DNA of 20,110 bases, taken from positions 192,701 through 212,810 of the forward strand of contig JBAYFY010000002.1 in the NCBI GenBank assembly GCA_041666945.1. Direction: 5' to 3'. The position numbers were made by a program, and so were the translations under genes. Shown here piece after piece: positions 1 to 20,110 of the stretch (position 1 is the stretch's first letter; every line of letters begins with the position of its first letter). This stretch comes from Candidatus Buchananbacteria bacterium (GTDB lineage Bacteria; Patescibacteriota; Patescibacteriia; 2-01-FULL-39-33). A model generated the notes under the pieces. It was not told where the DNA came from and did no database searches. It saw only the letters and a list, made by a program, of their open reading frames with translations.

Positions 1-1516
1 GCCCCACTTGCTGGGCGCTGTCCTGATAGGTGATAAGCGACAGGGCCTCCACTTTTTCTTCCGCTACCAGAATATCCATTTTTACCACCTCGGTTTTTTC
101 ATAGCTGGAAAAATCATAATTGAGGGACGCATAGCCGCTGGTAATGGATTTGAGCTTATCGTAAAAATCAACAATAATCTGGGTTAACGGCAAATAATAA
201 TGCAACACGGCCAGCTCCTCGTCCAGATACTCGGTATTGATGTAACTGCCGCGTTTTTCAGCGGATAACTGCATCACGCCGCCCAGGTATTCTTTGGGCG
301 TAAAAATGTCAACTTTCATTATCGGTTCTTCCACTTGTTTGTAATAAGTCGGATCGGGGAATTCTTGCGGATTGTAAACATCCTTCACGTCTCCATTAGT
401 CAAATAAACCTTATACGCCACGCTGGGAATGGTTACCACCAGTTCCAAATTAAACTCGCGCTTCAATCGTTCTTGAAAAATTTCCAGATGCAGCAAGCCC
501 AAAAAACCGCAACGAAAACCGAAACCCAAAGCCGAGGAATTTTCCGGTTCATAAGACAGGGCGGCATCGTTTAATTTTAATTTTTCAATAGCTTCGCGCA
601 AGCGGCTGAAGTCAGAACCGTCCTTGCAAAAAATTCCGGCGTAAACCATGGGCTTGACCTGCTTGTAGCCGGGCAATGGCTCCACGGCCAAATCTTTTAA
701 CGTTATAGTGTCGCCGACGCGGCATTGCGCCACCTCATGCAAGCCCGTAACAATATAGCCGATTTCTCCGGAAGTCAGGGATTTATCTTTTACATACTTG
801 GGGGAGAAGTGGCCGACTTCCAATCCTTCGGCCAATTGCTGATTAGAGACGAATTTAATATGTTCCCCCGGCTTGATGCCGCCGTCAAAGATCCTGACAT
901 AAGCGATGACGCCGCGGTACTCGTCGTAAACCGAATCAAAAATCAAAGCGCGCAACGGTTTATCCGGAGACAGTTTTGGCGCCGGCACCTGGGCGATTAC
1001 GGCTGAAAGCAATTCCGTTACGCCCTGGCCGGTCTTGCCGGAAACATGGAAAATTTCTTCTTTTCGGCAACCCAATAAATTAATTATCTCCTCGGAAACG
1101 CGTTCCACTTGGGCGTTGGGCAAATCAATCTTATTGATTACCGGAATAATCGTTAAATTAGCGTCCAGTGCCAAGTAAAGATTGGCCAAGGTTTGGGCTT
1201 GAATGCCTTGCGTGGCGTCAACTAAAAGTATCGCGCCCTCCACGGCATGCAAACTGCGCGACACTTCATAAGTAAAATCCACATGGCCCGGAGTGTCAAT
1301 CAAGTTAAGCTCATAGCCCTGATATTGCATCCGCACCGGCGTTAATTTTATGGTAATCCCCCGTTCCCGTTCAATGTCCATTTGATCCAAAAGCTGATCT
1401 TTCATCTCGCGTTTGGAAATGGTTCCGGTCAATTCCAACATGCGGTCGGCCAAGGTGGACTTGCCATGGTCAATGTGAGCGATAATGCAGAAATTACGGA
1501 TATTATTTGAATTCAT
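1..1516 (-). CDS. lepA: Elongation factor 4 (LepA), N-terminal ~505 aa; C-terminus lies beyond the window start
   Basis: The minus-strand frame opens with ATG at 1516-1514 and stays open to position 1. Its translation is MNSNNIRNFCIIAHIDHGKSTLADRMLELTG...DTPGHVDFTYEVSRSL...NKIDLPNA, giving the GTPase G1 (AHIDHGKST), G3 (DTPGH) and G4 (NKID) motifs and LepA-like continuation. The ORF track omitted it because it has no in-window stop. Confidence 0.9.
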   Translation of the reverse strand, partial: MNSNNIRNFCIIAHIDHGKSTLADRMLELTGTISKREMKDQLLDQMDIERERGITIKLTPVRMQYQGYELNLIDTPGHVDFTYEVSRSLHAVEGAILLVDATQGIQAQTLANLYLALDANLTIIPVINKIDLPNAQVERVSEEIINLLGCRKEEIFHVSGKTGQGVTELLSAVIAQVPAPKLSPDKPLRALIFDSVYDEYRGVIAYVRIFDGGIKPGEHIKFVSNQQLAEGLEVGHFSPKYVKDKSLTSGEIGYIVTGLHEVAQCRVGDTITLKDLAVEPLPGYKQVKPMVYAGIFCKDGSDFSRLREAIEKLKLNDAALSYEPENSSALGFGFRCGFLGLLHLEIFQERLKREFNLELVVTIPSVAYKVYLTNGDVKDVYNPQEFPDPTYYKQVEEPIMKVDIFTPKEYLGGVMQLSAEKRGSYINTEYLDEELAVLHYYLPLTQIIVDFYDKLKSITSGYASLNYDFSSYEKTEVVKMDILVAEEKVEALSLITYQDSAQQVG

Positions 1517-1535
1517 AGCGTCAGGTAATGGAAAA

Positions 1536-1564
1536 ATTTTAACATAATTCGGCCAAATTTACAA
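1536..1564 (-). promoter_or_regulatory. Candidate sigma70 promoter for lepA (TTGTAA-17-TGTTAAAAT)
   Basis: On the minus strand the sequence reads TTGTAA, then a 17-nt spacer ending in TGT, then TAAAAT, then 19 nt to the lepA ATG. The same hexamers recur at the PfkB kinase promoter. Confidence 0.45.
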
Positions 1565-1566
1565 AT

Positions 1567-1595
1567 TTGACTTTTTTATCTTTTTATGATATCAT
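1567..1595 (+). promoter_or_regulatory. Candidate sigma70 promoter (TTGACT-17-TGaTATCAT) for the 1641 gene
   Basis: TTGACT sits at 1567-1572 and, after a 17-nt spacer, an extended -10 TGATATCAT ends at 1595. It is divergent from the lepA promoter. The predicted transcription start lies near 1602, which argues for ATG 1641 over ATG 1599. Confidence 0.5.
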
Positions 1596-1640
1596 CTTAT
1601 GAATGTAGCACCTTTCAGTCAAAATAAAAGGAGAACAAGC

Positions 1641-2255
1641 ATGGTTAAGCACCAAACGACCGAGTTAAGCGGTTCGACGATCAAAATCGCCGTTATCGCC
1701 ACCTTGATAGCCGCTCTGGTATTAACCGGCGCGGCTACAGCCAGTAAAACAAGCGTTAAGACGCAGGATTCGCAGCTGGAAGCAAAAAAGAAAGAAACGA
1801 AAGAAAAAAACGGCAAAGAGAAAAAAGTTGAATCGGTTACGCCGCAACAACCCAATCCCGCTAAAGAAAAATTGCAATTTTTTTTGGCGGAAGGTGACAT
1901 TCCCGAAGAAAAAATGTATGTCGGCGCCGCCGGCAGAATGATCAGCAATCCGCGTAGTATTGATTACACCGAAGTAGCCATGGCTACCTCGCCCTATCGG
2001 GAATTGAAAGAACGCAAATTGGGCCCCAACAGCGGCGCTTATTGGCTGTTGGTCGCCGAGGCCGGAGACATCGCTTTGCGGGAAGTCATTAAGTACGCCA
2101 AAAAACAAGGCATCACTCTTATTACCGATCGGGAAAACTTAGTGAAGTTTCTCAAAAAGCAGGAACGTTTCAAGAATAACGCTGATGAAGAACTGATCGG
2201 CTGGTTTGATATTACCGGCCAAATCAAAGAAGTAATAAAGAACCTTGACGAATAA
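1641..2255 (+). CDS. Hypothetical secreted or membrane-anchored protein (N-terminal hydrophobic segment, Lys/Glu-rich linker, C-terminal globular domain)
   Basis: A 218-aa ORF with an SD (AAAGGAG at 1627-1633) placed 7 nt before ATG 1641. It begins MVKHQTTELSGSTIKIAVIATLIAALVLTGAATA|SK, a signal/anchor with an AxA site. A KKKETKEKNGKEKK low-complexity linker follows, then a ~120-aa domain (YWLLVAEAGDIALREVIKYAKKQGITLITDREN) that I do not recognise. Confidence 0.6.
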   Translation: MVKHQTTELSGSTIKIAVIATLIAALVLTGAATASKTSVKTQDSQLEAKKKETKEKNGKEKKVESVTPQQPNPAKEKLQFFLAEGDIPEEKMYVGAAGRMISNPRSIDYTEVAMATSPYRELKERKLGPNSGAYWLLVAEAGDIALREVIKYAKKQGITLITDRENLVKFLKKQERFKNNADEELIGWFDITGQIKEVIKNLDE

Positions 2256-2263
2256 ACACCCCG

Positions 2264-2296
2264 ACTCCAATGGAGCCGGGGCTTTTTAGTTGAAAA
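2264..2296. terminator. Hairpin terminator between convergent genes (1641 gene on plus, murJ on minus)
   Basis: CCCCGACTCC aatg GAGCCGGGG forms a 9/10-bp stem followed by CTTTTT on plus. The reverse complement carries TTTATT. Confidence 0.55.
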
Positions 2297-2313
2297 TAAT
2301 TAATTGAAAAAAA

Positions 2314-4029
2314 TCAAACGCCGCTGCCATTATTAACGCCATTATCCGCCATAATCACCGCCGACTTGAATAATCTGCGTTTCATGGAGGTAAGGAAGAT
2401 AAACATTTCTTCAATTTTTAAAATCAATCCTAACGCGGCGTAACCGAGCAGTCCCAAGACGCCGGCTGCCAGCCCTTGGCAGAATATTCCCCAGAACGTC
2501 TGCACAGCCAGATAGTCGTCAATAAACCGCAAAGAAAAATAAGTTATTAAACCGCCGCCGATGGAAGCGATGGCGATGCGCCAAGCGGAGTTGGCGATGC
2601 GCCTGATATCCAGCCGGCCGATTTTGTTACGCAGCAAAACCATGAGCAGCAATAATTCAAAGATTGCCGATACGGACATCGCCGCCGGCAAAGCTAAGAC
2701 GCGCATATCCACATAACCCCATAAGTCCGATAACCGCAAAAGCGCGGCGGCGGTAAAAGAAAACCAATTCTGAAAGGAAAAAACAAAACGGAAAACCAAA
2801 ATTCCCGCTACGTTGATTATCATTGACAATAAGCCGGCGTAAAAAGGAGTTTTAGTGTCACGCAGGGCGTAAAAACCGCGGATAATAAGAGGATAAGCGC
2901 CAGCGGCAAACAGTCCGATGCAAAAGATAGCCAGAGAGGCGGCGGTTAAACGGGTATCATACCAATCAAATCGACCGCCGCCTAACAGTACGCGAACGAT
3001 TTGCGCGCGCAAAACATAAAGGATTATGGCCACCGGCACGATTAAAAAAAGCGTTTGGCGGAAAGTGGTGGAAATGACGGCTACGAATTCCTGGTTTTTC
3101 TTTTGCGCCGCCAGGGTGGATAAAACCGGCAGAGCCGCTATGCCCAAAGAGACGCCGAAAATTCCCAACGGGAAATTCTGCAAGTTATTGGCAAAGGTAA
3201 AGATGGATAAAGAGCCGGCGGCTAAAGTTGAAGCCACGACGGTAATGATTAAAAAATTAATTTGGTTGACGGCCAAGGACACGGTGCGCGGCACCATCAT
3301 TTTAAACACTTCCAAAACATGCTTGTTCCGCCAATTAAAATCCAAGCGGTATTTGAACTTGGTGCCGAATAACGGCAGAAGTTGGATGATCATGTGCAAA
3401 AATGCGCCGATGACCACGCCCCAAGCCAAGCCCATGACGCCGAAAGGCGCGACTAAAAACAAGGCGCCGAAGATAATGCCGAGATTATATATAATCGGCG
3501 CCAGAGAATAAAGCAGGAATTTGCGCTGGGCTTGCAAAACGGAGGAAAAAATTGAGGATAAACCCAAAAAAATCGGCGACAGAAACATGACTCGGGACAA
3601 AGCAACGGCTAATTCCATCTTTTCGGGAGCAAAGCCGGGGGTGATAAACGGCATCAGCCAGGGAGCGGAAACAAACAATAGTCCGCAAGCGATCAACAGG
3701 GCGACCGACAACAGGTTCAGAATGCTGTTAATCAGTTTCCACGCTTCCTGTTCCTGGTGCTTGGCCAGAAGCGAGGCGAAAACCGGAATCAAGCCGGCCG
3801 AGACCGCGCCTAAAATCAAAAGATTATATACCAAGTCGGGCAAACGAAAAGCGGCGTAATAAGCATCCAAAATATCGCCGGCGCCGAATTGCGAAGCCAA
3901 TACCCTGTCCCTTATTATTCCCAACAGTCGGCTGACAACAGACAGCGCGCCAATAATAATAGCCGCCGAGGTGATACTCTGCGACTGGGCGTTAATTTTG
4001 GATATTATTGTTTTGATTTTTTTAAACAT
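2314..4029 (-). CDS. murJ: Lipid II flippase MurJ (MviN)
   Basis: SRLLGIIRDRVLASQFGAGDILDAYYAAFRLPDLVYNLLILGAVSAGLIPVF is the canonical MurJ N-terminal signature, and the protein is polytopic. The start is set at ATG 4029 (MFKKIKT) rather than the ORF-track TTG at 4107, which would add 26 aa overlapping the acs 3' end and an intergenic hairpin. Confidence 0.85.
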   Translation of the reverse strand: MFKKIKTIISKINAQSQSITSAAIIIGALSVVSRLLGIIRDRVLASQFGAGDILDAYYAAFRLPDLVYNLLILGAVSAGLIPVFASLLAKHQEQEAWKLINSILNLLSVALLIACGLLFVSAPWLMPFITPGFAPEKMELAVALSRVMFLSPIFLGLSSIFSSVLQAQRKFLLYSLAPIIYNLGIIFGALFLVAPFGVMGLAWGVVIGAFLHMIIQLLPLFGTKFKYRLDFNWRNKHVLEVFKMMVPRTVSLAVNQINFLIITVVASTLAAGSLSIFTFANNLQNFPLGIFGVSLGIAALPVLSTLAAQKKNQEFVAVISTTFRQTLFLIVPVAIILYVLRAQIVRVLLGGGRFDWYDTRLTAASLAIFCIGLFAAGAYPLIIRGFYALRDTKTPFYAGLLSMIINVAGILVFRFVFSFQNWFSFTAAALLRLSDLWGYVDMRVLALPAAMSVSAIFELLLLMVLLRNKIGRLDIRRIANSAWRIAIASIGGGLITYFSLRFIDDYLAVQTFWGIFCQGLAAGVLGLLGYAALGLILKIEEMFIFLTSMKRRLFKSAVIMADNGVNNGSGV

Positions 4030-4061
4030 TGACAATAGTAATAAAGTTTGCCGCAATCCCC

Positions 4062-4086
4062 CAACCCGACTTTGGTCGGGGTTTTT
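4062..4086. terminator. Hairpin between the acs stop and the murJ start
   Basis: CCCGAC ttt GGTCGGG is followed by GTTTTTATTTT on plus. On the transcribed minus strand the stem is followed only by UUGGGGG, so it is a weak terminator in the direction of the genes. Confidence 0.35.
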
Positions 4087-6142
4087 ATTTTGCCATTCTG
4101 ACATCAACTACTTTTACCCCCCTGCCCTTATCCAAAACCATGACCGGATTGAAATCAATTTCTTTCAACCCCGGATATTTTGTTACCAGGCAAGAAAATT
4201 TTACCAATAAATCAGCCAAAGCGCCAGTATCAGCCGGTTTTTGGCCGCGCGCGCCGGCTAAAAGCGGATAAATTTTTAATTCCCCAATCATTTTACGCGC
4301 CTCATCTTTATTAATGGGCGCCACGCGGAAAACCACATCTTTAAACACTTCCGTATAAATGCCGCCCATACCCAGCATAACCACGGCGCCGAATTGCGGA
4401 TCCCGCTTTAAGCCGACAATCACCTGCTGGCCGCTCACCATCTCACCCAAAAGATAACCTTTGATTTTCGCGCCTTTAACATTTTGAACAATATTTGTGT
4501 TCATCTCTTTAATGGCTGTTAGCAGTTCTGCTTCGTTATTAATGCCAACTTTAACCCCGCCCGCATCCGATTTATGTATCACTTGAGGCGAGACGACTTT
4601 AAGCGCAATGGGGTAGCCGACTTTTTTGGCGGCCGAAGCGGCCTGGTTGGCAGTAGTAATAAACTCGGCGCGATGCACTGGAATGTTATTTTTAATCAAT
4701 AATTGCCGGCAGGCATCCTCGGTTAATTCGTTTGGCAACTCCTTGCTTGTCTTGATCGCGGGTGCTTTAATCGCCGGTTTTTTATCCTTGAGATATCGGT
4801 AATAATCAGCCATGGCGCCTAAAACGCCCACCGCCTGTTCGGGGAAATTAAATTGGGGCAGTTTGTTATCAGCGAAAATTTGGTAATGTTTGACGATTTC
4901 CAGCTCGCCCAAAAAACACAGGATAATTGTCTTATCGGTGGTTTTTTTGATTCGGCCGATTGCTTCCGTTGTTTCTTTTATTTGCGTCATCCTCTGCGGG
5001 GTAAGAGCCACGATTATAGCGTCAACATTTTTATCTTTGACCACTTCGCGCAAGGCGATTTCATAACGATCGGCCAAGGCATCGCCCAAAACGTCAACCG
5101 GATTATGGCCGCTGGCCGCGGCCGGCAAAATCTTCTTTAATTTGGCTTTGGTGCCCTCGGACAATTTGGTCAATTCCAAGCCGTATTCGGGAAGCCAATC
5201 AGTCAGAAGAATTCCCGGGCCGCCGGCATTGGTAATAATGGCTACGCGTTTGCCGCGAGGCAGATCTTGATAAGCAAAACCCTCGGCTAAATTAAAAAAA
5301 TCCATAACATCCCGCGCCTCAATCACGCCGGACTGCTTGAAGGCGGCGCTATAAACTTGAGCGGCGCCGGCCAACGATCCGGTGTGGGAAGAAACGGCTT
5401 GGCTGCCGGCGGCAGTCCTGCCGGACTTCAGGACAATGATGGGTTTTTGGCTGGAGATTTTTTTTGCCACGGATAGGAATTTTTGTCCGTCGGCGATGCT
5501 TTCCAGGTAAGCCATTATAACTTTGCTGTTTTTGTCGCGATTGAAATATTCCAAAAGATCCAACTCATCAATGTCGCACTTATTGCCCAAGGAGACAAAA
5601 TAAGAAAAACCAAGCTTTTGGGCCTCCGCCGTGTCTAAAATGGCCGTACCCAAGGCGCCGGATTGGGAAAAGAAAGCTACATTGCCCGCTTTGGGAAAAG
5701 TAGCGGCAAAGGAAGCGTTTACTGACGGTTTAGTGTTAATATAACCTAAACAATTTGGTCCAAGCAGCCGCAATTTATACTTATCTTTAAGTTGTAATAA
5801 TTTTTCTTCCAATTTGGTTCCCTCGCCGCCAACTTCTTTAAAACCGGAAGAAATAATAAGGATATTTTTTGTTCCTTTTTTGCCGCATTCCTCAACTACG
5901 GCCGAAACAAATTGCGCCGGCACGACGATAATCGCCAAATCCGGGATTTGCGGCGTTTTTAAGATTGACGGATAAGCCGTTTTGCCTTCTATCTGCGGAT
6001 CAGAAGGATTAATGGGAAAAATTTTCCCCCGGTAGTTAGCCAAAAGGTTTTTCATCACGTCGTTGCCGACTTTACCGGCATGGTTGGAAGCGCCGATTAT
6101 TGCCACGCTTCGCGGATTAAAAAAGGGTTTAAGGATATTCAT
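4085..6142 (-). CDS. Acetyl-CoA synthetase (ADP-forming), fused alpha/beta subunits (NDP-forming acyl-CoA synthetase family)
   Basis: The N-terminal CoA-binding domain (ILKPFFNPRSVAIIGASNHAGKVG, GPNCLGYINT, SQSGALGTAIL) and the succinyl-CoA-synthetase-like His motif (SHTGSLAGAA) are followed by a C-terminal ATP-grasp domain. I place the start at ATG 6142 (MNILKP), because the upstream ATG at 6175 falls inside the predicted promoter. Confidence 0.85.
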   Translation of the reverse strand: MNILKPFFNPRSVAIIGASNHAGKVGNDVMKNLLANYRGKIFPINPSDPQIEGKTAYPSILKTPQIPDLAIIVVPAQFVSAVVEECGKKGTKNILIISSGFKEVGGEGTKLEEKLLQLKDKYKLRLLGPNCLGYINTKPSVNASFAATFPKAGNVAFFSQSGALGTAILDTAEAQKLGFSYFVSLGNKCDIDELDLLEYFNRDKNSKVIMAYLESIADGQKFLSVAKKISSQKPIIVLKSGRTAAGSQAVSSHTGSLAGAAQVYSAAFKQSGVIEARDVMDFFNLAEGFAYQDLPRGKRVAIITNAGGPGILLTDWLPEYGLELTKLSEGTKAKLKKILPAAASGHNPVDVLGDALADRYEIALREVVKDKNVDAIIVALTPQRMTQIKETTEAIGRIKKTTDKTIILCFLGELEIVKHYQIFADNKLPQFNFPEQAVGVLGAMADYYRYLKDKKPAIKAPAIKTSKELPNELTEDACRQLLIKNNIPVHRAEFITTANQAASAAKKVGYPIALKVVSPQVIHKSDAGGVKVGINNEAELLTAIKEMNTNIVQNVKGAKIKGYLLGEMVSGQQVIVGLKRDPQFGAVVMLGMGGIYTEVFKDVVFRVAPINKDEARKMIGELKIYPLLAGARGQKPADTGALADLLVKFSCLVTKYPGLKEIDFNPVMVLDKGRGVKVVDVRMAK

Positions 6143-6165
6143 AGTAGCTGATTTATTGTAACCTA

Positions 6166-6194
6166 ATTTTACCATAAATATCCAATTCAGCCAA
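6166..6194 (-). promoter_or_regulatory. Candidate promoter for acs (TTGGCT-17-TAAAAT)
   Basis: On the minus strand the sequence reads TTGGCT, a 17-nt spacer, then TAAAAT, then 23 nt to ATG 6142. Confidence 0.4.
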
Positions 6195-6230
6195 AATAAA
6201 AAGCTGGGTCGCAATGTCGCCGACCCAGCC
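6195..6230 (-). terminator. Rho-independent terminator downstream of the lipoprotein gene
   Basis: GCTGGGTCG (6203-6211) and CGACCCAGC (6221-6229) form a perfect 9-bp stem. On the minus strand the stem is followed by TTTTTATTTT. Confidence 0.55.
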
Positions 6231-6249
6231 GTCAAAAATGTTCTATTTT

Positions 6250-7164
6250 TCAGTTTTGCACTTCCCAGCCAAAACTGATATTTATGTCAATCCCTCCGAG
6301 TGCGTTCGACTCCACATAGGGGAACGAGAGCACGCTGGAGAAATTGAAGTTATTTCCCCAGTCAATGTCACGGACGATGAGCGGCAAATCGCAGTACACA
6401 TCATTGCCATCGCCGTCAATGATGTAGAGCACGTCGCCGACGAAGTTCAGCGGTAAGTAGGCCTTGAATACCATCTCGGCCTCACCCCAGAACCAAGAGA
6501 CATAGTAACTGGTGCCGTCCGAAGAAACCAGCGATGACTGGCCATAACCCCATTCATCGGTCTGATACCAGCCGGGAAGGCCGGTGATCGTGAACTGGAA
6601 CGGATAATAGTAACCGAAATTCATCACCAAATTCTCGTTCCGGTTGACGCCCCCCTCCACCAAAACATCTTTCCAGCCAGACAACAGCTGGTTGCCGTAG
6701 TTATCTTGAAAAGAAATGGAAAAACTGTAATTCCCGGGTCGAATTCCTCCACAATGAGCGCGGAACTGGTGGTCAATAATCGGTATATAGAAGGAGTAGC
6801 AGCCAGCAGCACCAGAACCACCGCCACCGCCCTTACCCATTTCCACTCCATCAACTCCATCATCAGTGGGATACAAGTAGATGTAGATGCGGGTGGCCTG
6901 TTCTTTGAGTGAATCCCCAATTTCTTGGAGATTCTCTTGAGTCAATCCAGCGATGCCGTCTTGACCGCCGCCTTTTTCCAGGGACTTGGTCACCTCGTCG
7001 ACGAATTCCTCGTCAATTTTGTCAACGACCTGGGACAGGTCGCCTTCTACCCAGAATCCACCTTCGATTTCGGGAATGGGCGGGCAACCAGCCAATGTTA
7101 CTGAGAGGGCGGCCAGGATGGCGACAACGACAACGGACATGGGCAGTGGCGCGTAGTAACACAT
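6250..7164 (-). CDS. Hypothetical lipoprotein, Gly- and aromatic-rich (Y/W/F/N/D), with atypical GC3-rich codon usage
   Basis: A strong SD (AAGGAGG) lies 8 nt before ATG 7164. The lipoprotein signal is MCYYAPLPMSVVVVAILAALSVTLAG|C with a lipobox. The mature protein carries a GGGGGSGAAG linker, a DGDGND motif and many Tyr/Trp/Gly residues. I recognise no family. Confidence 0.7.
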   Translation of the reverse strand: MCYYAPLPMSVVVVAILAALSVTLAGCPPIPEIEGGFWVEGDLSQVVDKIDEEFVDEVTKSLEKGGGQDGIAGLTQENLQEIGDSLKEQATRIYIYLYPTDDGVDGVEMGKGGGGGSGAAGCYSFYIPIIDHQFRAHCGGIRPGNYSFSISFQDNYGNQLLSGWKDVLVEGGVNRNENLVMNFGYYYPFQFTITGLPGWYQTDEWGYGQSSLVSSDGTSYYVSWFWGEAEMVFKAYLPLNFVGDVLYIIDGDGNDVYCDLPLIVRDIDWGNNFNFSSVLSFPYVESNALGGIDINISFGWEVQN

Positions 7165-7224
7165 GTGCTTTTCCTCCTTTTTGGGAACAACGTTATATTA
7201 ACCCCACGTTGGGATTAATATATT

Positions 7225-7253
7225 ATTATATCACATCTAAATAATTTTGTCAA
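7225..7253 (-). promoter_or_regulatory. Consensus sigma70 promoter for the lipoprotein gene (TTGACA-17-TGaTATAAT)
   Basis: The minus strand reads TTGACA AAATTATTTAGATGTGA TATAAT: a perfect -35, a 17-nt spacer, and an extended -10. Confidence 0.6.
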
Positions 7254-7317
7254 CACCTTCTTGTTATAATATTAAGTAAATTATCTAAATTTAAATAAAA
7301 TTAATTCAAAAACAAAT

Positions 7318-7346
7318 CAAAAAAGCCAGTTTTTCTGGCTTTTTTG
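7318..7346. terminator. Bidirectional rho-independent terminator after ppdK
   Basis: AAAAAA AGCCAG ttttt CTGGCT TTTTTT: a perfect 6-bp stem flanked by A and T runs. Confidence 0.6.
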
Positions 7347-7373
7347 ATTTAAAATTAGATTATTTCCTATTTC

Positions 7374-10013
7374 TTACTTTTTATCCTTAATCACTGCTTG
7401 GGCCGCGGCTAACCGAGCAATAGGCACACGGAAAGGCGAGCAAGAGACGTAGTTAAAACCTTCGCGGTGGCAGAAATTGACGGTCTTGGGTTCGCCGCCA
7501 TGTTCACCACAGATGCCGATCTTGAGGTCTTCTTTGGCGCTTCTGCCCTTTTTGATGGCGATGCGAATGAGCTCGCCAATACCTTCCTGATCCAAAACCT
7601 CAAACGGATCATATTCAAAAATTCCCTGCGCCACATATTCCTTCAAGAATTTTCCGGCGTCGTCGCGGGACAGGCCCGCGCCCATCTGCGTCAAGTCGTT
7701 AGTGCCGAAAGAGAAAAACTCGGCTCCGGCTTCCACGATTTTGTCGGCGATTAACGCCGCGCGCGGCACTTCAATCATTGTACCGATTTTGTATTTTAAC
7801 TGGCTGCCGCTGGCGGCCAATTTTTCCTCCACCACTTTAACGATGCGCTCCTTGAGAATGGAGAATTCTTTGACCGAGGCCACTAAAGGAATCATGATTT
7901 CCGGTTCAACTTTAATCCCCTCTTTTTCTACGGCGATCGCCGCTTCAATCACGGCTGTGGCCTGCATGTCATTGATTTCCGGATAAGTGATGGCCAAACG
8001 GCAGCCGCGATGACCTAACATCGGATTAAATTCGTGCAAATCATCAATCTTGGCTTTCAGAACCTCAATCGGCACATTCATCTCGGCGGAGAGATCGGCA
8101 ATATCTTTTTCTTCTTTGGGCAAGAATTCATGCAGCGGCGGATCCAAGAAACGAATAGTTACGGCCTGGCCGTCCATGGCTTTAAACAATCCGATGAAAT
8201 CCTCTTTTTGGTACGGTAAAATCTTGGCTAAGGCCTTTTCCCGGCCGGCCACATCAGAAGCCAGAATCATTTCTCTGACGGCTTTAATCCTGTCGCCCTC
8301 AAAAAACATATGCTCGGTGCGGCACAAACCGATGCCTTCGGCGCCGAATTTTCTGGCGACCGCGGCATCATGGGGAGTATCGGCATTGGTGCGGACTTTG
8401 AGTTTTCTGACTTCATCAGCCCAGCCCATTAAAGTGCCGAAGTTGCCGGAAAGTTCCGGATCCTTAGTGCCTAATTTGCCGTTATATACCTCTCCGGTAG
8501 CGCCGTCTAAAGAAATAAATTCTCCTTCTTTAAGAATCAATCCGCTATCTTTAACGGTTACGGTCTTGGCTTTTTCGTCAATAATAATGTCAGCGCAACC
8601 GGCCACGCAACAAGTGCCCATGCCGCGAGCCACCACAGCCGCGTGCGAGGTCATGCCGCCTCGGGCGGTCAAAATGCCTTTGGCCGAATGCATGCCATCA
8701 ATATCTTCAGGGGAGGTCTCCACGCGGACCAAAACAACATCCAAGCCGGCTTGGGCTTTGGCATACGCTTCAGCGGCGGTGAAAACGATTTCACCCACAG
8801 CGGCGCCGGGCGAGGCCGGCAAACCGCGAGCAATGACTTCACCTTCGGTCTTGGCTAAGGGATCTAATTGTTTATGTAATAATTGGTTTAATTGGTTCGG
8901 TTCCACGCGCATTAACGCTTCATCTTTGGAGATCGCGCCCTCGCTGACCAACTCCACAGCAATACGCACAGCGGCCGCGGCAGTCCGTTTGCCGTTTCTG
9001 GTTTGCAAGATGAATAATCGGCCTTGTTGAATGGTGAATTCCATGTCTTGCATGTCGCGGTAATGCTTTTCTACCGTGTTGCAAGTGTCCACTAATTCTT
9101 TATAGATAGTCGGATTTTGTTGTTCCAAAGTAGCCACGGTAAGCGGGGTGCGAATGCCGGCGACCACGTCTTCGCCTTGCGCGTTCATCAAATATTCGCC
9201 ATAGAACTTGGCTTCGCCGGTGGACGGGTTGCGGGTAAAGCAAACGCCGGTGCCTGAATCCTCGCCCAAATTGCCGAACACCATGGTTTGGATATTGACG
9301 GCCGTGCCGATTAATCCTTTGATATCATTAATCTGGCGATAACGGACGGCGCGATAGTTGTTCCAAGAATTGAAAACCGCGTTAATGGCGGCATATAATT
9401 GATCAATCGGATCCTGCGGGAAATCCACGCCTTTGACTTCTTTGATTTTGGTTTTGTATTGTGAGACGACTTCCTGCAAATCCTCGGCAGTCAAATCGGT
9501 GTCGTATTTGGCTCCTTTAGTGTCTTTAATATTTTCTAAAATATGTTCAAATCCGGCGTGCTCTACTTCCATCACCACATTGCCGAACATTTGGATTAAG
9601 CGGCGGTAGGAATCCCAAGCAAAGCGGGCATTGCCGGTCTTGGTGGCCAAGCCCAAAACCGATTGGTCGTTCAAGCCCAAGTTTAAAATTGTGTCCATCA
9701 TGCCCGGCAAAGAGGCCGCGGCGCCTGATCTGACCGAAACCAAAAGCGGATCGTTGGCATCGCCCAATGTCTTGGACATTTTTTCTTCCAACTCTTTGAG
9801 CTTAGCGTTAACCTGCTCTTTGACCTCGTCAGTAATCTGCTTGCCAGCTTTGTAATACAAATCGCAAACCTCGGTGGTAATAGTAAATCCCGGGGGCACG
9901 TTAATGCCCAGCCCTGACATTTCCGCCAAGTTGGCACCTTTGCCGCCGAGAAGTTCTTTCATGCTTTTATCCCCCTCTTCAAAGGAATAAACGTACTTTT
10001 TCACATCAGACAT
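7374..10013 (-). CDS. ppdK: Pyruvate, phosphate dikinase
   Basis: An 879-aa protein with the N-terminus MSDVKKYVYSFEEGDKSMKELLGGKGANLAEMSGLGINVPPGFTITTE. It has the phospho-His motif GGMTSHAAVVARGMG and the PEP-utilising C-terminal domain with GICGEHGG. Confidence 0.92.
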   Translation of the reverse strand: MSDVKKYVYSFEEGDKSMKELLGGKGANLAEMSGLGINVPPGFTITTEVCDLYYKAGKQITDEVKEQVNAKLKELEEKMSKTLGDANDPLLVSVRSGAAASLPGMMDTILNLGLNDQSVLGLATKTGNARFAWDSYRRLIQMFGNVVMEVEHAGFEHILENIKDTKGAKYDTDLTAEDLQEVVSQYKTKIKEVKGVDFPQDPIDQLYAAINAVFNSWNNYRAVRYRQINDIKGLIGTAVNIQTMVFGNLGEDSGTGVCFTRNPSTGEAKFYGEYLMNAQGEDVVAGIRTPLTVATLEQQNPTIYKELVDTCNTVEKHYRDMQDMEFTIQQGRLFILQTRNGKRTAAAAVRIAVELVSEGAISKDEALMRVEPNQLNQLLHKQLDPLAKTEGEVIARGLPASPGAAVGEIVFTAAEAYAKAQAGLDVVLVRVETSPEDIDGMHSAKGILTARGGMTSHAAVVARGMGTCCVAGCADIIIDEKAKTVTVKDSGLILKEGEFISLDGATGEVYNGKLGTKDPELSGNFGTLMGWADEVRKLKVRTNADTPHDAAVARKFGAEGIGLCRTEHMFFEGDRIKAVREMILASDVAGREKALAKILPYQKEDFIGLFKAMDGQAVTIRFLDPPLHEFLPKEEKDIADLSAEMNVPIEVLKAKIDDLHEFNPMLGHRGCRLAITYPEINDMQATAVIEAAIAVEKEGIKVEPEIMIPLVASVKEFSILKERIVKVVEEKLAASGSQLKYKIGTMIEVPRAALIADKIVEAGAEFFSFGTNDLTQMGAGLSRDDAGKFLKEYVAQGIFEYDPFEVLDQEGIGELIRIAIKKGRSAKEDLKIGICGEHGGEPKTVNFCHREGFNYVSCSPFRVPIARLAAAQAVIKDKK

Positions 10014-10147
10014 AGTTTATATGATTATTAGTTTTAATCAATTGACGTCATCCTCGGAATTTTTGCGGTGAGCAAAGCGAACTAAAAAATGTCCGGGGAT
10101 CCATTTAGTTTGTAGAAAAATATATTGAAACCTTATAGTTTTATAAA

Positions 10148-10166
10148 GGGGGAGAAAATCTCCCCA
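10148..10166 (-). terminator. Hairpin downstream of the 133-aa ORF (weak terminator)
   Basis: GGGGAGA aaa TCTCCCC is a perfect 7-bp stem. On the minus strand it is followed by CUUUAUAAAA. Confidence 0.4.
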
Positions 10167-10171
10167 AAAGT

Positions 10172-10573
10172 TCATTTTGCTTCTTCACCTTCCGGCTGAT
10201 AATCAAGCACGCCCGTGGCATGCTTTTTGTCGGCATAAAGAGTCATGCGATTATTAGCAATAAACAAATGACCAAAAAGATGGACGCATTCGTCATTAAC
10301 CATCAACCACTTAGCCACCTTGGGATATCTCTGAGCGGAAAAAGTCGCTTCCAATTCATAAACTTTGGTGAATTTTTCCTCACGCAATAATTCACACTTT
10401 TTGAATGTTAATTCCACCTCTTCTTGGCCATAATATAATGGCCCAATCCAAAAGTGGGCGGTGAACCTAATGGCTTGTGAGCCAACGTCTTTCAGGATAT
10501 TGATCAATAGAACATCAAGCACATTCATTGGCGGACAAAAACATAAACGCCTCGGTTCATCCTGTTCGGGCAT
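10172..10573 (-). CDS. Hypothetical protein, 133 aa (unrecognised), second gene of a coupled pair
   Basis: ATG 10573 (MPEQDEPRRLCFCPP...) is preceded by AAGGAGG at a 7-nt spacing, and that SD lies inside the end of the upstream ORF. The GC content is about 39%, against about 48% for neighbouring genes. No family recognised. Confidence 0.55.
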   Translation of the reverse strand: MPEQDEPRRLCFCPPMNVLDVLLINILKDVGSQAIRFTAHFWIGPLYYGQEEVELTFKKCELLREEKFTKVYELEATFSAQRYPKVAKWLMVNDECVHLFGHLFIANNRMTLYADKKHATGVLDYQPEGEEAK

Positions 10574-10787
10574 TGTCGACCTCCTTTGGTTCATATGTCC
10601 AATGAATCCCATCTCTAACTAGAGATAAAATCCTATAAGTTCCTTTGGGAAATTCATACTCTCCCCTTATAACCTCATTAAAATCATCTCTTAGAAAGAC
10701 AACCACATAGCCGCCATGCTTACCCTCTTTGGGTTGCATTTCTAACATTCGATCATAATATTTTGCTAATTTTTCAGACATTAGCAT
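10557..10787 (-). CDS. Hypothetical protein, 76 aa (unrecognised), first gene of a coupled pair
   Basis: An SD (AAAGGAG) lies 7 nt before ATG 10787. The product MLMSEKLAKYYDRMLEMQPKEGKHGGYVVVFLRDDFNEVIRGEYEFPKGTYRILSLVRDGIHWTYEPKEV looks beta-rich. It overlaps the next ORF by 17 nt and is low in GC. Confidence 0.55.
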   Translation of the reverse strand: MLMSEKLAKYYDRMLEMQPKEGKHGGYVVVFLRDDFNEVIRGEYEFPKGTYRILSLVRDGIHWTYEPKEVDNARTG

Positions 10788-10835
10788 GCTACATCTCCTT
10801 TGTTTAGTTTAAAGAGCTGAAAATAAAATGACAGG

Positions 10836-10890
10836 TACGCAGGATTTGCGCGCCCATCACTCCTGCCTACCAGTAGGCAGGCGACGAAAT
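10836..10890 (-). promoter_or_regulatory. GC-rich palindromic leader element upstream of the 76-aa ORF
   Basis: CCTGCCTAC ca GTAGGCAGG forms a 9-bp stem, with adjacent GCAGGA ...16 nt... TCCTGC offering an alternative pairing for the same GGCAGG. It forms a GC island in an AT-rich spacer and is related to the element at 19597-19646. Confidence 0.35.
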
Positions 10891-10903
10891 AATATTTGAG
10901 TAA

Positions 10904-11854
10904 TTACTTCTCTATTTCTTTTTTCGTGAGTAGGCCTTTTTGCGCTCCAATGTGAGCTACGACCGAGGCGGAATTCTTAATGCCCCAGGTGAGCGCTTCT
11001 TTTATGTTTTTATCATAAACCAAAGCCGAAGTCAAGGCCGAACCGAAAGCGTCGCCCACGCCCAGAGTATTGATCGGCTTAACCGATTTGGCTTTCATAT
11101 AGTACTGCCTCTTGTCGTCTATGGCGTAAGCGCCGTTAGCGCCGTCGGTGATGACCGCCAATCGCGGTCCAAGCGATTTAAGATGAGCCAATAACCCCTT
11201 CATGTCTTTCAATTTTTTAAATTCCAAGGCCTCGTCATGATTGACAATCAACACCTCTATTTTCTTCAGATATTTCTTGACGGCTGTAATATCTTTGAGC
11301 TGTTCATTGCCCGGGTTCCAGGCGATTTTTTTGCCGCTGGCTACTAATTTGTCCATGATTTTTTGCCAACCGGCGGCCGGCAAAGACGTAACATAAAACC
11401 ACTTGGCATCAATGGTTAATGAGGGCAAATCCCTGTCGCTTAGGGCGATATTGGAGCCGCGATACACAAAAGCGATATGCTCCTTGCTGGGATTATCAAT
11501 AGTCAGGATGACTGTGAAGCCGGTGGGATTTTTATCATCCAATTTGATTAAGCCGATACCAACTTTATTGGCGGTAAAATTAGCCAACACCCGTTTGCCA
11601 AAATCGTCTTTGCCTACGCGACACAAAGCAGCGGTTTTTAAGCCCAAACGGGCAGCCGCAACGGCCGCATTGGAACAACCGCCGCCGAAAGTTTTAAACA
11701 CGCGGTCAGCAACGATTTTAGCGCCGTATTCAAAAGCCAAAAGCTTCTGTTTGACGGTATTGCCGGTGGAAACCAACTCCCCCTCCTTGGAATAAAAAGA
11801 AATATCCACAGTGGCGCCGCCGACCGTTATCAAGTCAAATTGTTTCTTGGGCAT
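10904..11854 (-). CDS. PfkB-family carbohydrate kinase (ribokinase-like)
   Basis: A 316-aa protein with the N-terminal substrate-lid/glycine motif (ITVGGATVD, FGGGCSNAAVAAARLG) and the C-terminal anion-hole motif (NTLGVGDAFGSAL) typical of ribokinase, adenosine kinase and PfkB enzymes. Confidence 0.8.
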   Translation of the reverse strand: MPKKQFDLITVGGATVDISFYSKEGELVSTGNTVKQKLLAFEYGAKIVADRVFKTFGGGCSNAAVAAARLGLKTAALCRVGKDDFGKRVLANFTANKVGIGLIKLDDKNPTGFTVILTIDNPSKEHIAFVYRGSNIALSDRDLPSLTIDAKWFYVTSLPAAGWQKIMDKLVASGKKIAWNPGNEQLKDITAVKKYLKKIEVLIVNHDEALEFKKLKDMKGLLAHLKSLGPRLAVITDGANGAYAIDDKRQYYMKAKSVKPINTLGVGDAFGSALTSALVYDKNIKEALTWGIKNSASVVAHIGAQKGLLTKKEIEK

Positions 11855-11886
11855 ATAATTATATTTGTTCTCTATGCTATATGGCT

Positions 11887-11915
11887 ATTTTAACAAAATT
11901 TCCCGGCTTTTACAA
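11887..11915 (-). promoter_or_regulatory. Candidate promoter for the PfkB kinase (TTGTAA-17-TGTTAAAAT)
   Basis: The minus strand reads TTGTAA AAGCCGGGAAATTTTGT TAAAAT. The hexamers and TGT are identical to those of the lepA promoter. Confidence 0.5.
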
Positions 11916-11920
11916 TAAAA

Positions 11921-12556
11921 TTAATCTAAATCTTCAACTCCAACGGCGTTTTCAATTTTGTATTCTCCCACTCTGGTACGTACCAAGTCAGACATGTAAG
12001 CGCCGGTCTTCAATACTTGACCCAAATCGCGAGCCAAAGATCTGATATACACGCCAGGACCGCAAACCACTCTGATTTTTAGATTGGGATATTCATACTC
12101 AAGCAATTCAATCTCTTTAATCGCCACCGGCCGCGCCGGCAATTCTAATTTTCGGCCTTGGCGCGCCGTTTTATAGGCCGGACGGCCGGCGACTTTAATG
12201 GCGGAAAACTGCGGCGGCACTTGTTTAATTTCCCCGATGAAACTGTTAATCGCTTCTGCTATTTCCTCCCGGCTGGGCTGATAATCGCCAATAACGGTCT
12301 TTGCGCCTTCCTCATCATCCGTATTGCTGACCGCGCCCAATTTGATATCCGCCACATATTCTTTTTCTTTGGCCACCACTTCGGAAATTGTTTTTGTCGC
12401 TTCCCGGCCGACGGCCACGACTAAAACGCCGGACGCCAACGGATCCAATGTACCGGCATGGCCGACTTTCTTGACGCCCGTCCGCCGTCTGACTTGAGCG
12501 ACAATATCAAATGAAGTCGGGCCTTTGGGTTTATTGATATTTAAAATATTTTTCAT
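11921..12556 (-). CDS. truB: tRNA pseudouridine(55) synthase TruB (short form, no PUA domain)
   Basis: A 211-aa protein with the catalytic motif KVGHAGTLDPLASGVLVVAVG, and a conserved TruB N-terminus (INKPKGPTSFD). Confidence 0.9.
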   Translation of the reverse strand: MKNILNINKPKGPTSFDIVAQVRRRTGVKKVGHAGTLDPLASGVLVVAVGREATKTISEVVAKEKEYVADIKLGAVSNTDDEEGAKTVIGDYQPSREEIAEAINSFIGEIKQVPPQFSAIKVAGRPAYKTARQGRKLELPARPVAIKEIELLEYEYPNLKIRVVCGPGVYIRSLARDLGQVLKTGAYMSDLVRTRVGEYKIENAVGVEDLD

Positions 12557-12625
12557 AAAATCAAAGCGATTTCCCCGCTACCTCCGGATCACCGGATTCC
12601 GGTAGAAATGACAATGGTAAATCTA

Positions 12626-12665
12626 ACAAAAAAGCGGACTTTATAAAAGACCGCTTTTATTTTCT
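12626..12665. terminator. Bidirectional terminator downstream of the 94-aa lipoprotein gene
   Basis: GCGGaCTTTTATAAAAGaCCGC is a palindromic stem flanked by AAAAAA and TTTTATTTT. On the minus strand it is followed by TTTTTTG. Confidence 0.5.
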
Positions 12666-12721
12666 GTCATCCCGGTCGTTTAGAACAATCACTTAATGAT
12701 CCGGGGATGGCAATATTATTG

Positions 12722-13006
12722 CTATAACCCTAAATCCTTATTGGACAAATCCTTTTGCTCAAAACCGGTGGTTTTAACCGTCTCCATGGTCGCATCCAAA
12801 TCTTTTAAGGATTGATCAATATCCGCTTCCGTTATCGCCGGCTCTTCCACCGGTTGAGTTGCTTGATTTTCAGTTGTCGGGTTTGTCTGTTCTTCAAGCT
12901 GATTGTCTGGCAAATCGTTTTTTTGCGGTAGGCCGCAACCGGCCAATAATCCGCCGGCCATAAATACCACTGATAACAAAGCTATTGATGATAAGTATTT
13001 TTTCAT
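12722..13006 (-). CDS. Small acidic lipoprotein (94 aa), hypothetical
   Basis: MKKYLSSIALLSVVFMAGGLLAG|C carries a lipobox, and the mature part is low-complexity and rich in Q, E, T and P. Its start lies 4 nt after the stop of the upstream gene. Confidence 0.6.
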   Translation of the reverse strand: MKKYLSSIALLSVVFMAGGLLAGCGLPQKNDLPDNQLEEQTNPTTENQATQPVEEPAITEADIDQSLKDLDATMETVKTTGFEQKDLSNKDLGL

Positions 13007-13010
13007 ATTT

Positions 13011-13715
13011 TTATTGCGTTAAAGTGGCGGCATCCGCGGATGATGTTGAACCGTCAAGATTAGGCATAGCCGATTGAGGGGCGGCCGGCGAAGAAGTGGC
13101 GGTACCGGCGGCCGCGGCCTTTATGGCGGCTCTGATTTTGGCTATCTCGGCTTTGATTGTCGTGTTGTAATAAGTTCTGATATCCAAAGCATCGGCATTG
13201 ACTGTTTTTAAGGCGGTTTGGGCTTCTTTCAGTTGAGTTTTGAATTGGCCGGCCGACTTGCCGCAAACTGATTCCTGGCTCTGCTTGAGCAGGGCGATAT
13301 AAGTGGCGTAATCATCGTTAAATTTCTTTATTTTTACGTCCAAAACAGCCAAATCCGCCTTAAGCGCCGTCACATCAATGCCTCGAGCCGCCAAACGATC
13401 GGCCATGCCTGACAATTTATCCTTAAGCGCCTGATAGGCCTGCATGTGCCTGACTTTGCTGTTGTCAAAGTTGGAAACTTTAATCTGAATTTTTGATTCA
13501 ATTACCGGACAACGGGCAATCGCTCCGGCCGCCACCTTTTTAATCAAATTGACGGTGGCGGTGGCTTGGGCGGCCACAGCTTGCGGCTTAGGAACCTTGC
13601 CGAACTTGAGATCCGCCGCATTCAGGGCGCCGGTGGATGATCCTGCCGCCATAACCCCCTCGGCCAGCAATAAAGGCAATAAAGCCAGAATTAACAAAAA
13701 GATTTTTTTCTTCAT
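13011..13715 (-). CDS. Secreted alpha-helical protein (234 aa), hypothetical
   Basis: The signal peptide MKKKIFLLILALLPLLLAEGVMAAG is followed by an Ala/Lys/Leu-rich, probably coiled-coil body with 2 Cys. It lies 11 nt downstream of the membrane protein gene. Confidence 0.6.
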   Translation of the reverse strand: MKKKIFLLILALLPLLLAEGVMAAGSSTGALNAADLKFGKVPKPQAVAAQATATVNLIKKVAAGAIARCPVIESKIQIKVSNFDNSKVRHMQAYQALKDKLSGMADRLAARGIDVTALKADLAVLDVKIKKFNDDYATYIALLKQSQESVCGKSAGQFKTQLKEAQTALKTVNADALDIRTYYNTTIKAEIAKIRAAIKAAAAGTATSSPAAPQSAMPNLDGSTSSADAATLTQ

Positions 13716-13726
13716 ATTTTTCTAAA

Positions 13727-14533
13727 TTACTTTTTAATCTGTTGCAAGCTCTGATACAGCAAAACCAGATAAGCCAGATACATCGGGCCCAAAACCAATT
13801 GAACCAAATCCAATAAAATCGTAGCCGTCTCCTGATTGATTAAACGCAATAAACCGATGACAAACGACACCAAAAATACCACCAACAGCCACAAAAGCAA
13901 GCGGCCGAAAACCGCCCACCAATAACCCTTCGTCAATTCCCGGCTTCGTTTAAGCGATTCAATAATCGGCTTGTCTTCAAAAATCAAAACCACGGTCGCC
14001 AAACAAAACATCACTGCCCAAAAAATACCGGGCACGATAAATAAAATCAAACCGCCGATGGTAATTAAGCCGAAAAGCAAGCCAACGACAAAATATTTAA
14101 CCCAATATTTAATCGAGCCGTTTAGCGCTTCCCGCAAATTCAATGCCCCGTCTGATTTTAAAATCAACAACTGGCCTATTACCATGGATAATGATATTAT
14201 AAGTCCTAAAACGCAGATTACAATTACAAGGAGGACTTTGCCCCATAAAGGCATGATGTCAAAACCGCCAGCCGTAACAAAAGAAAAACCCAAAGTTGAG
14301 ATAATCGGATCAGTAGCTTTGGCCGTTGCCGCCTCGCTGGCCGGCAAATAGCGGATTACTCCGAGCGCCCAAGCCAATAATGTTGCGGCGCCCATGACAA
14401 TCATGGGAATTAAAGTGAGAACGACTAACTTCTGCCAATTTTTTACATATAACCCCCAAGCGCTTTTTAATAAAGATCCGGGTTCTATTAGTATCGGCTT
14501 AATGCCTGGGTTAACGTTTGGATTGTTGTCCAT
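13727..14533 (-). CDS. Polytopic membrane protein (~6 TM), hypothetical
   Basis: Several hydrophobic helices are present (LVVLTLIPMIVMGAATLLAWALGVI, VLLVIVICVLGLIISLSMVIG, FVVGLLFGLITIGGLILFIVPGIFWAVMF, LLLWLLVVFLVSFVIGLL). The start is set at ATG 14533 (MDNNPNV) because the longer ORF-track start at 14566 would cover the predicted extended -10. Confidence 0.6.
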   Translation of the reverse strand: MDNNPNVNPGIKPILIEPGSLLKSAWGLYVKNWQKLVVLTLIPMIVMGAATLLAWALGVIRYLPASEAATAKATDPIISTLGFSFVTAGGFDIMPLWGKVLLVIVICVLGLIISLSMVIGQLLILKSDGALNLREALNGSIKYWVKYFVVGLLFGLITIGGLILFIVPGIFWAVMFCLATVVLIFEDKPIIESLKRSRELTKGYWWAVFGRLLLWLLVVFLVSFVIGLLRLINQETATILLDLVQLVLGPMYLAYLVLLYQSLQQIKK

Positions 14534-14554
14534 ATATATTTGTATTATGGCTGT

Positions 14555-14586
14555 ATTATAGCACAAACGGAAAATAACAGTAAAGT
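14555..14586 (-). promoter_or_regulatory. Candidate extended -10 promoter (TGcTATAAT) for the envelope operon
   Basis: The minus strand reads GTTTGTGCTATAAT, 21 nt upstream of ATG 14533. The -35 (TTACTG) is weak. Confidence 0.4.
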
Positions 14587-15735
14587 TTAGCGGAGGCGCA
14601 TCTTTTTCCGGCGAGCCGAATTGCCAAAACGGTGCGCCTCATCCCTGGCTTGCTTGAGCGTAATCAGCATATTAACGGCTAATTCGCGGACATTTGGGGG
14701 CGTGCCGGCGGAATATACCAATTTGTCTCCGCCGAATTTGGATAAACCCAAAAGCGGCTTGTTGATTTTTAATCGTTTGAATAATTTAACAATCCGGCTG
14801 ACTTGCGGACGGCCGCCGTCAATTAAAAAAATGTCGGGCCAAGGCCATTCCGGATGATTAAGGCGGCGGCTGATCATTTCTTCCAGCGCTTGCAAATCGT
14901 TATTGGTCGCCGTCTTGATATTGAACAGGCGGTATTGCGACTTATCCGGCTGACCGCCGACAAATACGGCCATGGCGCCGACAGTTTCTTTGCCGGACAA
15001 GTGCGAGATGTCATACGCTTCAATGCGCCCGGCGCTGTGGCCGGAAATTTCATCGCGACTGATGAGTGAAGCGTCGGAGATGTGGCGGAAGGCCTTGGCC
15101 AATCCCGGATTCTCCCGGGTTAATCTTTTTACTAATTGTTTTTTCTTGCCGGCAAACAGCCAAATGATATTGCGGATATTCTTTTTGTATTCTTGCGGCG
15201 TAATGGCGGAAACGCAAACGCCCGGACATAAGCCGATCTGGTAATCAAAGCAGGGTTGGCCGCTATCCGGCTGGCAAGTGGAATAAGGAAACAAGCGGCG
15301 AATAATACGCAAGGCGTTTTTAATCAATGTGGCGTTTAAATACGGCCCGAAAATACGCGCCTGTCCCGGCGAATACTTGTTTAAGTCCTTGCCACGGACG
15401 ATAATCGGCTTGGGCCAATCGCTTTTGGCGATTACCACGTAAGCGAATGAACGGTCGTCTTTGTCTTTAATATTGTATTTGGGCCAGAACTTTTTGATTA
15501 GGTTGGCTTCCAAAATTATCGCCTCTAAAACCGAATCGGTTTTTTCACTTTTGATATTTTTGGCCAATGATACCATCTCCCTTATCCGCGGCTCCACATC
15601 CGGACGGAAATATTGTAAAACCCGCCGGCGCAAGTTGGTGGCGCGACCCACGTATAATATTTTTCCCTGGCCGTCCAACCAGCGATAAACGCCGGGCGTT
15701 AAAGGCAATTTGCCGGCCTTTTCTTTGAGATTCAT
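14587..15735 (-). CDS. uvrC: UvrC-like excinuclease, compact form (GIY-YIG, Cys-rich region and RNase-H-like endonuclease domain; no C-terminal HhH)
   Basis: A 382-aa protein with the GIY-YIG motif GVYRWLDGQGKILYVGRATNLRRRVLQYF, the Cys cluster CQPDSGQPCFDYQIGLCPGVC, and the UvrC endonuclease domain (RIEAYDISHLSG...VGAMAVF...YRLFNI...DIFLIDGGRPQ...RDEAHRF). Canonical UvrC is about 600 aa. Confidence 0.75.
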   Translation of the reverse strand: MNLKEKAGKLPLTPGVYRWLDGQGKILYVGRATNLRRRVLQYFRPDVEPRIREMVSLAKNIKSEKTDSVLEAIILEANLIKKFWPKYNIKDKDDRSFAYVVIAKSDWPKPIIVRGKDLNKYSPGQARIFGPYLNATLIKNALRIIRRLFPYSTCQPDSGQPCFDYQIGLCPGVCVSAITPQEYKKNIRNIIWLFAGKKKQLVKRLTRENPGLAKAFRHISDASLISRDEISGHSAGRIEAYDISHLSGKETVGAMAVFVGGQPDKSQYRLFNIKTATNNDLQALEEMISRRLNHPEWPWPDIFLIDGGRPQVSRIVKLFKRLKINKPLLGLSKFGGDKLVYSAGTPPNVRELAVNMLITLKQARDEAHRFGNSARRKKMRLR

Positions 15736-15796
15736 GATTTTATATTAGCATATAAGCGCCTTAACACAAAGCTTTAATGATAAAACGTCTGATTGC

Positions 15797-15825
15797 TTGA
15801 CAAATCAACCAAAATCAGCTAATAT
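15797..15825 (+). promoter_or_regulatory. Sigma70 promoter for rpmA (TTGACA-17-TAATAT)
   Basis: TTGACA at 15797-15802, a 17-nt spacer, and TAATAT at 15820-15825. The region also holds the divergent uvrC upstream sequence. Confidence 0.55.
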
Positions 15826-15867
15826 TAGATCAATCGTTAAAAAAACCAAATTTAAGCAAAATATACT

Positions 15868-16140
15868 ATGTCCACAAAAAAAGCAGGCGGCAGTACAAGA
15901 TTGGGCCGAGATTCCAACGCGCAACGCTTAGGCATTAAGCTCTACGGAGGCGAAACCGCCCAGTCCGGCAATATTATCGTGCGCCAACGCGGCACCCGTT
16001 ATCGCGCCGGCAATGGCACCAAACAAGCCAAGGATGATTCCATTTTTGCCGTTCAATCAGGCAAAGTCAATTTCAATAAAAAGAAAGTCAAGAAGTTTAC
16101 CGGCAAATTGGAATACGCCCAGGTTGTTTCCGTCAAATAA
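15868..16140 (+). CDS. rpmA: 50S ribosomal protein L27
   Basis: MSTKKAGGSTRLGRDSNAQRLGIKLYGGETAQSGNIIVRQRGTRYRAGNGT..KDDSIFA carries the L27 signatures. Confidence 0.92.
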   Translation: MSTKKAGGSTRLGRDSNAQRLGIKLYGGETAQSGNIIVRQRGTRYRAGNGTKQAKDDSIFAVQSGKVNFNKKKVKKFTGKLEYAQVVSVK

Positions 16141-16171
16141 TTTCCGCCATAATTTGCCAAATAAAATTTTA

Positions 16172-16206
16172 AAACACCCCCGGATAAGCAAGGGGGTGTT
16201 TTTGTT
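16172..16206 (+). terminator. Rho-independent terminator after rpmA
   Basis: ACACCCCC ggataagca AGGGGGTGT is followed by TTTTTGTTT. Confidence 0.65.
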
Positions 16207-16207
16207 T

Positions 16208-16245
16208 CAAACAAAACGCCGCCTCGGAACAAGCCCGAGACGGCG
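16208..16245 (-). terminator. Terminator after the lytic transglycosylase gene
   Basis: CGCCGCCTCGG aacaagc CCGAGACGGCG forms a 10/11-bp stem. On the minus strand it is followed by TTTTGTTTG. Confidence 0.55.
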
Positions 16246-16256
16246 GATAAAGTGCG

Positions 16257-17270
16257 TTATGTTTTGGAGGTAGGAAGGGGGCTGGGCAAATTAGCCAATA
16301 GCACCCCGCTGTTTGAGGCGGCTTCCTTGGCGCGGGTTTCAATCCGCTTCCAAACGATGGCGTGAAACTCCTTAACTTTCCGTTCATAATTCTTGGCGCC
16401 GCCGGAATACCGCGCTAACGTTTTTGGCCAATTGCCTTTTTCCTGAATCAGGAAACGGTGCAGAACGAATGCGCCCATCCTGATGTTGTATTCCGGATTT
16501 TTCAAAATATTAATAAGCTTTTCCCGGAATTTCTTTACTTGCCGGATTCTCTCCTGCGCTTCCTTTTTATTTTTGGCCGGCTTGTCGAACTTCGGTTCCG
16601 ACCAAAGCCCGAAACGTTTTGCCACTTCCTGACCGGTGGCATATTGAACCTGCATCAGGCCGTAGGCGTCGGCGCAGGATTTGGCATTGGGATTATGCCA
16701 TGATTCTTTATGCGCTATCGCCACCAAAATTCCCCGCGGGAAACTGTAATGGCGCTCCCATTGTTCAAACATGGTCGCCCATTTATTGGCTTTCGCATCC
16801 AACACCAAAGGATTGTCTTGTTGAATAAAATCAACGTAAATATTAACTATCTCTTGCGATGACAAAAATTCCAGGCCGGCTAAAATCGGATCGGCAGTTT
16901 CCTTAACCGCCGCGATTGCCGGCTGATTAGGCAACGAGTTCTCGCCCCAACTGATTTTTTCCTGCCGCAGAAAGATTTTTTCTTCCCGCAACAACTCGGC
17001 ATCCAACTCCTTGTCATCAATAAACTCAACCGGTTCAATTATCGCAGTCCATTCCATCGGTTGAATTAAATCAACCATTCGGCAATCAAAATTGATTTTC
17101 GTGTCGGCGGCCAAGGCCCGATTTTCATCCAGCCACGCCACCAATCCCATCACGGCGGAGGTGATCAAAAAAGCCAGGACCAGCATCAGATTGATACGTC
17201 TGATGAAGGCATTGATAAAACCTTGAACTATTCGTATATCGGCCGATCGGCCTTCAAAAAAATCGTTCAT
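16257..17270 (-). CDS. Membrane-anchored lytic transglycosylase (SLT domain)
   Basis: The SLT catalytic motif is AIAHKESWHNPNAKSCADAYGLMQVQYATG, and there is an N-terminal anchor (RINLMLVLAFLITSAVMGLVAW). The start is set at ATG 17270 (MNDFFEG, with an AAAGGAA SD), because the ORF-track start at 17375 overlaps the predicted -35. Confidence 0.8.
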   Translation of the reverse strand: MNDFFEGRSADIRIVQGFINAFIRRINLMLVLAFLITSAVMGLVAWLDENRALAADTKINFDCRMVDLIQPMEWTAIIEPVEFIDDKELDAELLREEKIFLRQEKISWGENSLPNQPAIAAVKETADPILAGLEFLSSQEIVNIYVDFIQQDNPLVLDAKANKWATMFEQWERHYSFPRGILVAIAHKESWHNPNAKSCADAYGLMQVQYATGQEVAKRFGLWSEPKFDKPAKNKKEAQERIRQVKKFREKLINILKNPEYNIRMGAFVLHRFLIQEKGNWPKTLARYSGGAKNYERKVKEFHAIVWKRIETRAKEAASNSGVLLANLPSPLPTSKT

Positions 17271-17346
17271 TGTAAAGTTCCTTTTTATTTTCTCTAAATT
17301 TATTGATTTTTCCCACTCAAATTGATCGCAGTGACCAATGTCTATT

Positions 17347-17375
17347 ATTATATCATACCAGAGATTTTTTGTCAA
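17347..17375 (-). promoter_or_regulatory. Consensus sigma70 promoter for the transglycosylase (TTGACA-17-TGaTATAAT)
   Basis: The minus strand reads TTGACA AAAAATCTCTGGTATGA TATAAT TAATA. This is nearly identical in architecture to the lipoprotein promoter at 7225-7253. Confidence 0.6.
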
Positions 17376-17457
17376 GTAGTTTATCCACAGGAGAAGTAAA
17401 GGTTTAAGATTTGTGTTATATAAACTAACGCTTTATAACAAAAGATAATATATCTTC

Positions 17458-17486
17458 TTGACAGATGAATCAATATATGATAAAAT
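17458..17486 (+). promoter_or_regulatory. Sigma70 promoter (TTGACA-17-TGaTAAAAT) for the small zinc-ribbon gene
   Basis: TTGACA at 17458-17463, a 17-nt spacer, and TAAAAT at 17481-17486 with an upstream TG. Confidence 0.55.
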
Positions 17487-17535
17487 CTTATATTACAATA
17501 TTGGTGGAATAACAACAAAAAAGAAAGGATAACTC

Positions 17536-17763
17536 GTGAACAAAGTCAAAGGCGTGATCCATAATGAAGAACAAGGGGTTTGTATTCACTGCGGAGAAAT
17601 AGGATATCAAATCCATTACCATGACGGCGTCTGCCATCGTTGTTGGAAATTAGGCAAGCCCGGGAGATCCGAGGTAAAACATAAAACCCCTAAAATAATA
17701 ATGTGGGTATTATACGCTCTGGCTTTCGGCATACCGATCACGCTTGCTTGCTTGATCTTTTAA
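17536..17763 (+). CDS. Small zinc-ribbon protein with C-terminal transmembrane helix (75 aa, GTG start)
   Basis: An SD (AAAGGA) lies 6 nt before GTG 17536. The product contains CIHCGEIGYQIHYHDGVCHRCW (CxxC-x17-CxxC) and a KHKTPK ... IIMWVLYALAFGIPITLACLIF tail anchor. It has its own promoter and terminator. Confidence 0.5.
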   Translation: MNKVKGVIHNEEQGVCIHCGEIGYQIHYHDGVCHRCWKLGKPGRSEVKHKTPKIIMWVLYALAFGIPITLACLIF

Positions 17764-17765
17764 AA

Positions 17766-17801
17766 TCAAAACCCGTCCGGCCAAGTCCGAGACGGGTTTT
17801 A
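17766..17801. terminator. Bidirectional terminator between the small zinc-ribbon gene and pyrG
   Basis: AAAA ACCCGTCCGG ccaagt CCGAGACGGGT TTTT. Confidence 0.65.
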
Positions 17802-17813
17802 AATTTGCTTGGA

Positions 17814-19439
17814 TTATTTTTTCAATCCTGCCTTGATCAAACCGAAAAATAAAGGGTGCGGCTGAAGCGGCCGGGACTTGAATTCCGGATGAAACTGCAC
17901 GCCGACAAAAAACGGATGCCGATCCTTGGGCAATTCAATAATCTCCGTCAGCTGGCCGTCCGGACTCATGCCGGAAAAAACCAATCCGTGTTCTTCCATT
18001 TTCTGCTTGTAAGCCAAATTGAACTCGTAGCGATGGCGATGCCGTTCGGATATTTCCGCCGCCTGATACAAATCCCTGACCAAACTCCCCTCTTGCAGAA
18101 CGCACGGGTAAGCGCCCAAGCGCATAGTGTTGCCGTATTGCTTGTTGGCCAACTTTTCGGCCTGCTCGGGAATAATATGGATAACCGCATTCAAGGTGTG
18201 CGGATTGATTTCGGTGGTATGCGCGTCAGTCAGACCGCAGACGTTTCTGGCGAATTCAATGGTCGCCAGTTGCATGCCGTAGCATAATCCCAGATAAGGG
18301 ATTTTATTCTCCCGCGCGAATCTGATAGCTTTGATTTTCCCCTCTATTCCCCGGCTGCCAAAGCCGCCCGGCACCACTAAACAATCGTAGGCCTTCAGCT
18401 CGCTTAACTTATCAGGTTCTTTTTCATATAAATCGGAATTAATCCATTCAATCGCCGGTTTGCGGTTATTATGCCAGGCCGCGAATTTTAAACTTTCAAT
18501 TACGGAAATATAAGCGTCGGACAGGATAAAATTCCCGCTTTCAAAATACTTGCCGACAATGCCGATTTTGACCGTTTCCGTTATGCCGCTTATCTTGTCC
18601 ACGAATGTTCGCCATTCCGTTAAATCTTGTTGACGCGGTTCCAGATTCAAAACCTTCAAGATCTTATTGCCCAAATCCTCTTTTTCAAAATTAACCGGAA
18701 TATCGTAAATACTGTCCACATCAGGCGCTGATACCACGTTTTCCGGACGAATATTGCAGAACAGGGCCAGTTTGGCGCGGCGCGGCTCGTCTACCGGATG
18801 GCTGGAACGGCACAAAAGAAAGTCCGGCTGGATGCCGACTTCATTGATGGCGCGCACTGCCATCTGCGTCGGCTTGGTTTTCATTTCCCCTATTTTGGAC
18901 GGCACCGGCAGATAACTAACCATGACAAAAGCCACATCGCCGGGGTGCTGGAACTTGAGCATTCTGGCCGCTTCCAAATACAAAACATTCTGGAACTCGC
19001 CGACTGTGCCGCCGATTTCAATAATGCTGATTTCCGCATCGGCTTTTTCCATCGCCCGATTAATGCGATCAATCACCTCGTAAGGGACGTGGGGCACCGC
19101 TTCCACGCACTTGCCGCCGTATTCCAAATTGCGTTCGCGATTAATCACCGACTGATAGACGCGGCCCGAAGTCATGTAGTTATCGCGATAAATATTTTGA
19201 TCCAGAAATCTTTCATAATTGCCGATGTCCTGGTCGGTCTCATCGCCGTCTTCAGTCACAAACACTTCGCCATGTTCTACGGGATTCATGGTGCCGGCGT
19301 CCACGTTAAGATAGGGATCGATTTTTAGGGCTGTAACTTTAAAACCTTTGGCCGCCAAAATTTTGCCAATGGAAGCCGTGGCCACTCCTTTGCCGACTCC
19401 CGACATTACTCCGCCCATGACGAAAATGTACTTGGACAT
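17814..19439 (-). CDS. pyrG: CTP synthase
   Basis: MSKYIFVMGGVMSGVGKGVATASIGKILAAKGFKVTALKIDPYLNVDAGTMNP is the canonical N-terminus. The glutamine amidotransferase Cys motif is GLCYGMQ, and the total length is 541 aa. Confidence 0.93.
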   Translation of the reverse strand: MSKYIFVMGGVMSGVGKGVATASIGKILAAKGFKVTALKIDPYLNVDAGTMNPVEHGEVFVTEDGDETDQDIGNYERFLDQNIYRDNYMTSGRVYQSVINRERNLEYGGKCVEAVPHVPYEVIDRINRAMEKADAEISIIEIGGTVGEFQNVLYLEAARMLKFQHPGDVAFVMVSYLPVPSKIGEMKTKPTQMAVRAINEVGIQPDFLLCRSSHPVDEPRRAKLALFCNIRPENVVSAPDVDSIYDIPVNFEKEDLGNKILKVLNLEPRQQDLTEWRTFVDKISGITETVKIGIVGKYFESGNFILSDAYISVIESLKFAAWHNNRKPAIEWINSDLYEKEPDKLSELKAYDCLVVPGGFGSRGIEGKIKAIRFARENKIPYLGLCYGMQLATIEFARNVCGLTDAHTTEINPHTLNAVIHIIPEQAEKLANKQYGNTMRLGAYPCVLQEGSLVRDLYQAAEISERHRHRYEFNLAYKQKMEEHGLVFSGMSPDGQLTEIIELPKDRHPFFVGVQFHPEFKSRPLQPHPLFFGLIKAGLKK

Positions 19440-19522
19440 AATTTATATCAATTAAAAGTTAAAAATATGGTTTAAATTTAAACAAAATTGTAATCCGCCG
19501 ACTAATGGAGTGGATAAAATCA

Positions 19523-19551
19523 TTGACAAAATATTTAATGTATGCTACAAT
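19523..19551 (+). promoter_or_regulatory. Sigma70 promoter (TTGACA-17-TACAAT) for the 19694 gene
   Basis: TTGACA at 19523-19528, a 17-nt spacer, and TACAAT at 19546-19551. The predicted leader is about 135 nt. Confidence 0.55.
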
Positions 19552-19596
19552 AGTATATTCTGATATTTGTCAGAAAGTACTGTAACAATAAACACA

Positions 19597-19646
19597 ATTT
19601 CGTCATTCCCGCGCACCTTGCCTGCCGGCAGGCAGGGGCGGGAATC
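19597..19646 (+). promoter_or_regulatory. GC-rich palindromic leader element in the 5' UTR of the 19694 gene
   Basis: ATTCCCGC gcaccttg CCTGCC GGCAGG caggg GCGGGAAT forms nested stems. An internal tandem GGCAGGCAGG gives alternative pairings. The element is preceded by ATTTCGTC, as at the 10836-10890 element. Confidence 0.35.
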
Positions 19647-19693
19647 CAACAACCTCTCCGTCATCAAAAAGAAAGGAAACATCATGCAACCTA

Positions 19694-20110
19694 TCAGTTA
19701 TTCAAGGCAGTGGAAGCTTACCGTTCGTTGGTCATTAATCGCCGGCATAACCGCCGGATTATTCTGGATCACCTGGTATCTGATTTATGGCTCGGTGCCG
19801 GTAACGGACAAGATATTGTGGCTTGCCAACGAGCAAGACCGAACCAGGGATGTTTTTCTTCAACTGCCAGTGGCGCTGTCGCGATGGTGGGATATCCCAT
19901 CCGCCATGTTGTGGTCAACTGTCATTATTGGGGTGATTAGTTTCACCTTAAGAAAAAAACCCGGCGAACAGTTTGATATCGGTGAACAGTTTTATCTCTA
20001 TGTCATTTTGTTAATCGCCGGTTCGTGTCTCGGTCTGAGCTTAGGTCTGGGCTTAGGTCTGGGCTTAGGTCTAAACGCCGGTTCGTGTCTCGCTCTGGGC
20101 GCTGGTCTGG
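19694..20110 (+). CDS. Membrane protein with C-terminal (Gly-Leu)n repeat, 5' part only (it continues past the window end)
   Basis: An SD (AAAGGAAAC) precedes ATG 19694. The frame is open to the window end and translates MQPISYSRQWKLTVRWSLIAGITAGLFWITWYLIYG...LYVILLIAGSCLGLSLGLGLGLGLGLNAGSCLALGAGL. This frame was missing from the ORF track, which listed the overlapping frame 19710-19940 instead. Confidence 0.5.
20014..20110 (+). repeat. In-frame tandem repeats: a 12-bp unit (GGTCTGGGCTTA) x ~3.5 nested in a ~60-bp duplication (CGCCGGTTCGTGTCTCG appears twice)
   Basis: The sequence reads ggtctgagcttaggtctgggcttaggtctgggcttaggtcta. The flanking motif cgccggttcgtgtctcg occurs at 20016-20032 and again at 20076-20092. 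Confidence 0.6.

Follow-up and report, generated by a model that had tools for sequence, protein, structure and literature searches.

Two palindromic sites beside a pfkB terminator and in a membrane-protein leader

The window, as we call the 20,110-nt stretch of DNA analysed here, is part of an 82.8-kb metagenome contig of Candidatus Buchananbacteria, of which we read 37 kb (L003 together with L002; a window coordinate equals 29407 minus the L003 coordinate). Housekeeping genes in the window encode a pfkB-family kinase, pyruvate phosphate dikinase (PPDK), TruB, CTP synthase and an SLT-domain protein. GC-rich palindromes occupy two sites (Table 1). Site 1 lies on the minus strand in the spacer after the 316-aa pfkB-family kinase gene, which reads TAA..ATTTCGTC G CCTGCCTACTGGTAGGCAGG AGTGATGGGCGCGCAAATCCTGCGTACCTGTCATTTTATTTTC; the palindrome is located between the pfkB stop codon, 13 nt before it, and the pfkB terminator. 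Site 2 lies on the plus strand upstream of a membrane-protein gene that starts at 19684 and reads ATTTCGTCATTCCCGCGCACCTTGCCTGCCGGCAGGCAGGGGCGGGAATCCAACAACCTCTCCGTCATC. A preliminary description had assigned both elements to 5′ leaders. This holds for site 2, which is preceded by a sigma-70-like promoter and therefore lies in the 5′ UTR of the membrane-protein gene; site 1 belongs instead to the 3′ UTR or intergenic spacer after pfkB.

We compared the orthologous pfkB–PPDK sites of the relatives L004, L005 and L029. L004, a collinear contig from a related species retrieved by a genome scan using a UvrC-like protein, represents the closest genome, an approximately 80%-identical relative with 90% protein identity and aligned DNA blocks that are 74–93% identical. 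A hairpin with a U-run next to the site-1 palindrome is conserved in the source, L004 and L029, and its G–U pairs work only on the pfkB sense strand, so we read it as the intrinsic terminator of pfkB. The downstream GTGATGGGCGCGCAAATCCTGCGTACCTGTCAT and U-run at site 1 are this terminator hairpin and are separate from the repeat. The palindrome itself is followed by AGTGATGG, with the U-run on the adjacent hairpin (10828–10861), and does not qualify as an intrinsic terminator.

Table 1. Repeats and neighbouring signals in the window, in window coordinates.
Feature	Position	Strand	Evidence
CGTC-tagged REP with ATCCTCGG ..35 nt.. CCGGGGAT CCA (third repeat)	10046–10103	+	Hairpin scan
Conserved hairpin and U-run, GTGATGGGCGCGC..GCGTACCTGTCAT TTTTATTTT	10820–10861	−	RNA fold; conservation
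Site-1 solo 20-nt palindrome; minus strand CCTGCCTACTGGTAGGCAGG, one mismatch from CCTGCCTACCGGTAGGCAGG	10862–10881	.	
ATTTCGTC, ancestral flank outside the inserted repeat	10883–10890	−	Present in L004, which lacks the palindrome
Sigma-70-like promoter of the membrane-protein gene: TTGACA, 17 nt, TACAAT	19523–19551	+	Promoter scan
Site-2 CGTC-tagged REP, NTS/dRS3 (SRM) type, enlarged loop	19601–19648	+	Hairpin scan; alignment
Site-2 tag, CGTC	19601–19604	+	
Site-2 5′ arm, ATTCCCGC	19605–19612	+	
Site-2 loop, 25 nt	19613–19637	+	
Nested 20-nt palindrome CTTGCCTGCCGGCAGGCAGG, one mismatch from variant CCTGCCTGCCGGCAGGCAGG	19617–19636	.	
Site-2 3′ arm, GCGGGAAT	19638–19645	+	
Site-2 tail, CCA	19646–19648	+	
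CCGTCATC, shortened head of a further repeat unit	19658–19665	+	Read directly; alignment

The octamer ATTTCGTC occurs exactly twice in the window, at 10883–10890 on the minus strand and at 19597–19604 on the plus strand, and at least two matches arose in 30 of 100 shuffles, so that its recurrence is not unusual. The pattern CCTGCC-N(0-8)-GGCAGG also has exactly two matches (10862–10881 and 19621–19636), with 0.02 expected and two found in none of 100 shuffles. Both regions clearly beat shuffled sequences in folding, as DNA and RNA alike (z about −3.3). The GC-rich palindromes noticed at both sites are thus real and non-random, and the CCTGCC/GGCAGG core that they were said to have in common stands as well, because each lies within one mismatch of a variant of one 20-mer (site 1 of the A variant and site 2 of the G variant). 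Two unrelated GC-rich palindromes that resemble each other by chance would account for the octamer, whose two copies fall within the frequency that chance permits, but not for the core pair, given its expectation, nor for the proximity of both cores to two variants of a 20-mer that recurs exactly in many contigs. On these two grounds we rejected chance resemblance, to which we assign a negligible probability.

A loop-expanded CGTC-tagged repeat near an ssnA homologue

Site 2 is a CGTC-tagged REP whose tag, arms and tail are identical to those of the Neisseria NTS/dRS3 repeat. The NTS (Neisseria Transformation Sequence), CGTCATTCCCGCGMAVGCGGGAATCYRG, was described together with a degenerate form, the SRM ('Ssn-related motif'); SsnA, a 94-aa GIY-YIG protein that belongs to CDD cd10448, binds the hairpin as ssDNA only and cuts it a few nucleotides upstream, the NTS loop measures 3–5 nt, and ssnA genes typically have the repeat on their flanks (Chenal et al. 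2025, PMC11893778). Such units are the CGTC-tagged REPs of Di Nocera et al. (2013), which have 8–9-bp stems starting with AT, a CCA tail and intragenic copies, and of which the family CGTC-1 equals dRS3 and Rickettsia RPE-6 (PMC3733652).

With its CGTC (HGTC) tag directly 5′ of the arms ATTCCCGC and GCGGGAAT and a C after them, site 2 has the defining features of an NTS/SRM, and it aligns arm for arm with exact-NTS units. The sole difference is a 21-nt insertion in the loop, whose core is a 20-nt palindrome with the consensus CCTGCCTRCCGGYAGGCAGG. What had been described as a duplicated GGCAGG open to alternative pairing is the right arm GGCAGGCAGG of this palindrome (CTTGCCTGCCGGCAGGCAGG, 19617–19636). 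Because the loop of site 2 has grown to 25 nt, the element is missed by the published patterns (NTS with at most one mismatch, or SRM with a loop of at most 5 nt), neither of which matches anywhere in the window; neighbouring units on the same contig do match them. The spacer CCAACAACCTCTCCGTCAT that precedes the full array units is the same as that before CCGTCATC at 19658–19665.

CGTC hairpins are frequent on this contig, with 12 distinct examples in 37 kb versus 0.58 in shuffles. The third repeat in the window, unlisted in the preliminary description, is located upstream of the PPDK gene and antisense to it; L005 carries a related long-loop unit in the same place, and L004 has no counterpart. 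Five head-to-tail CGTC units and two more are embedded in frame in the coding sequence of tgt (..WIPAYAGMTEEKAGMTEEKAGMTEE..). Approximately 1.1 kb past the right end of the window, a 96-aa GIY-YIG gene (L003 7935–8225) encodes an SsnA homologue that is 53% identical (E 7e-38) to the product of the GIY-YIG gene of N. gonorrhoeae, which has 9 NTS within 3.3 kb. Pfam assigned only the GIY-YIG domain to this homologue, and a search of the PDB returned only weak UPF0213 matches. An array of about ten units (..TCGTCATTCCCGCG-loop-GGCGGGAATCCA..; L003 7540–7920) precedes the gene, and downstream of it stand CGTCATCCCCGCGCAGGCGGGGATCC units of opposite orientation, with SRM copies in L003 8229–8388. 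The published NTS pattern matches at L003 7658 (exact), 7856, 7893 and 3896, and the published SRM pattern at L003 8229 and 8361. At the collinear place in L004, the whole 977-nt NTS–ssnA–NTS cassette is represented by 33 nt.

This arrangement resembles the Neisseria system in having NTS copies, clustered and oriented, on both sides of a 96-aa single-domain GIY-YIG gene (PMC11893778), and it resembles the CGTC-1 REPs in the tag, the 8-bp stem starting with AT, the CCA tail, the clustering and the in-frame intragenic copies, here in tgt (PMC3733652). It differs from the former in its host, a Patescibacteria MAG from a phylum that the main text of that paper does not name, and in the window copy, whose loop of 25 nt, compared with 3–5 nt, has a second palindrome nested inside. 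For the CGTC REPs of PMC3733652, loops of 4–5 nt and no dedicated enzyme were reported, and that paper mentions REPs inserted in other palindromes but not a foreign palindrome within a CGTC loop. The NTS/CGTC-REP part of our findings is already known; the host phylum and the loop-expanded variant are new.

By analogy with Neisseria, the NTS-type hairpin at site 2, when single-stranded, would be bound by an SsnA-type GIY-YIG nuclease of ~95 aa and cut a few nucleotides upstream, the genome's own SsnA homologue being encoded within the NTS–ssnA–NTS cassette just past the window. The loop-expanded unit is probably still a substrate of this homologue when the plus strand is single-stranded, because in the published assays loop identity was not essential and extensions at the loop position were tolerated (PMC11893778). 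More speculatively, the SsnA system of Candidatus Buchananbacteria may modulate the recombination of incoming ssDNA as it does in Neisseria, or its spread may be purely selfish. This system has been studied so far in Neisseria, and literally the same recognition sequence is present here in a candidate-phyla-radiation bacterium. Candidate-phyla-radiation bacteria are thought to be reliant on DNA uptake.

Lineage-specific insertion and the regulatory-RNA reading

Both elements are missing from the orthologous sites of L004. At site 1, L004 reads ..ATTATTTCGTC|AGGTGATAGGCGCGCCAAGCTGGCGTACCTGTCATTTTGTTTTC, with the octamer, the downstream hairpin and the U-run kept and exactly 20 nt missing; the palindrome is absent from L005 and L029 too. 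At site 2, the promoter, early UTR, RBS and start codon of L004 align with those of the source, and the REP stretch corresponds to unrelated sequence that is ~45 nt shorter. Judged by these orthologous sequences, both elements are recent, lineage-specific insertions of hairpin repeats that would act at the DNA level.

Because L004 has ATTTCGTC without the palindrome, the octamer at site 1 is ancestral and lies outside the inserted repeat. Site 1 also lacks the hallmarks of a CGTC-tagged REP, since its stem is CCTGCCTA, its tail is AGT and its CGTC is the ancestral flank found in L004. The prefix that the preliminary description had noted is thus present at both sites but is no common motif, being the REP tag at site 2 and an ancestral flank at site 1. 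Among 244 flanks of the 20-mer from other contigs, CGTC showed no enrichment, and we accordingly rejected the idea that the 20-mer family includes CGTC or ATTTCGTC. That both elements should have the whole TTCGTC hexamer next to them by coincidence is improbable, and it is only partly explained.

In L004, L005 and L029, the terminator after pfkB is followed directly by the PPDK gene, which leaves no room for the 76-aa and 146-aa ORFs of the source. A tblastn search found these two ORFs in none of the relatives, and searches of Pfam, NCBIfam, PHROGs and PADLOC matched neither of them. The two ORFs probably represent an insertion in their own right, of about 650 nt.

These comparisons bear on the reading first proposed for the two sites: a shared cis-regulatory RNA with mutually exclusive pairings, serving as an attenuator or as a leader hairpin bound by a protein, would regulate both the 76-aa gene and the membrane-protein gene. 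In its favour, each element is transcribed in sense and its RNA folds into a stable hairpin, and GGCAGGA at site 1 could in principle pair with the downstream TCCTGC. That TCCTGC, which had been taken as the alternative partner, sits in the terminator hairpin (10820–10861), which is conserved in relatives without the palindrome, and we rejected the attenuator model with its alternative pairing on this ground. L004 does without both elements and yet keeps the promoter, RBS, terminator and ATTTCGTC, and the direct succession of pfkB and PPDK in the three relatives, with neither ORF in any of them, likewise argues against a regulatory RNA. The RBS is free in either fold, an Rfam scan of the whole window at gathering thresholds returned zero matches, and covariation or conservation in orthologous leaders was looked for and not seen, the elements being absent from L004, L005 and L029. 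Copies also occur around the nuclease gene, inside tgt and antisense upstream of PPDK, that is, in coding sequence and antisense positions, so the repeats are not specific to leaders, an outcome that the preliminary description had itself named as refuting the regulatory idea, and the 20-mer is a perfect palindrome in more than 100 unrelated contexts. We regard a shared riboregulator as extremely improbable. The fallback offered alongside it, a small palindromic repeat family or REP-like repeat, proved right and resolves into two nested families.

Local co-option of individual copies would be compatible with insertion: the site-1 palindrome could serve as a 3′ stabiliser or terminator helper, and the site-2 hairpin as a 5′-UTR stabiliser or roadblock. 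REPs downstream of genes have been proposed to stabilise mRNA (PMC3733652), both hairpins are strong, and several 20-mers elsewhere are found at the apex of terminator-like hairpins or before T-runs. However, L004 manages without either hairpin, a conserved terminator already follows site 1 and no feature sets these copies apart from neutral insertions, which makes co-option unlikely in our view. The effect of the insertions on the two neighbouring genes is probably incidental and amounts to an added 5′-UTR or 3′-UTR hairpin.

We also considered whether the copies might be artefacts of sequencing or assembly. This was rejected, by inference, from the many projects and assemblers represented and from the point variants among copies, from differences between close relatives within otherwise collinear DNA and from the length of the 20-mer, which is too short to join a de Bruijn graph built with k of 21 or more.

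Overall, the absence from relatives and the proximity of an ssnA cassette point to both sites being, with high probability, recently inserted, nuclease-linked DNA hairpin repeats in the Candidatus Buchananbacteria lineage rather than a shared riboregulator. GC-rich hairpins in Patescibacteria spacers or leaders should not be called riboregulators without a comparative check. The repeats here would be selfish or nuclease-linked; they enlarge coding sequences, as in tgt, and probably break assemblies.

A dispersed 20-nt palindrome and a second GIY-YIG clade

The palindrome nested in site 2 recurs on the source contig in several variants. Copies in loops read CTTGCCTGCCGGCAGGCAGG (site 2), CCTGCCTACCGGCAGACAGG (two array units) and CTTGCCTACTGGCAGTCAGG (tgt), and the solo copy at site 1 reads CCTGCCTACTGGTAGGCAGG. 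Allowing at most four mismatches, we counted five copies in the 37 kb of source sequence and zero in unselected loci totalling 705 kb, of which 584 kb came from relatives. We then scanned metagenomes with the pattern CCTGCCTAC-N(0-4)-GTAGGCAGG, which matched at least 120 loci. Among the 120 matches listed, the gap is 2 nt long in 103, and 97 match CCTGCCTACCGGTAGGCAGG exactly; the 95 usable contexts among them are all different, the GC content of the loci spans 30–74%, and 15 of these 120 seed loci hold a further copy (at most four mismatches).

In 26% of cases, versus 3% in re-paired controls, the sequences on either side of the 20-mer show complementarity over 7 nt or more, indicating that it often occupies the loop of another hairpin. 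Inspection by eye recognized among the hosts a dozen or more CGTC-type repeats built on other stems (for example L059, L076, L140, L145, L169 and L172), terminator-like hairpins (L108 and L088), other repeat families and the 20-mer itself (L086, L102 and L129); the insertion point within host loops varies. On the source contig, four of the five copies lie in the loops of CGTC repeats at the same position, GCG[C/T]AC|20-mer|GGCGGG, as would be expected of one composite unit that was later amplified. This common position, together with the CGTC that precedes site 1, could be taken to mean that a long CGTC repeat originally had the 20-mer as its apex and that site 1 is the remnant of a decayed unit. 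We consider this very improbable, given that the site in L004 is an uninterrupted ATTTCGTC|AGGTGATAGG with no trace of repeat arms and that the 20-mer elsewhere resides in terminators, in tRNA D-, anticodon- and T-loops, in other repeats and in itself, mostly with no CGTC repeat around it.

The preferred reading is that another, smaller repeat, the 20-nt perfect palindrome CCTGCCTRCCGGYAGGCAGG, invaded the site-2 hairpin at its loop, and that a solo copy of it would have inserted at site 1 between the stop codon and the terminator. Target-site duplications, as expected of classical transposition, are rare and of variable length: a flanking direct repeat of at least 7 nt accompanies 3 of the 39 copies in one set and none of the 93 in the second set, and the lengths found are 7, 8 and 14 nt. 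All-against-all clustering of 1503 ORFs from the 120 listed loci revealed no common neighbour of the dispersed 20-mers, the sole cluster around them consisting of orthologous IHF-like genes, and most dispersed copies have no GIY-YIG gene within 4 kb.

The 20-mer can be compared with known small repeats. Like the REP/REPIN elements and their RAYT enzymes, the repeats described here are short, GC-rich, dispersed, multi-copy hairpins whose presence varies among close relatives, and copies of the repeat flank the gene of the cognate enzyme. Unlike REP/REPINs, the 20-mer is perfectly palindromic, keeps the same sequence in very different genomes and is associated with a GIY-YIG gene rather than with a Y1 transposase; unlike GTAG-tagged REPs, it has no unpaired GTAG tag, its GTAG lying inside the stem. 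Rickettsia palindromic elements and yeast mitochondrial GC clusters are likewise small, GC-rich and palindromic and invade spacers rich in AT as well as, in frame, coding sequences; they are lineage-restricted and, at 30–150 nt, longer than the 20-mer. To our knowledge, neither of these families has a preference for hairpin loops or a link to a tRNA-associated GIY-YIG gene. A full-text literature search for the 20-mer and its substrings returned no relevant paper, and both the palindrome and its tie to the GIY-YIG clade described below appear to be undescribed in the literature searched.

That clade came to light through one IMG/VR match in which palindromes adjoin an 80-aa GIY-YIG gene. Its motif, NKTTKPY..REKYLKSGVGKEYLK, differs from GFTxxYNV..REKQLKxWNRxWK in SsnA, and the two clades are distinct. 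We inspected nine distinct loci of the second clade, and in eight of them a variant of the 20-mer lies 13–300 nt from the GIY-YIG gene; five were retrieved through the gene itself, independently of the palindrome. A further IMG/VR search for the clade gave three loci, of which two were new, one with a 45%-identical homologue and the other with a weak partial match; the 45%-identical homologue is the ninth locus, in which a diverged palindrome is present at the equivalent place. L240 and L137 hint that palindrome sequence and protein clade vary together. In the 37 kb of source contig read, no second-clade gene was found.

ARAGORN placed intact tRNA-Leu genes beside the second-clade gene in six of seven loci scanned; in the seventh, L235, the gene adjoins remnants of a different tRNA. 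A Patescibacteria locus has the order [tRNA-Leu 1-31][20-mer][anticodon loop and 3′ stem strand][ATG..gene], in tandem, and an intact, palindrome-free tRNA-Leu(CAA) follows the tandem array. In other loci of the clade, tRNA remnants carry the 20-mer either in the D-loop or where the T-loop begins on its 5′ edge. This tRNA-side arrangement parallels the logic of NTS and ssnA and suggests that a second GIY-YIG clade, of ~80 aa, has the 20-mer as its cognate ssDNA hairpin or end. The absence of a second-clade gene from the 37 kb of source read, the lack of a constant neighbour for dispersed copies and the rarity of target-site duplications count against this link. Genes of this clade would leave a tRNA remnant with the palindrome in its D-, anticodon- or T-loop beside an intact tRNA copy, and solo palindromes would spread into the loops of NTS repeats, terminators, tRNA copies and their own copies.

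We put forward only tentatively, as somewhat short of an even chance, that the core of both sites is an undescribed, cross-phylum mobile 20-nt palindrome, CCTGCCTRCCGGYAGGCAGG, that is cognate to the second, tRNA-associated GIY-YIG clade and whose solo copies colonise hairpin loops. If true, the 20-mer and this clade would constitute a second, directly testable Ssn-like pair of enzyme and hairpin and possibly a new site-specific ssDNA tool, and they would provide a model for the spread of very small palindromes, the 20-mer being among the smallest self-propagating DNA elements known.

The variant CCTGCCTGCCGGCAGGCAGG occurs in 35 IMG/VR stretches, a single contig of 29.5 kb carrying at least six copies, and one second-clade locus holds an extra full-length tRNA-Leu copy with two palindromes that related contigs lack.

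An ssnA-homologue cassette just beyond the window

At the collinear position in L004, the closest relative, only 33 nt stand where the source contig (locus L003) carries a 977-nt cassette, in which an ssnA homologue of the GIY-YIG family is flanked by Neisseria Transformation Sequence (NTS) repeats. The encoded 96-aa protein shares 64–74% identity with MAG proteins of Deltaproteobacteria, Legionella, Nitrospirae, Omnitrophota and Chloroflexi, a pattern that suggests horizontal spread. In the repeat arrays, tandem 5' half-units precede a full unit, an architecture also seen in unrelated viral-collection contigs (IMG/VR loci L044-L056).

Coordinates of repeats, insertions and related features
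Feature	Position	Strand	Context or sequence
NTS-ssnA-NTS cassette	L003 7526-8502; window-equivalent ~20905-21881		just beyond the window's right end
Tandem 5' half-units	L003 7553-7660 and 7832-7880		CGTCATTCCCGCG plus 8-10 nt
CGTC repeats, 225-nt in-frame insertion	L003 3798-4022		tRNA-guanine transglycosylase gene, outside window
Different CGTC-type pair	L004 936-1058		tRNA-guanine transglycosylase gene; GTCATTGCGAG..CGAAGCAATC
Long-loop CGTC repeat	window 10046-10103; L005 14941-15005	+ (window)	upstream of PPDK gene
76-aa ORF and overlapping 133/146-aa ORF	window 10172-10787; L003 18590-19238	-	between pfkB terminator and PPDK gene
Short tandem repeat	window 20030-20110	+	membrane-protein gene; GGTCTGGGCTTA x3
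20-mer palindrome	L205 8616; L228 2284		tRNA-Met(CAT)-like sequence, IMG/VR

Repeats and ORFs at other genes

The insertion in the source tRNA-guanine transglycosylase gene is built of CGTC repeats (..IPAYAGMTEEKAGMTEE x5). Because different CGTC-type repeats occupy the same codon position in L004, this position is a hot spot common to both. The source enzyme apparently has NTNLKNF in place of the usual CxCxxC zinc motif. The long-loop repeat, present in the source and in the further relative L005 (64% identity, UvrC-like protein), has a 35-41 nt loop that begins with AATTTT and is partly self-complementary in its inner portion; at this place ahead of PPDK, the closer relative L004 has none.

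The two overlapping ORFs probably constitute an insertion of ~650 nt, their first ATG lying only 35 nt from the U-run of the pfkB terminator. PPDK directly follows pfkB in three relatives (L004, L005 and L029), in which neither ORF has a tblastn match, and Pfam, NCBIfam, PHROGs and PADLOC returned nothing for either. The tandem repeat of the membrane-protein gene encodes GLGL.. and is bordered on both sides by a direct repeat of CGCCGGTTCGTGTCTCG.

Second-clade GIY-YIG genes and tRNAs

Genes for ~80-aa GIY-YIG proteins of a second clade, distinct from SsnA, adjoin intact tRNA genes in the loci fetched with these proteins (L180-L203, L235 and L240), most often tRNA-Leu (CAA/CAG/GAG). Remnants of tRNAs lie in tandem in these loci, and the nuclease gene is at times present as two or three consecutive copies. 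The arrangement looks like a homing-type element that would restore its tRNA target, and no description of it was found in the literature searched. In two GC-rich, phage-like contigs (L205 and L228), the 20-mer lies between the anticodon arm and T-arm of a tRNA-Met(CAT)-like sequence.

Follow-up and report, generated by a model that had tools for sequence, protein, structure and literature searches.

The Patescibacteria represent a large share of bacterial diversity, and for the majority of their envelope proteins a role has yet to be assigned. Short acidic amphipathic helices dock on helical bundles in other organisms, as the LD motifs of paxillin do on the FAT four-helix bundle. ABC systems of the FtsEX/MacB type have extracytoplasmic coiled-coil partners (EnvC, PcsB and CwlO), and PDZ proteases read hydrophobic C-termini. 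For the UPF0259/YciC family of membrane proteins, the only functional hint is that overexpression of YciC lowers intracellular D-alanine (PMC10299036). No relevant description of a Patescibacteria gene pair of the type reported here was found in a literature search.

The window, a stretch of 20,110 nucleotides from a metagenome-assembled Candidatus Buchananbacteria genome, carried three open reading frames (ORFs) on the minus strand, at 14533-13727, 13715-13011 and 13006-12722. They code in this order for a polytopic membrane protein, a secreted helical protein and a small acidic lipoprotein. The intergenic gaps were 11 nt (13716-13726) and 4 nt (13007-13010). A consensus scan located a promoter-like site (14555..14584, minus strand) directly after the uvrC stop codon. 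This site was composed of a -35-like TTTACT (14584-14579), an 18-nt spacer and the extended -10 element TGcTATAAT (14563-14555), with 10 of 12 consensus matches and the upstream TG present. TGnTATAAT was invariant in six diverged Buchananbacteria loci, where it lies 22-28 nt 5' of the ATG. The 126 nt located 3' of the last gene folded into two hairpins (z = -3.07 versus shuffles). The first one, CATCCCCGG ... CCGGGATG (12668..12709, minus strand), was without a U run and was not conserved in relatives, in which truB begins within 5-60 nt. The second one, AAAGCGGuCUUU-uau-AAAGuCCGCUUU with a U run on its 3' side (12628..12657, minus strand), was terminator-like: the G+C-containing stem (12657-12631) plus UUUUUU corresponds in form to a Rho-independent terminator, and a simple strict-pattern scan missed it due to one internal mismatch. 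The two short gaps, the extended -10 and the two successive hairpins had been described in a previous sequence-only reading of the locus, and its operon proposal is supported as well. The three genes likely form one transcription unit in the Buchananbacteria lineage, since a conserved promoter precedes the first gene, the 11-nt and 4-nt gaps are too short to contain another promoter, and the terminator-like hairpin follows the last gene. Rfam and tRNA scans showed nothing relevant, PADLOC returned no match that would place the locus in phage or anti-phage defence, and the sole PHROG match was weak, of unknown function, and on the membrane protein.

The first gene (13727..14533, minus strand) encodes a 268 aa protein with about six transmembrane (TM) segments. 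The mechanically called ORF covered 13727-14566 with a TTG start. The ATG at position 14533 is the likely start, because the -10 element and the TTG overlap and the homologues have MDKN at their N-terminus. Between five and seven hydrophobic segments were visible in a Kyte-Doolittle scan (residues 34-63, 88-127, 144-191 with two segments, 203-235 and 238-259), in agreement with the about six TM segments of UPF0259/YciC proteins and with the about six hydrophobic segments of E. coli YciC (PMC10299036). The Pfam UPF0259 profile (PF06790) matched the C-terminal 150 residues (residues 109-260, profile positions 91-246 of 248) with 42.1 bits, above the gathering score of 31.4 (E=1.2e-10). In contrast, the 51.2 bits obtained with the NCBIfam YciC equivalog (NF002774) fell far under its cutoff of 227. 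DUF975 (PF06161; 12.5 bits versus a threshold of 34.8) and GPDPase_memb gave weaker matches than UPF0259, and relatives carry precomputed DUF7847 and UPF0259 matches. These profile scores assign the membrane protein to the UPF0259/YciC superfamily, of which it is a distant representative; it is no orthologue of E. coli YciC. The DUF975/YciC-like nature guessed earlier was right, and the statement that none of the three products matches a family was wrong for this one. The novelty of the operon had been made to depend on its proteins lying outside well-characterised families; the membrane protein does belong to a named family, but the function of that family is barely known. Taken alone, it adds little: the YciC/DUF975 group, itself poorly understood, gains one more distant representative.

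The conservation of the three genes was followed in a survey of 63 further sequences plus the window, all carrying the helical gene and corresponding to 40 clusters at 70% identity; metagenome loci were retrieved with a hand-built degenerate DNA pattern. The sequence-only reading had proposed that all three products assemble into a single extracytoplasmic structure. In such an assembly, outside or in the membrane, the polytopic protein would form the membrane base for the helical protein and the lipoprotein. The single conserved promoter in front of the membrane gene and the two short gaps are consistent with this proposal, as is the triad order, which the window shares with 19 further sequences (many of them duplicates, about 9 clusters at 70% identity). 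However, synteny in Buchananbacteria extends over the entire region pyrG-L27-uvrC-...-truB-pfkB-PPDK, and the conservation of the triad within this group therefore carries no independent information. The membrane gene was found upstream of the helical gene in Buchananbacteria-type loci only; about 30 further lineages had the pair without it as a neighbour. It was also missing in L025, L043 and L045, three relatives in which uvrC and truB flank the locus as they do here, organised as uvrC-helix-partner(-truB/pfkB). The expected gene order was therefore kept within the syntenic region of Buchananbacteria, and beyond it only the last two genes stayed together. One conserved assembly of all three products is quite improbable in the light of these loci. 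The membrane gene is a local, lineage-specific add-on to a conserved pair, and the last two genes are the real unit of interest, since only they are found together elsewhere and the membrane gene is lacking in three relatives with the same flanks. Given the shared promoter, it may have a local functional link with the pair in the Buchananbacteria lineage.

The helical gene and its small partner form a conserved two-gene module, widespread in many ultra-small Patescibacteria. In 50 of the 63 further sequences and in the window, the helical gene was directly followed, on its own strand, by a partner ORF bearing the C-terminal motif described below; in the window the two genes are 4 nt apart and were recognised by the motif HMM (E=2.1e-15, partner) and the helical-family HMM (E=8.5e-74). 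Most of the exceptions had either reached the end of a contig or carried a small anchored acidic protein of divergent sequence. The gaps between the two genes ranged from -4 to about 57 nt, with frequent start/stop overlaps. Such tight adjacency is common in the compact genomes of Patescibacteria, and both families have possibly just been inherited vertically together. Within the 64 sequences analysed, the motif HMM matched beside the helical gene only. A reciprocal search started from the partner retrieved 31 small proteins, and in the four loci examined (three proteins) the helical gene was in each case directly upstream, with overlapping stop and start codons.

The helical protein (13011..13715, minus strand; 234 aa) was analysed by homologue searches and AlphaFold2 models. 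Its signal peptide (aa 1-24) is followed by a variable stretch of low complexity and then by the conserved three-helix core, and the protein ends in a disordered tail rich in S/T/P/A. The N-terminus, MKKKIFLLILALLPLLLAEGVMA followed by AG, is signal-peptide-like and has the features of Sec export: MKKK, then FLLILALLPLLLA, then VMA followed by AG, with a hydrophobic segment at residues 3-27. Signal-like N-terminal segments were present across the family. No family was assigned to the protein in Pfam, NCBIfam, PHROG or PADLOC, as had been anticipated, and for the family members a Pfam scan and a profile search of PDB sequences found nothing relevant. The family itself is large, with 1687 cluster representatives (50% identity) at E<=1e-3 and 1134 at E<=1e-10; a profile search of a word-indexed protein database with alignment A3 added few new members.

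The conserved core domain (about aa 66-206; 13098..13520, minus strand) was defined by alignments A1-A3 and by AlphaFold2. The alignments share the signature RCPxIExKI...FDNxKxxH...KFxxDYxxYI...CGxSxGxF...DIRxYY. The modelled helices covered residues 45-110, 116-150 and 155-206, and with a 58-sequence alignment the mean pLDDT of the 10-residue blocks over aa 71-200 was at least 90. The core is thus confidently predicted to be an elongated three-helix bundle. Generic bundles of this shape exist among solved structures: apolipoprotein A-IV (3s84), the SipB N-terminal domain (3tul), pneumococcal PspA (2pms) and the Borrelia PFam12 lipoproteins (8s2p). The protein has exactly two cysteines, C69 and C151. 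The Cys69 codon (13509..13511, minus strand) is located in helix 1 and the Cys151 codon (13263..13265, minus strand) in the turn between helices 2 and 3. Both residues were invariant in alignments A1 and A3 and conserved at 90% or more in A2, and exactly two cysteines were counted in 129 of the 165 first retrieved proteins, which belong mostly to the helical family. In the model, the helix register sets residue 151 level with about residues 70-75 of helix 1. A Cys69-Cys151 disulfide probably staples the bundle, and an extracytoplasmic disulfide would fit the presence of two near-invariant cysteines. The earlier description of a signal peptide followed by a helical protein with two cysteines agrees with a secreted, all-helical product, from the sequence and the AlphaFold2 models.

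The small partner (12722..13006, minus strand; 94 aa) was recognised by its C-terminal motif HMM and its adjacency to the helical gene. Its signal peptide, MKKYLSSIALLSVVFMAGGLLAGC, ends in a lipobox L-A-G-C at residues 21-24 (12935..12946, minus strand), in accordance with the pattern [LVI][ASTVI][GAS]C, and its tail is Q/E/T/P-rich, both as noticed before. Lipid modification of the protein is predicted; lgt and lspA were absent from the window. Among the 24 partners of alignment A6, about 15 had a cysteine at the lipobox position and seven had an uncleaved N-terminal TM helix. The partners are mostly disordered and acidic, with a disordered linker of 30-70 residues, and they share a conserved C-terminal motif (aa 58-94 in the window; 12725..12835, minus strand). 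This motif opens with an amphipathic, acidic stretch whose hydrophobic residues stand at i, i+4, i+7, i+11 and i+14, a spacing that fits an amphipathic helix, and closes with F....LS[DN]xxLG[LIV] at the C-terminus. The anchor is interchangeable (lipobox or positive-inside TM helix) and the C-terminal motif is kept, which would fit a function as anchor, leash and docking peptide.

The position of the motif, never more than two residues away from the C-terminus, and its hydrophobic-G-hydrophobic ending raised the possibility that the LG[LIV] end is a tag for a PDZ-type envelope protease or processing enzyme, the pair then taking part in envelope signalling or quality control. Hydrophobic C-termini are indeed what such proteases read, and a gene for a CtpB-like PDZ/S41 protease was present about 5 kb from the pair in L003. 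However, the terminal residues vary (GL, GI, GIQ, GINK or LG), and none of the other loci examined had the protease gene close to the pair, making this role highly improbable. Two other candidates were rejected: a sortase- or PEP-CTERM-type sorting signal, as neither a hydrophobic helix nor a basic tail comes after the motif, and a resemblance of the motif to the turn between helices 1 and 2 in the helical protein, as hhalign found signal-peptide similarity only.

We propose that the three genes make up a lineage-specific unit of two unrelated parts, a UPF0259/YciC-like protein and a pair with a tether mechanism. This is the best explanation at hand, and we hold it to be slightly more probable than its negation. 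The first part is the polytopic UPF0259/YciC-superfamily protein, placed between the promoter and the helical gene in Buchananbacteria-type genomes only. In the second part, the helical protein, with its elongated three-helix bundle, would be exported by the Sec pathway. The small partner would sit on the outer side of the cell membrane, anchored through a lipid or its N-terminal TM helix, and its acidic C-terminal motif would dock on the mostly basic bundle. The otherwise soluble helical protein would in this way stay at the cell surface, tied to a flexible leash, where it could serve as a surface scaffold or binding module. Over 20 pairs, the core had an average charge of +5 and the motif of -8 (net charge of the motif -4 to -15); a few helical cores were neutral or slightly acidic, and charge complementarity is to be taken as weak evidence. 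The proposed arrangement is of the same kind as the paxillin LD motifs on FAT: a conserved acidic leucine-rich peptide, carried at the tip of a disordered linker, would meet a basic helical bundle. It differs in compartment and organisms, the contact is here a proposed one, and no homology is implied. FAT domains were present among the weak Foldseek matches of the helical protein, which were non-significant (E>1).

The two products might also act at the surface as co-expressed components without mutual binding; in that case the acidic partner could, for example, be a cation-binding or wall-spacing element, with the helical protein released or bound elsewhere. The mostly disordered and acidic nature of the partner would agree with such an arrangement, in which the low-complexity tails of the helical protein could mediate other contacts. 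Nevertheless, strict adjacency with frequent start/stop overlap in about 40 lineages exceeds the usual need of co-expression, and a short C-terminal peptide motif has been conserved while the type of anchor changed. Both observations make independent action of the two proteins unlikely.

The vague three-gene operon is thereby narrowed to a sharply defined two-gene module, with more than 1000 sequence clusters, a confident core fold, a conserved pair of cysteines and a short conserved C-terminal peptide in the partner. The module would be a reasonable candidate for a new protein-family entry, and it counts as Patescibacteria "dark matter" of moderate interest. If the tether model is true, it provides a simple rule for keeping a secreted protein on wall-bearing, lipoprotein-poor cells; if it is false, the pair keeps its use as a lineage marker.

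The genes located upstream of the pair were variable (MutS, SerRS, MATE, MFS, ZIP, ABC permeases, GyrI-like and UvrC). In L023/L036 the pair overlapped the end of an ABC operon, with overlaps of -8 and -4 nt. This operon encodes an ABC ATPase, a 339-aa protein without a family match and a MacB_PCD/FtsX permease. A secreted coiled-coil-like protein beside such a permease recalls the FtsEX/MacB systems, and the helical protein could be an extracytoplasmic accessory of a transporter, the neighbouring membrane protein being its transporter in each lineage. The MATE, MFS, ZIP and ABC-2 permeases and the UPF0259 protein found upstream in other loci would fit this role. In contrast to the partners of FtsEX/MacB systems, the helical protein lacks hydrolase and LytM/CHAP/NlpC domains; a single lineage showed the association, and no such transporter lies beside the pair in the window. 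The neighbouring transporters belong to unrelated families, and cytoplasmic housekeeping genes (SerRS, UvrC, GyrI-like and adenylate-kinase-like) were upstream in at least as many lineages. A transporter accessory is consequently very unlikely. The pair usually has a promoter-like element of its own, which also argues against this role; a promoter of the TGnTATAAT type preceded the helical gene in L025, L045, L028, L042 and L047.

The three open reading frames proposed in the sequence-only reading were all found on the minus strand of this metagenome-assembled Candidatus Buchananbacteria (Patescibacteria) genome. They encode a membrane protein (14533–13727), a helical middle protein (13715–13011) and a small partner (13006–12722), and the gaps of 11 and 4 nt between them could be read directly from the window sequence. 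The middle and small proteins were 100% identical to MFA6594071.1 and MFA6594070.1, respectively, both annotated as hypothetical. The predicted extended −10 promoter was present upstream as a promoter-like site, TTTACT-18 nt-TGcTATAAT, at 14584–14555 on the minus strand, directly 3′ of the uvrC stop. The mechanical reading frame of the membrane protein opened at a TTG (14566) overlapping the −10 element; the start was placed at the ATG at 14533 because the homologues begin with MDKN. The TGnTATAAT element was invariant in six relatives with UvrC proteins just 60–90% identical. Several Patescibacteria lineages have the element in a comparable position ahead of a first gene (38–46 nt 5′ of the helical gene in the related loci L025, L028, L042, L045 and L047; 14555–14563 in the window), and our observations suggest that this extended −10 is the normal promoter type in these genomes. 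Both of the hairpins expected 3′ of the last gene appeared upon RNA folding (z = −3.07 for the region), the second being trailed by a U run. The first hairpin (12668–12709) had no U run and was missing from the relatives, where truB starts within 5–60 nt. Rfam gave no family match anywhere in the window. A single transcript for all three genes is a fair reading in this lineage.

The membrane protein (268 aa, five to seven hydrophobic segments) scored 42.1 bits against the Pfam UPF0259/YciC model, above the gathering score of 31.4 bits, so the earlier statement that none of the three genes belongs to a recognisable family fails here. Its score of 51 lay far below the NCBI YciC equivalog cutoff of 227. 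These profile scores make it a new and remote member of a named family about whose function little is known; the one clue found is that overexpression of E. coli YciC lowered intracellular D-alanine (PMC10299036).

A search with a degenerate DNA version of the core motif retrieved 43 metagenome stretches. These contributed to a set of 64 sequences, over which HMMs of all three proteins were run. The triad order, on which the three-gene operon had been made to depend, was kept in eleven Buchananbacteria-type loci, and farther out just the middle and last genes stayed paired. The eleven loci share the whole order pyrG, L27, uvrC, triad, truB, pfkB, PPDK; because the surroundings are equally conserved, they do not provide independent evidence for the triad, nor for the rival reading of a true three-part assembly of all the products in this lineage. 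The membrane gene was confined to loci of this type. The genomes of five more distant species preserved the adjacency of the middle and last genes alone, with MutS, SerRS, MATE or MFS upstream. In L025, L043 and L045, uvrC was followed by the pair and then by truB or pfkB, without the membrane gene, and the same TGnTATAAT lay 38–46 nt 5′ of the helical gene in L025 and L045. Judging from these uvrC-flanked pairs, the membrane gene seems to have been either inserted into, or deleted from, the interval separating a promoter from the pair.

The helical gene was detected in 63 further sequences in addition to the window (40 clusters at 70% identity). In the window and in 50 of the 63, the partner C-terminal motif came immediately after it on the same strand, and the motif occurred nowhere else in the 64 sequences; in most of the misses either the contig ended or a divergent acidic protein, small, anchored and with an LDxLG end, stood in that place. 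The gaps within the pair ranged from −4 to about 57 nt, with frequent stop/start overlap. The reverse search from the partner gave 31 small proteins, and the four loci fetched for three of them all showed a helical-family gene directly upstream. Very probably, in our view, the pair of genes forms the functional unit, to which the membrane gene is a local add-on. The sole Buchananbacteria-type contig without a detectable partner (L018, 2105–2359) ended just after the helical gene in what looked, by eye, like a transposase fragment on the opposite strand; the assembly probably broke there at a mobile element, and the partner was not truly lost.

The middle protein had no match in Pfam, NCBIfam, PHROGs, PADLOC or PDB sequences. 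In an exhaustive profile search, 1687 cluster representatives passed E<=1e-3 and 1134 passed E<=1e-10; the family is large, and is now crisply defined and testable. Roughly 130 residues make up the conserved core, in which two cysteines are nearly invariant; exactly two cysteines were present in 129 of the 165 first-retrieved proteins, mostly of this family. AlphaFold2 gave a mediocre model with 13 sequences (pLDDT 65.7) and a pLDDT of 81.4 with 58, the 10-residue blocks covering residues 71–200 averaging at least 90. The model contains three long helices (45–110, 116–150 and 155–206). A Cys69–Cys151 disulfide stapling the bundle is plausible, since by the helix register Cys151, in the turn between helices 2 and 3, would lie at the same level as Cys69.

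The small protein possesses a lipobox (LAGC), a disordered Q/E/T/P-rich stretch and an acidic C-terminal segment. Among 24 partners, about 15 had a cysteine at the lipobox position and seven an uncleaved N-terminal TM helix, several of these helices following a basic segment (N-in, C-out). The C-terminal 35 or so residues were conserved as [DE]xDxx-hydrophobic-xx-hydrophobic-Dxx-hydrophobic-xx-hydrophobic....F....LS[DN]xxLG[LIV]-end, with a hydrophobic spacing (i, +4, +7, +11, +14) fitting an amphipathic helix. The swappable anchor, variable-length linker and fixed terminal peptide suggest a tether carrying a docking peptide. In this tether model, the mechanism held most likely, the small protein would use its C-terminal motif to keep the secreted bundle of three helices on the outside of the membrane. 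A rival reading makes the C-terminus a possible tag for a PDZ protease. The net charge was −4 to −15 for the motif and averaged +5 for the bundle core; a contact between the two proteins is a tentative proposal, slightly less probable than its absence, and the pair might be co-expressed without binding. The pair might also be a transporter accessory, a reading prompted by one divergent lineage (L023, 686–4486, and likewise L036) in which the helical gene and partner overlap, with gaps of −8 and −4 nt, the final part of a MacB-type operon encoding an ABC ATPase, a 339-aa protein without family match and a MacB_PCD/FtsX permease. The N-terminal stretches of these members were rich in N-x-S/T. 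None of the curated libraries searched covers the pair, and the literature search found no paper describing it. We regard it as of the same general kind as other membrane-tethered helical surface proteins, with a generic fold, and not as categorically new. Many similarly unexplained families exist in Patescibacteria genomes, and the mechanism of this pair remains a proposal.

Among the neighbouring genes, three window ORFs (1599–2255, 6250–7164 and 10172–10612; 218, 304 and 146 aa) had no Pfam match at E<=0.001 and were located among central-metabolism genes (ADP-forming acetyl-CoA synthetase-like, PPDK and PfkB kinase). A Sua5/YrdC gene was present between truB and pfkB in L001 (6724–7293), L003 and L005; in the window (11855–11920) and L007, pfkB directly followed truB. 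The window TruB (11921–12556) was short, 211 aa; it carried TruB_N, and its match to the C-terminal domain model was limited to the first 39 positions. Canonical UvrC has about 600 aa. The window UvrC (14587–15735) measured just 382 aa, comprising a GIY-YIG domain and an RNase H-like endonuclease domain, and its length suggests that the C-terminal parts of the canonical protein are missing; the short form was kept in the relatives (383–396 aa).

Follow-up and report, generated by a model that had tools for sequence, protein, structure and literature searches.

The glycine- and leucine-coding repeat at the end of the window, the 20,110-nt stretch of a Candidatus Buchananbacteria contig analyzed in this study, is very probably the beginning of a C-terminal (Gly-Leu-x-x)n array in a small integral membrane protein, which belongs to an uncharacterised Patescibacteria family and whose array changes length in frame. 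The best-supported reading is that the array behaves as an in-frame coding VNTR inside a predicted membrane-embedded glycine zipper. The family has a three-part architecture consisting of an N-terminal domain of approximately 80 aa, the (Gly-Leu-x-x)n array, and a basic amphipathic tail. The family with the SRWWD domain and the GLxx array has itself not been described before, and the repeat is its ordinary feature; a limited literature search found no description of an SRWWD/GLxx family.

Tandem Repeats Finder detected a repeat with a period of 12, 3.4 copies, 96% matches, and the consensus GGTCTGGGCTTA (Table 1), in line with the roughly 3.5 copies counted in the initial annotation. Its score of 75 is the window maximum, and shuffling the whole window 100 times with dinucleotide composition preserved never gave a repeat with this score (best score, 65). 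The first copy, GGTCTGAGCTTA, has a single mismatch to GGTCTGGGCTTA. In the final 100 nt of the window, the codons TTA ATC GCC and GGT TCG TGT CTC precede the unit GGT CTG AGC TTA, which is followed by GGT CTG GGC TTA twice and then by GGT CTA AAC GCC, GGT TCG TGT CTC, GCT CTG GGC GCT, and GGT CTG G. The 17-mer CGCCGGTTCGTGTCTCG, which had been noted to recur 60 bp downstream, is present exactly at 20016–20032 and 20076–20092. It is enclosed in a 39-nt direct repeat with 85% identity and 60-nt spacing, which outlines a higher-order repeat.

The repeat is in frame in the plus-strand ORF starting from ATG 19684 and encodes ...LIAGSCLGLSLGLGLGLGLGLNAGSCLALGAGL, in keeping with the earlier description of an in-frame repeat in a membrane protein. 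Synonymous codons agree in register among the copies, including minor codons (P ~5e-4 by chance given the protein sequence). The minor codons reused in the copies are GGT and CTG, which account for 16% of the Gly codons and 17% of the Leu codons, respectively, in the window genes. This in-register reuse of minor codons indicates that the repeat is a DNA-level duplication and not an amino-acid pattern alone. The copies in the window are a recent DNA duplication, not a convergence on the amino-acid pattern; the recent tandem duplication previously proposed is thus borne out by both the codon register and the 60-bp higher-order copy. In-frame tandem repeats with high unit DNA identity, by which a coding VNTR is recognized, were found in the window (96%) and in the closest relative, L113 (100%). 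In the translated array, small residues occupy every fourth position (G113, G117, G121, G125, G129, G133, A137, and G141), and the motif (G/A/S)xxxGxxxG runs through eight consecutive units from G113 to G141. The imperfect 18-bp duplication in the linker upstream of the array is older than the 12-bp array copies.

Table 1 Features of the repeat gene and its upstream region, with positions counted from the first nucleotide of the window.
Feature	Position	Strand	Basis
Promoter-like site TTGACA-17 nt-TACAAT, with TG before the -10 hexamer, 11/12 matches	19523–19551	+	Putative, function inferred
GC-rich hairpin in the 5' untranslated region, AUUCCCGC...GCGGGAAU, inner stem CUUGCCUGCC/GGCAGGGG	19605–19645	+	Folding
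Shine-Dalgarno-like AAGGAA, 5 nt upstream of ATG	19673–19678	+	Sequence inspection
Partial CDS of small membrane protein, 142 codons plus one base	19684–20110	+	Translation; 100% identical NCBI entry
Conserved N-terminal domain: TM1, extracytoplasmic beta-hairpin loop, SRWWD motif, TM2	19684–19962	+	phmmer, profile, AlphaFold of homologue
Imperfect 18-bp in-frame tandem duplication (GEQFDI / GEQFYL) in the linker upstream of the array	19962–19997	+	Repeat finder, family D3, 83% identity
60-bp (5-unit, 20-aa) higher-order repeat, copy 1	20012–20050	+	Direct-repeat finder, family D1
Start of glycine-zipper array, ~8 visible 12-bp units	20020–20110	+	Sequence and translation
12-bp tandem repeat GGTCTGGGCTTA x 3.4, near-perfect (GLSL GLGL GLGL GL)	20032–20072	+	Tandem Repeats Finder
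60-bp higher-order repeat, copy 2, holding the exact 17-mer, truncated at contig end	20072–20110	+	Family D1

The frame from ATG 19684 encodes MQPISYSRQWKLTVRWSLIAGITAGLFWITWYLIYGSVPVTDKILWLANEQDRTRDVFLQLPVALSRWWDIPSAMLWSTVIIGVISFTLRKKPGEQFDIGEQFYLYVILLIAGSCLGLSLGLGLGLGLGLNAGSCLALGAGL and is open to the window end. Among 5.8 billion proteins searched, the 142-aa product has a 100% identical counterpart, the NCBI entry 'hypothetical protein WCT16_02355, partial [Candidatus Buchananbacteria bacterium]'. The identical length of 142 aa and the label 'partial' indicate that the source contig (212,810 nt) ends at the last base of the window. The continuation of the repeat past this base, put forward in the initial annotation, would lie outside the assembled sequence. 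Other reading frames for the repeat region were rejected: the remaining plus-strand frames and the single minus-strand frame that was translated hold stops, in the latter case after approximately 35 codons, and homology favours the plus strand.

A phmmer search with the window protein yielded eight homologues of 164–216 aa (E = 1.7e-10 to 5.5e-3) from Patescibacteria MAGs and metagenomes. The homologues have the N-terminal 80–90 residues in common with the window protein, with invariant residues at W16, F27-W28, V38-P39, L61-P62, and S66-R-W-W69 (window numbering), and after this domain all eight carry a hydrophobic array of the type GLVSGLAFGLVSGLAFGLGFGM... In a search of 1.84 billion cluster representatives (50% identity), a profile of the N-terminal domain matched 675 at E <= 1e-3 and 359 at E <= 1e-10. 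The window protein, itself among the sequences from which this profile was built, has a score of 107 bits. It has both the N-terminal domain and the 12-bp-encoded array with Gly at every fourth position that characterize the family. A second profile search returned 88 proteins; every named one is a 'hypothetical protein' and none has a Pfam domain. Where organism names are given for family members, they are Patescibacteria, Buchananbacteria, or unclassified 'bacterium', and the family is confined to Patescibacteria wherever the source names the organism. Pfam and NCBIfam gave no match for the window protein and only sub-threshold, chance-level matches for full-length homologues. A PDB sequence search found no match to a family protein, and Foldseek found no specific fold match in PDB. 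A search of the window for a paralogue of the repeat gene was likewise negative. The window protein (19800–19850, plus strand) and L113 (590–650) share an insertion of approximately seven residues (ILWLANEQDRTRD / ILWLAGANGDHSKD) in the extracytoplasmic beta-hairpin loop, which is absent from the other aligned homologues.

The periodicity of the array is a family-wide property. In the segment downstream of TM2 of 169 members, Gly-Gly pairs at lags of 4, 8, and 12 are 2.5–3.0 times as frequent as expected; those at spacings of 2, 6, and 10 are enriched approximately 1.5-fold, and those at odd lags occur at 0.18–0.29 of expectation. Leu (20%) and Gly (15%) are prominent in the composition of this segment, and the residue following Gly is Leu in 56% of cases. 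A basic C-terminal tail of the W-L-L-A-K type was found in 125 of 176 members by a loose pattern. At the DNA level, arrays with a 12-bp period lie 3' of the N-terminal domain in L108, L110, L111, L112, L114, L115, and L117; they comprise 5 to 22 units with a unit identity of 62–75%, and higher-order periods of 24, 36, 72, and 120 bp occur in family arrays. Every full-length homologue carries such an array. The apparent (Gly-Leu)n of the window is a GLGL variant of the GLGF unit common in the family. Between SRWWD and the tail lie 39 to 197 aa (median, 94) with a near-continuous spread, which is hard to reconcile with a constant number of membrane crossings.

The AlphaFold2 model of a full-length homologue (P0007), calculated with a 68-sequence alignment, has a mean pLDDT of 78.9. 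Its N-terminal domain (pLDDT ~90) consists of a helix (residues 3–30), a beta-hairpin (35–42/46–55), and a second helix (56–75), and the array forms two long antiparallel helices (83–130 and 133–185) with pLDDT values of 57–79. By the positive-inside rule, the basic N-terminus and tail and the charged linker that follows TM2 would all face the cytoplasm. The beta-hairpin loop would then be outside, and the array would lie in the membrane as one or several helical hairpins. On the basis of composition and this medium-confidence model, the array is predicted to be helical and membrane-embedded. The encoded array segment of the window is all hydrophobic, consisting of Gly, Leu, Ala, Ser, and Cys. 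The initial annotation had suggested that the repeat might belong to a surface-exposed protein; a segment of this composition, whose counterpart in P0007 is predicted to be helical and membrane-embedded, is not obviously exposed. The other option it offered, a low-complexity TM segment, comes nearest to the truth but understates a conserved family feature with a strict four-residue glycine period.

Length changes of the array were observed directly between close relatives. L108 (NCBI MAG GCA_964493085.1) and L109 (JGI metagenome 3300077317) are 100% identical over 1066 aligned nt, and their sole difference is a 24-bp array unit present in three copies in L109 and two in L108; the protein allele with two copies (P0004) was recovered on four contigs. 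L118 and L119 are approximately 99% identical, with seven mismatches outside a poorly aligned start, and differ by one 60-bp array indel. L120 and L121 are approximately 97% identical and differ by a 48-bp array indel. Among protein pairs with N-termini at least 96% identical, the array length differs by 4, 5, 8, 11, 16, 20, or 25 aa. In the lineage of P0183, P0184, and P0186, the length change is a 25-aa duplication that goes beyond array units and takes in the charged linker along with the end of TM2 (SFLTKLKDKDDIL). All compared sequences are metagenome assemblies, in which a collapsed or expanded repeat could reflect assembly error, although arrays of 24–72 bp fit within one read and the two-copy allele P0004 came from four contigs. 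The comparison shows that family arrays gain and lose whole multiples of 12 bp in frame, and array length is therefore what changes fastest in the gene between close strains. Since the indels recur in separate homologue pairs, in-frame gain and loss is a property of the family. Copy-number variation is thereby established in homologues, and the window locus itself is represented by one sequence.

The closest relative, L113, shares with the window gene the loop insertion (ILWLA...) and the promoter. Its array contains approximately 3.5 copies of GCCGGTCTGGTC, after which GGTCTGGGCTTC (GLGF) occurs in at least 6.5 perfect copies; this latter unit stands where the window has GGTCTGGGCTTA (GLGL). 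The L113 contig (888 nt) also terminates within the array. The lineage holding the window has unusually young arrays. At approximately 640–660 of L113, a 1-nt insertion shifts the frame just upstream of LPFGISRWWD and so truncates the called protein (P0214). Read in the proper frame, the sequence goes on into the GLVA/GLGF array, and the insertion is either a sequencing error or the mark of a pseudogene.

Other copies of the window locus were sought by several routes. Exact-protein look-ups with the partial protein and with the neighbouring CTP synthase found no second copy. A scan of genome_contigs with the 17-mer gave 107 matching stretches; none of the 80 listed is from Buchananbacteria, and these 80 come from unrelated, mostly high-GC genomes and are apparently chance matches. 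A degenerate 29-mer spanning both copies of the 60-bp repeat had no match in metagenome_contigs, and a protein-guided locus search with the window protein recovered only four distant relatives with 36–44% identity. Many family members are on very short contigs (~0.5–2 kb) or are shorter than 130 aa. These short contigs and proteins suggest that the arrays often break short-read assemblies and truncate gene calls. In a crude screen for family proteins ending inside the array, the window protein was the only match.

We propose the following course of events. Indels in the array would arise through replication slippage or unequal recombination, and the 3.4 near-perfect copies and the 60-bp duplicate in the window would represent a recent expansion by such indels. 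The contig probably stops at this point through the inability of a short-read assembler to resolve a longer or heterogeneous array. The array helices would be long and membrane-embedded, with GxxxG stripes packing tightly on each other or on other copies of the protein as in a glycine zipper. Gain or loss of four-residue units would then alter the helix length with the glycine face kept in register. The gene would be a stand-alone unit with its own strong promoter.

Two classes of variable repeat loci provide the background for the alternative that the initial annotation had raised, a contingency locus. Simple-sequence contingency loci typically have units of 1–7 nt in many copies, and their expression is switched by frameshift or promoter spacing via slipped-strand mispairing. 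The Vsa and Vlp proteins of Mycoplasma and the streptococcal Alp proteins contain in-frame tandem DNA repeats with high unit identity, the copy number of which differs between close strains via slippage or recombination. The family array resembles the former as an intragenic tandem repeat prone to copy-number change, and the latter in being in frame and size-variable between close strains. However, the window unit is 12 nt, keeps the frame, and is present in just 3.4 copies, and while the repeats of Vsa, Vlp, and Alp are hydrophilic, surface-exposed, and much longer, those described here are 4 aa long, hydrophobic, and probably within the membrane.

A contingency locus in the strict sense would be a hypermutable tract kept by selection, through which a population would hold a surface or interface protein in many array lengths and so evade phage, host, or immune pressure. 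We consider this explanation unlikely. It has in its favour the in-frame array indels in three homologue pairs with 97–100% identical DNA and the near-perfect, young copies in the window and L113. The breaks of both of these contigs within the array could also reflect population heterogeneity, but are only suggestive. A hypermutable tract of short units in many copies is, however, not what the window displays with its 3.4 visible copies of a 12-nt unit, far below classical hypermutable tracts. Because the unit is a multiple of 3 nt inside an ORF, the frame cannot switch, which excludes on/off phase variation. The homologue indels of 24, 48, and 60 bp are likewise all in frame, and expression is not switched by copy number through frameshift or promoter spacing. 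The encoded segment, a hydrophobic predicted membrane helix, offers no obvious exposed epitope. Moreover, most family arrays are old and diverged in their units, and slow neutral turnover fits them equally well as selection. The part of the contingency proposal that stands is thus the in-frame length change of the equivalent array in homologues, and the part that falls is phase variation.

An assembly artefact, in which the tandem copies derive from a de Bruijn-graph loop or a chimeric join, would suit the position of the repeat within 100 nt of the end of a 212,810-nt contig, as assemblers are least reliable at contig ends. This origin is very unlikely: the frame is open and the four-residue glycine register of the family is maintained, an independent assembly of a related organism (L113) has a nearly identical 12-bp unit at the equivalent position of the gene, and all full-length homologues bear such an array. 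The copy number in the window could nevertheless be wrong through assembly. Gly- and Leu-rich TM segments are common, but a chance low-complexity hydrophobic stretch with no shared ancestry or constraint is hardly credible in view of the shuffling result, the identical minor codons in register, the exact 17-mer at 60-nt spacing, and the conservation of the position and period of the array in hundreds of family clusters.

The preferred reading, a coding VNTR within a predicted glycine zipper, was also compared with described membrane motifs. The transmembrane glycine zipper motif (G/A/S)xxxGxxxG is attributed to Kim et al. (2005, PNAS 102:14278) in PMC8890360, which puts known glycine zippers, as a rule, at about three units or fewer per single TM helix. 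The family arrays share with them a small residue at every fourth position in a hydrophobic segment, as seen in the lag-4 Gly period, and a predicted helical structure. They differ in having roughly 4 to more than 30 units, the number of which varies between strains, and greatly exceed in length the zippers for which structures are known. The nearest described analogue of the family array is calcyanin (ccyA) of cyanobacteria, which has a (GlyZip)3 region of unknown fold; its three repeats, fixed and conserved, are ~50 aa long and each have a Gly-Pro at the centre (PMC8890360). Both have a long apolar C-terminal array with a glycine or small residue and a hydrophobic residue every four positions, thought to be membrane-embedded (PMC8890360). 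In calcyanin the GlyZip region is the conserved part, whereas in the present family the array is variable in number and sequence and the N-terminal domain is conserved; the taxa and the N-terminal domains also differ. Judged by the published description of GlyZip (PMC8890360), the family arrays are of another kind, being variable in length with no conserved Gly-Pro.

The genomes of Patescibacteria are tiny, and a large part of the membrane proteome is unannotated; a family of 675 clusters with a clear architecture is now defined. In-frame length change among near-identical strains is concentrated in its glycine-zipper array. The family offers a concrete target for structural and topological studies of very long glycine zippers, a motif class without a known fold, as also in calcyanin. 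For practical work, such arrays appear to disrupt short-read assembly and truncate gene calls, and array length is a possible marker for strain typing. The window itself contributes a modest result, namely a recent expansion of a common family feature that is cut by the contig end. A further proposal, that the protein is an abundant CPR-restricted membrane protein whose count of glycine-zipper units is under selection and can be tuned rapidly, appears to us quite improbable. If it were true, in-frame slippage in a TM segment would set how long a membrane assembly is, or its oligomeric state, for instance in a pore, a scaffold, or a host-cell contact site, and contingency variation of the VNTR type would act on a membrane-embedded helix instead of an exposed epitope.

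The repeat gene is divergent from pyrG (CTP synthase, 17814–19439, minus strand), and the other window genes examined are housekeeping genes encoding an SLT transglycosylase, a UvrC-like nuclease, TruB, a PfkB kinase, and PPDK. The search for a conserved gene neighbourhood was negative: the neighbours are unrelated housekeeping genes that differ at each locus examined, with SHMT/FolD, RNase HII/DnaE, YidC/methyltransferase, and LigD or MurB beside the homologues. Between the SLT transglycosylase gene and pyrG, a 75-aa ORF (17536–17763, plus strand) encodes a zinc-ribbon-like CxxC...CxxC pattern followed by a hydrophobic C-terminal segment; it is no more than a candidate gene and matches no Pfam family.

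Upstream of the repeat gene, the promoter-like site has a counterpart in L113, in which TTGACA-17-TATAAT at 339–367 precedes the closest homologue in the same arrangement. A near-consensus sigma-70-type promoter and approximately 20 nt 3' of it are kept in the window and L113, the coding DNA of which is only ~65% identical. This retention of the promoter in both lineages suggests strong transcription of the gene. A strong GC-rich hairpin lies in AT-rich surroundings downstream of the promoter-like site and upstream of the start codon. The 143-nt fold containing it has a z-score of -3.46, and its core occurs once in the window. Rfam gave no credible match for 19300–20110, the hairpin included. 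The hairpin sequence is not kept in L113, the leader of which contains a short palindrome, GCTTGtaaaaGCAAGC, spotted by eye.
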